Shown here piece after piece: positions 1 to 64,000 of a stretch of 64,000 bases of DNA. The number at the start of each line of letters is the position of its first letter. Position 1 is the first letter of the stretch. Below the pieces are notes generated by a model. That model ran no database searches, was not told where the DNA came from, and saw only the letters and a program-made list of their open reading frames with translations. The position numbers were made by a program, and so were the translations under genes. Origin of the DNA: Candidatus Bipolaricaulota bacterium (lineage in GTDB: Bacteria > Bipolaricaulota > Bipolaricaulia > UBA7950 > UBA9294); NCBI GenBank assembly GCA_041302525.1, contig JBFYQX010000005.1, positions 8,213 to 72,212 of the forward strand, written 5' to 3'.

Positions 1-137
1 GCCGATGGCCCGGCTCACGGTTTCGGAGCCGGGCGAGCAGCAGCCGCTGCCGCACCCTGGCGCGCACGATGTCACGCGTTTGGCGTAGTTCTCTCGGACC
101 GACCTTCGGATCTGGTCGTCGCGGCTTGGATTTCCGC

Positions 138-419
138 TCACGTTGCGATCTCCTCTCCTTGCGTTCGTTCAGCGGCGACGCGCATCATCACGCGGACGCT
201 GTCAGCCAGTTCGTTGGCTTTCACGAGCACGAGGCAGCAAACCCTTCCGCCGGACTCAACCGTTGTCAGCGCGAGTCGATCGCCGGCCACAAGGCCCATC
301 CGATCCCGGACGTCCTTTGGAAGAACCATCTGGCCTCGCTCGTCGACGCGAACGATCGCGGAGACTTGGCAGCACTCGCCACATCGCGTCTCTTCGCTCC
401 GCTTCCGCGTCTCACTCAT
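138..419 (-). CDS. AbrB/MazE/SpoVT-family (looped-hinge helix) DNA-binding domain protein, 93 aa
   Basis: ATG at 419 is preceded by AGGAGG with 5-6 nt spacing. The motif VRVDERGQMVLPKDVRDRMGL is typical of the SpoVT/AbrB swapped-hairpin domain. An unusual CGECC motif lies near the N-terminus. Confidence 0.6.
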   Translation of the reverse strand: MSETRKRSEETRCGECCQVSAIVRVDERGQMVLPKDVRDRMGLVAGDRLALTTVESGGRVCCLVLVKANELADSVRVMMRVAAERTQGEEIAT

Positions 420-634
420 CCATGCCTCCTGTGCTGATAAATCTGAGAAGTCAGATGACGAGGATATGGCGGGACCCGAGAGACGTCAAGTCGCCGGAGG
501 ATCGCAGCAAGCGGACGCGAGAAGAGACGCCGATCCCCTGCACGGCTTTCGAGGTAGGCGATGCCCGGCGCGCCTGCAGAGACGCAACGCGGACCACGAC
601 TGCGGATCGCGCACGGCTCCCTACGGACTGCGTA

Positions 635-994
635 CTACCGGCCCGTCTTCCCTTGCTCCACGAACACGTCCTTCATCACGTCCATCGCGAAGCGTGCGCG
701 AACAGTCGTCGCGCCGTTTCCCATCATGATCGCGACGTCGACGGCTTCCACGACCTCTTCGAGGGTTGCGCCGTGTTCGACCGCCTTCTCGATGTGCCAC
801 TGCATGCACGACTCACAGTCGATCACCACGGAGATTCCGGCGGCGATCAGCTCTTTGTGCCTTCGGCTGAGCGCGCCGTCCGACATAATCGGCGCCTCCA
901 TGTCGGCGACGGCCTTGTAGCCCTTTGACTGATGCGCCGTGAACCAGGCGAACGCTTCCTGGCGCTTCCGCTCGATCTCGCGCAGCTTGTCCAT
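635..994 (-). CDS. carboxymuconolactone decarboxylase / AhpD-like family protein, 119 aa
   Basis: ATG at 994 with an AAGGGAG RBS. The core motif (VVIDCESCMQWHIEKAVEHGAT) matches the AhpD/CMD-family CxxC-H pattern. Confidence 0.85.
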   Translation of the reverse strand: MDKLREIERKRQEAFAWFTAHQSKGYKAVADMEAPIMSDGALSRRHKELIAAGISVVIDCESCMQWHIEKAVEHGATLEEVVEAVDVAIMMGNGATTVRARFAMDVMKDVFVEQGKTGR

Positions 995-1089
995 GTTCAG
1001 ACTCCCTTCTTGCCCCGTTCCGGGGTGCTCCGGTCAGCCTCCGGCATGGTCGTTGGTCCGCGGCCTGCGGTCCGCGCGGGCGGTCGCGC

Positions 1090-2400
1090 CTACGTGGCGT
1101 GGTCGGCGACGCGCTCGTCGAGGTGGCGGACGGCGGGAACGAAGAAGAACACCAAGAGACAGAGGAGGCAGTAGCCGGCGCCGGCGACCACGTACTGCAG
1201 CCCAAGCCCGGAGCCGGGCGTCGTCCCGAGGACGGGGCCGAACGCGCGCGCGAGCCACGTGTCCGACGTCATGGCGGGTTCGGTCACGAAGTCGGCGAGC
1301 GCCCCGGCGACGACGGGCGTGATCGGCAAGAGCGAGAAGGCGATGAGACGCCGCGCCGAGAAGACGCGACCTTGGAGATCGGCGGGCACCTTGGCCTGCC
1401 AGATGGCCTGGGCGGCGCTGTTCGACATGCAGACGGCGAGGGATCCAAGGGCGGCGGTCGGCAGCCAGAACGCGAGGCTTCGCCCGAAGCCGAACAAGAA
1501 GAACCCCAGGAGCCCGAACAGGAACTCGCCGAGGAAGATGCTCGTCATCTTCCGCTTGAAGCCCCCCCACGTGCTCACCAAGAGGCCACCGGCAACGCCT
1601 CCGAGCGCGGCCGCCGACATCACGGCGCCGAGCACGGCGCTCTGGTTCCCGGTGCGCGAGAGGATGAACGGCGTGACGAGGCCCATCCCGGCGACGAAGT
1701 TGAGCGCGGCGAAGAACAGCGCCAGTCCGAGAAGGCCCTTCCGCGCGAAGATGTAACGGAACCCGTAGAAGGCTTCGCGCAAGAGGTGTCCGCGCGCCGC
1801 CGCGCCCTCGATCGAGGCTACCGGGGTCGGGATCTCCACGAGCAGAAGCGTCACGATGGCGAAGCCGAACGTCGCAAGGTCGAGGACGAGAATGCCTGTC
1901 AGCCCCACCAGGGGGTAGAGCGCGCCGGCCAGGACGGGGGCGAGGACTCCGGGTCCCGAGTCGACGAGCCCCATCATCCCGCTGGCTCGTTGGTACTGCG
2001 ACTTCGGCACCATCGTCGAAATCGCCGCAGAGTACGCGGGCCACTGGAACGTGTTCCCGAGCCCCACGAGGACGGTGGTCACGTACAGGTGCCACACCGC
2101 GAGGCCGCCGGTCGTGTGCAGGATGAGGACGGCGACGGTGGCAACGGCTGCAGCGATGTCGCTGACCATCATCATGACCTTGCGGTTGTAGCGGTCGACC
2201 ATCGCTCCGGCGATCGGCGACAGGACGAGGAAGGGGATGAGAAACGAGGTCGACAGCACGCCGAGCGCAGTGGCGCTGCCTGTTGTCTGGTACGCCCAGA
2301 TCGTGAGCGCGAAGCTCGATGCGTTCGAAGCGAGGACGGACACGAGCTGTCCGACCCAGACGAACGCGAAGCCGATCATGCCTCTTGGGCGGGTTGCCAT
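1090..2400 (-). CDS. MFS transporter (DHA3 / EntS-macrolide efflux-like), ~436 aa
   Basis: 12-TM hydrophobic profile with MFS signature (MVDRYNRK). I chose the ATG at 2400 (MATRPRG), which has an AAGGAGG RBS, over the track start at 2484. It is a paralog of the CDS at 25151-26509. Confidence 0.85.
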   Translation of the reverse strand: MATRPRGMIGFAFVWVGQLVSVLASNASSFALTIWAYQTTGSATALGVLSTSFLIPFLVLSPIAGAMVDRYNRKVMMMVSDIAAAVATVAVLILHTTGGLAVWHLYVTTVLVGLGNTFQWPAYSAAISTMVPKSQYQRASGMMGLVDSGPGVLAPVLAGALYPLVGLTGILVLDLATFGFAIVTLLLVEIPTPVASIEGAAARGHLLREAFYGFRYIFARKGLLGLALFFAALNFVAGMGLVTPFILSRTGNQSAVLGAVMSAAALGGVAGGLLVSTWGGFKRKMTSIFLGEFLFGLLGFFLFGFGRSLAFWLPTAALGSLAVCMSNSAAQAIWQAKVPADLQGRVFSARRLIAFSLLPITPVVAGALADFVTEPAMTSDTWLARAFGPVLGTTPGSGLGLQYVVAGAGYCLLCLLVFFFVPAVRHLDERVADHAT

Positions 2401-2428
2401 CGCGTGTCGCCCTCCTTGCGCCGCCCTC

Positions 2429-3343
2429 TTAGGGCTGGATGTACTTGTACCACGACATCGAACGAACCACGTCGGGCCCTCCAATGGCCGCGTAGAGCCT
2501 CTTCGGGATGAGGTCGTAGCCGCCGATGTGCATGACGAGCGCGCCCATGTCGGCGAGCCGGCGCACGGCTTCGGCCATCACGGCCTTCCCGAGCCCTCGG
2601 TGTTGATGCTCGGGCGCCGTGCCGACCGGAGCGAAGTAGCCGGATCGCGTCGCGTCGTCGTACCACATCGTGCAGAACGCGGCCACCTCCCCCGAGCGGG
2701 CGATCGCCACGATGTCGAGGTCCCGCCGGTAGAGGGGCGCCCGCTGCAGGTTGCGATACCAGTCCGGGCCTTGGTACGCGTCGCTAGAATCGTCAGGATG
2801 GAAGGCGCGCCACGAGGCCCAGCTTCGCGCGGGCACCTCCTCGGAACCGCCGAGCGAGCGCACGACGTATCCGGCGGGGACCGGCCCTTGCGGCAGCGGG
2901 CCGGTGAGCTCGAGTCGACGCTGGTCCTCCCAGTGCTCGTGGATCTTGTAGCCCCGCGCCGCGAGCATCCCCTCGCGCAGGCGGTCGCCCTCGCGAGTCG
3001 GGACGATCAATAGGCGCCCCCGCTCCGTTGGCGACGTCAGGTGCCTCTCGGCCGCGTCCACCATGGCGTCTTCCAGCTCCGCCGTCCGCACGTCCGGATG
3101 GACGCTCAAGAAGGCGTCGCCCCCGCCGCTCTCGGACACGGCCAACGCGACCAGCTCGCCGGACGCTGTCTCCCAGAACAGCGCGTCGCTCAAGCTCTGG
3201 TCGCACGTCGCGACCATGTGCCATCGCCAGTAGTCGAACCGCCCAAGCGGCCACGAGATCTCGCGGCGGTGGTTGGCGAGGTACGCCTGCCGAAGGAAGC
3301 CGCGAATACGCCACACGTCGTCTTCATGCTCCAAGTGCCTCAT
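2429..3343 (-). CDS. two-domain GNAT family N-acetyltransferase, ~304 aa
   Basis: Two tandem GNAT-like halves. The C-terminal half carries an acetyl-CoA-binding motif (QHRGLGKAVMAEAVRRLADMG). The start at 3343 (MRHLEHEDD) is tentative because the RBS is weak. Confidence 0.7.
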   Translation of the reverse strand: MRHLEHEDDVWRIRGFLRQAYLANHRREISWPLGRFDYWRWHMVATCDQSLSDALFWETASGELVALAVSESGGGDAFLSVHPDVRTAELEDAMVDAAERHLTSPTERGRLLIVPTREGDRLREGMLAARGYKIHEHWEDQRRLELTGPLPQGPVPAGYVVRSLGGSEEVPARSWASWRAFHPDDSSDAYQGPDWYRNLQRAPLYRRDLDIVAIARSGEVAAFCTMWYDDATRSGYFAPVGTAPEHQHRGLGKAVMAEAVRRLADMGALVMHIGGYDLIPKRLYAAIGGPDVVRSMSWYKYIQP

Positions 3344-3854
3344 CAGGAAGTTCACAACAGGTCCTTTCGTCAAATGGGCTCTGTGCATCCACGCGGGATG
3401 CGCTGTTCGCGCGGTCCGAGGACATCGAGGAACGCCGCACCAGATCGGCTGTGGGTTCGGTAGGCAAAGAGAAGACAACACCCAAGAGAGCGGGTCACGG
3501 TGCTTCGGTCCGTCCTACGAATCGGTCCGCAGTCCGCGAGCTATTCCACTGGGTTCATCTCCTCTTTCTGCACCGAGCGCTGTGTGCGAGCTTGTGTCAA
3601 GCCCTCGCTCGGGTGAGATGGGGCGTAGTATGAGCGATGGCTTGTTCTGCGACAACGTGAGCTGCTGCGCCGGGTCTCGCGCGGCGGGCTCGGGCGCTCG
3701 AGGGGGGGCGCCGGGCCAAGGTGGTTGCCGGTCAAGCGCGCGAGGCTCTGCCGATCGCGGGATCGGGAGTCCCGCGACGGAAGGGACCGCGTGCGGCGCG
3801 CGCCGTGGAGCACCGAGGCGACGTGGGTGGCAGCCGCCGCGCGCAGCTCCTACC

Positions 3855-4451
3855 ATGCCGGCGATGAACGCCGTGCGGAAGGCCGTCATCGTCGCGGGGC
3901 CGAATGGGGCGGGGAAGTCCACATTCGTGCACCAGTACCTGGAGACCCACCCTGGGTTCGTCTATCTGTGCGCCGACGACATCGCGCTCGAACTCTGCCC
4001 AAGCCGCCCGGAGACGGCGTACATCAGCGCGGGCAAAGTCTTCTTCCGCCGGCTGCGCGTCCTTGTCGCCGAGCAGCGGAGCTTCATCACCGAGGTCACG
4101 CTCTCGAGCTCCCGTCTCGCTCGGCACTTCGCCCGTTTCCGCGCCGCCGGCTACCAGGTCGAACTGGTGTTCATCCACCTGGAGTCGGCCGAGCTGTGCG
4201 TGGCCCGCGTCGCGGAGCGCGTTCGCAAGGGCGGCCATCGGGTGGCCCCGGCAGACGTCCGGCGAAGGTACCGGCGGAGCGTGGACAACTTCTGGCACCG
4301 TTACCGGCCGATTGCCGACGGGTGGTTCTTGATGCAGAACTCGTCCCAGTCGTTCAGCCTCGTTGCCTACGGCACAAACGCGTCCTTGATCGTCGAGGAC
4401 TCGCCGTTGTATGATGCCTTCTTAAGAGGTCTAGTGGATGCAACGTCCTAA
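3855..4451 (+). CDS. zeta-toxin-like / COG4185-type P-loop ATPase (AAA_33-like), ~198 aa
   Basis: Walker A motif GPNGAGKST sits directly after the start, in a ~190-aa single-domain P-loop fold. ATG at 3855 (MPAMNAV); the upstream frame is low-complexity R/G-rich with poorer GC3. Confidence 0.7.
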   Translation: MPAMNAVRKAVIVAGPNGAGKSTFVHQYLETHPGFVYLCADDIALELCPSRPETAYISAGKVFFRRLRVLVAEQRSFITEVTLSSSRLARHFARFRAAGYQVELVFIHLESAELCVARVAERVRKGGHRVAPADVRRRYRRSVDNFWHRYRPIADGWFLMQNSSQSFSLVAYGTNASLIVEDSPLYDAFLRGLVDATS

Positions 4452-4728
4452 GACGAATCGGGTGGGGCTGAGAGAGCAAGCGCGGCATCTTGAGCGCATC
4501 GGCGCCGAAGCGGCGCGACGAGCGCAACAGGAGAGCCGTCGCCGCGGCGTGCCGAATGTCTATTCGTGGCGCGGTCGGCTGGTCTTCGAACACCCGCACT
4601 CTGGTCGACTGCTGAACTTCGATCCCGCGGCGCCGCGCACGCTGCGGGCCGTGGGTGCCCTCTCGCGGGGCTTCCGCCAAGCTGGCCGCCATCTCCAGAT
4701 CTTCCTCCGCGCAACGCGGTTCGAGTAA
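4438..4728 (+). CDS. hypothetical small basic protein, 96 aa, overlapping the stop of the upstream ATPase gene
   Basis: ATG at 4438 follows an AAGAGG-like RBS and overlaps the upstream stop by 14 nt. Arg-rich, no recognisable domain. GC3 is somewhat below the window norm. Confidence 0.3.
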   Translation: MQRPKTNRVGLREQARHLERIGAEAARRAQQESRRRGVPNVYSWRGRLVFEHPHSGRLLNFDPAAPRTLRAVGALSRGFRQAGRHLQIFLRATRFE

Positions 4729-4767
4729 CGAAGTGCCCGGAGCCTTCCGGTACCTCATCTTGTGATC

Positions 4768-5337
4768 TCATCGCGACGCCGTGTTGTTGAAGAGTGCCCG
4801 GCTCTTGAACGGGATGAGCGCGAGGGAGACGGCCTGCTGATAGAGCGCCACGCGGTCGATGGCGTCACCCGTCAGGAGCCCCACGGCGCCGGTGTCCCGC
4901 TTGGAGTCCGTCTTGCCAAACACTCGGTCGTCGGCGACGCCAAGCTCGAGGCCTTGGCGCACGAGTCCAGCGACGGCTGCGGGGAGGAAGAATGTCGCCG
5001 TCCGCGCTTGCCCTATGTCGCTGTCTGACTGCACCGCGACCCACGCGTACGCGGTCATCTCGTCGCCGAGGTCGGTGACCCCGCCCTCGATGCCGACCCA
5101 GTAGTCGGCCTGCGGCGCCAGGCGCTGCGCGGCCATCGCGCGGCCGCACGCCCCGCGCCGGGTTTCGTCATCGCCGTGGGGCTGCGCTGCGGCGCATGCC
5201 GGGACGGGCTGGCTGCGCACCTCGACCACCGCCGCGGGGAACATGGCTGCGAAGCCGCGCGCCGTAGCGCGGAGCTTGACTGGATTCGTCGACGCAACGA
5301 CCACGACGACGCGCTCCTCGCTGTGCACGCGATTCAC
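4768..5337 (-). CDS. yjjX: inosine/xanthosine triphosphatase, YjjX (DUF84) non-canonical purine NTP phosphatase family
   Basis: Strong match from memory to E. coli YjjX (VVVVVASTNPVK..WVGIEGG..ATFFLP..YQQAVSLALIPF). Start is ambiguous: GTG at 5337 or 5328, or TTG at 5379. Confidence 0.75.
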   Translation of the reverse strand: MNRVHSEERVVVVVASTNPVKLRATARGFAAMFPAAVVEVRSQPVPACAAAQPHGDDETRRGACGRAMAAQRLAPQADYWVGIEGGVTDLGDEMTAYAWVAVQSDSDIGQARTATFFLPAAVAGLVRQGLELGVADDRVFGKTDSKRDTGAVGLLTGDAIDRVALYQQAVSLALIPFKSRALFNNTASR

Positions 5338-5353
5338 CGCCTCGTCCGCCGCC

Positions 5354-5635
5354 TTACCCGCTGCGGCTCGTGATCTCAATCAGGTGGTAGCCGAACTTCG
5401 TCTGCACGGGTCCGTGCACGACCCCAACGGCGTCGTGGAACACCACGTGGTCGAACTCAGCGACCATTTGGCCGGGGCCGAACTCGCCGAGATCGCCGCC
5501 CGATGCGCCCGATGGGCACTTCGAATGCTCTGCCGCCAGCGCGGCGAAGTCCGCACCGCTCTCGATCTCGCGGAGGAGGGTCTCCGCCTCTTCGTACGTG
5601 CTGACGAGGATGTGTCGCGCCTGTGCTTTCGCCAT
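5354..5635 (-). CDS. parvulin-type peptidyl-prolyl cis-trans isomerase (PpiC), 93 aa
   Basis: ATG at 5635. Single rotamase domain, ending FGYHLIEITS like parvulin/Par10. Confidence 0.8.
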   Translation of the reverse strand: MAKAQARHILVSTYEEAETLLREIESGADFAALAAEHSKCPSGASGGDLGEFGPGQMVAEFDHVVFHDAVGVVHGPVQTKFGYHLIEITSRSG

Positions 5636-5746
5636 GTCGTCTCCTTGATCGTGCGGCCAAGGATACCCGACGCGCGGGGCACACGACACGCGCCGGGTGT
5701 TGCAAACCTCCGTCTGGATGGTAGGATTCGGTCTGGTGAGGTGGCG

Positions 5747-6562
5747 ATGAGGGCACGAGAAGGGCTTCGATGCATGGCTGTAGCGCTCTTGGTGGTCTCG
5801 GCGCGCGCCTTCTGCGCTGTAGGTCAGGGTGCGTTGTCCGAAGTGCCGGACCTCTCGGGCTGTTGGGTGATGGTGCAGGTGATGCCGGCCTTGACCTCCC
5901 TCCCCCTCGTGGGCGCGGTCGAGCTGACGACGATCACTGGGACGGTCGTCGAGGTCGAACAAGACGGCACGGAGCTTATCTTGCGCGATACGGTGTGCTT
6001 CACCGACGTCGAGATGTCGCCGCCGGTCGCGACGAGCCAGGTGCCCGCAGGGTTCATCGCCTCGCTTGACCCGGCGCCACGCAGGGCGCGCCTTGAGGCG
6101 CGCGGTGCGGGCTGGACCTTGGTCCAGCCCTACCAGGTCGACGTCCGGGGCGCCATGCTGGCCGTTCCCGAGTCCGAGTCCCTGCCGACCGACGCGGACG
6201 ATCCGCGCGTCTGGGACCAAGACGGAGACGGCCATCCGGGCCTCACGGTCGCGGTGCAGGTTGCGGGGATCGTCACGGGGAAGACCTACGTGGTTGAGCG
6301 GCTCGGCTACGACCTCTGTGGCGAGTGGGTCGATCCGAACACGATTCTGGGAACCATGACCTGGACGAGCGAGCACGTCGTTCTTGCAGCGACCAACGTC
6401 CTGCTGTGCATGTCCTACAGCTACGCGCCGCATCCGGACCCAACGCGCAGCTCGTTCGTCATGCGCCGCATGGATCCGGCGTGGACCTGCGAGACCATCC
6501 GGGCGCTCCTGCCAGACCTCGTGCGCCTGGCGTCCCTGCCTCTTGCGACGGCCAGCGATTGA
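5747..6562 (+). CDS. hypothetical secreted protein with several Cys, 271 aa
   Basis: N-terminal signal-peptide-like segment (MRAREGLRCMAVALLVVSARAFCAVGQG). High GC3. No recognisable domain. Confidence 0.55.
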   Translation: MRAREGLRCMAVALLVVSARAFCAVGQGALSEVPDLSGCWVMVQVMPALTSLPLVGAVELTTITGTVVEVEQDGTELILRDTVCFTDVEMSPPVATSQVPAGFIASLDPAPRRARLEARGAGWTLVQPYQVDVRGAMLAVPESESLPTDADDPRVWDQDGDGHPGLTVAVQVAGIVTGKTYVVERLGYDLCGEWVDPNTILGTMTWTSEHVVLAATNVLLCMSYSYAPHPDPTRSSFVMRRMDPAWTCETIRALLPDLVRLASLPLATASD

Positions 6563-6618
6563 CCTGGCCGCCTCGGAGCGGCTAGGCTGCGTCGCGAACC
6601 GCGAAGGGAGGTGCAGGG

Positions 6619-7188
6619 ATGAAGCTGGCGCTCGGTATCCTCGCTGTCATCACGCTGGCCGCCGTGAGTTTTGTGAGTGTCCGCGACGGACAGCCGAGGA
6701 CCGTGGACAAGGTCGATCTGCAGAGGTACATGGGGTTGTGGTACGCGGTGGCGCACATTCCCACCTCGTTCGAGGCTCGCTGCGCCCAGGGCACGACGGC
6801 CTACTATGCGTTGCTTTCCAACGGCCAGGTCGAGGTGACCAACACCTGCTACGATGCGGCCGGCAAGCCGTCTAGCGTGGTGGGACGGGCGTGGATTCCC
6901 GAACCCTCCGCGCCCGGGAAGCTCAAGGTGAGCTTCGTTCGCCTGCTCGGCCTCTCGTTCTTCCCGGCGGACTACTGGATCCTCGACCTCGCTGCGGACT
7001 ACAGCTACGCCGTTGTCGGCAGCCCGTCGGCGTCCTTCGGCTGGATCTTGAGCCGCACGCCGACTCTGCCCGAAGCCGTGCAGAACGGCATCTACGCCCG
7101 ACTCGAGGCGAATGGCTACCGCCGTACGCAGTTCGTCGCCATCGACCAGACGATGAGCCTGTCCAAGCGGCTGGCCCCCGGGCGCTAG
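6619..7188 (+). CDS. blc: bacterial lipocalin (Blc family)
   Basis: RBS GGGAGG. Signal/lipobox-like N-terminus and the lipocalin signature YMGLWYAVAHIP. Confidence 0.85.
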   Translation: MKLALGILAVITLAAVSFVSVRDGQPRTVDKVDLQRYMGLWYAVAHIPTSFEARCAQGTTAYYALLSNGQVEVTNTCYDAAGKPSSVVGRAWIPEPSAPGKLKVSFVRLLGLSFFPADYWILDLAADYSYAVVGSPSASFGWILSRTPTLPEAVQNGIYARLEANGYRRTQFVAIDQTMSLSKRLAPGR

Positions 7189-7233
7189 GCGTTGCGGCAC
7201 GATCGGTCGAGGGATACCGTGACGCCGGAGGCG

Positions 7234-8019
7234 ATGTCGATGAAGCTCCTGACGGGCAAGACCGGGCTTGTGTTCGGCGTGGCCAACGAACGCAGCCTCG
7301 CCTGGCACATCGCGCGCTGCGCGCTGGCCGAGGGCGCGGCGTGCGGGTTCCCGTACTTCCCGGGCGAGAAGATGGAACGGCGCGTCCGCAAGGCGCTCGA
7401 TGACGGCGGCGCGACCGACGCGTGGATCTTCCCGTGTGACGTGGCCCGCGATGAGGATCTCGACCGTCTGTTTGGGGCCGTCGGCGAGCGGTTCGGACGC
7501 CTCGATTACGTCGTGCACTCGATCGCCTACGCTGACCGCGCGTACCTCCAGCCGGGGCGGTTCGCCGAGACGCCGCGGGCAAGTTTCGCCGAGGCGCTGG
7601 ACATCTCCGTGTACTCATTGCTGGCGATCGCGCGGCGCGCCCGGCCGCTGATGACATCGGGAGGGGCGATCCTGACGCTCACTTACTACGGCGCGGAGAA
7701 GGCCGCCTCGGGCTACAACGTGATGGGCGTAGCCAAGGCGGCGCTCGAGTCTGCGGTTCGGTACCTGGCGGCCGAACTGGGCCCGAACGGGATCCGCGTC
7801 AACAGCCTCTCCGCTGGTCCCTGCCGGACGCTCTCGGCGATGGCCGTCGGCGGAATCGACGAGATCCTGGCGAAGGTCGAGGTCGCGGCGCCGCTGCGCC
7901 GCAACATCGAGGCCGACGAGGTCGGGCGGGCGGCCGTCTACCTCCTGTCCGACCTGTCATCCGGCGTGACCGGGGAGACCCACCACGTCGACGCGGGATA
8001 CCACGCGATCGTGACCTAG
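7234..8019 (+). CDS. fabI: enoyl-[acyl-carrier-protein] reductase (NADH), FabI
   Basis: SDR fold with LLTGKTGLVFGVAN, Y-x6-K motifs and the FabI C-terminal GETHHVDAGYH. ATG at 7234 (MSMKLL). Confidence 0.9.
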   Translation: MSMKLLTGKTGLVFGVANERSLAWHIARCALAEGAACGFPYFPGEKMERRVRKALDDGGATDAWIFPCDVARDEDLDRLFGAVGERFGRLDYVVHSIAYADRAYLQPGRFAETPRASFAEALDISVYSLLAIARRARPLMTSGGAILTLTYYGAEKAASGYNVMGVAKAALESAVRYLAAELGPNGIRVNSLSAGPCRTLSAMAVGGIDEILAKVEVAAPLRRNIEADEVGRAAVYLLSDLSSGVTGETHHVDAGYHAIVT

Positions 8020-8134
8020 GCGGTGACGGCGCGGCCGGCCGATCTCGAGAGCACGGAGCCCCATCCGGCACGTGGCGTGCACGCCCGGACCCATGGTTGG
8101 GCCCTGCTCAGAGAGGGGGAGGCGGCTTTGTGGC

Positions 8135-9394
8135 CTATGCGCCGCGCGCGCTCGGCGCGGCACGGTGGCGGCTCACATAGAGCGCGCCGCCGCGCCGTGT
8201 GGCCGTCGGCTGACGGAACGACCGCGGAAGAGCCGGCGCCGTCCTGGTCGCGAACTGCGTCTCCGGAACAAACGCGCCGTAGTCGAATCCTTCGAGTCGT
8301 CGCCGTTCCATCGGTGCGCCGATGGCCCGCTCGATGCCGCGGATCATCAGGCTGTCTGCTGGCGATGCCAACGTGAACGCTTCGCCCACGGCCTCGGCGC
8401 GGCCGGTTCGCCCGATGCGATGCACGTACGCGTCCACCGTATTCGGGACGTCCAGGTTGATGACGTGCGTGATCGCCGAGACGTCGATCCCGCGCGCAGC
8501 GACGTCTGTCGCGACGAGGATGTCGTAGCGCTTGCCGCGGAACCCGTCGATGGCCGCCTGACGCTGGGCCTGCGACATGTTCCCCTGGAGAGCCGCCGCG
8601 CGGTGCCCGGCCTTCGCAAGAATGCGCGCCAGGTTGTGCGCCTTGTGTTTCGTGCGCGTGAACACCAGCACGCGGCCGGTCGCCGTTCGCTTGAGCAGCG
8701 CGAGCAGGAGGTTCGTCTTCTGGGTCTCGTGAACCGGGTAGAGCGCATGGGAAACCGTCTCTGCCGGGGCGATGGCGCCGATCTGCACGGTCGCCGGGTC
8801 CTGGAGGATGCTCTGCGCGAGTTGACGGATGTCGCTCGGCATCGTGGCGCAGAAGAAGAGCGTCTGACGTCGCGCCGGGACGCTGCGAAGGATCTGGCGG
8901 ATGTCCGGCAGGAATCCCATGTCGCACATACGGTCCGCCTCATCCAGCACGAGGACTTCGACGCGCGATAGGTCGATGTCGCCCTCGCGCAGGTGGTCGA
9001 GCAGTCGGCCGGGGCAGGCGATGACGATGTCGGCGCCTCGCCGCAGGGCGTCCAGCTGGGGTCGCTTGCTCACTCCGCCGTAGATGGCCACGCTGCGCAG
9101 CGGCGTGTGGCGGCCGAATCCGACCGTTGCCTGGTGGATCTGCTCGGCCAGTTCGCGCGTCGGGGCGAGGATGAGGGCGCGGACTCCGCCGCGGGGACCG
9201 CGAACGAGGCGGTCGAGGATGGGAAGCATGAACGCAGCGGTCTTGCCGGTGCCCGTTTGCGCCAGTCCGAGGACGTCACGCCGCGCCAGGACGACCGGAA
9301 TGGCCTGTTCCTGGATGGGCGTAGGGGTTTGATAGCCGACCGAGTTGACTCCGGAAACAATGTGCGGGTGAAGCGAGAACTGCTCGAAACTCAC
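8135..9394 (-). CDS. DEAD-box ATP-dependent RNA helicase, ~419 aa
   Basis: Q-motif, Walker A AQTGTGKT, DEAD, SAT and HRIGRTGR motifs. GTG at 9394 is preceded by CCAAGGAGGCC. The longer upstream track ORF is a non-coding extension. Confidence 0.9.
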   Translation of the reverse strand: MSFEQFSLHPHIVSGVNSVGYQTPTPIQEQAIPVVLARRDVLGLAQTGTGKTAAFMLPILDRLVRGPRGGVRALILAPTRELAEQIHQATVGFGRHTPLRSVAIYGGVSKRPQLDALRRGADIVIACPGRLLDHLREGDIDLSRVEVLVLDEADRMCDMGFLPDIRQILRSVPARRQTLFFCATMPSDIRQLAQSILQDPATVQIGAIAPAETVSHALYPVHETQKTNLLLALLKRTATGRVLVFTRTKHKAHNLARILAKAGHRAAALQGNMSQAQRQAAIDGFRGKRYDILVATDVAARGIDVSAITHVINLDVPNTVDAYVHRIGRTGRAEAVGEAFTLASPADSLMIRGIERAIGAPMERRRLEGFDYGAFVPETQFATRTAPALPRSFRQPTATRRGGALYVSRHRAAPSARGA

Positions 9395-9659
9395 AGAAAG
9401 GCCTCCTTGGGCCGGTGAGCCAAGTCGCACGCTGGGCTCATGACGCTTGGTTGTTGTCGACGGTTGTTGGCGTGTGCGATCCAGTTCGTTGTCTGATGAT
9501 GAACCGATTGTACCGCGCCGCGCGCGCGAATCCAGGCCAAAGCCGCGCGCTTCCGCGCCGCGCGACGCGCATCGATGGACGTTCCCGAGGAACCGCGATA
9601 GGATCAGAGTCCTGCGGACGGCTCTGCGCACGCCCGCAGCGAAGTAGAAGGGGGAGAAG

Positions 9660-10538
9660 ATGCAGACTTGGGTGTGGATTCTCATTGTGGCAGCGGTCGT
9701 CATCTTCCTCGGTGGCATCCGCATCGTTCGTCCGACCCATCGGTCCCTTGTCGAGCGGCTGGGCAAGTACCACCGGTTCGGCACGCCGGGCTTCCATTGG
9801 GTCATCCCGTTGATCGATCGGCTGATTCAGATCAACGTCACCGAACAGATGGTCGACGCGCAGCCGCAGGAGATCATCACCAACGACAACCTGAATGCGC
9901 GCGTCGACGCCCAGGTCTACTTCAAGGTGAAGGACGACGAAGACAACGTCAAGAGCTCGCAGTACAACGTGAACAACTACCAGATGCAGATCGTGAACCT
10001 GGCGCGCACGACGCTGCGCAACATCATCGGCACGATGACGCTCAAGTCGGCGAACAGCGAGCGCGACAAGATCAACCAAGAGCTACTCGCCACCCTGGCG
10101 TCCGAGACGAAGAACTGGGGCATGGAGATCGTGCGAACCGAGTTGAAGGAGATCGACCCGCCGAAGGACGTTCAGGAGACGATGAACAAGGTCGTCAAGG
10201 CGGAGAACGAGAAGATCGCCGCGCTTGACTACGCCAACGCCGTGGAGCGTCAAGCGGACGGAGAGAAGCGCTCCGAGATCAAGAAGGCGGAAGGCATCAA
10301 GCAGGCGAAGATCCTCGCCGCCGAAGGCGAGGCGGAGGCGATCCGGCTCGTCAACGAGGCGGCGAACACGTACTTCGTCGGGAACGCGCAACTGCTGCGC
10401 AAGCTCGAGGCACTGGAGAGGTCGTTGAAGGACAACGCGAAGATCGTCATCCCCGAGGGCACGGAACTGATCAACGTGATCGGCGACCTCGCGGGGACTC
10501 CCCTGCCGATCAAGCGCTCGAGCGCAGAGCCGAAATAG
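9660..10538 (+). CDS. SPFH/band-7 (stomatin/prohibitin-like) membrane protein
   Basis: N-terminal TM helix, SPFH core and C-terminal coiled coil. RBS AGGGGGAG. Confidence 0.85.
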   Translation: MQTWVWILIVAAVVIFLGGIRIVRPTHRSLVERLGKYHRFGTPGFHWVIPLIDRLIQINVTEQMVDAQPQEIITNDNLNARVDAQVYFKVKDDEDNVKSSQYNVNNYQMQIVNLARTTLRNIIGTMTLKSANSERDKINQELLATLASETKNWGMEIVRTELKEIDPPKDVQETMNKVVKAENEKIAALDYANAVERQADGEKRSEIKKAEGIKQAKILAAEGEAEAIRLVNEAANTYFVGNAQLLRKLEALERSLKDNAKIVIPEGTELINVIGDLAGTPLPIKRSSAEPK

Positions 10539-10609
10539 ATCTTGAGCGATGGTGACTGAGTGAGCGCGCCCCCGCGAGGGGGCGCCTCGCTTCGACGCTG
10601 GACGGGTCC

Positions 10610-11929
10610 ATGGGCGAGCGACAGGTGATCGAACGAACCCCGAACCTCCCGGCGACGGTCGAGTCTCTCACGCGCGATCTCTGTGCGCTGGGCGTCCGGC
10701 CGGGCGCAGTCGTCCTCGTGCACGCGTCGCTGCGCGCGTTGGGTTGGGTCTGCGGCGGCCCGGTTGCGGTGATAGGCGCGCTTGAGGCGGTCGTAGGCCC
10801 TTCAGGCACCCTCGTCATGCCGGCGCACAGCGGCCAGTTGACCGATCCGCGAGACTGGCGACTCCCGCCGGTGCCGGAAGCGTGGAAGTCGCTCATCCGT
10901 GCGGCGATGCCGGCCTACGACCCGCGCTCGACGCCGACGCGCGGCGTGGGTGCCATCGCGGAGGCGTTTCGCGCGTGGCCAGGGACCGTGCGCAGCGTGC
11001 ACCCGCACGTCTCGTTCGCTGCGCTCGGACCGGAGGCGCGCGCCGTGTGCGGCGGTCATGCCCTCGAGTTCGGCCTCGGCGAGCGCTCGCCCGTGGCGCG
11101 GATCTACGACCTCGATGGGCTCGTGCTCCTTCTTGGGGTGGGCTTCGCGTCGAATACGTCGCTCCACCTTGCCGAGTATCGCGCTGACTACCCTGGCAAG
11201 CGGACCATCGCGCAGGGAGCGCCCGTGCTCCGGGACGGTAGGCGTGAGTGGGTCACGTTCTCCGACCTCGCTATCTCGAGCGACGACTTCGAGGAGCTGG
11301 GCGTGGCCTTCGGGTCTGTTCCGGGCCGGGTGACGACGGGCCGCGTCGGCGCGGGCGCTGCCATGCTCATGCGCCAGCGAGACCTCGTTGACTTCGGCGT
11401 TCGCTGGATGGAGGCGCACCGCGGCACGCCGCGCACGGGTGACGGCATCACCGTCCGCGCGGCGCAAGCCGCAGACCGAGCGGAGTGGGCCGACCTCCGA
11501 CAGGCTCTCTGGCCTGGGACCACGGCAGCCGAACTCGGTGCGGAACTCGACGCGCTTCTCGTCGACCCGCGGGCGGCCACGTTCGTCGCCGCGGCATCTC
11601 CCGGGCGGCTCCGTGGCTTCGCCGAGGTCGCGCTGCGCGACGAGGCGGAAGGCTGCGCGACGCACCCCGTGGGCTATCTTGAAGGCTGGTACGTCAGCCC
11701 CGAGTTTCGGGGTCGCGGGGTCGGTCGCCGTCTCGCCGCGGCGGGAGAGGCTTGGGCGCGTGAGCGCGGCTGCACTGAGATGGCGTCGGACACGACGCCC
11801 GAGTACCCGGACAGCCCGGCCGCGCACGCCGCCGCTGGATACGAGCGGGTCCAAGTCACCGTGCACTTCCGCAAGGACCTCGTACCTCAGCAGAAAAGCC
11901 ATGGGAAGCTTCCGGCCAATGAAGACTGA
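10610..11929 (+). CDS. fused aminoglycoside N-acetyltransferase: N-terminal AAC(3) domain + C-terminal AAC(6')-I-type GNAT domain, 439 aa
   Basis: Residues ~20-280 match the AAC(3) family (VLVHASLRALG..TLVMPAHSG..LLLGVGFASNTSLHLAEY). Residues ~290-439 match AAC(6')-Iy-like sequences (LRQALWPG..YLEGWYVSPEFRGRGVGRRL..GCTEMASDTTPEY..VHFRK). Confidence 0.85.
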   Translation: MGERQVIERTPNLPATVESLTRDLCALGVRPGAVVLVHASLRALGWVCGGPVAVIGALEAVVGPSGTLVMPAHSGQLTDPRDWRLPPVPEAWKSLIRAAMPAYDPRSTPTRGVGAIAEAFRAWPGTVRSVHPHVSFAALGPEARAVCGGHALEFGLGERSPVARIYDLDGLVLLLGVGFASNTSLHLAEYRADYPGKRTIAQGAPVLRDGRREWVTFSDLAISSDDFEELGVAFGSVPGRVTTGRVGAGAAMLMRQRDLVDFGVRWMEAHRGTPRTGDGITVRAAQAADRAEWADLRQALWPGTTAAELGAELDALLVDPRAATFVAAASPGRLRGFAEVALRDEAEGCATHPVGYLEGWYVSPEFRGRGVGRRLAAAGEAWARERGCTEMASDTTPEYPDSPAAHAAAGYERVQVTVHFRKDLVPQQKSHGKLPANED

Positions 11930-12017
11930 AGATTTGACCCCGCGCGAGCGCCGGCTCGCGGGGATGCGTTTGGATCGGGAGCCATGTAGATGTAGACCCG
12001 GCGAGAGGAGCTTGCCG

Positions 12018-13847
12018 ATGTGGATCCGAGCGGGTGGCCTTGTGTGTTTGCTGGTGGCATCGGGTCTAGCGGGCGTTGCCATCGACGCGACGTCCCCGGC
12101 CGCTGCATGGACGCCGCCGGGCCTGCCGGAGGTCCGGGCGGGACTCGATGGGCTTCCGTGGGGTCAGTTCGTCGAGACGTCCTATGTCCTGTACATCCTC
12201 CGGTTTCCCGAAGCGGTCACGCGAATGGGGATGGCGACTGCCTTGGGCGTGCGGAATGACCGACTGAACGACTACTCGGACGCCTACGTGCGCGAGACGA
12301 TGGAGATTGAGTCGGAGATCCTTGGCCGGCTGCGCGCGTTCGATCGAGCGAGTCTCTCGCCGGCCGAGCAGGCGGTCTACGACGCCAGCGCGTGGTACTG
12401 GGACGATCTGGTACGCGCTCACCGGTTTGCCTACTGCGACTACCCGGTGAGCCATCTCTTCGTCACCAGTCTCGATCAGCTGGTGTTCGAGCTCCTCACG
12501 GAGATTCACCCGCTCGCGACCGCGGGCGACGCCGAGGACTACGTTCTGCGGCTCGAGCAGGTCGGGACGCAGTTCGACGGGATCCTCGACGCGCTCGATC
12601 GTCGGGCCGACGCGGGTGTGATTGTCCCGCAGCGGGTGATCGACTGGGCGACATACGGCATGCGTTCCCTGGCCTACGGATCGGCGCCGTCTAGCCCGTA
12701 CTTCGTCCGGCTGCGTGATGCGCTGCCGGCGATGGCCGGCCTCTCCCCAGACCGCGCCGACGCGCTCCGCGGCAGAGCCGAAACCGCGGTGAGCGACGTC
12801 GTCATTCCCGCCTACCGCCGTCTGCTGTCGAAGCTTTCGGGCCTGCGCAGCCAGGCGCCCGAGGTCGGGGTCTGGCGCGTCCCGGATGGTCGGGCGTACT
12901 ACGAGCACTTGCTGAGGCACTTCACGGGCCTCGACCAGAGCGCCGCGGACGTCCACGACCTGGGTCTGCGTGAGGTCGCCAGGATCCACGACGAAGTCCG
13001 CTCCTGCGCCAACGCTCTTGGATACCCCGCGGAATCGTTGACGATCGCCGCGCTCTTTGCGGCCGTCGAGCGGGACGGCGGAGCCTTGGTCGGCGAGGAG
13101 ATCCTCCGCGAGTACGAGCGGCTGATCGATCGAGCCGCGGTGGATGCGCTCGCTTTCCTGCCTGCGTTGCCGTCGACCGCTGTGGTCGTCCGGCCGGATC
13201 CGGTGGGTGGTTTCTACCGATCGGCGCCGCGCGACGGGTCAGCGCCCGCAACGTTTGGCGCGCAGACAACGGGGACGCAACCTCGGTTCACGATGCCAAC
13301 GCTCGCGTACCACGAGACGATTCCCGGTCATCACGTCCAGATCGCGCTGGCTCAGGAAATGGACCTGCCGCTTCTCCTCCGGGAGACCGCCTTCCTCGGA
13401 TTCACCGAAGGGTGGGCGCTCTACGCCGAGCGGCTGGCGGCCGAAGCGGGTTGGTACGCGGACGATCCGTATGGGAACCTCGGTCGGTTGCAGTTCGAGC
13501 TCATGCGCGCGGCGCGGCTTGCCGTTGACACCGGAATCCACGCCGTCGGCTGGGGCTACGACGAGGCTTTGGTCTGGTATCAAGAGGCGACGGGACGGTC
13601 GCCGCAGCTTGCGCAGCAAGACGTGTACCGCTACGCCGCCTGGCCCGGCCAGGCGGTGTCGTACGCCGTTGGCTACCTTGAGTTGCTCGCACTGCGCGAC
13701 GCCACGCGGTCCGCGCTCGGCGACAGGTTCGACCTCACTGCGTTCCATCGGGCCGTCCTCGCGCAGGGGAACGTCCCGCTCGCTGTTCTTGCGGGCGCCA
13801 TGGCGGGATGGATCGCGGCGTCTGCGGCGGAAACGGCGTTGCCGTAG
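12018..13847 (+). CDS. DUF885 family protein (putative secreted metallopeptidase-like), 609 aa
   Basis: Signal peptide (MWIRAGGLVCLLVASGLAGVA) and an HExxH-like YHETIPGHH motif. Overall it matches the DUF885 architecture and is a paralog of 31413-33224. Confidence 0.8.
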   Translation: MWIRAGGLVCLLVASGLAGVAIDATSPAAAWTPPGLPEVRAGLDGLPWGQFVETSYVLYILRFPEAVTRMGMATALGVRNDRLNDYSDAYVRETMEIESEILGRLRAFDRASLSPAEQAVYDASAWYWDDLVRAHRFAYCDYPVSHLFVTSLDQLVFELLTEIHPLATAGDAEDYVLRLEQVGTQFDGILDALDRRADAGVIVPQRVIDWATYGMRSLAYGSAPSSPYFVRLRDALPAMAGLSPDRADALRGRAETAVSDVVIPAYRRLLSKLSGLRSQAPEVGVWRVPDGRAYYEHLLRHFTGLDQSAADVHDLGLREVARIHDEVRSCANALGYPAESLTIAALFAAVERDGGALVGEEILREYERLIDRAAVDALAFLPALPSTAVVVRPDPVGGFYRSAPRDGSAPATFGAQTTGTQPRFTMPTLAYHETIPGHHVQIALAQEMDLPLLLRETAFLGFTEGWALYAERLAAEAGWYADDPYGNLGRLQFELMRAARLAVDTGIHAVGWGYDEALVWYQEATGRSPQLAQQDVYRYAAWPGQAVSYAVGYLELLALRDATRSALGDRFDLTAFHRAVLAQGNVPLAVLAGAMAGWIAASAAETALP

Positions 13848-13856
13848 GGGCCGGAT

Positions 13857-14831
13857 CTACCGCAGCGGGTCGACGTGCTTGCGCCACAGGGCCAGCGCGT
13901 GGTCGCGCGGGTCCACAACGTCGATGCCTTGGTTGGCGAAGAAAACGTTCGTGTTCTCGAGGTCGCGCACGAGGAGTTCCAGCGCGTCGTCGTTGTAGCG
14001 GGGATCGACGGCCTGCGGGAAGTCGATGATCGTCACGCGGCCGTTCCAGTAGAGCATGTTGTACGGCGAGAGATCGGCGTGGACGCGGTGGTGCGTGAGG
14101 AACAGGGCGACGTTCTCGAGGAGTCGCTTGTAGATCCGCTCGGCATCCGCGGCGTCGAGCGACACGCCGACGAGCACCGGAGCGGGATGCTCGGCGTCGC
14201 CGACGTAGTCCATGAGGATCACGGGGCCTGTGCGCTCGATGGGGCATGGCACGTCGCAACCGGCGGCGTGGAGGTTCTCGAGGGTTCTCATCTCGTGGGC
14301 GATCCAGGCGCTGAACTTGTGCGTGCGGCCGTGCTGTGTCTTCTTTCCGAGAGCACGGAGGACGCGCGCATCCGGTCGCGCGCCGCGAGCGCGGCCCTGC
14401 TGGTAGACTTCGTCGCGCCGGAAGCTGCGCGTTTCGAGCGGCCGGTAGACCTTGGCCGCCACAAGATCATGGCCGAGCGATGGGTGCGCCCGGCAGCAGT
14501 AGACGACCGCCTCCTTGCCGCTCTTGATCGGGCGGACGACCTCGAGCAGGAGGTGCTCGTCGATCAGGGGAGCAAGATGCTGGAGGAGCTCCTCTTCCAC
14601 CGTCTTTTCGTCGGGTGCAGGGACCTTCGCCGGCGCGTTCTTGCGCGGCGGCCGACGATGCGACTCGTCGAGCTCTTCGTAGTGGCGGATGACGTTTCCT
14701 CCCCGGGTCTGCGCGCGGGCAGCCTCTGCTACGCAGTATACCCGGCCAGGCGCCGCAACCGGGCGGGAACCTTGGGGCTTCCAGCGCGGTATGATACGGC
14801 GACGTTCCCGCAGGAAGGAGAAACATGACAA
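13857..14831 (-). CDS. RIO-type (RIO1 family) serine protein kinase
   Basis: Gly-loop IKSGKEAVVY, catalytic HADLSPYNML and metal-binding IIDFPQAV. The start is uncertain: TTG at 14831 would clash with the divergent neighbour's ATG, and GTG at 14601 (VEEELLQ) gives a ~248-aa protein. Confidence 0.7.
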   Translation of the reverse strand: MSCFSFLRERRRIIPRWKPQGSRPVAAPGRVYCVAEAARAQTRGGNVIRHYEELDESHRRPPRKNAPAKVPAPDEKTVEEELLQHLAPLIDEHLLLEVVRPIKSGKEAVVYCCRAHPSLGHDLVAAKVYRPLETRSFRRDEVYQQGRARGARPDARVLRALGKKTQHGRTHKFSAWIAHEMRTLENLHAAGCDVPCPIERTGPVILMDYVGDAEHPAPVLVGVSLDAADAERIYKRLLENVALFLTHHRVHADLSPYNMLYWNGRVTIIDFPQAVDPRYNDDALELLVRDLENTNVFFANQGIDVVDPRDHALALWRKHVDPLR

Positions 14832-15892
14832 GGAAGCTCGCTCTCTGTGTCTTTTGGGTGATGGGTGCCGCCGCGGCCGCGGTCGCTGGACCTCAGCTTG
14901 CCGTGGACCTCGCGAACTACGCGTTTCCCGACACGGTCGAAGGGATTGCCGTCGCCCACACCTTCACCCTCACCAACAGCGGGAATCAGGAACTGGTCAT
15001 CGAGAGCGCGAGACCGGGGTGCGAGTGTGTGAGCGTTCAACTCGCCAAGAGCCGCCTTCAGCCGGGCGAGTCGATCGGGCTGTACGCCCTGCTCGACACG
15101 CAGAACCTGTCTGGCAAGACCACGCGCTCGATCACCGTGACGTCCAACGACCCGGGCCCGTATGGCGACTACAAGCGCAACCTGTCCCTTGTCGGGGTCA
15201 TTCTGGCCCGGCAGCCGTATCAGCGATCGGTGGGCGAGGCGTTCGGCAGCCGGCTCCTCCTGCTCGATGTCCGTAGTCCCGGGGACTACGCGGCGGGACA
15301 CCTCGTGGGCGCGCTCAACGTTCCCGAAAACCAGGTGGCGAGCCTGGCCGCGACGCTACCGGCCGGTACGCGCGTCGTCTTCTACGATCAGCAAGGAGCA
15401 AGCGCGACGCAACGCGCGGTGGCCCAGTCGCTGCACGGCGGCGGCCTGGACGACGTGTGGGCTGTGCGCGGCGGTTTTGCCACTTGGCAGAAGGAGTACG
15501 GAGCCCAGCGGCTGATGGCCGGCTCGCAGGCGACGTGGCAGTTCCTCGACCTGTCGGGCGCGCGTGCCTACACCTCGTCCTCGTCCTACGGCGTCTACGA
15601 CGTCAACCAGCTCGCATCCGACGCCGTGTGGATCGACATGCGGTCCGCGGCGGCGTTTGCTGCCGGCCACCTCGTCGGCGCGCTGAACCTCGCGGAGTCG
15701 TCGATCCAGGCGTTCATCGAGACGCTGCCGCGGTCGACGCCCGTCGTCGTCTACAGCGACGATGGTCGCGACAGCGATCGGGTCGTCGAGAACCTCTGGC
15801 GAAGGGGAAGTCGGGCGAAGAGCCTACTCGGCGGGCTGGCCGAGTGGCGGAAGCAGCACGGGGACGAGCTTATCATTCAGTCCTCAAGCTAG
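14825..15892 (+). CDS. secreted DUF1573-like CxC beta-sandwich domain + two rhodanese-homology domains, all lacking the catalytic Cys
   Basis: Signal peptide. The DUF1573-like region has the motif SARPGCECVSV. Two rhodanese folds carry Asp or Ser at the active-site position (VVFYDQQGAS and VVVYSDDGRDS). Confidence 0.75.
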   Translation: MTRKLALCVFWVMGAAAAAVAGPQLAVDLANYAFPDTVEGIAVAHTFTLTNSGNQELVIESARPGCECVSVQLAKSRLQPGESIGLYALLDTQNLSGKTTRSITVTSNDPGPYGDYKRNLSLVGVILARQPYQRSVGEAFGSRLLLLDVRSPGDYAAGHLVGALNVPENQVASLAATLPAGTRVVFYDQQGASATQRAVAQSLHGGGLDDVWAVRGGFATWQKEYGAQRLMAGSQATWQFLDLSGARAYTSSSSYGVYDVNQLASDAVWIDMRSAAAFAAGHLVGALNLAESSIQAFIETLPRSTPVVVYSDDGRDSDRVVENLWRRGSRAKSLLGGLAEWRKQHGDELIIQSSS

Positions 15893-17076
15893 CGCGACGA
15901 GCGCGCCGAGCGGCTGCCTGCGTCAGCTTCGCCGCCTTGCGGCGATGTGAGGCCGTCGTGGGCCTTTGCGAGCCACGCCGCGATCTCGATTCCCTGCGGG
16001 CACTTCGTCTCGCACGCGCGGCAGCCGATGCACCGATCGGCTCGCGCCTCGGGCTTCATGAACCGCTCGTAGCTCGCCCGCGCGCGGTCGAGGTCGCCGT
16101 AGGCTGTCCCGTTGTTGTAGATCTCGAAGACTCGCGGGATGGCGACTCCTTGCGGGCACGGCTCGCAGTAGCGGCATCCGGTGCAAGGGATGGGGGCGAG
16201 CGCCCGGTACGCATCGCGGACGCGCCCGACGAGCGCAAGGTCTGCGGCACGGAGCAGGCCGACGCCGGAGTGCTCGGCGCTCGCGAGGTTCTCCTCGACG
16301 TGGCGCATCGTGGACATGCCGGACAGCAGAAACGAGACGTCGGGATCGTTCCACACCCACTGGAGTGCCCAATCGGCCGGCGATCGCTTCGTCGTCGCCT
16401 CGTCCCAGATCTCGGCCACCGTTCGAGGTGCTGGGAGGGTGAGCGAACCTCCGCGGAGAGGTTCCATCACGACGACGGCAAGGCCGCGCTCGGCCGCGTA
16501 GCGGAGCCCGGCTGTGCCCGCCTGGTACTCGACGTCCATGTAGTTGTATTGGATCTGACAGAAGGTCCAGTCGTACGTGTCGACGATCTTGCGGAACGTG
16601 TCGAGGTCGTCGTGAAACGAGAAGCCGAGGTGGCCGATCCGCCCTTCGGCGAGCGCACGCTCCGCCCAGTCGAGCACGCCGAGATCGTAGAGCTTCGGCC
16701 ACTGCACGCGATTGAGTCCGTGCAGGAGGTAGAAGTCAACGCTCTCGGTCGCAAGGCGCGCGCGCTGCTCGTCGAGAAAACGATCGAAGTCGTCGGTCCT
16801 CTCAACGAGCCAAGAGGGCATCTTGGTGGCGACGCGAACGCGCGCGCGGTATCCATCGCTCAGGCATCGTCCGAGAAACCGCTCCGACTGCTCGCCGTGG
16901 TAGGACCACGCGGTGTCGACGTAGTTCACGCCGCGGTCGATGGCGGTGCGCACCATCTGCGTCGCAAGCGGCTCGTCGATCCTTGCATGGTCGCCCCCGA
17001 GAGTCGGCAGCCGCATGGCGCCGAATCCGAGCGCGGAGGGCCTCCAGCCGAGTCGGCCGAATCGTCGGGTCTTCAT
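15889..17076 (-). CDS. aldo/keto reductase with C-terminal 4Fe-4S ferredoxin-type domain (COG1453-like)
   Basis: AKR core (GVNYVDTAWSYHGEQSE...) followed by two CxxCxxC(P) clusters (CTGCRYCEPCP and CIGCRACETKCP). ATG at 17076 with a GGGAGG RBS. Confidence 0.85.
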   Translation of the reverse strand: MKTRRFGRLGWRPSALGFGAMRLPTLGGDHARIDEPLATQMVRTAIDRGVNYVDTAWSYHGEQSERFLGRCLSDGYRARVRVATKMPSWLVERTDDFDRFLDEQRARLATESVDFYLLHGLNRVQWPKLYDLGVLDWAERALAEGRIGHLGFSFHDDLDTFRKIVDTYDWTFCQIQYNYMDVEYQAGTAGLRYAAERGLAVVVMEPLRGGSLTLPAPRTVAEIWDEATTKRSPADWALQWVWNDPDVSFLLSGMSTMRHVEENLASAEHSGVGLLRAADLALVGRVRDAYRALAPIPCTGCRYCEPCPQGVAIPRVFEIYNNGTAYGDLDRARASYERFMKPEARADRCIGCRACETKCPQGIEIAAWLAKAHDGLTSPQGGEADAGSRSARSSR

Positions 17077-17169
17077 GGTCGCCTCCCGTTCGATCCTCAC
17101 GCATCGCGCGATGCCGATCAAGAGAAACGCCCCGGCCGTGCCGGGGCGGAGGCGATGAGATCTGCCAAG

Positions 17170-18120
17170 CTAGAGCGGCCGCACCGGTTCGCAGATGTCG
17201 ACGAGCCACTTCTTCTCCGGATGCGTGTCCGGGTCGTTGAGGTATACCTCGTAGCACATCCGATGGTCGGGCTGGTAGCCGCTTGTCGGCATCCACTCCA
17301 TCAGCTTGTCCCACGCCTCGCCGAACTGGGTCACGTCCATCTCGACGTGGGCGACGGCGAACAGCCCTCCAGGGATCTTCATCGTGCCGATGTCCCCGTC
17401 GACCTTCGTCCCCGGCGGAACGGTGAGGCACGCGTCGGAGCGCAGCTTCGACGCGTCGGTCACCTCGGGGCTGTCGTGGTAGACGGCGAGCGACTTCGTC
17501 TCCGGGAAACGGATGAGGCTGCGCGGGCCGGCCCATTTGAACACGCGATCGAACGCCTCGCCGATCTTGTTGTACGCACCGATGTGTCGCGCGTAGACGA
17601 CGTTCCACTCCGGCATCTGCTTCACTTCCACACTGAACTTCATCGGGATCCTCCTCGTGTCTTCGATGGCCGCAGTGTAGGGCGATGAGGGCGAGGAGTC
17701 TCTCTCTGTCTTGCTTTTCGCTTGCCCGTCCTTGCTCTTGACTTGGCGGATCTTGCGCACGGCGTCGCGCCCGCCCTTTCGGAACTCGGACGCGCTCATC
17801 GCGAAGGCGTTGCGAAACTCGCGCGCGAAAGCGGAGGGAGAGGAGTACCCGCATGCCACCGCGATCTCGGTGATCGATGCGCGCGGATTGTTCAGGAGGC
17901 GGGCGGCTGCCGCGCCGACCCGCATGCGGCGGACGAAGTCGTTGAGCGTCTCGCCGACCACCGACTTGAACACGCGGTGGAAGTGAAACGGCGAGAAGCT
18001 GGCGACCTGGGCGAGCGTCTCCAGCCGCAGATCGCCCGCGAGGTTCGCCTGGATGTAGTCCATGACGCGGTTGATCCGCCCCACGTACTCCCGTCTTCGC
18101 AGCTCCTCCTGCTCGATCAT
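17170..18120 (-). CDS. AraC-family transcriptional regulator with C-terminal GyrI-like effector-binding domain
   Basis: N-terminal AraC HTH (FSPFHFHRVFKSVVGETLNDFVRRMR) and a C-terminal GyrI-like domain. ATG at 18120 (MIEQEEL). Confidence 0.85.
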   Translation of the reverse strand: MIEQEELRRREYVGRINRVMDYIQANLAGDLRLETLAQVASFSPFHFHRVFKSVVGETLNDFVRRMRVGAAAARLLNNPRASITEIAVACGYSSPSAFAREFRNAFAMSASEFRKGGRDAVRKIRQVKSKDGQAKSKTERDSSPSSPYTAAIEDTRRIPMKFSVEVKQMPEWNVVYARHIGAYNKIGEAFDRVFKWAGPRSLIRFPETKSLAVYHDSPEVTDASKLRSDACLTVPPGTKVDGDIGTMKIPGGLFAVAHVEMDVTQFGEAWDKLMEWMPTSGYQPDHRMCYEVYLNDPDTHPEKKWLVDICEPVRPL

Positions 18121-18130
18121 GGTCGTCTTC

Positions 18131-18496
18131 CTATCGCGCGCTGCACAGCCTGAGCCGGTTGCCGACGTTGTCGAGCAACAGGGCGAAAGAGCCGAACACG
18201 TCGGAGATCCCTGTCTTCGGCACGAGTGTCTCTCCTCCGTCGGCCACGGTCGCGGCGAGCGCGGCGTCGATGTCGTCGGCCGCGAAGTGCAGGATCGGGC
18301 CCGTTGCAGACGGGCTCTCAGCCTGTGGCCCCGACATGAGTCTGCCGCCCCGGCCGTCGGGTGTCCTGAGCAACGCGTCCTCATGCATGCCCGGGACCGC
18401 CTCGAAGCGCCAGCCGACGATCGACGCGAAGAAGCGCTGCAAGGCCGCGAGGTCGAGGGTGGGCAGTTCGATGTGAGCGAGCCCGTCGTGTGACAT
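18131..18496 (-). CDS. VOC family protein (glyoxalase/bleomycin-resistance fold)
   Basis: ATG at 18496 with a CAGGAGGA RBS. Small VOC fold, lying immediately downstream of the AraC/GyrI regulator. Confidence 0.8.
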   Translation of the reverse strand: MSHDGLAHIELPTLDLAALQRFFASIVGWRFEAVPGMHEDALLRTPDGRGGRLMSGPQAESPSATGPILHFAADDIDAALAATVADGGETLVPKTGISDVFGSFALLLDNVGNRLRLCSAR

Positions 18497-18565
18497 GGCA
18501 TCCTCCTGTTCTCCGGATCCCGGCGTCATCATACGGATCGTCGGAGGTTGCCAGCCGAAGCTGCC

Positions 18566-19276
18566 CTACGGAGCACGGAGAATCCCCTCGCCGAATGTAG
18601 CGTCCCAACCGGTGAGCCCCCCGTCAAGGTAGAGCACGTTCGGGAGTCCCGCGGCAAGCAAGAGCGCGCCCGCCGCGCGCCCGCCGTCGCTGTCGGCGCC
18701 GTAGAGGATGATCGGGACGTCGTGCGGAAGGCGAGATGCCGACGAGGCGGGCGCCTCGCGGATCGTCGCGAGGGGAACGTTCACCGCGCCGAACAGGTGC
18801 GCGACGGCGTACTCCTCCGGACTCCGAACGTCGATCAGCAGGTAGAACACGAGCTTGAGGTCGCTCGCTGAGATGGCCGGCACGGTCGGCGCGACGTCGG
18901 CGATGGTCACGTCGATGCGCAGGACGAACGCTGGATGGCTCGGGTCATTGGAGTGTAGGGTGATCGTTCGCGTCACGGTCCCCGTGAACCCGGCCGTGTT
19001 CACGGTGGCATCCACGTTCACCGACTCGCCCGGCGCGAGGTCGCGCTGAGTCAATGCCGCGGTCGTGCAGCCGCACGACGTGCGCACGCTCGAAATCGCC
19101 AGGGTCTCGTCGCCGGCGTTGGCGACGACGAACGTGTGGGTGACGAGCGAGCCCGACTGCACGGTCACGGCGTACGTGGCGTTGTCAGCCTGCAGGACCG
19201 GGACGGCGGACGCGGCGATGCAGAACGTCCCGATTCCCAGCAAAATGATGATCGATGCTCTCATCGCGGCCTCCAT
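18566..19276 (-). CDS. secreted DUF1573-like CxC domain + one rhodanese-homology domain lacking the catalytic Cys; paralog of 14825-15892
   Basis: Signal peptide, a DUF1573-like region (VRTSCGCTTA) and a rhodanese fold with ILYGADSDGGRA at the active-site loop. Homologous to the other copy along its full length. Confidence 0.75.
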   Translation of the reverse strand: MEAAMRASIIILLGIGTFCIAASAVPVLQADNATYAVTVQSGSLVTHTFVVANAGDETLAISSVRTSCGCTTAALTQRDLAPGESVNVDATVNTAGFTGTVTRTITLHSNDPSHPAFVLRIDVTIADVAPTVPAISASDLKLVFYLLIDVRSPEEYAVAHLFGAVNVPLATIREAPASSASRLPHDVPIILYGADSDGGRAAGALLLAAGLPNVLYLDGGLTGWDATFGEGILRAP

Positions 19277-19414
19277 CCCCGGCTCCTAGCGTCGGGTCGC
19301 GCCTGATTGGCCTCTGCCGACGAATGTAGCACGTCCGCGTCGGCAAAGCAGGAGGTACGCGGCGGGGCGTGGGTGTGGGCGGACACCGTGCTGTCGGTTG
19401 CGGGAAACGCAGAA

Positions 19415-19452
19415 GAGGGGAGACCGATGGTGCGGGATCGGCAACTCCCCTC
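19415..19452 (+). promoter_or_regulatory. compound stem-loop in the 430-nt divergent intergenic region upstream of the ABC-F gene
   Basis: GAGGGGAG (19415-19422) pairs with CTCCCCTC (19445-19452), and an inner CCGAT/ATCGG pair sits inside. A second hairpin lies at 19315-19345 (TGCCGACG ... CGTCGGCA). Confidence 0.4.
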
Positions 19453-19708
19453 CCTGCAAGCTGCGCCCGGTCCTGTGTGAGCGCTCCCGCTTGTGCGGGA
19501 TGGCGCAGTCTCCCGTCAGCTCGTCTCGACCGCGTCCCGCGGTTGTGTGGACCGTGTGAAGACGCCTGACGGTCGGAAGAACCAAAAGGCCGTAGAGAAA
19601 CGGCGTTGCCTTCCTGCAGGACCGCCCGGTGCCGTCGCCGCGCCGCGGAAACGAACCGGCGACGACGCGTTACCATGCTCCGACGGCGTTCAGGGAGGCA
19701 GGCACGAC

Positions 19709-21514
19709 GTGGCGATCCTCGCGGTTCGAGATCTAGAGAAGACCTATGCCTCTCACACGCTGTTCGAGGGGCTGTCGATCGCGTTTCATGCCGGCGAGCG
19801 GGTCGGCTTGATTGGCCCGAACGGCGCGGGGAAGTCGACCCTGTTGCGCATCCTGGCGGGCGAGGAGTCCGCGGACGCAGGCACCGTCGAGCGGTCCAAG
19901 GGCGCCCGGATCGGTTACCTGCCTCAGGCTGACGACGTGGGGCAGGGCACCGTCGAGGACGCGCTCCAGCGCGCGCTCGCCGACGTCCCGATGGAGGACT
20001 ACGAGCGCCCGGCGAGGGTTCGCCAGATGCTCCGGCGCTTAGGTTTCGACCATGGCGACGCGCGGGTCGCCACCCTGTCGGGCGGATGGCAGAAACGCCT
20101 GGCCATCGGGTGTCAGCTCGCCCGAGAACCGCACCTGCTTCTGATGGATGAGCCGACGAACCACCTCGACATCGCGGGCATCCGCTGGCTCGAGACGTTC
20201 CTCGAGCGAGAAGAACTGGCGCTGGTTGTCACGAGCCACGACCGCACGTTTCTCGAGCGTGTGGCCAACCGCATCGTCGAGATCAACGCGCGCTACGCGG
20301 GAGGGTTCTTCTCAAGCGCCGGCAAGTACAGCGACTTTCTCGAGCGGCGCGAGGCGTTCCTCGCGGCCGAGGACACGGAACGAAGAGCGCTGGCCGGCGC
20401 GGTCCGCCGCGAGATTGACTGGCTGCGCCGCGGACCCTCCGCGCGAGCGACCAAGGCGGCATCGCGCATCGAGGAAGCACACGACCAGATCGCCCGGCTG
20501 GCGGACGCAGAGCGGCGCGCCGCGTCCGCATCGGGACTCGAGATCGACTTCGCCGCGAGCGGCCGCCGGACGAACGACTTGATCGTTGCCCGTGGCATCG
20601 GAAAGTCGTTCGGCGCGCGGCGCCTGTTTGATGGCCTCAACGTGCACGTGCGGCGTGGCGACCGACTTGGGATCGCGGGGAACAACGCGAGCGGCAAGAC
20701 GACGCTCCTCAAGACGCTTGCCGGGCTCGTCGCGCCGGATGAGGGCCACGTGAAGCATGCGTGGGAGCTTCGGTTCGCGTTGTTCGACCAGCAGCGCGAG
20801 CAGCTGAATCCGCACGAGCGGCTGCGCCGCGCTCTCTGCCCGAGCGGCGACACGGTCTCCTACCTCGGGCGGGCCACGCACATCGTCCCGTGGGCGCGCC
20901 GGTTCGGCTTCCGCGCCGACCAGCTCGACATCCCGGTTGGCGAACTCTCGGGCGGTGAGAAGGCACGCGTGTTGATGGCGCTCCTGATTCGCGAGCCCGT
21001 CGACGTCCTGCTGCTGGACGAACCGACCAACGACCTCGACCTCTCGTCGGTCGAGCTGCTCGAGGAGGCGCTTGACGAGTTCCCAGGTGCCGTCGTGTTG
21101 ATCACGCACGATCGTCACATGCTCGACCGGCTGTCCAGCCAGCTCATCGGGCTGCATGGCGACGGGGCGTGGGGCAGCTACGGGAGCGTCGAGCAGTGGC
21201 TGCTTGCCGACGCCGAGCGTCAGGCGGCGCGCCGGGTGCCAGACGCCGAGACCCCGCGTGCCGCGGCGCCTGCTCGTCCTACGAAGCGGGGCTTGACGTA
21301 CCTCGAGAAGAAGGAGTGGGACGAGATGGAGGCGCGGATTCTCGCTGCCGAGGAGAAGGCGGCGGCTCTCCAGTCGCAGCTCGACGATCCTGCCGTGGCC
21401 AGCGACCACGAGAAGCTGCACACGGCGTACGAGGCCCATCGCGCCGCGCAGGCCGACATCGACGCCCTCTACGGACGTTGGCAGGAGCTCGACGCCAAGC
21501 GCAACGCCGGCTAG
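19709..21514 (+). CDS. ABC-F family ATPase (Uup/YheS-like, with C-terminal coiled-coil domain), 601 aa
   Basis: Two ABC NBDs, each with Walker A/B and the LSGG signature, plus a C-terminal coiled coil. GTG at 19709 has a strong AGGGAGG RBS; the in-frame upstream extension has poor GC3. Confidence 0.9.
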   Translation: MAILAVRDLEKTYASHTLFEGLSIAFHAGERVGLIGPNGAGKSTLLRILAGEESADAGTVERSKGARIGYLPQADDVGQGTVEDALQRALADVPMEDYERPARVRQMLRRLGFDHGDARVATLSGGWQKRLAIGCQLAREPHLLLMDEPTNHLDIAGIRWLETFLEREELALVVTSHDRTFLERVANRIVEINARYAGGFFSSAGKYSDFLERREAFLAAEDTERRALAGAVRREIDWLRRGPSARATKAASRIEEAHDQIARLADAERRAASASGLEIDFAASGRRTNDLIVARGIGKSFGARRLFDGLNVHVRRGDRLGIAGNNASGKTTLLKTLAGLVAPDEGHVKHAWELRFALFDQQREQLNPHERLRRALCPSGDTVSYLGRATHIVPWARRFGFRADQLDIPVGELSGGEKARVLMALLIREPVDVLLLDEPTNDLDLSSVELLEEALDEFPGAVVLITHDRHMLDRLSSQLIGLHGDGAWGSYGSVEQWLLADAERQAARRVPDAETPRAAAPARPTKRGLTYLEKKEWDEMEARILAAEEKAAALQSQLDDPAVASDHEKLHTAYEAHRAAQADIDALYGRWQELDAKRNAG

Positions 21515-22176
21515 GGTCGGCCGCCAATCTCGCGGCGGAGCGCCGCGGCGTCCTCGAACACCCTGGCGGTGACCGCGCGCAGTCGCTCACCGTCCTGATG
21601 CCCACGCGCGACCAGCGCCACGCTCATGCCGAGGGCCGCCGCGACCTCCGCATCGTGGTCCATGTCGCCGACGAGAAGCGTCCTCGCTCCGCAGAGCCGG
21701 TGCCGGGTCACCATCTCGCGCCCGCGGTCGAGCTTCGAGTCCCCGAGCCGGTGATGGAGCCCGTAGATGCCGGCAAAGCTGCCCGCGATGCCGAGGCGTC
21801 CGAGCGCCTCGCGCAGCAGGCCTTCTTCGAGTGCGGAGAGCACGTACTGGGCGATGCGCAGCTGCGCGGCGAGGTCGAGGATCGATCGGACCCCTTTCTG
21901 CAGACGGCAGTGTGGGAGGCCAGGTAGGTAGGCCGCGTGAAACTCCTCCGAGAGACCCTCGGGCGTCTCCCGCCCGATGTCGATGCCTAACCGCCCGTAG
22001 TAGTCGAGCAGAGGAAACCCGAAGACGCTCCGGTAGAGCGGCCGCGACACCGCCGCAAGGCCACGGCGAACGAGCATACCGTTGATCGATCGAAGTGCGA
22101 GATCGACATCGTCGACGATCGTACCGTTGAAGTCCCACACGAGAGCATCCCACCGCGCGGCCATCTCACCCAGCAT
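21511..22176 (-). CDS. HAD-superfamily hydrolase (phosphoglycolate phosphatase-like)
   Basis: DxDGT-type motif I (LVWDFNGTIVDD) and motif IV (GDMDHD). Start is 22176 or 22164. Confidence 0.8.
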   Translation of the reverse strand: MLGEMAARWDALVWDFNGTIVDDVDLALRSINGMLVRRGLAAVSRPLYRSVFGFPLLDYYGRLGIDIGRETPEGLSEEFHAAYLPGLPHCRLQKGVRSILDLAAQLRIAQYVLSALEEGLLREALGRLGIAGSFAGIYGLHHRLGDSKLDRGREMVTRHRLCGARTLLVGDMDHDAEVAAALGMSVALVARGHQDGERLRAVTARVFEDAAALRREIGGRP

Positions 22177-22398
22177 GGTGCCCGACAGGGCGTTGCGGCG
22201 CACAGAGCGCCGGACCCCACGGCCTGCTCAATGCGTGCGCGGCGGGGGGATGCCACATGCTGCTGGGTATTGTGCCCAAGAGGGATTGCGTGTCGAACGG
22301 TCAGGCCGGGGGCGGCCGCGCGCCATGAACCGCCGGTCGTCGGAGGCGCACTCATGTCCGGCCGTCGACGAGACGGACTTGCCAGGCTGGGGAGATCC

Positions 22399-22896
22399 AT
22401 GAGCGTTCATCTTCGCGCGATCGACGCGGACAACTTCATCGAGGCGATGCGGCTTCGCGTCTCTCCGGAGCAGGAGACGTTTGTGGCGACGAACGCCGCG
22501 AGCATCGCGCAGTCGAAGTTCCACGCGCACCTTGAGTGCTACGGAGTCTTCGACGGCGACACGATGGTTGGATTCTCGGTGTGTGGGGTCAATCCGGACG
22601 ACGGGACCGTCTGGATCGCCCGCCACATGGTCGGGGCGCAGTTCCAGAGGCAGGGATACGGGCGCGCCGGCCTGCACTGCCTCATCGCGCACCTACGCAG
22701 CGGACACGGCATGGTGCCGATCTACCTTGACGTTGCGCCGTCCAACGCAGCGGCGATCTCGCTCTACGAGAGCGCTGGGTTCCGCGACGCCGGTCTCGAC
22801 CAAGGCAAGAGCCGCGTGTACTGCCTGGAGGCCGAGAAGGGGGCAGCCGGCCCGAAGGCCGGCCGCGACGGACTCGAGACGGCTGACGAAGACTAG
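22399..22896 (+). CDS. GNAT family N-acetyltransferase (diamine/spermidine acetyltransferase-like), 165 aa
   Basis: RBS GGGGAG, ATG at 22399. Acetyl-CoA motif [10 protein letters not shown]. Confidence 0.8.
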
Positions 22897-24242
22897 CAGT
22901 ACAGGCGCGAGGCAGGAGCCCCTCCCCCGGCGCAGCGTGCTTCCTCGCCCTCCAGCTCGCCCGACAGGTACGCCGTATAGGCGCCCATGTCGAAGTGGCC
23001 GTGTCCGGAGAACCCGATCAGGAGCGTCTTCTTCGTTCCCGTCCGCGCGCACTCCTTGGCCGTCTCGATCGCCGCGTGCACGGCGTGGGCCGTCTCGGGC
23101 GCGGGAACGATGCCCTCGGCACGGGCGAACCGGACCGCGCTCTCGAACACGTCGAGCTGGCCGTAGGCCTTGGCCTCGACGACCCCGTCGGCCACCAGCC
23201 GGCTCACGATCGGGGCCATGCCGTGGTAGCGCAGTCCGCCGGCGTGAATCGGCGGCGGCATGTAGTCGTGGCCGAGGGTGTGCATGCGCAGGAGGGGCGT
23301 CGTCTCTGCCATGTCGCCGAAGTCGTAGCGGTACTCGCCGCGCGTCAGGCTCGGACACACGGTCGGCTCGACGGCCACGAAGCGTGTTGCCCGGCGGTTC
23401 TCTCTGGCCGCACGGTAGAAGGGAAGGACGAGCCCGCCGAAGTTCGATCCGCCGCCGACGCAGGCAATGACCTCGTCGGGAAACTCGCCCGCCTGCTGCA
23501 TCTGCAGCTCGGCCTCGAGCCCGATCACGGTCTGGTGAAGCAGGACGTGATTCAAGACGCTCCCGAGCGAGTACTTCGTCCCCTGCCCGGCCATGGCAGC
23601 CTCGACGGCCTCCGAGATGGCGAGCCCCAGGGAGCCGGATGTGAGCGGGTCGCGCGCCAAGGCATCGCGTCCGGCCTGGGTCTCGGTCGAGGGCGACGCG
23701 TGCACGCGAGCGCCAAACAGGGTCATCATGGCCTTCCGGTATGGCTTCTGGTCGTAGGAGCTGCGCACCATGAACACCGTGCAGTCCATCCCGAACAGCT
23801 GGCAGGCGAAGGCGAGCGCACTGCCCCACTGCCCGGCGCCGGTCTCTGTGGCGAGGGCCTTCGTGCCTTCCATCTTGTTGTAGTAAGCCTGGGGCACCGC
23901 GGTGTTCGTCTTGTGTGAGCCTGTGGGACTCGCACCCTCGTACTTGAAGTAGATGTGGGCCGGGGTCCCGAGCGCCCGCTCGAGGTGGACGGCGCGCATG
24001 AGCGGCGTCGGGCGCCACCGCCGATAGGCCTCGAGCACGGGCTCAGGGATGTCGATGAACCGGTCGATGGCCATCTCCTGCTCGACGCAGGTGCGGGCAA
24101 AGAGACCGAGAAGCGCGTCGGGCTCGATCGGCTCGCGAGTTCCGGGATGCAGCGGCGGGTCGAGCGGGGTTGGCAGGTCGGGAAGAACGTTGTACCAACG
24201 CTTCGGGAGATCGGACTGACTCAGGGCGAACATTGTCTGCAT
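22893..24242 (-). CDS. trpB: TrpB-like PLP-dependent enzyme (tryptophan synthase beta, type 2 / TrpB2)
   Basis: 449 aa with the TrpB2-type N-terminal extension and a PLP-lysine region (GSHKTNTA). RBS AAAGGAGAC. No trpA is adjacent. Confidence 0.9.
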
Positions 24243-24349
24243 GGGGTCTCCTTTCTCTTAGGTCTAGGTAGCCAGGGCACGGACGCAAGAGAAGGGTTGC
24301 CACCATCGCCCGAAGGGGGGGACACGTAGGAGCGGGGACGAGAGACGAG

Positions 24350-24369
24350 CAACGGCCGGCCGGCCGTTG
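24350..24369. repeat. perfect 20-bp palindrome CAACGGCCGGCCGGCCGTTG in the 295-nt gap between the cupin and trpB2 genes
   Basis: Direct reading: caacggccgg is followed by its exact reverse complement ccggccgttg. No flanking U-tract on either strand. Confidence 0.6.
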
Positions 24370-24537
24370 GAGACTACAACGCGTGACGAGAAGCGGGCTC
24401 TAACCGAGCCAAAGACACCTCCGTCGTTGCATGAGCTTCCTCCTTAGGAACGTCGGCCACTCTAGCGGCCGGCGCGCCGGACGTCAAGCATGCGTCGGGG
24501 AAAGCTCCTGCAGGACAGAGACGCCGAGCGCTGAGGC

Positions 24538-24864
24538 CTAGGCCTTGTAGTCCTCGCGCGGCGGGTTCCAGGCGTCGATGGCCTCGGTCGACTCGTCGAG
24601 CACGACGGCTCCGTGCGGTCTGTTGGGCGGGATGCAGACTCCATCTCCGGCGCGCAGCACGCGCGCCTCGCCGTCGAGCGTGAAACGCATCGCGCCACGC
24701 GTGACGAGCGTGATCTGCTCGTGCGGGTGGCGGTGCTCGGGCACCACCGCGTGCGGCGCGAAGCTGAAGAACGTGAGCATCACGCCGTCGAGCCAGACCG
24801 CTCGGCGGGCGATGCCCGGGAGCATGGCCGTTGCCGTGAGCTCGCGGGTCGAGAAGTAGTCCAT
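24538..24864 (-). CDS. cupin domain protein, 108 aa
   Basis: ATG at 24864 with an AAGGAG RBS. Cupin motifs (HRHPHEQITLVTRG...GDGVCIPPNRPH). Confidence 0.7.
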   Translation of the reverse strand: MDYFSTRELTATAMLPGIARRAVWLDGVMLTFFSFAPHAVVPEHRHPHEQITLVTRGAMRFTLDGEARVLRAGDGVCIPPNRPHGAVVLDESTEAIDAWNPPREDYKA

Positions 24865-25150
24865 GGCGGCTCCTTTCGTGGCCGAACATCCTCGCTCGCG
24901 AAGCGCCGTGTTTCCACACGGCGCGAGATCCCGACAGAGCACGCCGGCGCCGCCGAGAGCCGCGCGAGGCTGCCCCCGCTCGGGGTTCCGCGAGAGGGCA
25001 AGAGAAGGCGCGGGACCCCGCAGGGTCCCGCTATCTCGACTGCCTCAGCCTTGGAGGTAGGTAGTGTTCTCTCGTACGCCGACAATGTGACCCGGCGCTG
25101 TGAAGAAACCGTGTGCACCACCTGGAGTTCCCGTGTCCTGCGCGGCAGGA

Positions 25151-26509
25151 CTACCCCGATCCCTCTGCCGGCGCGACCTCGCGTGCGATCTCGTCGTGGT
25201 CAGGAATCAGCAACTCCGCGTCGCGCACGGCGCGGAATCCGTAGCCTCCGAACCCGATAGCCGCCTCGAGAAGTCCCGCGAGAACGAACATCAGCCCCAT
25301 GCCGGCTCCGGCGCCGCTTCCGACAAGGTGCGAGAAGGCCCGGGCCGTCGCACTCCCCGACCGCATCAGCGGCTCAAACACCCGGTCTGCGAGAGGTCCG
25401 GCGGCGAGCATGGCGATCGGCGTCGAGATCTGGGCGATCAATCGGCGCGTGGCAAACACCCGTCCCTGCTTTGACGGCGGAACCTTGACCTGCCAGATCG
25501 CCTGGTTCGACCCGTTGAGGATGGGGATGCCAAACGAGACAGCAAAGGCGCCGATCCACCAGACCATGACCGCCTGGCCGATCCCGAGCGTGACGAGGCC
25601 GAACAGACCGACGAACGCCATCCCCAGGAGGACGCCATGCACTCGCTTCTTGAACCCGCCCCAGGCGGCCATGATCGCCCCGCCGGCGATGCCGCCCACG
25701 CCGAACGCCATCTGGACTGCGCCGAGCGCGATGCTGTCATTGCCTGTGCGGGCGAGGATCATCGGGGCCAGCACCGTGAACCCAAAGGCGGCCACGAAGT
25801 TGACCGCGAAGAAGACAAGCTGGAGGCCGAGAAGGCTCTTGCTCGCAAAGATGTACTTGAAGCCGAACAGGCAGTCCTGCCAGAGACTCGACGCGGCCTT
25901 GGCCTGCGGTTCCCGCGGCGGTTCGGGGATGTAGACGATCAGAAGGGCGCCGATCGCAACCGCCAGCGCCGCGAGGTCGATCAAGAAGATCCCGCGCAGC
26001 CCGATCCAGACGAAGAGCCCGCCGGCGAGCATCGGGGCCATGACGCCGGATGCCGCCTCCGCGAGGCCGAGCATTCCGTTGGCGCGCGCGTAGTGCTTCT
26101 TGTCCATCAGGGTTGATATCGCGGCCGAGTACGCCGGGAACTGGAACGATCCCAGCGCCCCGGACAGGAACCCGGTGACAAACAGGTGCCACAGCTGGAG
26201 CTGTCCGGTCAGATGGAGGACGAGCAAGGCCAGCGTGGACAACCCTGCTGCGAGGTCGCTCGCCGCCATCACGAGCTTGCGCGACACGCGGTCGACGATC
26301 GCGCCGGCCAGCGGGCTGAAGAGGACGACCGGCGCAAAGGCGAAGAAACCGACGAGGGCCAACGCGGTCGCCTTCCCCGTCAGCTCGTAGGCCCAGAGGG
26401 TGATCGCAAACTGCGTCATCCCGGTGCCGAGAAGCGAGAAGAACTGGCCGAACCAGATGATCGTGAACCCCTTGAATCCAGTGGGGCCTCGTCGTTGTCT
26501 CTGTGTCAT
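25151..26509 (-). CDS. MFS transporter (DHA3 / EntS-like), paralog of 1090-2400
   Basis: 452 aa with 12 TM segments, alignable along its full length to the first MFS (AIVDRVSRK vs AMVDRYNRK). Confidence 0.85.
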   Translation of the reverse strand: MTQRQRRGPTGFKGFTIIWFGQFFSLLGTGMTQFAITLWAYELTGKATALALVGFFAFAPVVLFSPLAGAIVDRVSRKLVMAASDLAAGLSTLALLVLHLTGQLQLWHLFVTGFLSGALGSFQFPAYSAAISTLMDKKHYARANGMLGLAEAASGVMAPMLAGGLFVWIGLRGIFLIDLAALAVAIGALLIVYIPEPPREPQAKAASSLWQDCLFGFKYIFASKSLLGLQLVFFAVNFVAAFGFTVLAPMILARTGNDSIALGAVQMAFGVGGIAGGAIMAAWGGFKKRVHGVLLGMAFVGLFGLVTLGIGQAVMVWWIGAFAVSFGIPILNGSNQAIWQVKVPPSKQGRVFATRRLIAQISTPIAMLAAGPLADRVFEPLMRSGSATARAFSHLVGSGAGAGMGLMFVLAGLLEAAIGFGGYGFRAVRDAELLIPDHDEIAREVAPAEGSG

Positions 26510-26700
26510 AGGATTGCCTTTCGACTCGCCTCGAGGCCGCCTGGAGACTCTCCCCCACGCGTCTCCGCGGCGTCGCGGTGTCGCGGCGCGGCGGCCGTAG
26601 TGATACCCGATCCTGCGTCGGGCGGCGAGGCGGCCCGACCGACGCTCGCGCGCGGGACAGGGACGCGGTTACGATCGGCGCGAACGGCTGGGAGGACGGC

Positions 26701-27513
26701 ATGGCAGGCGAGAGGAGGAGGCGCTCAGAGTCGCGTCGAGCGGAACGCCCACGTCGCTGGGCCGCGGGGGCGCCCCTCGCCGTTCTGTCGGACATTCACG
26801 GCAACCTGCGCGCCCTCGATGCGGTCCTCGGCGACATGGAACGCCGTGGGGTTCAGCGGGCCGTTCATCTTGGCGATGCCGTCTACGGGCCGCTGGACCC
26901 GCGCGGCACGGCCGCACGGCTGATCGAGCGCGACATTCCCTCCGTGCGGGGCAACGAGGACCGCCTCGTCGTCTGCCCTGAAGGCTCCGATGCAGCCGTC
27001 GACTTTGCGCGCGCCGAGCTCGGGTCGAGAGAGCTGGAATGGTTGGGCGCGCTTCCTCCCACTCTGGCCCTCGGCGAGCTATTGCTCTGCCACGGGACGC
27101 CGTGCGACGACGCGGCGTACCTCTTGCTCGACGTCGCCTCCGGAGGAGTGCGGCTGCGCCCAGACGGGGACATCCTCTCGCGCCTGGCGGGTGTGGAGCA
27201 ACCGGTCGTTCTCTGCGGTCACGACCACACGCCGAACCTGGTGCGTCTCCGCGCAGGCACGCTGATTGTCGATCCGGGGAGCGTCGGTTGCCCCGCGTAC
27301 CGCGACGATCGCCCGTTCCCGCATCGGATCGAGTGTGGATCGCCGCACGCACGCTACGCGATTCTCACGCGCTTGACCGAAGGTTGGCTGTGCGAGCACG
27401 TCGCCGTCACGTACGACTGGGATGCCGCGGCGGTCGCAGCACTTCGGAACGGAAGGCCCGATTGGGCCTTCGCGCTTGAGACCGGGCGCGCCGCTGGTCC
27501 GCCCGCGGCCTAG
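26701..27513 (+). CDS. metallophosphoesterase (calcineurin-like phosphodiesterase, YfcE-like)
   Basis: LSDIHGN, GD..D and GNED motifs. ATG at 26701 with a GGGAGGACGGC RBS. Confidence 0.8.
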   Translation: MAGERRRRSESRRAERPRRWAAGAPLAVLSDIHGNLRALDAVLGDMERRGVQRAVHLGDAVYGPLDPRGTAARLIERDIPSVRGNEDRLVVCPEGSDAAVDFARAELGSRELEWLGALPPTLALGELLLCHGTPCDDAAYLLLDVASGGVRLRPDGDILSRLAGVEQPVVLCGHDHTPNLVRLRAGTLIVDPGSVGCPAYRDDRPFPHRIECGSPHARYAILTRLTEGWLCEHVAVTYDWDAAAVAALRNGRPDWAFALETGRAAGPPAA

Positions 27514-27830
27514 CTTTCGATGCGCTCGACGAGGAACGACACTGGGCGAACGCCGTCGCTGCAACAAGGCAACGACATCCCGGGACCCACCATCCACGGC
27601 GGGTTGGCGCCATACAAGAGCATGGTGACGTCGCGTTGGATGTCCGTCCAAGCCCAATCGCATGGGAAGTCGGCCGGCTTCGCCGGGAATCCCTCGACCT
27701 CGAACGTCTGGCCCTCTCTCCACAACGGACAGACCTCCATCATGACAGGGAAGCCCTCCTTGTTCACGTACCGGTCCACGAGATCCATGTGGACCACGCG
27801 CTTGACGACCGTGATTCGCACTCTCGCCAT
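27510..27830 (-). CDS. TIGR04076-like small Cys-containing protein, 106 aa
   Basis: ATG at 27830 with an AAGGAG RBS. Pattern RVRITVVK...CP...EGQTF...CSDGVRPV recalls the TIGR04076 family. Four Cys residues. Confidence 0.6.
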   Translation of the reverse strand: MARVRITVVKRVVHMDLVDRYVNKEGFPVMMEVCPLWREGQTFEVEGFPAKPADFPCDWAWTDIQRDVTMLLYGANPPWMVGPGMSLPCCSDGVRPVSFLVERIES

Positions 27831-27955
27831 CCAGATCTCCTTGTCGGGTGGGCGGACGGCCACCCGGCGCGAGTGTAGCGTGTGCGCGGACGCAAGCGAT
27901 TCGTTTGCCCTCGCGGGCGTCTCCTATGCTAGGATGAGCCCAGGAGGTGAGCCGC

Positions 27956-28330
27956 GTGAGAGAGTTCTCCTTCATCATCGGCAACTGCCCCGGCGCGTTG
28001 GTCGAGATCGCGGAAGCGCTGGGGGAAGAGCACGTCAACATCGATGGAATCTCCGGCCAAACCGTCCTCGAGGAGGGTGTCGTCGGCATCGTGCCCGACG
28101 ATCCTGGGAAGGCGCGTAAGATTCTCCGCGACAAGGGCATCGACTTCGAGGAGCGCGAGGCCCTCGTGTTGGATCTGCCGCACCATCCGGGTGAGCTGGC
28201 CACGATCCTCGGGAGGCTCTCGGGGGAAGGGATCAACGTCTTGTCGCTCTACGCCTCGTTCGGCAAGCACCAGATCATCTTCACCGTCGACGACGTCGCC
28301 CGCGCGAAGAGCATATTCCGCATTCCCTGA
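27956..28330 (+). CDS. ACT domain-containing protein (two tandem ACT-like halves), 124 aa
   Basis: GTG at 27956, 8 nt after AGGAGG. The motif G(x)L..I...L...GINI occurs twice. Confidence 0.65.
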   Translation: MREFSFIIGNCPGALVEIAEALGEEHVNIDGISGQTVLEEGVVGIVPDDPGKARKILRDKGIDFEEREALVLDLPHHPGELATILGRLSGEGINVLSLYASFGKHQIIFTVDDVARAKSIFRIP

Positions 28331-28359
28331 GACGCCTCAGGGCGGAAGGAGAGAGGCTC

Positions 28360-28797
28360 ATGCTGTGGGTCACGCGTTCGCACGTTCACGTGGACCGGGT
28401 CGCTTGTCCGTGGCTGATTCGCCGTTTCGTCGACAGCGACGCCGAGTTCTTCTTTGTTGCCCCGAGCGAAGTGGCAGCGACGGCCGAACGCGCCGGCGCG
28501 ATCCCGTTCGACGTCCCGGGCGCCGAGCTCGGGCACCGCGACGGCGCGTGTTCGTTCGACGCCGTCATCGCTCGGTACGGGCTGAAGGACAAGGCGCTCG
28601 TGCGCATGGCGGCGATCGTCCGCGCCGCGGACACCGACCGGCTGGCGGATGAGCCCTTGGCTGCGGGGCTCGAGGCGCTCGCGACCGGATACAGCATGCG
28701 CTACCCCGACGATCTGGAGAACCTCGAGCGGCAGTTCGAGCTCTACGACGCGCTCTACGCCTGGTGCCGGCTCGACGTCGCGCGGCATGACCGGTAG
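28360..28797 (+). CDS. ChrB C-terminal-domain-like protein (chromate resistance ChrB family), 145 aa
   Basis: RBS AAGGAGAG. The N-terminal WVTRSHVHVDRVACPWLIRRFVDSDAEFFFV resembles the ChrB domain signature (recalled, not verified). Confidence 0.5.
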   Translation: MLWVTRSHVHVDRVACPWLIRRFVDSDAEFFFVAPSEVAATAERAGAIPFDVPGAELGHRDGACSFDAVIARYGLKDKALVRMAAIVRAADTDRLADEPLAAGLEALATGYSMRYPDDLENLERQFELYDALYAWCRLDVARHDR

Positions 28798-30040
28798 CCG
28801 CGGGCGCCGTGGCCTGGCCCGCGTGGCCCGGTTCTTTGGACTGCGGCGCAGCATGGTCGGCCTTCTCGGCATGGCCGTGCTCGTCGGCCTCGGCGAACAC
28901 ATGGCCGAGCAGTTCTTGCCGCTCTACCTGATCGCGCTCGGCGGCGGCTTCGTCTCGGTCGGCGCACTCAACGCAATGGACAACCTGCTCGGCGCCCTCT
29001 ACGCGTTCCCCGGCGGGTACCTGGCCGACCGGATCGGCACCAAGCGGGCGCTGTTCGTGTTCAACCTGCTGTCGATGGCCGGTTTCGCGCTGGTCATCGC
29101 CATCCCGTCGTGGATCGCGGTCGTGGCTGGGGCCGTGCTCTTCCTGTCGTGGACTGCGATCTCGTTGCCGGCCACGATGGGGCTCGTCGCGCGCGTGTTG
29201 CCGAAGGACAAGCGGACGATGGGCGTGTCGATGCACTCGCTGGTGCGTCGCGTTCCGATGGCCCTCGGGCCGGTGGTCGGCGGCGCGCTCATCGGCGCGT
29301 TCGGCGTGACCACCGGCGTGCGCGCTGCCTTTGGCGCAGCGCTGTTCTTTGCCCTGATTGCCCTCGTGCTGCAGCAGGCGCTGATCGAGCCCGACCCGCC
29401 GCGCGACGGGCGCCGCGCCCGGACGGCGGAGGGCCGGCCCTGGCGGCTGTGGCGCGCGATGCGGCCCGAGCTCAGACAACTCCTCGTTGCGGACACCCTG
29501 GTGCGGTTCTGCGAGCAGATCCCGTACGCGTTCGTCGTCGTGTGGGCCGTCGGCACGGCGACGTCGCCCGGCCCGGTGACGGCGCTGCAGTTTGGCGTCC
29601 TACGGACGATCGAGATGGTGACGGCGGTGCTGATCTACATCCCAGTCGCCTACTTCGCCGACCGCAGCCACAAGAAGCCGTTCGTCGTGCTGACGTTCGC
29701 GTTCTTCACGGCGTTCCCGCTCGTCCTCTATGTCTCGCGGTCGTTTGTCGCGCTCGCCCTGGCGTTCGTCCTCCGCGGGTTGAAGGAGTTCGGCGAGCCG
29801 ACGCGCAAGGCGCTGATCATGGACCTCGCGCCCGAAGACCGGAAGGCCGGGATGTTCGGCCTTTACTACCTCGTGCGCGACACGATCGTGTCGGTCGCCG
29901 CGTTCGGCGGCGCGCTTCTGTGGTCGGTGCGCCCGGAGGTCAACCTGTTTGTCGCCTTCGCTTTTGGGCTGGTCGGGACGGTCTGGTTCGCCTGGCGCGG
30001 CCGCGATCTTGGACCCGCGCCCGGCGCCGACGCGGCCTAA
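28787..30040 (+). CDS. MFS transporter, 417 aa, start overlapping the upstream ChrB-like stop by 11 nt
   Basis: 12 predicted TM segments. ATG at 28787 is in frame with the track ORF. An alternative start lies at 28853. Confidence 0.8.
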   Translation: MTGSRGRRGLARVARFFGLRRSMVGLLGMAVLVGLGEHMAEQFLPLYLIALGGGFVSVGALNAMDNLLGALYAFPGGYLADRIGTKRALFVFNLLSMAGFALVIAIPSWIAVVAGAVLFLSWTAISLPATMGLVARVLPKDKRTMGVSMHSLVRRVPMALGPVVGGALIGAFGVTTGVRAAFGAALFFALIALVLQQALIEPDPPRDGRRARTAEGRPWRLWRAMRPELRQLLVADTLVRFCEQIPYAFVVVWAVGTATSPGPVTALQFGVLRTIEMVTAVLIYIPVAYFADRSHKKPFVVLTFAFFTAFPLVLYVSRSFVALALAFVLRGLKEFGEPTRKALIMDLAPEDRKAGMFGLYYLVRDTIVSVAAFGGALLWSVRPEVNLFVAFAFGLVGTVWFAWRGRDLGPAPGADAA

Positions 30041-31416
30041 GGCGCCGAGGCCGCCGCGGGCTCCGCCGACCAGGCGACGCGCCCGCCGACGATGGTCATC
30101 GCGACCTCAATCTCCGCAAGGGCCGGGAGGGGCGCCGAGAGAGGGTTTGCGGACAGGACGACGAGATCGGCGAGCTTGCCGGGCTCGAGCGTGCCGAGAT
30201 CGGCTTCCGCGTGCAGGGCCGCCGCGGCGTCAGCGGTCATCATTCGCAGTCCCCGCCATACTGAGACGATCTGCCCTTCCGACAGCGGCGCGCATGGCTC
30301 CCACGACGTGTAGGCCGGGCTCGCGTTCGCGCGCGAGACGAGGTTCGAGAGTCGAAACAGGGGCGATAGGCTGCCCGGGTCGCCCCACGGCCAGTCGCTG
30401 CCGGCGGCGATTCTCGGCACGGCGATGGCCAGGTCGCCCCAGCGGCGCACGATCGGCGCCAGGTCCGGTGGCAGCATGTCGTCGTAGGCGTCGACGAAAC
30501 AGGCGTTCACTGGCTCGACGACGGCCGCCGCGCCGGCAGCCGCGAAGAGCGGGAGAAGGTCATCGCGGACGAAGAGGTCGTGCAGGAGGAGGGGGCGGAG
30601 CGATGGGGCCGGCTCTCCGGCCGCGATCAGCGCACGGAGTGCCGTCTCGATCGCCGCGTCGCCGATCGCGTGCATCGCGACGGGGAATCCGGCGCTTGCC
30701 GCGTCGGCGATGATCGCGGCGAGATCGTCGACCGAGAAGAGCGGTCGGTCTTCGCCGTACCAGAACGTGCCGGCCGGAGAGAGGCGGGCGCGGACCTCAT
30801 CGCTGAACGAGATCGCTGGGCGTCGCGTGCCGCACGACGAGCGCTCGACAAACACCTTCACGCCGCAGGCTGTTAGCCGCGGCGCGACCTCGGCGAATGG
30901 CACGTAGGCGTTGAACCAGTCGCCATGAACGTCGCCGCAGAGGCCGTTGTACGCCAGGAACAGGCGCGCCCGAACACGGATCGCGCCATCTAGGGCGAGC
31001 GCCGCATAGCGCTCAACGTCGCCGGGCTCGACGACCATCTCGGCCGCCGTCGTGACGCCGTATGACAGGGCGAGCTCCTGCGCCTCGACGATGCTCAGGC
31101 CTGCATCTCCGCAGTCACGGAGGAGGTGCGCGTGGGCATCGATGAACCCAGGAAGAGCCGCCTTGCCGGCAAGATCGACGATCTCGGTCTCCGGCGCGGC
31201 GAGCGCCAGGATCTCCTCGTCTGTGCCGAGTGCCAGGATGCGGTCGCTTAGGATGGCGATGGCCGAGACGGCCGCGGTCTCAGACGTCATCGGCAGGATG
31301 TGACCGTGGGCGAGGATGAGCGATGGGACTGGCGGACCCGCCTCGACGCTGACGGCCGCGGCGAGAAGGACAACCAGGACGAGCACGAAGCAGGAGCCGC
31401 ACGGCCGATGGGTCAT
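30037..31416 (-). CDS. secreted amidohydrolase-family metal-dependent hydrolase, 459 aa
   Basis: Signal peptide, HxH (FIDAHAHL) and distal His/Asp motifs. Its start ATG overlaps the stop of the upstream DUF885 gene (ATGA). Confidence 0.8.
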   Translation of the reverse strand: MTHRPCGSCFVLVLVVLLAAAVSVEAGPPVPSLILAHGHILPMTSETAAVSAIAILSDRILALGTDEEILALAAPETEIVDLAGKAALPGFIDAHAHLLRDCGDAGLSIVEAQELALSYGVTTAAEMVVEPGDVERYAALALDGAIRVRARLFLAYNGLCGDVHGDWFNAYVPFAEVAPRLTACGVKVFVERSSCGTRRPAISFSDEVRARLSPAGTFWYGEDRPLFSVDDLAAIIADAASAGFPVAMHAIGDAAIETALRALIAAGEPAPSLRPLLLHDLFVRDDLLPLFAAAGAAAVVEPVNACFVDAYDDMLPPDLAPIVRRWGDLAIAVPRIAAGSDWPWGDPGSLSPLFRLSNLVSRANASPAYTSWEPCAPLSEGQIVSVWRGLRMMTADAAAALHAEADLGTLEPGKLADLVVLSANPLSAPLPALAEIEVAMTIVGGRVAWSAEPAAASAP

Positions 31417-33224
31417 GGGGCCTCAGAATACGCGGCGCCCGGCGGGGGAGGCGAACTCTGGGCGGTACGGGTGGCGACGAACCGATCGACCACACGCTTG
31501 AGCACGGGCAACGGCACGTTGCCGCAGGACAGGACTGCCTCGTGGAACTGGGCGAGGTCAAAGGCGGGCCCCAGGGCCTCGCGCGCGCGCTCGCGGAGCG
31601 CCAGGATCTCGGCCAGGCCGATGCCGTATGAGACGGCCTGTCCGGGGTTGACGATGTACCGATCGACCTCGTCGCGGACGGTGGCCTCGTCGAGCCCGGT
31701 TGCCTCGGTCATGTACGCGATGGCCTGCTCGTACGTCCAGCGCATGACGTGGATCCCAGGATCCACGACCAGCCGAGCGGCACGGAAGAGCTCCTCCTGC
31801 AGTCGGCCGAGGTTGCCGTGCGGATCGTTCTCGTACGCGCCGAGCTCCCAGGCCAGCCGCTCGGCGTAGGTTGCCCAGCCTTCGGCGTAGCCGGAGAAGA
31901 AGACGCTGTCCCGAAAGCGCGGGAGATTCGACTCCTGGGCCATCGCCGACTGGAGGAAGTGGCCGGGCACGGTCTCGTGGCAGACGAGCGAACGCAACGA
32001 GCAGGCCGGGCGCACCTGGTCGACCGGCACGTAGAACGCCCCGGGCCGCGCCCCGTCGCGCGTGCCTTCAGCGAAGTAGGCGATGTTCTGTCCGGACAGG
32101 ACGACCAAGCGCGCCTGGGGCCAACGCGCAAACGCGGGCCGTGCTCGCTCCGTCATCTCGGCCACGAGGGCCTGGCAGGCTTCGACGGCCGCTGATCCCG
32201 AGACGGTCCCGCAGTCTGCGCGCAGCTGCGCGAAGAGATCCGGGATCGGCAGGGCCACGTCGTACCCCAAGACGGCGGCTGCGGCGCGGACCTCGGCCTG
32301 CACGCGCGCCACCTCGCGTTGGCCGAACGCGTAGATCTCGTCCGGCGTCTTGTCGGTCGTCGTGTAGGCGCGGGCGAGGTAGGCGTAGTACTCGGCGCCC
32401 CCCTCGAGGCGCCACACCCCGATCTCGTCGGAGACGCGGGCGGCGAGGTCTCGAACCTGGCCCGCGAGCTTGATGTAGGCCGGAGCGACCGTGTCGGTCA
32501 CGACCGCCACGGCGCGATCGGCCAGGGACTGTCGATCGTCGGGCTCCATGTCCGCGAGGCCGGCGAGCCCCTCGAGGAAGTGGGCCAGGAGATTCGGCTG
32601 CCCCGGCCGACCGCGGCCGATCGCCTCGATCTCGTCGGCGGTGCGGTGAAGTAGGAACGCGGGAGCCAGGGCTCCCCTGCGTTCGCTTGCCTCCAGGCGC
32701 GTGGCGAGTTCGTCGAAGCGGAGCGGGAAGAGCGCGAGGCGGGTCAGGTAGTCCTCGGCATCCGCAGCGCACGCCAAGGGGTGAACGTGAACCATGAACC
32801 AGGCGAGCGACTGCGGGACACTCGTTAGGTAGGGACTGACCAGACACGTGTAATCCAGGTATGGTCTCGCGTCGAGTGCGCTCTGAAGCCACGCGGCGAA
32901 TGCCGTGGCGGCCACATCGACGCTCCAGGTTTCTCGCGACAAGTCCGCCGTCCGGATGCGCTCCACGGCTTCCGCGAGCGGCGCGTACGACGCGCCGGTT
33001 GCATCGAGAGCCAACCCGTCCAGTCCATCGTTGCGCAAGCCCAGCTCGGCCGCGGCGCCGCGGGTCGTGATCGTCTGCGGCGATTGACGTAGGAGATCAA
33101 GAGCGAGCCGCTCAAGGTAGACAGAGAGAGGCTCCTCAGGCGGCGCGCTGGGCGGGCCTACGTCTGCGGAGAGCCCAAACAAGACCGCGAGGACGAGCAG
33201 GAGGGTCTCGATCAGCCTCCACAT
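31413..33224 (-). CDS. DUF885 family protein (putative metallopeptidase-like), paralog of 12018-13847
   Basis: ATG at 33224 with an AAGGAG RBS. Signal-peptide-like N-terminus, and HETVPGHF aligns to HETIPGHH in the other copy. Confidence 0.8.
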   Translation of the reverse strand: MWRLIETLLLVLAVLFGLSADVGPPSAPPEEPLSVYLERLALDLLRQSPQTITTRGAAAELGLRNDGLDGLALDATGASYAPLAEAVERIRTADLSRETWSVDVAATAFAAWLQSALDARPYLDYTCLVSPYLTSVPQSLAWFMVHVHPLACAADAEDYLTRLALFPLRFDELATRLEASERRGALAPAFLLHRTADEIEAIGRGRPGQPNLLAHFLEGLAGLADMEPDDRQSLADRAVAVVTDTVAPAYIKLAGQVRDLAARVSDEIGVWRLEGGAEYYAYLARAYTTTDKTPDEIYAFGQREVARVQAEVRAAAAVLGYDVALPIPDLFAQLRADCGTVSGSAAVEACQALVAEMTERARPAFARWPQARLVVLSGQNIAYFAEGTRDGARPGAFYVPVDQVRPACSLRSLVCHETVPGHFLQSAMAQESNLPRFRDSVFFSGYAEGWATYAERLAWELGAYENDPHGNLGRLQEELFRAARLVVDPGIHVMRWTYEQAIAYMTEATGLDEATVRDEVDRYIVNPGQAVSYGIGLAEILALRERAREALGPAFDLAQFHEAVLSCGNVPLPVLKRVVDRFVATRTAQSSPPPPGAAYSEAP

Positions 33225-33296
33225 GCCTTCGCTCCTTTCCGCCACCTTGAGGCCATGGGCCCAGAGTGTCGCGCGGGCGCGAGCTTCACGCCGGCC

Positions 33297-34226
33297 TTAT
33301 TTGGGCAACGGGACCGGCGTGCACCAACCCCCGCGCGTGGCGGATCGCCCGTGCGACGCGTCGTCGAAGGCGCAGGCCAACGCCTTCGTGATCTGGCCTG
33401 GCGCTCCGTTCCCGACGGGGCGGCGGTCGACTTCGATCACTGGCGCGAGCTCCATGGCCGTCCCGCAGAGGAAGATCTCGTCGGCCACGTAGAGCTCCGA
33501 GCGGGACACGGTCCGCTCCTCTACGCGCAGTCCCAGATCGCCGGCCAGCGCGAGGAGGCTGTCGCGCGTGATCCCTTCCAAGATGCCGGCGGCGACGTGC
33601 GGGGTCACGAGCCGTCCGTTGCGGACCAGGAAGAGGTTTGACACCGTGGCCTCGGAGACGTTGTTGTCGTCGCCCAGGAGAATCGCGTCATCCAGGCCGG
33701 CGAGGGCGGCCTCGGACTTGGCCAAGGCGGCGTTCACGTAGCCGCCTGTGATCTTGCCACGCGGCGGGATCGCCGCGTCGGAGCATCGCCGCCACGACGA
33801 GACCATGACGCGGAGTCCATCCGCCGTGTTCGCGTAGCGCTCAAGGGGCGTGACGAACATCGACAGCGCGCACGGGCTGTTGTGCAGCCGCGGACCGATC
33901 TCGTGCGCCGCCTTGTACAGGAGAGGTCGGATGTAGGCGTCGCCGCGAATGCGCTCTTGCACGAGGAGCGCGGCGACCGTCGAACTGGCTTCGTCGACCG
34001 AGAGGGGCAGGTCCATGAGCAGCATGCGGCCGTTCCGGCGAAGGCGCTCGAGGTGATCGCGCAGACGAAAGACGAGCAGCGCGTCTTGATCCGGCGCCCA
34101 GTACGCGCGGATCCCCTCGAAGACGGCGAGCCCATAGTTGACGACGGCCGCGAGGATGCTGACCCGCGCCTCTTCCATCGGCCGGATCTCGCCGTCGAAG
34201 TACGCGTAGCGGCTCTCGATGAGCAT
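33297..34226 (-). CDS. ilvE: branched-chain amino acid aminotransferase (class IV aminotransferase)
   Basis: Class IV PLP fold motifs (EGIRAY, ...GGYVNAALA, ...CGTAMEL). RBS GAGAGGAG. Confidence 0.85.
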   Translation of the reverse strand: MLIESRYAYFDGEIRPMEEARVSILAAVVNYGLAVFEGIRAYWAPDQDALLVFRLRDHLERLRRNGRMLLMDLPLSVDEASSTVAALLVQERIRGDAYIRPLLYKAAHEIGPRLHNSPCALSMFVTPLERYANTADGLRVMVSSWRRCSDAAIPPRGKITGGYVNAALAKSEAALAGLDDAILLGDDNNVSEATVSNLFLVRNGRLVTPHVAAGILEGITRDSLLALAGDLGLRVEERTVSRSELYVADEIFLCGTAMELAPVIEVDRRPVGNGAPGQITKALACAFDDASHGRSATRGGWCTPVPLPK

Positions 34227-34238
34227 GGCTTCTCCTCT

Positions 34239-35714
34239 CTAGACGACGACGCTCTCCGCGCCGGTCTTGTGCCAGGACCTAACGTCGGGACGGACCTGCT
34301 TGAGGGCCAGGCCCAGCTTGCGAATGCCGGTCGCGATCGTCTCCAGATCGTGGCAGGCGAAGCACAAGCGGATGCGGTCCTGGCCGCCCGGGTCGGCGTA
34401 GAAGAGCGACCCGACCATGAACCCCAGGCCGAGCTGGATGGCCTCTTCGAGCAGCCGGCGGCTGTCGATGCCTGGGGGCAGCTGAGCCCAGATGAACAGG
34501 CCGCCGTGCGGCACGCTGAACTCGATCGCGCCGCAGTAGCGGCGCAGGGCGGCGGCCATAGCGTCGCGGCGCTCCGCGTAGACCGGGCGGATCCGCTGGA
34601 GGTGCGCGTCCAGGAGCCCGCGTTTGCAGAACTCGTACAGCGCGCCTTGCGCGAGGCTGTTGGTGAACAGGTCGATCACGTTGCGCAGCGCGCTGAGCCG
34701 GCGGACCAGGTCCTCGGGCGCCACGAGCCAGCCCACGCGCAGTCCCGGGAAGACGGACTTCGAGAACGTCGACACGTAGATCACGAGACCGTGGTCGTCG
34801 AGCGAACGCAAGGTGGGGACGTGCGGGCCGTCGTAGCGCAAGGCAGCGTACGCGTCGTCCTCGACGACCGGCAGGCTGTGCTCGGCGCAGATCGCGAGGA
34901 GCCGCCGCCGCTTCTCGATCGAGAGGAGACTACCCGTCGGGTTGTGGTACGTTGGCACGACGTATAGGAACTTCGCCCGCACCCGCTCGAGCGTCGACTC
35001 GAGGCTGTCGAGGTCGATGCCGTCGTCGCGGCACGGCACAGACACCAGACGCGCGCCCGCCGTGCGGAAGGCGCGCAGCGCTCCGGAGTAGGTCGGCGCC
35101 TCCAGAAGCACCGTGTCCCCGGGCTCGATGAACGCCTGGGCGATGAGGTGGAGTCCCTGGGTGGAGCCCGCCGACACGAGGACAGACTCCGGTGTTGAGC
35201 CGATGTGCTCTGCGATCCAGGTCCGCAGCGGCGGGTAGCCGTCGACCGGGCACCACTGGAGCAGCTTCGCCCCCTGCTGGTGCAGGACCTCGCTGGTGAT
35301 CTGCTGGAACGCGGCGTCAGGGTAGAACTCCGGGGAGGGCAGCCCGCCGGCGAACGAGAGGAGGTCTCTCTGGGAGAGCATGCGCAGGACGTCGGCGTAC
35401 TCAGGCTTCTGGGCCCGCACGCGCTCGGTCAGGAGGAGGTCCCAATTCGGATGTCCCCGGGATCCGCTTGCCGTCCGGTCGCTGATCCGCGTGCCTCGAC
35501 CGGCGCGGCCCTCGATCCAGCCTTCGCGGGTGAGCTGCTCGTACGCGCGGACGACGGTGCTGCGGCTCACTCCGAGCGTCTGCGCGAGGTCGCGCGTCGT
35601 CGGCAGGTGCTCGCCGGACGAGAACGCACCTCGCTCAAACTGGCTGCGGAGGGAGTTGGCGATCTGAACGTGGAGCGGCTCCTCACCGCCCGGCATCAGG
35701 TCGACGGAGATCAT
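34239..35714 (-). CDS. MocR/GabR-family transcriptional regulator (GntR HTH + aminotransferase class I/II domain)
   Basis: N-terminal GntR-type HTH (TTRDLAQTLGVSRSTVVRAYEQL) plus a PLP-dependent aminotransferase-like domain. ATG at 35714 with a GAGGAGG RBS. Confidence 0.85.
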   Translation of the reverse strand: MISVDLMPGGEEPLHVQIANSLRSQFERGAFSSGEHLPTTRDLAQTLGVSRSTVVRAYEQLTREGWIEGRAGRGTRISDRTASGSRGHPNWDLLLTERVRAQKPEYADVLRMLSQRDLLSFAGGLPSPEFYPDAAFQQITSEVLHQQGAKLLQWCPVDGYPPLRTWIAEHIGSTPESVLVSAGSTQGLHLIAQAFIEPGDTVLLEAPTYSGALRAFRTAGARLVSVPCRDDGIDLDSLESTLERVRAKFLYVVPTYHNPTGSLLSIEKRRRLLAICAEHSLPVVEDDAYAALRYDGPHVPTLRSLDDHGLVIYVSTFSKSVFPGLRVGWLVAPEDLVRRLSALRNVIDLFTNSLAQGALYEFCKRGLLDAHLQRIRPVYAERRDAMAAALRRYCGAIEFSVPHGGLFIWAQLPPGIDSRRLLEEAIQLGLGFMVGSLFYADPGGQDRIRLCFACHDLETIATGIRKLGLALKQVRPDVRSWHKTGAESVVV

Positions 35715-35832
35715 ACCAACCTCCTCTTGGTCGTGACCAAATAGAGCGTAAGCCGACCCATGGTGGCCCGCAAGGCGACTTGGTTCGGTCAAATGCGTCG
35801 GCCCCCGACGCGGAGGAGCGCCGACCGTGGGG

Positions 35833-36327
35833 TCACGCGGGCGAAGGCGGAGCGTCAACTGCTCGCACGGAGGCCCGCGCGACGGTCTCGTTGTCCGCGG
35901 CGAACGTGAACTCCGCCTCGAGGATCTCGCCGGCCAGGGCGCGAGGGAGCCAGATGCGGTCGTCTTGCCACATCGCGGCGAAGGGGAGGGCCGCAGCGGC
36001 GAACCAGCGCGGGGCCATCTCTTCGGTCTCGTGCGGCTCGCCTTCCCAACGGTGGGCCACGAAGAGCGTCACGTCGTGGTCGAAGCGGGTCTCGGCAGGG
36101 AAGAAGAACGTGATCCGGCCGGCGGGGACAAGGTCGGCCGGCGCGACGCGCACGCCCGCTTCTTCGGCGACCTCGCGCGTCGCCGCGGCGCGCGCATCCT
36201 CGCCGGGCTCGATCTTGCCCCCGAAGCCGTTGTATTTCCCCTGGCCGAACCCGCGCTTCTTGCGGCCGAGGAGCACCGCGTTGGGCGACCCGCGACGGAT
36301 GAGAAAGACGAGCGTGGCACGTTTCAT
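35833..36327 (-). CDS. NUDIX hydrolase (MutT-like), 164 aa
   Basis: Nudix box GKIEPGEDARAAATREVAEEAGV. Confidence 0.8.
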   Translation of the reverse strand: MKRATLVFLIRRGSPNAVLLGRKKRGFGQGKYNGFGGKIEPGEDARAAATREVAEEAGVRVAPADLVPAGRITFFFPAETRFDHDVTLFVAHRWEGEPHETEEMAPRWFAAAALPFAAMWQDDRIWLPRALAGEILEAEFTFAADNETVARASVRAVDAPPSPA

Positions 36328-36425
36328 GAGGCTCGCGGAGAGGATACCCGTTCGCCCCACGGCGGACCCGGGCATCGCTGTGCGGGCGCGGATACACTCT
36401 CCCCGTCTGGCGTTAGGGAGGCGCG

Positions 36426-37781
36426 ATGGGCACAACACTCGTCTGCGGGGGGACGTTGGTCGATCAGGGCAGGCAGCGCGAGGTGGACCTCCTCGTGCGC
36501 GACGGGCGGGTGGCCGAAGTCGCGGCCGGCCTGCGCGCGCGGGCCGATCGGACGATCGACGCGAGCGGCCTGTACGTACTTCCGGGCGTCATTGACGTCC
36601 ACACCCACCCGGTCTACGTTGACGACCTCGAGGGTCTTCCGGTCACCGCCGCGCACGGTGGGATCACGACCGTGGTCCACTACGCCTACGCCAAGCCCGG
36701 GACGACGCTGCGCGATGCGATCCGCAGCTTCCGCGAGGAGGCAGAACGGGTCTCGGTCCTCGACTTTGCCCTTCACGGCGGACTCTTTGATCCCAAGCGG
36801 CAGTCGGGCGAGATTCCGGAAGCGATTGCCGCGGGCGTCACGTCGTTCAAGATGTTCATGACGTACGCCAAGCTCGGCTGGATGACCGACGACTACCAGC
36901 TGATGCGCACGCTCGACATCCTGGGCAAGGCAGGCGGGTTGGGCATCGTCCACGCCGAGAACGGGCTCGCCACCGACTACCTCGAGGACGCGGCGAACGC
37001 AGCGGGCCGAGATCCGGTCGAGGCGTTCATCTGGACGCGACCGGCGGCGCTCGAGGCCGAGGCGGTGGGACGGGCGATCGCGATGGCCGAGGTGGCGCGG
37101 TGCCCGCTCTACATTGCGCACGTCAGCGCGGCGCGGGCGCTCGACGTGGTCGCCCAGGCGCGGCGCATCGGCCACCGCGTGTACGCCGAGACGTGCCCGC
37201 AGTACCTGACCCTGACGAACCGCGACCTTCTGGACAAGAAGGCGCTGCTCAAGATTGGCCCACCGTTGCGCGACGCGTTGGACCGGGACGCGCTGTGGCG
37301 CGGGCTTGCTGACGGCGTGCTCGACGTGGTGGCGAGCGACCACGCGGCGAAGGACAAACGGGCCGAGGACGACTTCTTCACCGCGCCGTTCGGCACGCCG
37401 CAGGCGGAGACCATGCTTCGTCTCGTCTATGACGGCGTGGCGCGGGGCGTTCTCTCCCTCGAGCGCATGGTCCGCGCGGTGGCCGAGAACCCGGCCCGCA
37501 TCTTCGGCCTGTACCCGCGCAAGGGGACCCTCGCGCCGGGAAGCGACGCCGACCTGGTCCTCTACGATCCGAGGGTTCGGGAGCCGATCGCGTGGCGGAC
37601 GCAGCACTCCCGCGCGTCGTACACACCGTACGAGGGGCGTGAGGTCGTGGGAATGCCGACCCTCACCATGCAACGCGGCGAGGTGTTGGTGGAGAAGGGC
37701 GAGCTTGTGGCGCGGCCCGGGCGGGCCCAGTTTCTTCCGACCCGAGCCGGCCGCGTCGACGTGCGCGAACTCGTTGCGTGA
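36426..37781 (+). CDS. pyrC: dihydroorotase-like cyclic amidohydrolase (pyrC-like)
   Basis: DVHTHP HxH motif and amidohydrolase fold. It sits immediately upstream of pyrB. Dihydropyrimidinase or allantoinase cannot be excluded. Confidence 0.75.
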   Translation: MGTTLVCGGTLVDQGRQREVDLLVRDGRVAEVAAGLRARADRTIDASGLYVLPGVIDVHTHPVYVDDLEGLPVTAAHGGITTVVHYAYAKPGTTLRDAIRSFREEAERVSVLDFALHGGLFDPKRQSGEIPEAIAAGVTSFKMFMTYAKLGWMTDDYQLMRTLDILGKAGGLGIVHAENGLATDYLEDAANAAGRDPVEAFIWTRPAALEAEAVGRAIAMAEVARCPLYIAHVSAARALDVVAQARRIGHRVYAETCPQYLTLTNRDLLDKKALLKIGPPLRDALDRDALWRGLADGVLDVVASDHAAKDKRAEDDFFTAPFGTPQAETMLRLVYDGVARGVLSLERMVRAVAENPARIFGLYPRKGTLAPGSDADLVLYDPRVREPIAWRTQHSRASYTPYEGREVVGMPTLTMQRGEVLVEKGELVARPGRAQFLPTRAGRVDVRELVA

Positions 37782-37794
37782 AGGGAGAGCTACG

Positions 37795-38718
37795 ATGACC
37801 AAGCTGTCAAGGAAGGACGTGTTGCGCGCCGACCAGTTCACGCCCGGCGACCTCGACCTCATCCTCGCTCGCGCCACCGAGTACGAGGCGGCACTCGCGG
37901 CCGAAAGAGAGATCAACCTCCTGCGGGGCAAGATCCTCGCGACCCTGTTCTTCGAGCCGAGCACGCGGACGCGCCTCTCGTTTGAGGCCGCCATGCAGCG
38001 CCTCGGCGGGCGCGTCGTGTCCGTGTCCGAGGCCAAGTCCACGTCGGCGGCGAAGGGCGAATCGCTCCACGACACGATCCGCACCGTGGACGGGTATGCC
38101 GATGCCATCGTCATTCGGCACCCGGAGATCGGATCGGCCGAGGCGGCGGCGAAGGCTACGCCCAAGCCCGTGCTGAACGCCGGGGATGGGGCGGGCGAGC
38201 ATCCCACCCAGTCGCTCCTCGACCTCTACACGATCGGCAAGGAGCAGAAGAAGGTCGACGGGCTGACCATCGCGCTCGTCGGCGACCTCAAGCACGGGCG
38301 CACCGTCCACTCCCTCGCGACGCTCCTCTCCCAGTTCAAGGTCTCCTTCCTGTTCGTCTCGCCGCAGGTCTTGCGCATGCCGAGCGAGATCACGGAGCGA
38401 GTCCAGAAGAGGGGCATTACGTTCCACGAAACCGAGAGCCTCGGCCGCGCGCTCGGCGAGGCTGACGTGATCTACATGACGCGCATTCAGCGCGAGCGGT
38501 TTGCCGATCCGGCCGAGTACGACCGGCTGAAGGATGCCTACGTCCTGACGCGCGCAGCGCTTGCCAAGGCCAAGCCGTCAGTCACCGTGATGCACCCGCT
38601 GCCGCGCGTGCATGAGATCGCGACCGACGTGGACGATCTGCCCGGCGCGGCCTACTTCCGGCAGTCGGCGAACGGCGTGCCGGTGCGCATGGCGCTGCTA
38701 GCGCTCCTGCTCGGCTAG
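37795..38718 (+). CDS. pyrB: aspartate carbamoyltransferase catalytic subunit
   Basis: STRTR carbamoyl-phosphate motif, HPTQ and HPLP motifs. RBS AAGGGAGAG. Confidence 0.9.
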   Translation: MTKLSRKDVLRADQFTPGDLDLILARATEYEAALAAEREINLLRGKILATLFFEPSTRTRLSFEAAMQRLGGRVVSVSEAKSTSAAKGESLHDTIRTVDGYADAIVIRHPEIGSAEAAAKATPKPVLNAGDGAGEHPTQSLLDLYTIGKEQKKVDGLTIALVGDLKHGRTVHSLATLLSQFKVSFLFVSPQVLRMPSEITERVQKRGITFHETESLGRALGEADVIYMTRIQRERFADPAEYDRLKDAYVLTRAALAKAKPSVTVMHPLPRVHEIATDVDDLPGAAYFRQSANGVPVRMALLALLLG

Positions 38719-40943
38719 GCGCTGGGCTTCTGGGGGCGCAAGACGAGCGCGTTCGACATCGCCGCCGCGTCGACGACCACCGTCGTGCCCGGGCTGACCT
38801 CGCCCGCGACGATCTTCGACGCGAGCGGGTTCTCCACCAGCCGTTTGAGGGCCCTCGCGAGCGGACGGGCGCCGTAGTGTGGGTCGAAGCCCTCCTTCGT
38901 CAGGATCTTGCGTGCCTCCGCGGTCAGGGACAGACGGATGTCCTGCTCGGCCAGGCGACGGTTCAGCTCGGCGACCTTGAGCTCGACGATCTGCTCGATC
39001 GCGTCCTCGGACAAGGGGTGGAAGATGATCGTCTCGTCGATGCGGTTCAGGAACTCCGGCCGGAACCGTCGCTTGAGCTCGGCCTCGATCTCCTGGCGAG
39101 TCTGCATCTCGCTGACGTCGGCCTGGAAGAACTCGCTCCCGACGTTCGACGTCATGATGAGGATCGTGTGTCGGAAGTCGACCGTGCGCCCGTGCCCGTC
39201 GGTGAGACGCCCCTCGTCAAGCAGCTGCAGGAGGAGATTCATCACCTGGGGGTGGGCCTTCTCCAATTCGTCGAACAGGATGACCTGGTACGGCCGGCGG
39301 CGGATGGCCTCGGTGAGCTGGCCGCCTTCCTCGTACCCGATGTACCCCGGCGGCGAGCCGATCAGGCGGGCCACGGCGTGCTGCTCCATGTACTCCGACA
39401 TGTCGATCCGCAGGAGGGCCTGGTCGCTCCCGAACAGGAACGCGGCGAGCGCCTTGGCGAGCTCGGTTTTGCCAACGCCCGTGGGTCCGAGAAAGAGGAA
39501 CGTTCCGATGGGGCGACGCGGGTCGGAGAGCCCGGCGCGCGAGTGGCGGACCGCCTCAGCGACGGCGCGCACGCCCTCTTCCTGATCGACGAGCCGGGCA
39601 TGCAGCGCGTCCTCCATCGAGGTTAAGCGTGCGCGCTCCTCCTCGAGCATGCGCTCGGCCGGGATGCCCGTCCACTGCGACACGAGGGCGGCGATGTCGT
39701 GTTCGCGGACCGTGTCGCCGCTCGCGTTGACGCGCAGGCGGCTCGCTGCCTCGTCGACGAGATCGATGGCCTTGTCCGGCAGAAACCGTTCGGCGATGTA
39801 GCGCTCGGAGAGGCGCACCGCGGCGCGGATCGCGTCGTCCGTGATCTTGATCTGATGGTGCTCCTCGAGCGTCTTGCGGAGGCCTTCGAGGATCCGGATC
39901 GTCTCGTCGAGGCTCGGCTCTGGCACGAATACCTTCTGAAACCGTCGCTCGAAGGCGGAGTCCTTCTCGATGTGCTCGCGGTACTCGTCGAGTGTCGTCG
40001 CGCCGATCAGTTGGAACTTGCCACGCGACAGAGGCTCCTTGAGCATGTTGGAGGCGTCGATGGCTCCCTCGGCCGCCCCGGCGCCGACGAGCGTGTGGAG
40101 CTCGTCGACGAACAGGATGGTCTCGCCCGCGTGGGCCTCGATCTCGCGGACCACGGCCTTCATGCGATCCTCGAACTCGCCGCGGAACTTCGATCCGGCG
40201 ACCATCGAGGCGATGTCCAGGGCGACGATCTCCTTGTTCTTGAGGGTGTCGGGAACCTCGCCGGCGGCCATGCGCTGCGCCAAGCCCTCGACAACGGCCG
40301 TCTTGCCAACGCCCGGTTCGCCGATCAGGACGGGGTTGTTCTTCCGTCGCCGCGACAGAATCTGCTCCATGCGCAGGATCTCCTGATCGCGGCCGATGAC
40401 CGGGTCGAGCTCGCCGCGCTTGGCCATCTCGGTCAGGTTCTGCGAGTACTTCTTGAGGATCTGGTAGCGTTCCTCGGACGCCGGGTCCGTGATCCGCTGC
40501 TCGCCGCGCACGTCGCGCAGGGACGTGTAGATCGACTCCGGCGTGATCTGATGCCGACCCAGGACGCGCCGAAGCTGCGGGTCGGTCGTGCGGCTGATGG
40601 CGAGCAACAGGTGGTCCGTGCCGATGAAGTCGTCGTGCAGGCGGTCGGCCTCCATCTGGGCGTCACTGACGACCGAGTCGAGGCGCGGCGTAATGTACAC
40701 CTGCCCGCCCACCGGGCCGGAGACCGACGGCTTGCTCTTGAGCAAGAGGTCCAAGTCCTTGGCGAGAGCGTCGGGCTTGACGCCCATCGCCTGCAGCAAC
40801 TCTCGGCCCACGCCCTCCTTGCTCACGAGCACGTAGGCGATGTGCTCGACGTCGAGCTGATTGTGCTTGTAGCGCGAGAGGAGATCCTGCGCCTCGCGGA
40901 ACAGCTCCTGCGCTCCCTCGGTCATCTTGTCAAACCGGATCAT
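38715..40943 (-). CDS. Clp-family AAA+ chaperone ATPase (ClpA/ClpC-like; two AAA modules, no long ClpB-type middle coiled coil), 742 aa
   Basis: Clp N-domain repeat, two Walker A sites (GEPGVGKT and GPTGVGKT) and a short inter-module linker. RBS GAGGTGA. Confidence 0.9.
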
Positions 40944-41033
40944 CGCTCACCTCGCCCTTAGCAGTCTCATGTAGCGATTGCTAACGAGTGTAGGAGGCTG
41001 CGCCGACGAAGTCAAGTCGCGCCGGAAGAAGAC

Positions 41034-41816
41034 CTACTGAAGCGCCTTGAACACCATGTTTGCAGCGGCGTAGAGGAGCAGCACGCCGAACAGCTGCCGC
41101 AGTCGGCGGCGGGGGATGCGCTCGCCCAGGAACGGCCCCAACTGCGCGCCGATCACGGTCCCGACGATGAGCGGAAGGGCCAGTTCGACGTGCACGTGCC
41201 CTTGCGAGAAGTGGGTGACCGCAGCGAACGCCGACGACGGGACCATCACGAACAGGCTGGTGGCGATGGCCGACACGATATCGAGGCCGAGGAAGAGGGC
41301 GAGCGACGGGACCATGATCGTTCCGCTGCCGATACCGAGGAGCCCGGAGCCGAGGCCGGCCACGAGGCCGATGGCCGCGCCAATCGCGAGGGCACGGCCG
41401 CCGGTCGCGCGGCCGGCGGCGCTCTTCCGCACGTCGCTCGTTGTCTTTCCCAAGAGCATCATGACCGTCGGGTAGAGGAGCAGTGCCGCGAAGCTGATGG
41501 CAAGCCAGCGCGAATCGATGATCGACGTCAAGCGGGCGCCGGCCCACGCCCCGAGGAGGCTCGCGGGAACGAGTGAGAGCCCGGCACGAACGTCGACGGC
41601 CTTGCGACGCGAATAGGCAAACGTGGCCGAGAGGCTGGTGAAGGTGATCGAGGCCAGGCTCGTGCCTGCGGCTTCCTGGACTGTCCCCACGAGGCCGGTC
41701 AGCGTGAGGAGGGGGACGATGAAGATCCCGCCGCCCACGCCGAGGAGGCTGGACAGCGTGCCGATGGCCAGGCCGGCTGCGCCGAGCAGTGACGAGATGG
41801 CCGGGTCGAAGGTCAT
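41034..41816 (-). CDS. sulfite exporter TauE/SafE family membrane protein (DUF81)
   Basis: Eight or more TM helices with the internally repeated GxGGG motifs typical of TauE/SafE. ATG at 41816. Confidence 0.8.
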   Translation of the reverse strand: MTFDPAISSLLGAAGLAIGTLSSLLGVGGGIFIVPLLTLTGLVGTVQEAAGTSLASITFTSLSATFAYSRRKAVDVRAGLSLVPASLLGAWAGARLTSIIDSRWLAISFAALLLYPTVMMLLGKTTSDVRKSAAGRATGGRALAIGAAIGLVAGLGSGLLGIGSGTIMVPSLALFLGLDIVSAIATSLFVMVPSSAFAAVTHFSQGHVHVELALPLIVGTVIGAQLGPFLGERIPRRRLRQLFGVLLLYAAANMVFKALQ

Positions 41817-41902
41817 GGGCCTGACTATACGTCTGCGGGTGGCTGGACGCCCGGCCGGGTGCAAGCTAGAGTCGAAGACGGATTCCGAGGGAGGAACAGA
41901 CG

Positions 41903-42484
41903 ATGCCCACGCGCGAAGAAGCGCTGGCGCTGTTGCGTCAGTGGAACGCGAACGAGAGCCTGGTCAAGCACGCGCTCGCGGTCGAGGCAACGATGCGGGC
42001 CATGGCCCGCGCACGCGGGGAAGACGTCGAGTTCTGGGGCGCGGTCGGTCTGGTGCATGACCTCGACTACGAGCGATGTCCCGAGAGCCACCCGCACGAG
42101 GGGGCGCGGATCCTGCGGGAGCAGGGCTGGCCGGAGGACGCGGTGCACGCCGTCCTGTCCCACGCCTGGGGATTGGGGAGCGACGTGGAGCCTGCGCACA
42201 CCATGGAGAAAGTCCTCTACGCGATTGACGAGCTCACGGGCCTGGTGACGGCCGCTGTGCTGGTGCGGCCTTCGAAGAGCCTCGCCGATCTCACGGTGTC
42301 CTCGCTCAAGAAGAAGTGGAAGGACAAGGGGTTCGCCGCGGGAGCGAACCGCGACGTCATTGCCAAGGGCGCCGAGATGCTCGGCGTGCCCTTGGACGAC
42401 CTGATGGCAGAAGTCATCGCCGGAATGCGAGAGCAAGCGGCGGCGCTGGGCCTGGATGGGTCGCTGGCTGGGCAAGGAGGCTGA
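41903..42484 (+). CDS. HD-domain metal-dependent phosphohydrolase, 193 aa
   Basis: H...HD motif (LVHDLDYE) and downstream His residues. RBS GAGGGAGG. Confidence 0.75.
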   Translation: MPTREEALALLRQWNANESLVKHALAVEATMRAMARARGEDVEFWGAVGLVHDLDYERCPESHPHEGARILREQGWPEDAVHAVLSHAWGLGSDVEPAHTMEKVLYAIDELTGLVTAAVLVRPSKSLADLTVSSLKKKWKDKGFAAGANRDVIAKGAEMLGVPLDDLMAEVIAGMREQAAALGLDGSLAGQGG

Positions 42485-42485
42485 C

Positions 42486-44264
42486 GTGGCAGAGAGGGTT
42501 GCCGGTGTGGGCCGGTGGTCGCTGCGCGACCTGATCGCGAATCCCGTTGGGCCGGACATGGAGGCGGCGTTCGCGCGTCTGGAGGACGGCGTGCGCGCGG
42601 TCGAGGCGTGGCGGGGCAAGCTCGACCCGGCGATGTCGCCGGAATCGTTCGGCACGCTGGTTCGCGACGTCGAACGGGGGGCGAATGCCGCGGCGACGCT
42701 GCGCGGCTACGCGACCCTCTGGTTCTCTGAGCAGAACCATGACCCCGCGGCGCTTGCGTTCCAGCAGCGCGTCGACGCGTCACTCGCCGACGCCCAGAAC
42801 CGGACGCTGTTCGTGGAGCTGTGGTGGAAGGCACTCGACGAGCCGAGCGCCCGCCGGCTGCTCGGCTCGGCAGGCGACGCCGGCTACTACTTCGAGAGCC
42901 TGCGCCGCTTCGCGCCGTACACGCTCTCAGAGCCGGTCGAGCAGGTCATCAACATCAAAGACGTGAACGGGATTCGCGGGATCACGACGGTCTACGACAT
43001 GATCTCCAACGGCTTCACCTACGAGCTCACCGTCGACGGGGAGACGAGGACGCTGACGCGCACGGAAGTCATGGTCCACGCCCGGGACCCCGATCCCAAC
43101 GTGCGCGCCGCGGCCTACGATGCCCTGCTCAAGGTGTTTGTCGCGCATCGCGATGTGCTTGCGCAACTGTACAAGTACACGGCCGGGGACTGGCACAACG
43201 AGAACGTCAAGCTGCGCGGGATGGCATCGCCGCTCGCGGCCCGCAACTTGGCCAACGACGTGCCCGACGCCGTCGTGGACGCGCTGCTCGCGACGTGCCG
43301 CGCGAACGCGAAGCTCTACCAACGCTTCTTCCGCCTGAAGGCGAAGTGGATCGGCATGCCGCGCCTTCGCCGTTGCGACCTCTACGCGCCCCTCGCGCCG
43401 GTGAACAGAACGTACAGCTATGAGGAAGCCGTCGGTTTGGTGCGGGCGTCGTTCGATCGGCTCGACCCCGCGCTCACCCGGCTTGCTGACCGCGTGTTCG
43501 AGCACAACCACGTGGACTGGCAGCCGCGCCCGGGCAAAGACACGGGCGCGTTCTGCTACGGCGTCGTGCCAGAGAAGACGCCCTGGGTCCTGGTGAACTA
43601 CAACGGGCGCGTGGAGAACGTCAGCACGCTCGTGCACGAGCTGGGGCACGCGGTGCACGCGCTCCTAGCCTCCGGCCACTCTGTGCTAACCGCGCACGCA
43701 TGCCTTCCGCTGGCGGAGACAGCGTCGAACTTCGCCCAGATGCTACTCCTGCACGTGCTGCTCGACGCCGATCCCGACCCGGCGCTCCGCCGTTACCTGC
43801 TTGCGAAGTTCGTCGATGACAGCTACGCATCGATCCTGCGCCAGGCGTACTTCGTGCTGTTTGAGCGCGAGGCGCACCGGCGGGTGGGCACAGGCTCGCC
43901 CACGGGCGACGAGCTGGCTGCCGCCTACCTCGAGTCGCTGCACGAGCAGTTTGGCTCGAGCCTCGATGTTGCCGATGACTTCCGTTGGGAGTGGCTGTCG
44001 GTGCCCCATCTCTACGAGGTCCCGTTCTACTGCTACGCCTACACGTTCGGGCAGCTGCTTGTCTTGTCGCTGTACCAGGCGTTCGAGCAGGAGGGTGCGG
44101 CGTTTGTTCCGCGCTACCGGCGGATCTTGGCGGCCGGCGGCTCCCAAGCGCCGCTCGCGATCCTCGACGAGGCCGGTTTCGACGTGCGAACGACGTCGTT
44201 CTGGCAAGGCGGGTTCGACCTCATCGCGGCGATGGTCGACGAGCTGGAGGCGTTGAGCCGCTAG
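42486..44264 (+). CDS. pepF: M3-family oligoendopeptidase F
   Basis: HELGHAVH zinc motif and PepF-like length and pattern. GTG at 42486 lies 5 nt after AAGGAGG, which overlaps the end of the HD gene. Confidence 0.85.
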   Translation: MAERVAGVGRWSLRDLIANPVGPDMEAAFARLEDGVRAVEAWRGKLDPAMSPESFGTLVRDVERGANAAATLRGYATLWFSEQNHDPAALAFQQRVDASLADAQNRTLFVELWWKALDEPSARRLLGSAGDAGYYFESLRRFAPYTLSEPVEQVINIKDVNGIRGITTVYDMISNGFTYELTVDGETRTLTRTEVMVHARDPDPNVRAAAYDALLKVFVAHRDVLAQLYKYTAGDWHNENVKLRGMASPLAARNLANDVPDAVVDALLATCRANAKLYQRFFRLKAKWIGMPRLRRCDLYAPLAPVNRTYSYEEAVGLVRASFDRLDPALTRLADRVFEHNHVDWQPRPGKDTGAFCYGVVPEKTPWVLVNYNGRVENVSTLVHELGHAVHALLASGHSVLTAHACLPLAETASNFAQMLLLHVLLDADPDPALRRYLLAKFVDDSYASILRQAYFVLFEREAHRRVGTGSPTGDELAAAYLESLHEQFGSSLDVADDFRWEWLSVPHLYEVPFYCYAYTFGQLLVLSLYQAFEQEGAAFVPRYRRILAAGGSQAPLAILDEAGFDVRTTSFWQGGFDLIAAMVDELEALSR

Positions 44265-44270
44265 CGGCGT

Positions 44271-44735
44271 CTACGCGACGCGAATGTCGGCCACGGTGGC
44301 TCCGGTGGCGGCGACTAGGTCCGCGGTCGAGAGGCGAACGAGCGTGCCGCGCGCGCCAGCGTTGATGACGAGGGTCGGGTGCCGCGCGGCCGCCGCGTCG
44401 AGGACGACCGGGAGGGAGTGGCGGGCGCCGAAGGGGCTGATGCCGCCCGTCAAGTAGCCGGTGACTCGCTCCGCGTCGTGCGGCGCGGCGGGCTCGACGT
44501 GCTTGCGACCGATGACGCGCCCCAGCTTGCGCTCGCTGACGCTGCCGTCTCCGGCGATGAGCGCGAACCAGAAGGCGCCGTCGTCGGCACGGAAGACGAG
44601 GCTCTTGAGCACGAGGCCGGAATCGAGCCCCAGGGCATCGGCGGCCAGCCGTGCGCCCTTGCGGTCGTAGCGATAGACGAGGACATCGTGCGCGATGCCC
44701 GCCGCTCGCAGGGCTTGCACGCCGCGCGTCGCCAC
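44271..44735 (-). CDS. ybaK: YbaK/EbsC family Cys-tRNA(Pro) deacylase
   Basis: YbaK fold motifs (KSLVF...GGISPFG). GTG at 44735. The upstream track ORF extension is low-complexity. Confidence 0.75.
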   Translation of the reverse strand: MATRGVQALRAAGIAHDVLVYRYDRKGARLAADALGLDSGLVLKSLVFRADDGAFWFALIAGDGSVSERKLGRVIGRKHVEPAAPHDAERVTGYLTGGISPFGARHSLPVVLDAAAARHPTLVINAGARGTLVRLSTADLVAATGATVADIRVA

Positions 44736-44736
44736 C

Positions 44737-46356
44737 TTAGGTCTCCATGCCCAGGGCGAGCCCGTCCTTGCGGGACTCTGAGCCCCCGACGAGCCTGCCC
44801 GCGGGCCAGTCGATCCAGATGCCCTGGTAGCCCCCGTAGCCGCCGGACGAGATCTCAACCTTGTGGCCCCGGCGGCGCAGCCCATCGGCCACTTCGCTCT
44901 CCATCTCAGGTTCGAGGCGCACGATGCCGCCGTCGGTCATGTGCGAACCCGTCGGCGACGAGTCGCCGTCGTGCCGGATGCGCGGCGCGTCCCCGGCCGC
45001 CTGGGGATCCATGTCGCGCACAAGGAGGTTGACCAGGATTTGCACATGCCCCTGCGGCTGCATATCGCCGCCCATGACGCCGAACGAGAACAGCGGGCGC
45101 CCTCCGCGGCTGACCAAGCCCGGGATGATCGTGTGAAACGGCCGCTTGCCGGGCCGAAGAGCGTTGGGGTGATCGGGGCAGAGCGCAAACAGGGCGCCAC
45201 GGTTCTGCATCGCGAACCCGAGACCCGGCGGCGTGAGGCCGGACCCGAACCCGTAGTAGATGCTCTGGATCAGCGACGCGGCGTTGCGCTCGCGGTCGAT
45301 GGCGGTCACGTACACGGTGTCGCTGGCGAACAGGCCGGTCCCGGCCACGGACAGCGCGGCGCGATCCGGGTCGATGCGCGCCGCCTGCGCTCGTCCGTGC
45401 GCAGGGTCGAGCAGACGCTCGACGGGCAGGCTCGCGACGTCGGGGTCGCCGTACAGGCGGGCCCGGTTCTCGTAGGCGAGCTTCTTCGCCTCGACAAAGG
45501 CGTGCGCGAACGCCGATGGGGACTCGACGAGCGTCGGGAGACCGAACCAAGACAGGATGTTGAGCATCTCCAGCGCCACGACGCCCTGGGTGTTGGGCGG
45601 GAGCTCCCACACGTCGACGTCGCCGAACGGGAGAGAGAGCGGCGCAACCCACGTCGACGTGTGACGTGCGAGATCCTCGCGTGAGAGGGGAGACCCGAGC
45701 GTGTGGGCCGCGGCGGCGATCTGCGCGGCAAGCTCGCCGTGGTAGAACGTGCGCGCGCCCTCGCGGGCGATCGTCGCGAGGCTCTCGCCCAGCTCGGGGT
45801 TGCGTGCGACCTCGCCGGCTCGTGGGGCGCGGCCGGACGCGAGGAAGGTTGCCGCGGAGCCGGGGTCTTGCGCCAGGAGCGCCGTCTCGTCGGCCCACGC
45901 GCGGGCGATGACGGGCGTGACGGCGAACCCGCGTCGGGCGGCCTCGATCGTCGGGCCGAAGAGCTCCGGCCACGGCAGCCGGCCGAACCGCGCGTGGAGG
46001 GCGGCCCACCCGTCGACACAGCCGGGGACCGTCCAGGTCAGCGGGCCGCGGATCGGCATGCGGTCCAGGCCGCGTGCGCGGGCCGCCTCGAGGGTCAGGC
46101 CGCCGGGAGCCCGGCCGCTCGCGTTGAGGCCGACCGGACGATCGGCGCCCGCCGGCCAGACGAGCGCGAACAGGTCGCCGCCCAATCCGCAACTCATCGG
46201 CTCGACGAGCCCGAGCGCCACGTTTGCCGCCAGCGCGGCCTCGACGGCGTGACCCCCGCGGCGCAGGATGTCGGCGCCGACCTCGACGGCCAGCGGTTGG
46301 CTCGTGGCAACCATCCCGCCGCGCGCCACGGCCGGGGACCGCCTCTCGCGCGTCAT
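44737..46356 (-). CDS. ggt: gamma-glutamyltransferase
   Basis: GGT family motifs (MSCGLGGD near the N-terminus; the region around the autoprocessing Thr). ATG at 46356; an alternative GTG lies at 46395. Confidence 0.9.
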   Translation of the reverse strand: MTRERRSPAVARGGMVATSQPLAVEVGADILRRGGHAVEAALAANVALGLVEPMSCGLGGDLFALVWPAGADRPVGLNASGRAPGGLTLEAARARGLDRMPIRGPLTWTVPGCVDGWAALHARFGRLPWPELFGPTIEAARRGFAVTPVIARAWADETALLAQDPGSAATFLASGRAPRAGEVARNPELGESLATIAREGARTFYHGELAAQIAAAAHTLGSPLSREDLARHTSTWVAPLSLPFGDVDVWELPPNTQGVVALEMLNILSWFGLPTLVESPSAFAHAFVEAKKLAYENRARLYGDPDVASLPVERLLDPAHGRAQAARIDPDRAALSVAGTGLFASDTVYVTAIDRERNAASLIQSIYYGFGSGLTPPGLGFAMQNRGALFALCPDHPNALRPGKRPFHTIIPGLVSRGGRPLFSFGVMGGDMQPQGHVQILVNLLVRDMDPQAAGDAPRIRHDGDSSPTGSHMTDGGIVRLEPEMESEVADGLRRRGHKVEISSGGYGGYQGIWIDWPAGRLVGGSESRKDGLALGMET

Positions 46357-46442
46357 GATTCGAGCATAGGCGATGTGCGGCGGCACGGCCAGCACAGAGG
46401 GGTGCGAGCCGGTCGCGCCGTATAATGGCCTGCGGAGGGGAG

Positions 46443-47747
46443 ATGGACGACGAGCGAACGGCCTTGCGTGAGCTCCTGTCTCGGGACCCCGCTGACGTTG
46501 CGGAGACGCTCGGCAAGCTGTCGGAGGAGCAAGCGGCCGAGCTGTTGCACCGCCTGTACCTTGGTGGGGCTGCGGCCAGGACCCTCGCTATGATGGATCC
46601 CGAGGAGTCGGCGGGACTCGTGCGCAAACTGGATCGACAGGTCGCGAGCGCGATCCTGTCGCGCATGGATCCGGATGACGCCGTCGACCTTCTCGTCGAG
46701 CTTCCCGATAACGTGCGCGCCGAGCTGTTGTCGCGCCTCAGCCGCAAGGACGCGGAGCGTCTCACGAAACTGATGGCCTACCCGCCGGACACGGCCGGAG
46801 GCTTGATGACGCCCGAGGTTGTGGCGCTCTCCCTCGCGATGACCGCGCAGGGCGCGATCGACGTGCTGCGAGCGCGGCAGGAGAGCGCGGGCACCGTGTA
46901 CTACGCCTACGCCGTCGACGACACCCATCGGCTGCAAGGCGTGTTGTCGCTGCGGGACATCGCCCTTGCGCGGCCGGATCGGAGTCTCGGCGAGCTCGTG
47001 ATCCGCGACGCCATCTCGGTGCGGGTCGACCAGGACGCCGAGGAGGTGGCGAAGCTCTTCGACAAGTACGACTTCTTCGCGCTTCCCGTCGTCGACGCGG
47101 AGAATCGCCTGCTCGGCGTCATCACGGTCGACGATGTCATCGACGTGATCCGCGAGGAAGCCACCGAGGACATCTACCACCTGGCGAGTGTGCCGAGCGC
47201 CGAGGGCATCGGCACCAGCTGGTGGGACTCGCTGCGGCTGCGCATGCCGTGGCTCCTGGCAAGGCTGTTCACCGGGCTCCTGGCGGCGCTCGTCGTCGGG
47301 ATCTTCGAGCAGACGATCGCGAAGGTGGCCGCGCTGGCGGTTGTCATGGGGGTCATCGTCGCCCAGGGCGGCGCGTCGGGCATGCAGACGGCGACGATCA
47401 TCACGCGCGGCATGGCGCTGGGCGAGATCGGCCGTTCGGCGGGGTGGCGGCTGCTCGGCAAAGAGGTGCTGCTCGGCCTGACAAACGGCGTCCTGCTCGG
47501 CGGGGCTGTCGGACTGCTCATGTACGCGTGGAAGGGCGAGGCGCTGCTCGGCGTAGTGGTGAGCATTGCCCTCTTGCTCAACGTGGTGATCGCGGGCGCG
47601 ATGGGCGTGCTGATGCCCCTTCTGCTGCGAGCCACCGGACGCGATCCGGCGCTCGCGTCGGGGATCTTCATGACGGCGATCACGGACGTGTTGGGATTCG
47701 CGCTGCTCTTCTTGCTCGCCGGTCTCCTGCTTCCGGCCCTGCGATGA
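46443..47747 (+). CDS. mgtE: magnesium transporter MgtE
   Basis: MgtE N-domain, tandem CBS domains and a C-terminal 5-TM MgtE domain. RBS GGAGGGG. Confidence 0.9.
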   Translation: MDDERTALRELLSRDPADVAETLGKLSEEQAAELLHRLYLGGAAARTLAMMDPEESAGLVRKLDRQVASAILSRMDPDDAVDLLVELPDNVRAELLSRLSRKDAERLTKLMAYPPDTAGGLMTPEVVALSLAMTAQGAIDVLRARQESAGTVYYAYAVDDTHRLQGVLSLRDIALARPDRSLGELVIRDAISVRVDQDAEEVAKLFDKYDFFALPVVDAENRLLGVITVDDVIDVIREEATEDIYHLASVPSAEGIGTSWWDSLRLRMPWLLARLFTGLLAALVVGIFEQTIAKVAALAVVMGVIVAQGGASGMQTATIITRGMALGEIGRSAGWRLLGKEVLLGLTNGVLLGGAVGLLMYAWKGEALLGVVVSIALLLNVVIAGAMGVLMPLLLRATGRDPALASGIFMTAITDVLGFALLFLLAGLLLPALR

Positions 47748-48265
47748 CGGTCGCTCTTCCTGTCTGGACCCTGCCGTTCGTCTTGGCGTTGCTGGGCCTC
47801 GCGCTGGCCGTGGGCCGTTTCACGGCCGTGGCCGCGGCCGTCGCGGCGGCGTCGACCGTCGCAGCGGTGGTGTACGCCGGGGTCGTGTCACTGCGGCCCC
47901 CGACCGGGCCGGTTCCGGCGGCGAATCTGCTCGCGCTTCTGCCAGGTCACCTCTTGCTCTTGCTCGGGCTTGGTGGCCTGGCCCGACCCGACGCCCTCGC
48001 TCTTCTGTGGAGCGTCTTGCCGCTCGGCTCGGCCGTCTACGACTGGGCGAGCCGCCGTCGGCCGTTCACCGGACGAACATCGATCTTGGCTGGGCTGTAC
48101 GCTATACTCTGGCTCACCGTGTTCTTCCTTCTGGAGCGATTCATCGCAGAGCGGAAGGGTCTCTCAGGGCACGCAGAAGCCGTGATGGCGGTCGCGTTCT
48201 GCGCGATCGGTGTTGTGTTTGTGGTGACGGGAATCCTGCGCCATCGGCGCGCCGTCAAGGAGTGA
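47744..48265 (+). CDS. hypothetical membrane protein, 173 aa
   Basis: ATG overlaps the mgtE stop (ATGA). Five hydrophobic segments. No recognisable domain. Confidence 0.5.
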   Translation: MTVALPVWTLPFVLALLGLALAVGRFTAVAAAVAAASTVAAVVYAGVVSLRPPTGPVPAANLLALLPGHLLLLLGLGGLARPDALALLWSVLPLGSAVYDWASRRRPFTGRTSILAGLYAILWLTVFFLLERFIAERKGLSGHAEAVMAVAFCAIGVVFVVTGILRHRRAVKE

Positions 48266-48269
48266 TCAC

Positions 48270-48647
48270 ATGGTTCGCTGTTGGGTGCTGTGCAGTCTAG
48301 CGGTGCTGTTGCTCGGCGCGACGGCCCTGGGGCAAGAAGTCACAGGCACGTCGTCGGACGCCGGCACGGGAGGGCAATCGCTGTTTGAGCAGTACGGCAT
48401 GCTCGTGATCATGCTGGTCGCGTTTGGTCTGATCTTCTATTTCATGCTGATCCGGCCGCAGCGCAAGCGGCAACAGGATATGAACAGCCTTCTCGCGGGC
48501 CTGAAGCGCGGTGACAAGGTAATGACGGCCGGCGGCATCATCGGGGAGATTGACTCGATCGGCGATACGTCGGCCGTCCTGACCCTCGAAGAGGGCGCGA
48601 AGCTCCGCATCGCGAAGATGAGCATCGTGCGGAAGATCGAGAAGTAG
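48270..48647 (+). CDS. yajC: preprotein translocase subunit YajC
   Basis: Single TM helix plus the YajC motif (FMLIRPQRKRQ). RBS AAGGAG. Confidence 0.85.
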   Translation: MVRCWVLCSLAVLLLGATALGQEVTGTSSDAGTGGQSLFEQYGMLVIMLVAFGLIFYFMLIRPQRKRQQDMNSLLAGLKRGDKVMTAGGIIGEIDSIGDTSAVLTLEEGAKLRIAKMSIVRKIEK

Positions 48648-48660
48648 CAAGGGAGATCGT

Positions 48661-50046
48661 ATGGCACAGCAGCACCACGGCATGACGAGAGGGGACTGGC
48701 TCCGGCTCGGCTCCATGCTGGCCATCGTTGTCGCAGCGGCCGTGCTGATCACCGTGCCGCAGCGGCCGGTGAAGGACATCGTCAAGCTCGGCCTCGACTT
48801 GCAGGGTGGCGTGCGGCTCGTCCTCGAGGGCGAAGGCGTGGCTGCGATGTCCGGCGAGCAGCAGACCGAGACGATGAACCGGGCGATCGAGATTCTGAAG
48901 AACCGCGTGGACTCGTACGGGTTGGCCAATGCCGAGATCCGTCGCTACGGCGTGGATCGGATCCTCGTCAACGTGCCCGGCGCGACGGACCCCGAAGAAG
49001 CCCGGCGGTTGATTGGCCAGACGGCCGTTCTTGAGTTCCATCGCGTCGTTCAGGTTGGGACAAGCGCCGCCGACGACCTCGTGCCATCGTCCAGCACTCA
49101 GGAGGTCCTGTATACCAAGGCTGGCGTGCCGGTCATCGTCGACCGCGAGGTGTTGCTGACCGGCGCGGCTCTGTCGAACGCGGTTGCCCGCACGTCGACG
49201 GAGTCCACGTCCCTCGGCAAGTCGATCGTCTCCCTCACCTTCAATCGCGAGGGCGCCGAGCAGTTCGCTCGCGTCGTGCGCGATCTCGGATCCGGCCAGC
49301 TTCTGGCCATCGTGCTCGACGACGTCGTGCAGAGCCACCCGGTGCTCGAGGAGAGCGTTGTGGCGGCCGCGCGCGAGGGCTGGCAGCGCGTGCAGGAGAC
49401 GACCACCATTTCTGGCGCGAACATGACGACGAAGGAGGCCAGAACGCTGGCGGCCGTGCTGCGCGCCGGCGCGCTCCCGGTCTCCGTTCGCGTCGTTGAA
49501 GAGACCAGCATCGGCCCGTCGCTGGGAAGCGACTCGATCCGCCGCGGGATGATGTCGATGGCGATCGGCTTCTGTCTGATCCTTATCTACATGCTCATTC
49601 TGTACCGCCGACTGGGTCTCGTCGCGGTGGTCGCGCTCCTCATCAACATGCTGATCGTCGTGGGCAGTCTCATCGCCTTGGGCGCAGTCCTCACGATGGC
49701 TGGCATCGCCGGCGTGGTGCTGACGATCGGAATGGCCATCGACTCGAACATCATCATCTTCGAGCGCATCAAGGAGGAGAAGCGAGCCGGCAAGCCGTCG
49801 CTCGCCGCGGTGCGCGCGGGCTACGAGCGGTCGCTGCCCGTGATCGCCGACACGAACGCCGTGACGTTCGTGACCGCGCTGATCCTGCTGCTTGTCGGGT
49901 CCGGCCCGTTCATCGGATTCGCCATCACGCTCGCACTGGGCATTGCCGCCACGGTCTACTGCGCGCTCATCCCGAGCCGACTCCTCCTGGAGAGGGCGGG
50001 GTTCTGGCGGTACGTCCCGGGGCCGAGGGCCGCGGCGAAGACGTAA
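48661..50046 (+). CDS. secD: protein translocase subunit SecD
   Basis: LGLDLQGGVRL SecD periplasmic-domain motif and a C-terminal 6-TM SecDF domain. No secF follows it. Confidence 0.85.
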   Translation: MAQQHHGMTRGDWLRLGSMLAIVVAAAVLITVPQRPVKDIVKLGLDLQGGVRLVLEGEGVAAMSGEQQTETMNRAIEILKNRVDSYGLANAEIRRYGVDRILVNVPGATDPEEARRLIGQTAVLEFHRVVQVGTSAADDLVPSSSTQEVLYTKAGVPVIVDREVLLTGAALSNAVARTSTESTSLGKSIVSLTFNREGAEQFARVVRDLGSGQLLAIVLDDVVQSHPVLEESVVAAAREGWQRVQETTTISGANMTTKEARTLAAVLRAGALPVSVRVVEETSIGPSLGSDSIRRGMMSMAIGFCLILIYMLILYRRLGLVAVVALLINMLIVVGSLIALGAVLTMAGIAGVVLTIGMAIDSNIIIFERIKEEKRAGKPSLAAVRAGYERSLPVIADTNAVTFVTALILLLVGSGPFIGFAITLALGIAATVYCALIPSRLLLERAGFWRYVPGPRAAAKT

Positions 50047-50974
50047 GCGAGAAGACCAACTCAAGCAGGGCATCGCCTGCGGACCGGCCGCCGCCCTTGG
50101 TCGAGGCGTCTAGGTGGACGCCGAGGCTCAGGGCGGCGGCCGCTTCCTCGAGCGTGAACCGCTTGGCCTGGGCCATGACGCGACGCAGGAGCCAACTGGG
50201 CATCGACACCAGGTTCTCCATCGCTCCTGCGGACACCCCTCGCTCTAGCAACGCGCGGACGACGGCGACGCGGACGAGATGTCGAACCGCGCCGGACAGG
50301 ATCCGTCCAGCGTCTTCGCGCACGTCTGCAAGACTCCGGAGGGCCCCCGCGAGGTCGCGTTCGCCCAGCCGGTCGTAGAACGGGTAGACGGTGGCCTCCG
50401 TGCCGGGGAAAGCGAGCGAAGCCACCGCGTCGGGCGTGAGGGGCGCGCCGCGGCTGAACGCGCGCAGCTTCTGCGCTTCCGAGGCCAGGGCGAGGAGATC
50501 CCCGCCCACCCGGGTGACAAGGTCCTCGACGGCGGCGCCCGACGGTCGCAGTCCGTGCTCGCCCAGGATGGCGCGAGCCGACTGCGCGGCGGACCGGGCC
50601 GGCGGCGCGGGGAGCGAGACTGTGTTGCCGCGCGCGGCGCAGGCCGCGACCAACGGGTGCGTCGACTTCAAGTCCGCGCCACCGAGCAACGTCAGGTAGG
50701 TCCCCTGGGGCAGCGTCTTCGATGCGAGGTCCACCCATGGCTTGGGCTTGCGCGCCCGCTCAACGCCGCGCACGACGAAGTGGCGCCCGAGGGCGAACAG
50801 AGGCGCCGATTGGAGTTCCATGTCGAAGCTTGCGACGTCCACCTCGTCGGCGAAGCGCGCCTCGCGCTCGAGATCCTTCTCCTGGTCGCGCAGCGCTCGC
50901 TCGCGCTCGACGAGCGCCCGGTCGCATCGGTAGGGATCTCCGTAGAAGAGCATGATCGGCGCTGCGTTGTCCAT
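49967..50974 (-). CDS. holA: DNA polymerase III delta subunit
   Basis: HolA-like N-terminal pattern (IMLFYGDPY...). ATG at 50974. Its 3' end overlaps the secD 3' end by 80 nt. Confidence 0.7.
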
Positions 50975-51057
50975 GGCGCGATGGTAGTGATGCGCCCCCG
51001 GCGGGGCAACGCGGAGGCCGGTCGACGCGGCGTGCGGAATCGAGTACACCTGTCGCC

Positions 51058-51510
51058 ATGGCGAAGGTCACGATCCACACGGACGGCGCGTGCAGCGGGA
51101 ACCCGGGTCCCGGCGGGTGGGCGGCCGTCCTCACCGCCGGGGAACGCCGCAAAGAGATCTCGGGCGGCGAGCCGGCCACGACGAACAACCGCATGGAGCT
51201 CCTGGCGGCGATCCGCGCCCTTGAGGCGCTGCGCGAGCCGGCCGACGTGGACCTCTACACCGACTCGACCTATCTTCGTTCGGGGATCACCGAGTGGATC
51301 GTCGCCTGGAAAGCGAACGGCTGGCGGCGTCGGGTGGGCAAGCGCTGGGCGCCGGTGAAGAACGAGGACCTGTGGCGCGAGCTCGACCAGCTGGTGTCGC
51401 GACATAAGGTGCGCTTCCACTGGACCGAGGGGCACGCGGGGAACCCCGACAACGAGCGAGCCGATGCCTTGGCACGGGCCGCGATCCCTGCGCCTGGGAC
51501 TCCATCCTGA
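51058..51510 (+). CDS. rnhA: ribonuclease HI
   Basis: [16 protein letters not shown], ...TNNRMEL and ...[11 protein letters not shown] catalytic motifs. Confidence 0.9.
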
Positions 51511-51671
51511 GACTGCGCTTCTCCGGCCCACTCGGGCGCCGCGCAGAGCGGCGGCCGAGCTCTCCTCGCCCTCATGCCGCAGGCGAGAGTCCGCCCTGAC
51601 GTTGCCTCTCGCGGCCTGGGTCCGTACGCTCGCGCGGCTGCGTTGGTGTCGGCCGCGGGAAGGTGGTCGCC

Positions 51672-52922
51672 GTGAGTCTGGACAGCGTTCGGGCGTTCCT
51701 GGAGAGCGAACTGGGCTACATCGTCCTCCTCTTCGTCTTGTTCGTCATTCCGCGCATCCTGCAGCGATGGCGCATCCCGTCAGCGATCACGGCCTTTGCA
51801 GTTGGCGTGATCTGCTCAATGGGACTCGGGGCGTTCTCCAACGACGCGACCGTCCACCTCTTGGCGACATTCGGGATCGTCGGCCTCTTCTTGTTTGCCG
51901 GCCTGGACGTCGATGTGTCGCTCCTGCGGCGCGAGGCCCGCGTCGTGTCCCAGCACCTCGCCCTGCGGCTCGTGCTTCTCGCCGGCGCCACGCTGGCCGT
52001 GATGCACGGGCTGGGACTCGACGTGCGGGCGTCGGTCATCGTGGCCCTCGCCCTGCTGACGCCCTCCACCGGGTTCATCCTCGATTCTCTCGACCGGTTC
52101 GGTTTGACCGGAGACGAGCGACGCGCCGTGAAGAGCAAGGCGATTGCCACCGAAGTGCTGGCTCTTGCAGTGCTTTTTCTCGTGCTGCAATCGATGAGCC
52201 CGCTTCGGCTCCTCGCGGCGACCGCGGCGCTTGCGGCCATGATCCTTCTGCTGCCGGTGGTGTTCCGCCTGTTTGCCGAGAAGATCGCGCCGCACGCTCC
52301 GAAGTCCGAGTTTGCCTTTCTCCTGATGATGGCGGTTCTGGCGGCCTACGCGACACGCCAGCTCGGCGTCTACTACCTTGTGGGCGCCTTCCTGGTCGGG
52401 ATCCTGGCTCGCCGCTTTCGCGAGTCGCTTCCTGCCCTGGCCTCGGAGCGCATGTTGCACGCTGTCGAGGTCTTCGCTTCCTTCTTCGCCCCGTTCTACT
52501 TCTTCTCCGCCGGCGCTGCGCTTCGTCCCACCGACTTCTCGCTGGGCGGTCTTGGTCTCGGTCTCCTGTTTCTTGTTGCGGCAGTTCCCATAGCGGCCGT
52601 TGTCGTCATCCTGCACCGGCGTCGCGCGTTGGGAGAGCCTTTCTCGCAGAGTCTGCGCGTGGCCGCGCCGATGGTGCCGACGCTCGTCTTCACACTGGTT
52701 CTCGCCAGCATCCTGCGCGAGACGTTCAGTGTGCCGAGCTACGTCGTGGGTGGTCTTGTCGTGTACACGGTGCTCAACTCGCTTGTGCCGAGTCTCGCCT
52801 TCGGCGCGTTCGCCTTTGCTCTGGATGCCCCCGGGCTCTCAACGGAGGGCTCTCCGACCCCGGCCCCAGCCGGCAAGATTCCGCCCGCGTCGGCTTCGGA
52901 CGGGACGGACCCACTGTCCTGA
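51672..52922 (+). CDS. cation:proton antiporter (CPA/Na+-H+ exchanger family) membrane protein
   Basis: About 12 TM helices with a CPA-type pattern. I chose GTG at 51672 on RBS spacing; the track start at 51663 lies directly on the GGGAAGG. Confidence 0.75.
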   Translation: MSLDSVRAFLESELGYIVLLFVLFVIPRILQRWRIPSAITAFAVGVICSMGLGAFSNDATVHLLATFGIVGLFLFAGLDVDVSLLRREARVVSQHLALRLVLLAGATLAVMHGLGLDVRASVIVALALLTPSTGFILDSLDRFGLTGDERRAVKSKAIATEVLALAVLFLVLQSMSPLRLLAATAALAAMILLLPVVFRLFAEKIAPHAPKSEFAFLLMMAVLAAYATRQLGVYYLVGAFLVGILARRFRESLPALASERMLHAVEVFASFFAPFYFFSAGAALRPTDFSLGGLGLGLLFLVAAVPIAAVVVILHRRRALGEPFSQSLRVAAPMVPTLVFTLVLASILRETFSVPSYVVGGLVVYTVLNSLVPSLAFGAFAFALDAPGLSTEGSPTPAPAGKIPPASASDGTDPLS

Positions 52923-52944
52923 GCTGCTCGGCTTCGCCGAGCGG

Positions 52945-54462
52945 CTAACGCCGCCGGGCAATGAACGAACGGAGGAAGATGAGGACAGGAATGATCTCCA
53001 GGCGCCCAGCCCACATGTTGAACGCAAGGGCGAGCTTGCCTGCGAGAGGAAGGTCGGGACTTGAGATGCCCGCAGACAGGCCGGCATTGCTCTGAGCGCT
53101 TGTCACCTCAAGGATGACGTCGGCCAGCGTGTAGGGCGGCGGGACCGTGTGCAGCAGGACGAGGATGCCGACCCCGAGAAGGGTCGCCCAGAGGAAGAAG
53201 ATGAGCGCCGCGTCCTCGAGGCGAGTGCCCGCCTCCCGTTCGTCGAGGGCTGTCTTGCCGACCCGGAAGGGCACGATGGCTTGGCGAGGAGCCAGGATCT
53301 GGCGGAATCGCCACTGGACTCCCTTGAGGAGAACGACCAGGCGCAAGATCTTGACTCCGCCGGCCGTTGATCCTGCGGCGCCTCCGACGAACATGCCGAG
53401 CGCAAGAATGAGTTTCGCTGTGTCTGTCCATTGCCGAAGGTCTGCGGTTTGGAACCCTGTCGTCGTGGCCGCGGAGAGGAAGTGAAACGAGGACTCACGC
53501 AGCGCGGCGAGGCCTCCGACCGATGCGAGGTTCTCGAGCGTGAGCAGGGCGGCGCCGGCGGCCACGAAGACAAGGAACGCGCGAGTCTGGTAGTCCGCGA
53601 AGAAGCGGCGCCAACCCTTGCCGAGCGTTTCGTAGTGGACCGAGAAGCTGATCGCGCCCGCGAGCATCGTCCCCATCAAGACAACCATGGCTCCCACGTT
53701 CGGGTACAAGGGAGCTCCCGGCGCGGTGATCGAGAACCCGCCTGTTGCCATGGCGGTCATTGCGTGGTTCGCCGCCTCCCAGATCGGCGTACCGAGCCGC
53801 CACTGCAGGGCCATGCTCACGGCCGTGAACAAGAAGAAGATCCACCACATCGTCCGAACGGTTGCGCGGATCGTCGGTCGGATCCTCTCCGCTCGGGCCT
53901 CGGCGTAGTACATGCTGTAGAGCGTGGCACCGGGCCTCGGGCCGGAGAGGACGGACAGCATAACGACAAGGACGCCCAGTCCCCCGATCCACTCGGACAG
54001 GCTTCGCCACCACTGCAGGGTGTGAGGCAAGAGGTCCGGGCGCGACACGACGCTCAGGCCCGTGGACGTGAACCCGGAGACGGATTCGAAGAACGCGTTG
54101 GCCGGATCACTGAACACCCACACGGCCATTGGAGCACTCTGCGCAGCGCCGGCGAACGCTTGGGTGAGCACGAAGGGAAGAGCCCCAAACGTAGGGACGA
54201 GGATCCAGCCGATAGCCGCCGTGACCATCGCGTGGCGCAGCTCGGGCTCGGGGGCGCGGCGCAGCGGGAAGTACAGGCCTGCGCCTGCCAGGGCGGAGAC
54301 TGCCGCGGTGATCACGAGTGGCGCGATGGCGTACGTCTCTCCGAACGTCAGCGGGACAAAGAGGGACACGATGGCCATGGCGGAGACGACCGGAAGGAGC
54401 CTTCCTACGTCGCGCAGGATGATCGCGAAGTCCCCCTGAAACCCAGACGGACGCGGTCTCAT
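52945..54462 (-). CDS. trkH: TrkH/KtrB-family potassium uptake membrane subunit
   Basis: Four selectivity-filter-like Gly motifs (STGLS, ATGGFS, TTGFQT, SNAGLS). Confidence 0.9.
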   Translation of the reverse strand: MRPRPSGFQGDFAIILRDVGRLLPVVSAMAIVSLFVPLTFGETYAIAPLVITAAVSALAGAGLYFPLRRAPEPELRHAMVTAAIGWILVPTFGALPFVLTQAFAGAAQSAPMAVWVFSDPANAFFESVSGFTSTGLSVVSRPDLLPHTLQWWRSLSEWIGGLGVLVVMLSVLSGPRPGATLYSMYYAEARAERIRPTIRATVRTMWWIFFLFTAVSMALQWRLGTPIWEAANHAMTAMATGGFSITAPGAPLYPNVGAMVVLMGTMLAGAISFSVHYETLGKGWRRFFADYQTRAFLVFVAAGAALLTLENLASVGGLAALRESSFHFLSAATTTGFQTADLRQWTDTAKLILALGMFVGGAAGSTAGGVKILRLVVLLKGVQWRFRQILAPRQAIVPFRVGKTALDEREAGTRLEDAALIFFLWATLLGVGILVLLHTVPPPYTLADVILEVTSAQSNAGLSAGISSPDLPLAGKLALAFNMWAGRLEIIPVLIFLRSFIARRR

Positions 54463-55121
54463 CCGATCAGCTTCGCCATGAGCGCGTCCTGGACTCGCTC
54501 GAGCGAGAAGAACGTGACGACGTCGCCGGCGCGCAGCGTCGTGTCCTCCTCCACCAGCGACTGTGTGCCCCCGCGCAGGAAGGCGACGATCCGTAGGGTC
54601 TCGGGAAATCTCTCGTCTCGCATCGCTTGGCCAACGGCGCGGCCGGCGAGCGGGGAGCGGGTCCGAAGCTCGAGTCGAAAGATCTGCGCCCCACCCGGCA
54701 GATCGTACAGGTCATGAACCTGCGGCCGTCGCGCGGCGTTGTACAGGTGCGCCGCCACGACCTCTTCAGGATTCTGGAGAACGTTCGCCTTCAGGCGGCG
54801 GAAGAACTCGGCGTGGCCCTTCTCGTTGACGACGGACACCACGGACGGCACGCCCAGCTCCACGGCGATGGAGACCACCATGAGGTTCACGGCATCGTCG
54901 CTCGTCGTCACGACAATGGCGTCTGCCGTCTCCGCGCCGGCCTCGACCAAGGTGTCGCCGACGGTGGCGTCCGCCTCGAGCACTGTGACGTCGTACTCGC
55001 GGCTGACCTCTCTCGCGCGCTCCGGATCGGACTCGATGACGATGACCTCGTCTCGCTCCGCCACGGCGACGGCAATGACGCAAGAGCCTATCGTTCCGGC
55101 ACCGACAATGATCGTGCGCAT
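54459..55121 (-). CDS. trkA: TrkA/KtrA-type K+ uptake regulatory subunit (RCK N+C domains)
   Basis: Rossmann motif GAGTIGS and a TrkA-C domain. Its stop overlaps the trkH start. RBS GGGGGAG. Confidence 0.85.
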   Translation of the reverse strand: MRTIIVGAGTIGSCVIAVAVAERDEVIVIESDPERAREVSREYDVTVLEADATVGDTLVEAGAETADAIVVTTSDDAVNLMVVSIAVELGVPSVVSVVNEKGHAEFFRRLKANVLQNPEEVVAAHLYNAARRPQVHDLYDLPGGAQIFRLELRTRSPLAGRAVGQAMRDERFPETLRIVAFLRGGTQSLVEEDTTLRAGDVVTFFSLERVQDALMAKLIG

Positions 55122-55228
55122 CCGGGTCTCCCCCTTGACTGCGGCGCATCCTAGCGCGCGTCAGGGGTGCGGTCAACCGCGATCAGTTCTTGATCGTGAC
55201 GCTCGGTGCCTGGCGATCCGCAGCCGGA

Positions 55229-56230
55229 TCAGGAGTCCTCGACCATGTACAGCTCGTTGGCGCAGACAAACCGGCTGAGGAACGAGCCGCAGGTCCACCA
55301 CTGCGACGCGTGCGCGCGCAGGGCGCGGTACTTGGCCTCGACCAGTTCTGCAGTGAGCGGCATGGAGTACCACGTTCCCAAGCTGACGAAAGCCTCCAGC
55401 GGCTCCATGGGCAAGACATCGCGGACCCTCGACGGCGTTGGCCACACGCCGGCGTACGAGTGCACGAGGTAGGAGCGCAGGGAGGGAGACTCAGGCGCGT
55501 CGGGGGACGAGGACCACGCGCGCACGGCCTGGCGAACGAACGTGTGCGCAGCGCGGTGATCCTCGTGGGCGTCGAGCGGATGAGGCAAGTAGACAATGGT
55601 CGGACGGAACCCCTCGAGGATGGTGACAAGGTCTTCGAGCACGGCGTCACCGCAGTACGGCGCTCCCGGACGAAACGCGACGCTCGAGTACTTGGCCGAC
55701 CGCCCGGTATACGGGCTGCGATACGGTGCGTCCGCGGACCGGTGCGCGTTGAGGAGCGCGGCGAGCCCGCGGTCGGGGTAGTTGAGGAACACGGTGCTCG
55801 CGGGCGGCACGCCGAGACGGCCGAGCGCGACCGTCGCCTCTTTCTGGCGGCGCGCGCCGATGGCCCGGAACTCCGCCGCGAAGAGGAACGGATTCATCGT
55901 GACGAGCCACTGGCCGGCAACGTTGGCGTCGCCGCTCGTCATGAAGACGACGAGCACGGGCACACCTCGCTCGCGGAAGGCGGCGATCGAACTGCCGACG
56001 CCGAGGATGTCATCGTCGGGATGAGGAGCCACGACCAGGACGCGGTCCCCGTCCTGTCTCTCCTCCGGGATCGTGCTGGGCAGGAGCTCGATGAACCAGA
56101 GCGGTGGGCTCTGCAAGAACAGGTAGACGGCGGCGACAAACATCAAGGCAGCCAGGGTCCAGGGGCGACAGGCGATGCGCCCGGCCTGGGTCCCGATCGA
56201 TCGCACGACGGCGAACCCTTGTCGGATCAT
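55229..56230 (-). CDS. PIG-L/LmbE-family N-acetylglucosaminyl deacetylase with N-terminal TM segment
   Basis: Motifs VVAPHPDDDILGVGSS, HPLDAHEDH. ATG at 56230. Confidence 0.8.
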   Translation of the reverse strand: MIRQGFAVVRSIGTQAGRIACRPWTLAALMFVAAVYLFLQSPPLWFIELLPSTIPEERQDGDRVLVVAPHPDDDILGVGSSIAAFRERGVPVLVVFMTSGDANVAGQWLVTMNPFLFAAEFRAIGARRQKEATVALGRLGVPPASTVFLNYPDRGLAALLNAHRSADAPYRSPYTGRSAKYSSVAFRPGAPYCGDAVLEDLVTILEGFRPTIVYLPHPLDAHEDHRAAHTFVRQAVRAWSSSPDAPESPSLRSYLVHSYAGVWPTPSRVRDVLPMEPLEAFVSLGTWYSMPLTAELVEAKYRALRAHASQWWTCGSFLSRFVCANELYMVEDS

Positions 56231-56345
56231 CGTGAGCCGATGGTAGCGTGAGACTTGGGTCTCGTTGTGGGGCGTTTGTGAAGAGCGCACGGCGATGGGT
56301 GCCCGGCACGCGGATCCTTCCCCGGTCCTGCGTCGGCTGCCGCAC

Positions 56346-56732
56346 CTAGCGGAAGCAGCCGAGCTGACAGCGCGAGACCTTGAGGCCAAGCGCCTCTGCA
56401 ACCGAGCCGACGACGAGCCGAGGCAGACCGCGCGCGTCGGCGATCTGCCACGCTGCGGCGCACGGCAGGCCGTCGTCGTCGACGGCGTCGCGCACGGCGG
56501 CCGCGAGATCAGGAGGCACGCTCGCCACACGGTGCGAGAGCCGCTTGGCTCCGAACGGCTCGTAGCCGAAGAGCCCCAGCTGGCAGGCCGATACCCGAAT
56601 CCCCAGAGCGTCCGCGAGTTCCCGCACGGTCTGTGGTCCCACCTTGCACTCGGTGGCGATCCCCATCGCGCGGGCGCAGGGCAGGGTGCCGGCCGGTGTC
56701 GCGTCGCGCAGGGCTCGCTCGATCTCGTGCAT
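56346..56732 (-). CDS. hypothetical protein with an internal tandem duplication of a ~40-aa Cys-containing module
   Basis: Module A (LPCARAMGIATECKVGPQTVRELADALGIRVSACQLGLF) aligns to module B (LPCAAAWQIADARGLPRLVVGSVAEALGLKVSRCQLGCF). I preferred the ATG at 56732 because of a GAGGTG RBS; alternative starts lie at 56762 and 56753. Confidence 0.5.
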   Translation of the reverse strand: MHEIERALRDATPAGTLPCARAMGIATECKVGPQTVRELADALGIRVSACQLGLFGYEPFGAKRLSHRVASVPPDLAAAVRDAVDDDGLPCAAAWQIADARGLPRLVVGSVAEALGLKVSRCQLGCFR

Positions 56733-56839
56733 TCCTGTCACCTCAACGAGCATTGTCCCCATCGCCTGCGCGGTCGCCAAGCCGCGCGGGACCGGCCGCC
56801 GGGCGTGGCGTACCCTTGGCCGCAACGGGGAGGGGACAC

Positions 56840-58033
56840 ATGCTGTGGATCGGGTTCGCGTTGGCCGTCCTGCTTCTCTTGGTGCTGTCGCGCCGCGGGC
56901 TCGCGCTTGCGCTTGCGTCCGCGGCGGCTGCGCTTGCCGCCTTCACACTCGCTCCCGCCGAGATCGGCGCGGCGTTATGGCACACGGTCGCGGACCCCTC
57001 GGTCCTGCTCCTGGCCCTCGTCGTCTCTCTGATCCCGGTGCTCGGGGCGGCGATGGAGATCTCTGGCCAGATGGGCCGACTCGTGGACAATCTGCGCGTT
57101 GGCGTTCGCTCGTTTCTGGTCTTGGCGCCAGGTCTTCTCGGCATGTTGCCGATGCCCGGGGGCGCGCTGTTGTCGGCGCCGCTTGTGGAACGGCGTGCCG
57201 GCCACGTCCCTGCCGACATGAAGGCCGCGGCCAACGTCTGGTTCCGCCACGTTCTCTTGCTTGTCTACCCCCTGGGGTCGTCGTTACTGGCCTCGGCGAA
57301 GGTCGCCGGACTTGACGTGTATGCGGCGATCCCCTTCTTGAGCCTGCCGTTTGTCGTCGCGCTCGCCCTCGGTGTGGCCTTTCTCTTGCGCCACGTTGGC
57401 CCGACGCCGCGCGGGGACCTCGCTACGCGTCAGCCTTTCTCGCTCCGAGGCCTGCTGGGCCCGCTCGCCCTCTTGCTTGTCGCTCCGGCGGTCGACCTCA
57501 TGTTGACAGTCGTCCTACGGCCCACGCCGCGCGAGATCGCCACGGTGGCCGGCGTGGCCACGAGCCTTGGTCTGTCGATGGTCTGCGGCCACGTGCGCCC
57601 GCGGCGTCTCGTCGCCGCCGCGAGCAAGGCGCGGCCGTGGGCGTACGCCGCGATCATCCTGGCGATGTTCGTCTTCCTCAACGTCTTCGCGGTGTCTGGT
57701 GTTCCCCAGGCGCTGGCGGGTCTTCGGCTCTCGCCGCTCGCCTTGTGCGTCGGCGCCGGCGCGGCGCTCGGGTTTGTGACCGGCCGCATCGAAGCGCCGC
57801 TTGCCATCGTCCTGCCGATCTACGCGTCGTCCTACGGACAGATCTCGCTTCCCGGCTTTGCCGTCGCCTACTGTGCGGCGTTCCTCGGGTACATCGCGAC
57901 GCCCGTTCACCCGTGCGTCAGCGTCTCGGTCGCGTACTTCCACACGTCGATCGGCGCGCTGGGACGCCGGCTCGCCTGGCCGGCGGCCGTCGGCGTCGCC
58001 CTGACGCTAATCGCTGGCGCTGTCTTGCTGTGA
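56840..58033 (+). CDS. DUF401-family integral membrane protein, 397 aa
   Basis: About 10-11 TM helices matching the DUF401/TIGR00529-like profile (recalled). RBS GGGAGGGG. Confidence 0.7.
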   Translation: MLWIGFALAVLLLLVLSRRGLALALASAAAALAAFTLAPAEIGAALWHTVADPSVLLLALVVSLIPVLGAAMEISGQMGRLVDNLRVGVRSFLVLAPGLLGMLPMPGGALLSAPLVERRAGHVPADMKAAANVWFRHVLLLVYPLGSSLLASAKVAGLDVYAAIPFLSLPFVVALALGVAFLLRHVGPTPRGDLATRQPFSLRGLLGPLALLLVAPAVDLMLTVVLRPTPREIATVAGVATSLGLSMVCGHVRPRRLVAAASKARPWAYAAIILAMFVFLNVFAVSGVPQALAGLRLSPLALCVGAGAALGFVTGRIEAPLAIVLPIYASSYGQISLPGFAVAYCAAFLGYIATPVHPCVSVSVAYFHTSIGALGRRLAWPAAVGVALTLIAGAVLL

Positions 58034-59086
58034 GGAGTCCGCGTTGCGCACGTAGATGGTGCGCGTCGGGTAGGCGAAGCGGATGCTACGCGCCTCGAAA
58101 GCCCGCAGGATGCCGAGGTTGATCGCCTGCTGGTCGTTCATGTACTCCGCGTAGCCCGCCGTCAGCACGAAGTAGACGGTCTCGTACAGGAGCCCCGAGT
58201 CGCCGAATGACTTGAGGTGGCAGCGGTCGAAGCGAACGCCCGGCACGCTCTCGATCAGCGCCTTCACCAGCGCGGGCACTTCCTCGAGCAAGGCCGTCGG
58301 CGTGTTGTAGGCCAACGCGAAGGTGAAGGCGATCCGGCGCTCGGTCATCCGCTGGTAGTTGCGCAGCCGGCTGTCGAGAAGGTCGCCGTTCGAGAAGATC
58401 AGTTGCTCGCCGGAGAGGCTGCGCACGCGCGTTGTCTTCAGGCCGATGCGTTCCACCGTGCCCCACATATCGGCCACGGCGATGAAGTCACCGATGACAA
58501 ACGGCTTGTCGACGATGATCGACAGCGAGGCGAAGACGTCCTTGAACACGCTTTGTACGCCGAGGGCGACCGCGATGCCCGCGATGCCCAATCCCGCGAC
58601 GAGGCCCGTGATGTCGACGGCCATGTTGTCGAGCGCGACGAGCAGGATGAGCAGCCACAGGACCAGTTTGGCGAGGAAGCCCAACGCGGCGAGGGACGTC
58701 GCTGTGGCGGCACTCTCGCCGAGGCGACGCTTCAGGATGCGCGTGAGCCAGAACCCCACGAGGCCGTTGCTCCAGAACCCGGCCTGGATGAGGAGGGCGA
58801 TCACAAACGCCGTGTGCAGACCCTCGGACGCGCCTGCCGGCAGTGCCAGGAAGCGGGACCCAGCGTAGGCCGAGATGATGAACACGAGGAAGAAACGCGT
58901 CTTGTGGAGGAGCGCGACGAGCAGGTCGTCCAGTTGTCCAGTCGTCCGCTCGGCGATCTTGCGCAGGTGCCGGATGGTGACGCGGATCGCGATCTGGAGC
59001 GCGGCCCAGGTGAACAGAATGACTCCGACGGCAGCGAGCCAGCGCCAGACGGGGTTCCCATAGAAGGGGGTCTGCAGAAACTCCAC
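58007..59086 (-). CDS. mechanosensitive ion channel (MscS family)
   Basis: TM3 pore-helix motif (LAGLGIAGIAVALGVQS) and an MscS beta-domain (GDFIAV...GTVERIGLKTTRVR). GTG at 59086 follows AAGGAG. Confidence 0.85.
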   Translation of the reverse strand: MEFLQTPFYGNPVWRWLAAVGVILFTWAALQIAIRVTIRHLRKIAERTTGQLDDLLVALLHKTRFFLVFIISAYAGSRFLALPAGASEGLHTAFVIALLIQAGFWSNGLVGFWLTRILKRRLGESAATATSLAALGFLAKLVLWLLILLVALDNMAVDITGLVAGLGIAGIAVALGVQSVFKDVFASLSIIVDKPFVIGDFIAVADMWGTVERIGLKTTRVRSLSGEQLIFSNGDLLDSRLRNYQRMTERRIAFTFALAYNTPTALLEEVPALVKALIESVPGVRFDRCHLKSFGDSGLLYETVYFVLTAGYAEYMNDQQAINLGILRAFEARSIRFAYPTRTIYVRNADSSQQDSASD

Positions 59087-59444
59087 AAGGTCTCCTTTCC
59101 TCGCCCCACGCCCTCGGGCGGCGCACGAGCGTACCGCACGGCGGTTCCTCCGCTCAACTCCCCGCAGCGCGGAGGTCCCCGGCCGGCGGCCCTCTTCGGA
59201 TGACGTCTGAACCTGCGCACGACGAGAGAGGTGCCGGTTCTTGGCTGCCGGCCCTTCTAGGACAAGGCCTGGAGCTGCGCAGTGCAGACGAAGCGTAGCT
59301 CCCTGGCTGCGCGCCTCACGGGCGCCGCCGTGATACACATCACGCGGCCGTTGAGCCTGGCGGCCCGACGTGGGGTGACTCGTGTCTGCCCAGGGCAAGC
59401 AGCCGGGAACGGCCGCGACCGAGTGTCAGGACTACGATCGGGTC

Positions 59445-60659
59445 ATGAACAAGGTTGGGATCATCTCCCGGGCGAGCGCGTTGCACGACCGGGAGAGCGT
59501 ACGCAAGCTTCGCGACCAGTTGCTGGGCCAGGTGCGCGCGGCGAGCGGGCTCTCCATTGAGGAGGCCAGCCAGCCGTCGTCCGATCATCTGACGGCCATC
59601 CTCGTCCTCACCGGTGGCGTCGAACGCGAGGTGCTGAAGATCGTTGCCCAGCTGCCCTCTCCCACCTTGCTCATCGCGCACCCAGGTCACAACTCGCTGC
59701 CTGCCTCGCTCGAGGTGCTGGCGCGAATCCGCCAGGACGGCGGCGAGGGGCGGATCCTCTTCGGCACTCCAGCGGTGATCGCCGACGGTCTGAAACAGGA
59801 GCTGCGCCTTGCGAATGCCTGGAATTCGTTCCGCTTCAGCCGCATCGGCGTCATCGGCGAGCCTTCCGACTGGCTGGTGGCGAGTGACGTGGACCGCGCC
59901 TTTCTCAAAGGCCGCCTGTCGATCGAGGTTGTCCACGTGGCCGTCGACGAGCTGCTGGATCGCGTTGAGAAGGCGGAGGCGCCGCGCAAAGACGTGACCG
60001 CCTTCGTCAAGGGTGCGGCGGCTGTGGTCGAGGCGACGGGCGACGACGTCCGCGCCGCGGTGAAGATCTACTACGGCCTGCGTAGCCTGATCGACGAGCA
60101 TCGCCTCTCGGCCTGCACCGTGCGCTGCTTCGACATCGTCAAGCGTCTCAAGAACAGCGGCTGCTACGCGCTGGCGCGACTCAACGACGAGGGCATCCCG
60201 GCCGGATGCGAGGGCGACCTGCAGAGCCTCTTCTCGCTCTACCTCGCGTTCCTCCTGTCTGGGCAGACAGCGTTCATGGCCAACATCGCCGACGTCGATC
60301 CCCGCGAGCGTTCGATCGGCGTGGCGCACTGCATGTGTCCCCTGTCGATGGCCCCGAGCTACACGGTGCGCAGCCACTTCGAGTCCGGGCTCGGTGTCGG
60401 GATCGCCGGGACGATCCCTGCCGGTCCGTGCACGCTCTTCCGCCTGGGTGGCGAGCGGCTCGGCGAGCTGTTCATCCGCGAGGGGGCGATCGTGGACTCC
60501 TCGATCCGCGAGGACCTGTGCCGGACGCAGGTGCGCGTCCGCGTCGACGAAGCCGTCGACGAGCTCTTGACGGCGCCGCTCGGCAACCACCACATCCTCG
60601 TCGCCGGGCACCATCGCGAGACGATCGAGCGTTTCACCGCGCGGTACCTCGCCACGTAG
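59445..60659 (+). CDS. L-fucose/L-arabinose isomerase-like family protein (COG2407-like), ~404 aa
   Basis: Weak family-level resemblance (CEGDLQS ... MANIADVD ... HCMCP). Start is an ATG with a weak RBS. Confidence 0.55.
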   Translation: MNKVGIISRASALHDRESVRKLRDQLLGQVRAASGLSIEEASQPSSDHLTAILVLTGGVEREVLKIVAQLPSPTLLIAHPGHNSLPASLEVLARIRQDGGEGRILFGTPAVIADGLKQELRLANAWNSFRFSRIGVIGEPSDWLVASDVDRAFLKGRLSIEVVHVAVDELLDRVEKAEAPRKDVTAFVKGAAAVVEATGDDVRAAVKIYYGLRSLIDEHRLSACTVRCFDIVKRLKNSGCYALARLNDEGIPAGCEGDLQSLFSLYLAFLLSGQTAFMANIADVDPRERSIGVAHCMCPLSMAPSYTVRSHFESGLGVGIAGTIPAGPCTLFRLGGERLGELFIREGAIVDSSIREDLCRTQVRVRVDEAVDELLTAPLGNHHILVAGHHRETIERFTARYLAT

Positions 60660-60850
60660 CGCGGGGTCGTCGGCGAGCGGGACGCGGCGACGCCGCGCGC
60701 CCGGTGCTCGGCGGCCGCGCGATCGGGCGCGCTTCGCGACACGCTGCGGTGGGCGGACGCCGCGTCGCGTCCTGCCGCGTGCCAGGGCCGTGTCTGTTGT
60801 GACCTCTCAGGCAAGTCGCTACGATCGAGGCGTTGTGGAGGTGAGCGTTC

Positions 60851-61129
60851 ATGGTGGAACGCAAGATGCAGATCACGGCGGACAACGAGACGCGGCGCGG
60901 GCACTACTCGAATCTCGCGCTCATTTCGCACCGAAAAGAGGAGTTCGTCCTCGACTTCCTCTTCCTCGATCCGCAAACGCAGCCGAACCAAGACGGGCAA
61001 GCGCTGTTGACATCACGGGTCGTCCTCAACCCGGGGCACATGAAGCGGCTGTACCAGGCGATCGGCGACAACATCCAGCGCTACGAGAAGAACTTCGGGA
61101 CGATCGTCCTGCCAGCCAACCTCACCTGA
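60851..61129 (+). CDS. DUF3467-like small protein, 92 aa
   Basis: RBS GGAGGTGA. The HYSNLALISHRKEEFVLDFLF motif matches the DUF3467 pattern (recalled). It ends 12 nt before the GGPP synthase start. Confidence 0.6.
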   Translation: MVERKMQITADNETRRGHYSNLALISHRKEEFVLDFLFLDPQTQPNQDGQALLTSRVVLNPGHMKRLYQAIGDNIQRYEKNFGTIVLPANLT

Positions 61130-61140
61130 GGGGTGCGGAC

Positions 61141-62157
61141 ATGGACGGCGCATCGGTCGGTCGGGGCGCGTCGGCAACTGCACTGCTTGCACGGCACCGG
61201 CCGATGCTGCTTGACGCGATCCGCGCGGCGCTCGCCGGTCCGTCTGCGCTTGCCGGTCTCGTGCGTCGGCACGTCGGCGTCGAAGGGGAAGACGGTAGGC
61301 CGGCGGACGCGGCCGGCAAGTTGCTCCGTCCGTCCTTGGTCGTCATCACCGCCACGGAGCTTGGTGCCCGCGTTGCCACCGCCGTGTCGGCGGCCGTCGC
61401 GCTCGAACTTGTGCACAACTTCTCGCTCGTCCACGACGACATTCAGGACCGCGATCGGGTGCGGCGCGGTCGTCCCACGCTGTGGACGCTGTGTGGAGAG
61501 GCGGAAGCGATCAATGCGGGCGACCTCCTCCACGCGATGGCCTTCCGCGAGGCCGCGCGCTGCGGACCCGAGGTGGTTGCTGCGTTGTCCGAGGCGACGA
61601 TCGAGATGGTGGAGGGCCAGTCTCTTGACCTGAGCTACGAGGTGTGCTTCGTCGACCAGGCGCTGTACCGGGCGATGATCGATCGCAAGACGGGCGCCCT
61701 CCTCGGTTGTGCGTTCGAGCTGGGCGGCGTCGTCGCTGGGGCGCCGATGCCGGTTCGTGCAGAGCTGCAGTTGCTGGGGCGCGCGCTTGGGCGCGCGTTT
61801 CAGGTGCGCGACGACGCGCTGGGCATCTGGGGCGATGCCGCAACGCTCGGCAAGCCGAAGGGCTCCGACGTGCGCCGCCGCAAGAAGGGCTTTCCCGCCG
61901 TGTGGGCACGCGAGCGAGCCGGCGGCGAGGACCGCGCACGGCTGGACGCGATCTACGCGTCGGACCCGGTGTCTGATGCCAACGCCGCGTGGGTCGTCCG
62001 ACTCCTCGAAGAGCTGGGCGCGCGCGAGGCGGCCGACGCGGCGGTGGCCGAGCACACGGCAGAGGCGCTGGGTGCCGTGGCGGACCTCCCCTTCTCCCCG
62101 CGCGGCAGGGCCGATCTTCGCGATCTCGTGTCATCCCTCGCCGGGAGAACACGATGA
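61141..62157 (+). CDS. polyprenyl diphosphate synthase (geranylgeranyl diphosphate synthase-like)
   Basis: First and second Asp-rich motifs (LVHDDIQD and FQVRDDALG). Confidence 0.85.
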   Translation: MDGASVGRGASATALLARHRPMLLDAIRAALAGPSALAGLVRRHVGVEGEDGRPADAAGKLLRPSLVVITATELGARVATAVSAAVALELVHNFSLVHDDIQDRDRVRRGRPTLWTLCGEAEAINAGDLLHAMAFREAARCGPEVVAALSEATIEMVEGQSLDLSYEVCFVDQALYRAMIDRKTGALLGCAFELGGVVAGAPMPVRAELQLLGRALGRAFQVRDDALGIWGDAATLGKPKGSDVRRRKKGFPAVWARERAGGEDRARLDAIYASDPVSDANAAWVVRLLEELGAREAADAAVAEHTAEALGAVADLPFSPRGRADLRDLVSSLAGRTR

Positions 62158-63230
62158 CCCGCCGCATCCAGGTCGGAGCTGTCGCAATCGGCGGCGGCGC
62201 GCCGGTCTCCGTCCAGTCGATGACAACCACCCGGACAACCGACGTCGTGGCGACTGTCGCTCAGATCGAGCGGCTTGTGGCCGCCGGCTGCGAAATCGTG
62301 CGCGTCGCGGTGCCCGATGCGGCGGCCGCTGCGGCCTTGCCTGGAATCCGCAACGCCATCTCGATCCCGCTCGTTGCCGACATCCACCTTGACCATCGGC
62401 TCGCGTTGGCGGCGATTGAGGCCGGCGTCGACAAGCTGCGCCTCAACCCAGGGAACATCACCGATCCCGGCCGAATCGCCGTGGTGGCCGACGCGGCGGC
62501 GCGAGGAGGAATACCGATCCGCGTCGGCGCGAACTCGGGCTCGCTCGCCAAGGCGTACCTGGATCGGCACGGTCGGGCCACTGCGGCAGGCATGGTGGAG
62601 AGCGCGTTGGCGGAGATCCGTCTGCTCGAACAACACGGGTTTGAGGACATCGTCGTCTCGCTCAAGGCCACCGACGTGCGGATGACGATCGACGCGTACC
62701 GCGCGATCGCGCGCGAGGTCGTCTACCCGCTCCACGTCGGGATCACCGAGGCGGGGACGGTCTGGGAAGGCGCGATCCGCTCTGCGGTCGGGCTTGGCGT
62801 TCTCTTTGCAGAGGGCATCGGCGACACCGTGCGCGTCTCGCTGGCCGGCGATCCGGTCGACGAGGTGCGCGCGGCGTACGAGATTCTTCGCGCGTTGGGC
62901 CTACGCGATCGCGGCATCGACCTGCACGTCTGTCCAACGTGCGGACGAACGGGGATCGATCTCGCGGCGATCGCTGCGGACGTGCGCGTCTCGCTCGCCG
63001 GCGTTGCCGACCCGATCAAGCTTGCGCTCATGGGCTGCGTGGTCAACGGGCCGGGGGAGGCGCGGGCGGCCGACGTCGGGTTGGTGGGCGCGCAGGGCGA
63101 AGGCTCGATCTACGTGGCGGGCGTCGTCGTTCGCGCAGGCGTTCCAGAGCGGGAGCTTGCCGGCGCGGTCGTCCAGGCTGTGCGAGACGTCATCGCGCAG
63201 CGGCAGCGCTGGGGCGAGGAGTCGGCTTGA
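62154..63230 (+). CDS. ispG: 4-hydroxy-3-methylbut-2-en-1-yl diphosphate synthase
   Basis: GcpE motifs including VSLAGDPV and CPTCGRT. ATG overlaps the upstream stop (ATGA). Confidence 0.9.
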   Translation: MTRRIQVGAVAIGGGAPVSVQSMTTTRTTDVVATVAQIERLVAAGCEIVRVAVPDAAAAAALPGIRNAISIPLVADIHLDHRLALAAIEAGVDKLRLNPGNITDPGRIAVVADAAARGGIPIRVGANSGSLAKAYLDRHGRATAAGMVESALAEIRLLEQHGFEDIVVSLKATDVRMTIDAYRAIAREVVYPLHVGITEAGTVWEGAIRSAVGLGVLFAEGIGDTVRVSLAGDPVDEVRAAYEILRALGLRDRGIDLHVCPTCGRTGIDLAAIAADVRVSLAGVADPIKLALMGCVVNGPGEARAADVGLVGAQGEGSIYVAGVVVRAGVPERELAGAVVQAVRDVIAQRQRWGEESA

Positions 63231-64000
63231 TCGAGGTCGTGAAGGCGGACGTTCTCGGGTTCTGCGGCGGCGTGCGTCGCGCCGTCGGTCAGATCGAGAC
63301 GGAACTCGATGCCCGGGGCCCGCTCGCGACGCTCGGCGCGATCGTGCACAACGCGCGCGTCGTCGACGCGCTGGCTCGGAGGGGCGCGCGGATGACGGAG
63401 AGCCTCGATGAGATCCTCGCGGGCGGTGCTGTGGCGATCACGGCCCACGGCGCGGGCCTCGATGTCGTGGCCGAGATCGAGCGGCGCGGCCTGCGCCTCG
63501 TCGACACGACGTGTCCGATCGTCCGCCATGCTCAAGAGACGGCGGCCTCTCTGGCGGCCGAGGGGTTCGGTGTGGTCGTCTACGGCGAAGCCACTCATCC
63601 CGAGGTGCGCGCCATCCTGTCCTGGGCGCGCGGGCGTGGGGTCGCGACTGGATCGCCCGACGTCGACGTACCGACCGGCCCGCGTGGGGTGGCCGTGATC
63701 TCGCAGACGACGAAGCGGCCGCAGAGGTTCGCCCAGTTCGCCCAGTCGGTCGCGCAGCGGCTCGCCGGTCGCGTGCCCGAGGTTCGCGTGGTCGACACGA
63801 CCTGCCCGGAGACCGAGCGGCGTTACCAGGCGGCCGAAGACCTGGCGCGCGGCGTCGACGTTCTGTACGTGGTCGGCAGCCGTGCCTCGGCGAACACGCG
63901 GAAACTCGCGGAGACGTGCGAGGCCACCGGGGTGCGCACGCACTGGATCGAGACCGCGGACGAGATTGCCGCGTCGTGGTCCACGGAGGGCAGGCGCCTC
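63227..64000 (+). CDS. ispH: 4-hydroxy-3-methylbut-2-enyl diphosphate reductase, partial (runs off the window end)
   Basis: LytB motifs (FCGGVRRAV, DTTCPIV, VDTTCP). Start is TTG at 63227 or GTG at 63236, overlapping the ispG stop. There is no stop within the window. Confidence 0.8.
   Translation, partial: MIEVVKADVLGFCGGVRRAVGQIETELDARGPLATLGAIVHNARVVDALARRGARMTESLDEILAGGAVAITAHGAGLDVVAEIERRGLRLVDTTCPIVRHAQETAASLAAEGFGVVVYGEATHPEVRAILSWARGRGVATGSPDVDVPTGPRGVAVISQTTKRPQRFAQFAQSVAQRLAGRVPEVRVVDTTCPETERRYQAAEDLARGVDVLYVVGSRASANTRKLAETCEATGVRTHWIETADEIAASWSTEGRRL

Follow-up and report, generated by a model that had tools for sequence, protein, structure and literature searches.

A ChrF-type protein and a coupled MFS transporter as a candidate ChrA-less oxyanion cassette in a Bipolaricaulota-like anaerobe

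ChrB-family accessory proteins of chromate systems have variously been called regulators, superoxide dismutases (SODs) and dispensable, and their role is unsettled. In ChrB, the regulator paired with the transporter ChrA, residues R180, R187 and H229 are needed for chromate induction in O. tritici, and a rhodanese fold has been claimed for the C terminus of the protein (PMC3817168). The chr cluster of pMOL28 runs chrB1–chrA1–SOD–chrE–ChrB_C(ChrF1)–..–MFS(ChrP) and has been reported to be chromate-induced, as has its MFS permease, ChrP (PMC2864759). There the MFS gene lies downstream of the ChrF1 gene, two small ORFs later; on a P. fulva plasmid (chrB–chrA–SOD–ChrB_C–MFS) it follows the ChrF gene immediately. 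On a Methylocystis plasmid, a rhodanese–ChrB_C fusion (‘sulfurtransferase/chromate resistance protein’) is followed directly by chrA, with a 4-nt overlap.

We analysed a 64,000-nucleotide stretch of DNA (the window, 64 kb) from a Bipolaricaulota-like anaerobe; the hosts of ChrF are metal-resistant proteobacteria. Open-reading-frame inspection and profile searches identified a gene for a TIGR04076-family protein (27510–27830, minus strand, 106 aa) that is transcribed divergently from three plus-strand genes, which encode an ACT-domain-pair protein (27956–28330, 124 aa), a ChrF-type stand-alone ChrB_C protein (28360–28797, 145 aa) and an MFS transporter of a type that we call MFS-A or type A (28787–30040, 417 aa). 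The last two are the core of the module described here. The four-gene arrangement given by the original prediction is real in its families and spacing, with small corrections to the coordinates, and the short gaps are borne out by the sequence: the ACT stop and the ChrB_C start are 29 nt apart, and the ChrB_C stop region and the MFS start share 11 nt (ATGACCGGTAG, 28787–28797, plus strand). No intrinsic-terminator-like sites were found between the ACT, ChrB_C and MFS genes, no Rfam family matched anywhere in the window and no PADLOC anti-phage defence family was matched. Unlike the ChrF loci, the window has no chrB, chrA, SOD (chrC) or rhodanese (chrE) gene, either in the neighbourhood or in the full 64 kb, and the ChrB_C gene therefore does not lie in a chr operon; genes for ChrB_N and ChrP were likewise absent from the 64 kb, in which ChrA was sought by tblastn with two ChrA proteins.

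The 145-aa protein matches Pfam ChrB_C (PF09828) at 168 bits (cutoff, 25 bits), with residues 3–136 aligned to positions 1–132 of the 132-position profile. The same profile search found no ChrB_N (PF20229), the DNA-binding half of ChrB, and ChrB_C spans the whole protein; in control runs with the same tool, ChrB1 of pMOL28 and the ChrB of a metagenome locus (L138) had both domains and ChrF1 had ChrB_C only. A resemblance of its N terminus to ChrB had been proposed: the match to the ChrB family is strong, but the entire protein corresponds to the C-terminal domain. It is 47–52% identical over its full length to ChrF proteins (C. metallidurans CH34 ChrF1 and ChrF2, and TnOtChr-type ChrF), with 52% to the ChrB_C-only protein of the P. 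fulva plasmid or transposon, versus 36–37% to the ChrB C terminus (36% for the domain shared with ChrB). Like ChrF it is a single ChrB_C domain within the range of about 140–155 aa, and it has no hydrophobic segments and so is soluble. Its closest plasmid-borne relative is the ChrB_C domain of the rhodanese fusion (57% identity), although the window protein lacks the rhodanese domain and is paired with an MFS transporter instead of ChrA. As with ChrB, its gene lies directly upstream of a transporter gene, but the protein lacks the N-terminal DNA-binding domain and the partner is not of the CHR family. These sequence comparisons identify the 145-aa protein as a stand-alone sensing domain of the ChrF type, not as ChrB.

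An AlphaFold model of this protein has a pLDDT of 90.7. Sequence searches found no solved structure for it, Foldseek returned no significant solved relative, and neither structural nor profile similarity indicated a rhodanese fold. Invariant His, Asp and Cys residues of the subfamily are H8, H10, D12, C16, D51, H59, C64, D91 and C136, of which H8, H10, C64 and C136 distinguish it from ChrF. The invariant R6, R13 and H59 align with the R180, R187 and H229 of O. tritici ChrB, a mapping made through P. fulva ChrB, the Arg pattern of which fits the published numbering at an offset of 3. Elsewhere, ChrF-type ChrB_C domains are fused to AraC-type HTH, rhodanese, LMWPc and SnoaL domains; the LMWPc family includes ArsC arsenate reductases.

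The transporter matches MFS_1 (103 bits) in two stretches that cover both halves, and a crude hydrophobicity scan gave at least seven strongly hydrophobic segments. NCBIfam yielded only weak matches to DHA-type or H+ antiporter models, there was no match to TIGR00937 or the CHR domain (ChrA controls score 217–221 bits) and sequence searches found no solved structure. Its predicted start within the ChrB_C stop region holds: ATG 28787 is supported by an 83%-identical orthologue that aligns from query residue 1, and orthologues in other species begin about 10–12 residues ahead of the conserved block, with GTG 28823 as a less likely alternative. The usual MFS starts elsewhere are 8–19 nt past the ChrB_C stop or overlap it by 11–23 nt. 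Like that of ChrP, the MFS gene comes just after a stand-alone ChrB_C gene, but its product belongs to a different subfamily: its matches to ChrP are weak and local (30% over 103 aa, E = 3e-4; about 26%, E = 1e-6 to 1e-9, for other members of the window subfamily). Type A and the ChrP type form separate clusters, and the window transporter is not a ChrP orthologue. The wiring, put forward in the original prediction as different from canonical chromate systems, is not wholly new: ChrB_C already stands with an MFS gene in pMOL28 and P. fulva, although the MFS subfamily here differs from ChrP.

We surveyed gene adjacency in 80 species loci with a close ChrB_C homologue, taken from 591 relatives. 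In 43 of the 80 species, an orthologous MFS-A gene (orthologues 58–78% identical) directly adjoins ChrB_C in the same orientation, with ChrB_C first in 36 and MFS-A first in 7; in 10 more species, from the Chloroflexota, a ChrP-type MFS (type B; 38–45% full-length identity to pMOL28 ChrP) directly follows ChrB_C. The predicted ChrB-domain–MFS pairing is therefore real and conserved, for two MFS types and in both orders. Four loci have other adjoining transporters, namely another MFS (L016), EamA (L057 and L061) and ChrA (L047), and 23 of the 80 have no transporter beside the ChrB_C gene. Some ChrB_C genes occur in unrelated contexts, for example among glycoside hydrolase or polysaccharide genes. 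Most ChrB_C–MFS junctions fall between −23 and +19 nt, and the pairwise identities among ChrB_C proteins track those among MFS-A proteins (r = 0.83; reached by 0 of 2,000 permutations). The hosts of the pair include many anaerobic bacteria from several phyla. A literature search on a described ChrB_C–MFS module, TIGR04076, PF19571 and 6MTZ found nothing relevant.

Viewed from the transporter, ChrB_C is adjacent in 10 of 57 MFS-A loci with adequate flanks (about 18%), and four MFS-A orthologues that were looked up all lacked it. ChrB_C is thus an optional accessory, and the MFS-A pump evidently works without it.

In six loci, ChrB_C homologues lie in chr-operon contexts (L015, L020, L035, L051, L138 and L168). 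In seven genome loci the pair is followed by a ChrA gene whose product passes TIGR00937, and in three a ChrE-like rhodanese is encoded downstream of the pair. One metagenome locus, L138, has the order ArsM-like methyltransferase, full ChrB, ChrB_C, MFS-A; in another, L168, the order is MFS-A, ChrB_C, ChrA.

We put the chances at about even that the functional unit is a two-gene cassette, in which a ChrF-type sensor is coupled to an MFS exporter that acts on an oxyanion; most likely, the cassette is a compact, ChrA-less variant of the chr-type oxyanion systems. The full-length ChrB_C match, the adjacency in 43 of 80 species, the tight junctions, the co-varying identities, the chr and ars contexts elsewhere, the conserved R6, R13 and H59, the domain fusions of ChrF-type ChrB_C and the confident model of a soluble protein all support it. 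In such a cassette, the cytoplasmic ligand of the ChrB_C protein would be a tetrahedral oxyanion, either chromate-like or a sulfur or metalloid relative, or else something produced by such stress; the protein would then work on the neighbouring pump, or together with it, as an accessory sensor or as a subunit that handles the substrate. Export of the compound would fall to the MFS protein, the nearest models of which are of the H+ antiporter and drug-exporter types. In the Bipolaricaulota-like lineage, the cassette sits behind a lineage-specific ACT-pair gene and is probably transcribed with it.

Several observations weigh against the cassette. The link is weak when seen from the MFS-A side, 23 of the 80 ChrB_C genes surveyed have no adjacent transporter, and no ChrB_C–transporter fusion occurs among the best 150 of 5,007 representatives, all of which are 326 aa or shorter. 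The window lacks ChrA, ChrB_N, ChrE and ChrP, and the hosts are mostly anaerobes, for which exposure to chromate is not obvious. Published genetics also assign ChrF only a small part in chromate resistance: deletion of chrF2 had no effect in C. metallidurans, and chrC and chrF gave no extra growth advantage in O. tritici (PMC2751784).

The pairing of ChrB_C with at least four transporter families, and its fusion in other proteins to AraC HTH, rhodanese and ArsC-type domains, argue that it is a portable oxyanion-sensing module. A bolder extension, which we consider improbable, is that stand-alone ChrB_C proteins are general cytoplasmic oxyanion sensors that dock onto and gate unrelated secondary transporters (two MFS subfamilies, EamA and ChrA) as post-translational sensor–pump pairs, with MFS-A a hitherto unrecognised oxyanion exporter that is widespread in anaerobic phyla and replaces ChrA. 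The MFS subfamily, which is large, highly conserved and without a name, also becomes a candidate exporter for oxyanion or metalloid stress in Bipolaricaulota, Desulfobacterota and Chloroflexota. The cassette is a concrete two-gene system that is open to testing, and it does not overturn current understanding.

Alternatively, the ChrB_C protein may be a Mn-dependent, SOD-like antioxidant enzyme, with the MFS protein merely co-expressed in a response to oxidative or metal stress, for example to export damaged metabolites or handle Mn, and neither acting on the other. O. tritici ChrF, characterised as a dimeric superoxide dismutase with about one Mn per subunit, has SOD activity, and mutants gain reactive oxygen species under chromate (PMC4779226), which counts against the cassette. 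The P. fulva relative, at 52% identity, occupies the same position in chrB–chrA–SOD–ChrB_C. The many invariant His, Asp and Cys residues would also suit an enzyme, as would E37, H38 and E41 in the first conserved block of the MFS protein. However, H8 and H10 are not kept in proteobacterial ChrF or ChrB, making a shared metal site doubtful, and the lack of a significant solved relative in Foldseek leaves the DHH link weak. Gene order and a size of about 17 kDa are the grounds for equating O. tritici ChrF with the ChrB_C-only protein, fusions to AraC HTH and ChrB_N favour a ligand-sensing domain, and repeated tight coupling to four transporter families would be unexpected for a free-standing SOD. 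We regard the enzyme explanation as unlikely.

It is also unlikely that the ChrB_C protein works through a DNA-binding regulator encoded elsewhere, which it would titrate or partner as an anti-repressor or co-sensor, and so controls expression of the MFS gene rather than the pump itself. In ChrB, a DNA-binding regulator that acts as a dimer, this domain provides the sensing half (PMC3817168), some proteins join ChrB_C to an AraC HTH, and L138 and L168 each encode a ChrB_C-only protein alongside a full ChrB, so that hetero-oligomers are conceivable. Yet the cassette in the window has no neighbouring gene for ChrB_N, AraC or any other regulator, and in O. tritici the C-terminal half of ChrB failed to regulate when on its own (PMC3817168). 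Translational coupling this tight, together with the exchange of transporter partners, indicates that the partner is the transporter.

The original prediction further joined all four genes into a single efflux module for small molecules or oxyanions, with the ACT protein as ligand sensor. Both of its additional family assignments stand. The divergent protein, which starts at an ATG preceded by AAGGAG, scores 63.9 bits against the NCBIfam TIGR04076 model (cutoff, 33), has no Pfam match and has the expected four Cys residues (C34, C57, C89 and C90). The ACT protein matches the ‘ACT domain pair’ family ACT_8 (PF19571; 45 bits, cutoff 23.5) over residues 4–124, in keeping with two ACT halves in about 125–140 aa. 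The co-directional, terminator-free spacing would suit a single module, as would the ACT–ChrB_C–MFS string, which recurs in L001–L005, L103 and L104. In L100 and L179, ACT immediately precedes MFS-A with no ChrB_C gene, which links ACT and MFS-A in part of the lineage. But none of the 80 cross-phylum ChrB_C loci has an ACT or TIGR04076 homologue, ChrB_C–MFS pairs without ACT occur within the lineage (L099, L102, L111 and L013), and more distant ACT homologues adjoin PIG-L or DUF885 genes. In L100, 1.5 kb and other ORFs separate the TIGR04076 gene from ACT, and L005 is colinear with the window over the whole 12 kb, so the string reflects relatedness, not selection. We consider the one-module explanation very doubtful, and for TIGR04076 it is already largely refuted: that gene is an unrelated divergent neighbour, outside the conserved module. 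ACT and TIGR04076 were rejected as conserved partners, as tblastn finds both near the pair in close relatives only and the ACT contexts diverge.

That ChrB_C and MFS are chance neighbours with no functional link is highly improbable: ChrB_C is missing beside most MFS-A orthologues, and glycoside hydrolase or polysaccharide genes surround some ChrB_C genes, but the adjacency seen in several phyla (43 of 80 species), the two gene orders, the near-abutting junctions and the second MFS family in 10 more species all speak against it.

The ACT gene is a lineage-specific neighbour that is probably co-transcribed with the cassette here. Its homologues occur only in Bipolaricaulota-like relatives, and the family is small, with all named members from Bipolaricaulota. 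The true start is most likely GTG 27956, which has AGGAGG 8 nt ahead of it and agrees with independent gene calls on the same DNA; the earlier GTG 27947 falls inside this ribosome-binding site. A scan for generic sigma-70 promoters called none at TGCTAGGAT (27927–27935, plus strand), a block upstream of the ACT start. The divergent intergenic region has a single operator-like repeat, a 10-nt inverted repeat at 27845–27866. TGCTAGGAT is unchanged in the window, L005 and L103 amid otherwise diverged intergenic DNA, and is possibly an extended −10-like promoter element.

We conclude that the real unit in this part of the window is probably a ChrF-like sensor protein translationally coupled to an MFS exporter, placed in this lineage behind a gene for an ACT-pair protein. 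The four genes first observed at 27510–30040 (window G+C, approximately 68%) stand as noted in ORFs and spacing, and profile searches confirm all four families. These are a TIGR04076-family protein of 106 amino acids with four Cys (27510–27830, minus strand; 63.9 bits, cutoff 33; ATG after AAGGAG) and, on the plus strand, an ACT-pair protein of 124 amino acids (27956–28330; ACT_8, 45 bits; GTG 8 nt past AGGAGG), a 145-amino-acid protein (28360–28797) that covers the entire profile of ChrB_C, the C-terminal effector-sensing domain of ChrB (168 bits), and an MFS transporter of 417 amino acids (28787–30040; MFS_1, 103 bits). The ACT gene ends 29 nt before the 145-amino-acid gene, which overlaps the MFS gene by 11 nt. 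An ACT start at 27947, given by an ORF lister, is less likely; this position falls within the ribosome-binding site AGGAGG. Identical DNA is present in the metagenome-assembled genome GCA_041302545.1, where independent gene calls on the public contig have the same four starts. For each of the three co-directional genes, the nearest named homologues belong to Candidatus Bipolaricaulota. Convergent gene ends overlap by 4 nt at 27510–27513 (metallophosphoesterase, plus strand, ending at 27513; TIGR04076, minus strand, ending at 27510) and at 30037–30040 (MFS, plus strand, ending at 30040; amidohydrolase, minus strand, ending at 30037). A second MFS gene (MFS_3/EntS-like family, 452 amino acids; 25151–26509, minus strand) lies 1.3 kb upstream of the cassette, adjoins cupin and TrpB-like PALP enzyme genes, and recurs colinearly in L005, a relative at 81% identity (L numbers denote loci of homologues).

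The overlapping MFS start was also borne out. The only in-frame starts 5′ of the conserved MFS core are ATG 28649, which lies deep within the ChrB_C gene, ATG 28787 and GTG 28823. The best-supported start is ATG 28787, with GTG 28823 as an unlikely alternative, because the 83%-identical orthologue in L179 aligns from query residue 1 and orthologues in other phyla have 10–12 residues ahead of the conserved block and start either 8–19 nt past the ChrB_C stop or with an 11–23-nt overlap.

The 145-amino-acid protein does belong to the ChrB family, but the resemblance was originally placed at its N terminus, whereas the whole protein is a complete C-terminal domain. A profile scan found no ChrB_N, the DNA-binding half, in this protein; a control scan detected both ChrB_N and ChrB_C in bona fide ChrB. 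DNA binding by O. tritici ChrB resides in its N-terminal half, whereas the chromate-responsive residues R180, R187 and H229 are located in its C-terminal half (PMC3817168). P. fulva ChrB, the arginine pattern of which matches the published O. tritici positions when shifted by 3, served as the bridge for mapping: the three residues correspond to R6, R13 and H59 in the window protein, and neither alignment shows variation at any of them. Elsewhere, ChrF-type ChrB_C domains are joined to AraC-type HTH, rhodanese, LMW phosphatase and SnoaL domains. The LMW phosphatase Pfam family includes ArsC arsenate reductases. Such fusions suggest that ChrB_C is a portable ligand-sensing module tied to oxyanion chemistry. 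Individual proteins in which ChrB_C is fused C-terminally to an AraC-type HTH, an LMW phosphatase of the ArsC-type family or a SnoaL-like domain are P0417, P0432, P0381, P0422 and P0374; the cited chromate papers make no mention of these three architectures.

Stand-alone ChrB_C proteins of about 145 amino acids form a very large family (5007 representatives at 50% clustering) that is unusually conserved, with at least 70% identity across phyla. A survey of ChrB_C loci, limited to a single genome for each species, gave 591 relatives, the 80 closest of which were analysed by tblastn with the window proteins. The module proposed in the original prediction is conserved in part: an orthologue of the window MFS (group MFS-A; 58–78% identity, about 400 amino acids) lies immediately beside ChrB_C, in the same orientation, in 43 of the 80 loci, but ACT and TIGR04076 homologues occur in none of the 80 and accompany the pair only in near relatives. 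Of these MFS genes, 38 are full length, four are ended by a contig edge and the one in L041 has decayed to a remnant. ChrB_C comes first in 36 loci and MFS in seven, all Anaerolineae; among the hosts are Desulfobacterota, Chloroflexota, Bipolaricaulota, Brocadiaceae, Sumerlaeota and others. In ten more Chloroflexota loci among the 80, a different MFS lies directly 3′ of ChrB_C; it is orthologous to ChrP of pMOL28 (38–45% identity over the full length). With a third MFS type (L016), EamA (L057 and L061) and a directly adjoining ChrA (L047), a transporter gene abuts ChrB_C in 57 of the 80 species. In pairwise comparisons, ChrB_C identity strongly tracks MFS-A identity (r = 0.83; Mantel, 0/2000), consistent with inheritance as a unit, an outcome that shared species phylogeny is equally able to produce.

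Seen from the transporter (80 MFS loci from a metagenome scan and four orthologues looked up directly), ChrB_C is the commonest neighbour family of MFS-A. Of the 57 metagenome loci in which MFS-A is flanked on each side by 500 nt or more, only 10 have ChrB_C adjacent, and the four orthologues examined directly all lack it. ChrB_C is clearly optional for MFS-A, an accessory to a core formed by the transporter. ArsM-like genes lie near MFS-A in three metagenome loci. One MFS-A orthologue without ChrB_C (L096) lies 2–4 kb downstream of a cluster encoding an ArsR-type HTH protein, CMD, the arsenite pump ACR3 and the arsenite methyltransferase ArsM (L096:1–2708).

The ACT-pair family is small (175 matches), every named member is from Bipolaricaulota, and its distant members adjoin unrelated genes. 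The entire 12-kb neighbourhood of L005 is colinear with the window, and its synteny therefore reflects relatedness. Within the lineage, all combinations occur: ACT–ChrB_C–MFS in the window, L103 and L104; ACT–MFS without ChrB_C in L100 and L179; ChrB_C–MFS without ACT in L099, L102, L111 and L013; and MFS alone in L095, L101 and L106. The ACT-pair gene and the cassette may share a transcript in this lineage, because the TGCTAGGAT block upstream of ACT is kept in three relatives (the window, L005 and L103) and no terminator-like site lies between the co-directional window genes.

Among plasmid records, the window ChrB_C protein is nearest to stand-alone or fused ChrB_C proteins rather than to the ChrB C terminus: identity is 57% to a Methylocystis rhodanese–ChrB_C fusion followed by chrA, 52% to a ChrB_C-only protein after chrB–chrA–SOD on a P. 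fulva plasmid and 47% to one after chrE on pMOL28, but just 36–37% to ChrB's own C-terminal half. From gene order and size, we infer that the plasmid ChrB_C-only proteins are ChrF/ChrF1, the latter known from the chromate operon chrIA1B1CEF1 (PMC2864759). The link between ChrB_C and MFS is already visible on these plasmids: the ChrF-like gene of P. fulva borders directly on an MFS gene, and the gene for the MFS protein ChrP, which is reported to be chromate-induced (PMC2864759), lies two small ORFs downstream of the ChrB_C-only gene of pMOL28. In seven environmental loci, ChrB_C–MFS is followed by ChrA scoring above the TIGR00937 cutoff, and in three, ChrE-like rhodaneses lie downstream; L138 has the order ArsM-like methyltransferase, full ChrB, ChrB_C, MFS-A, and L168 the order MFS-A, ChrB_C, ChrA. 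The window cassette is a stripped-down relative of these extended chr determinants, with a different MFS subfamily, because ChrA, ChrB_N, ChrE and ChrP are all absent from the 64-kb window. Stand-alone ChrB_C proteins, ChrF and the MFS ChrP are already known; a literature search found no description of the ChrB_C–MFS cassette as a recurrent unit or of the MFS-A subfamily.

The adjacency and the sensing residues are conserved, and the pair occurs in chr and ars contexts. We infer the ligand, transport direction and physical coupling: the sensor would most likely bind an oxyanion (chromate-like, sulfur or metalloid) and modulate or feed the MFS pump, the closest models of which are H+ antiporter or exporter types. 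This sensor–pump reading is weakened by the lack of a partner ChrB_C beside most orthologous pumps and by the absence of ChrB_C–transporter fusions among the best 150 of the 5007 representatives. A third weakness is the competing role suggested by published SOD activity: O. tritici ChrF has been reported to be a dimeric Mn-SOD (PMC4779226). According to genetic data, ChrF contributes little to chromate resistance (PMC2751784).

Other genes accompany the ChrB_C–MFS pair elsewhere. In nine Desulfobacterota species, a conserved protein of 94–95 amino acids (MPSIEKH..RTGK.Y.EVHEWIDDP..K.ERHD...), with no Pfam or NCBIfam match, is encoded directly 5′ on the same strand (L019:7682–7966, L051:1416–1703 and L040:7682–7987; also L037, L039, L052, L056, L065 and L067) and may be a third cassette component there. 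UPF0047/YjbQ-family genes lie directly 3′ of MFS in two Desulfobulbaceae loci (L052:3406–3846 and L056:4004–4420), and related genes are near the cassette in L015 and L036. A rhodanese–HD-domain fusion is encoded downstream of the pair at L039:10392–11930. Around L041:8555–8660, merely the last 34 or so MFS codons are left between ChrB_C and the ChrA gene, which looks like a decayed MFS within a ChrB_C–(MFS)–ChrA–rhodanese string.
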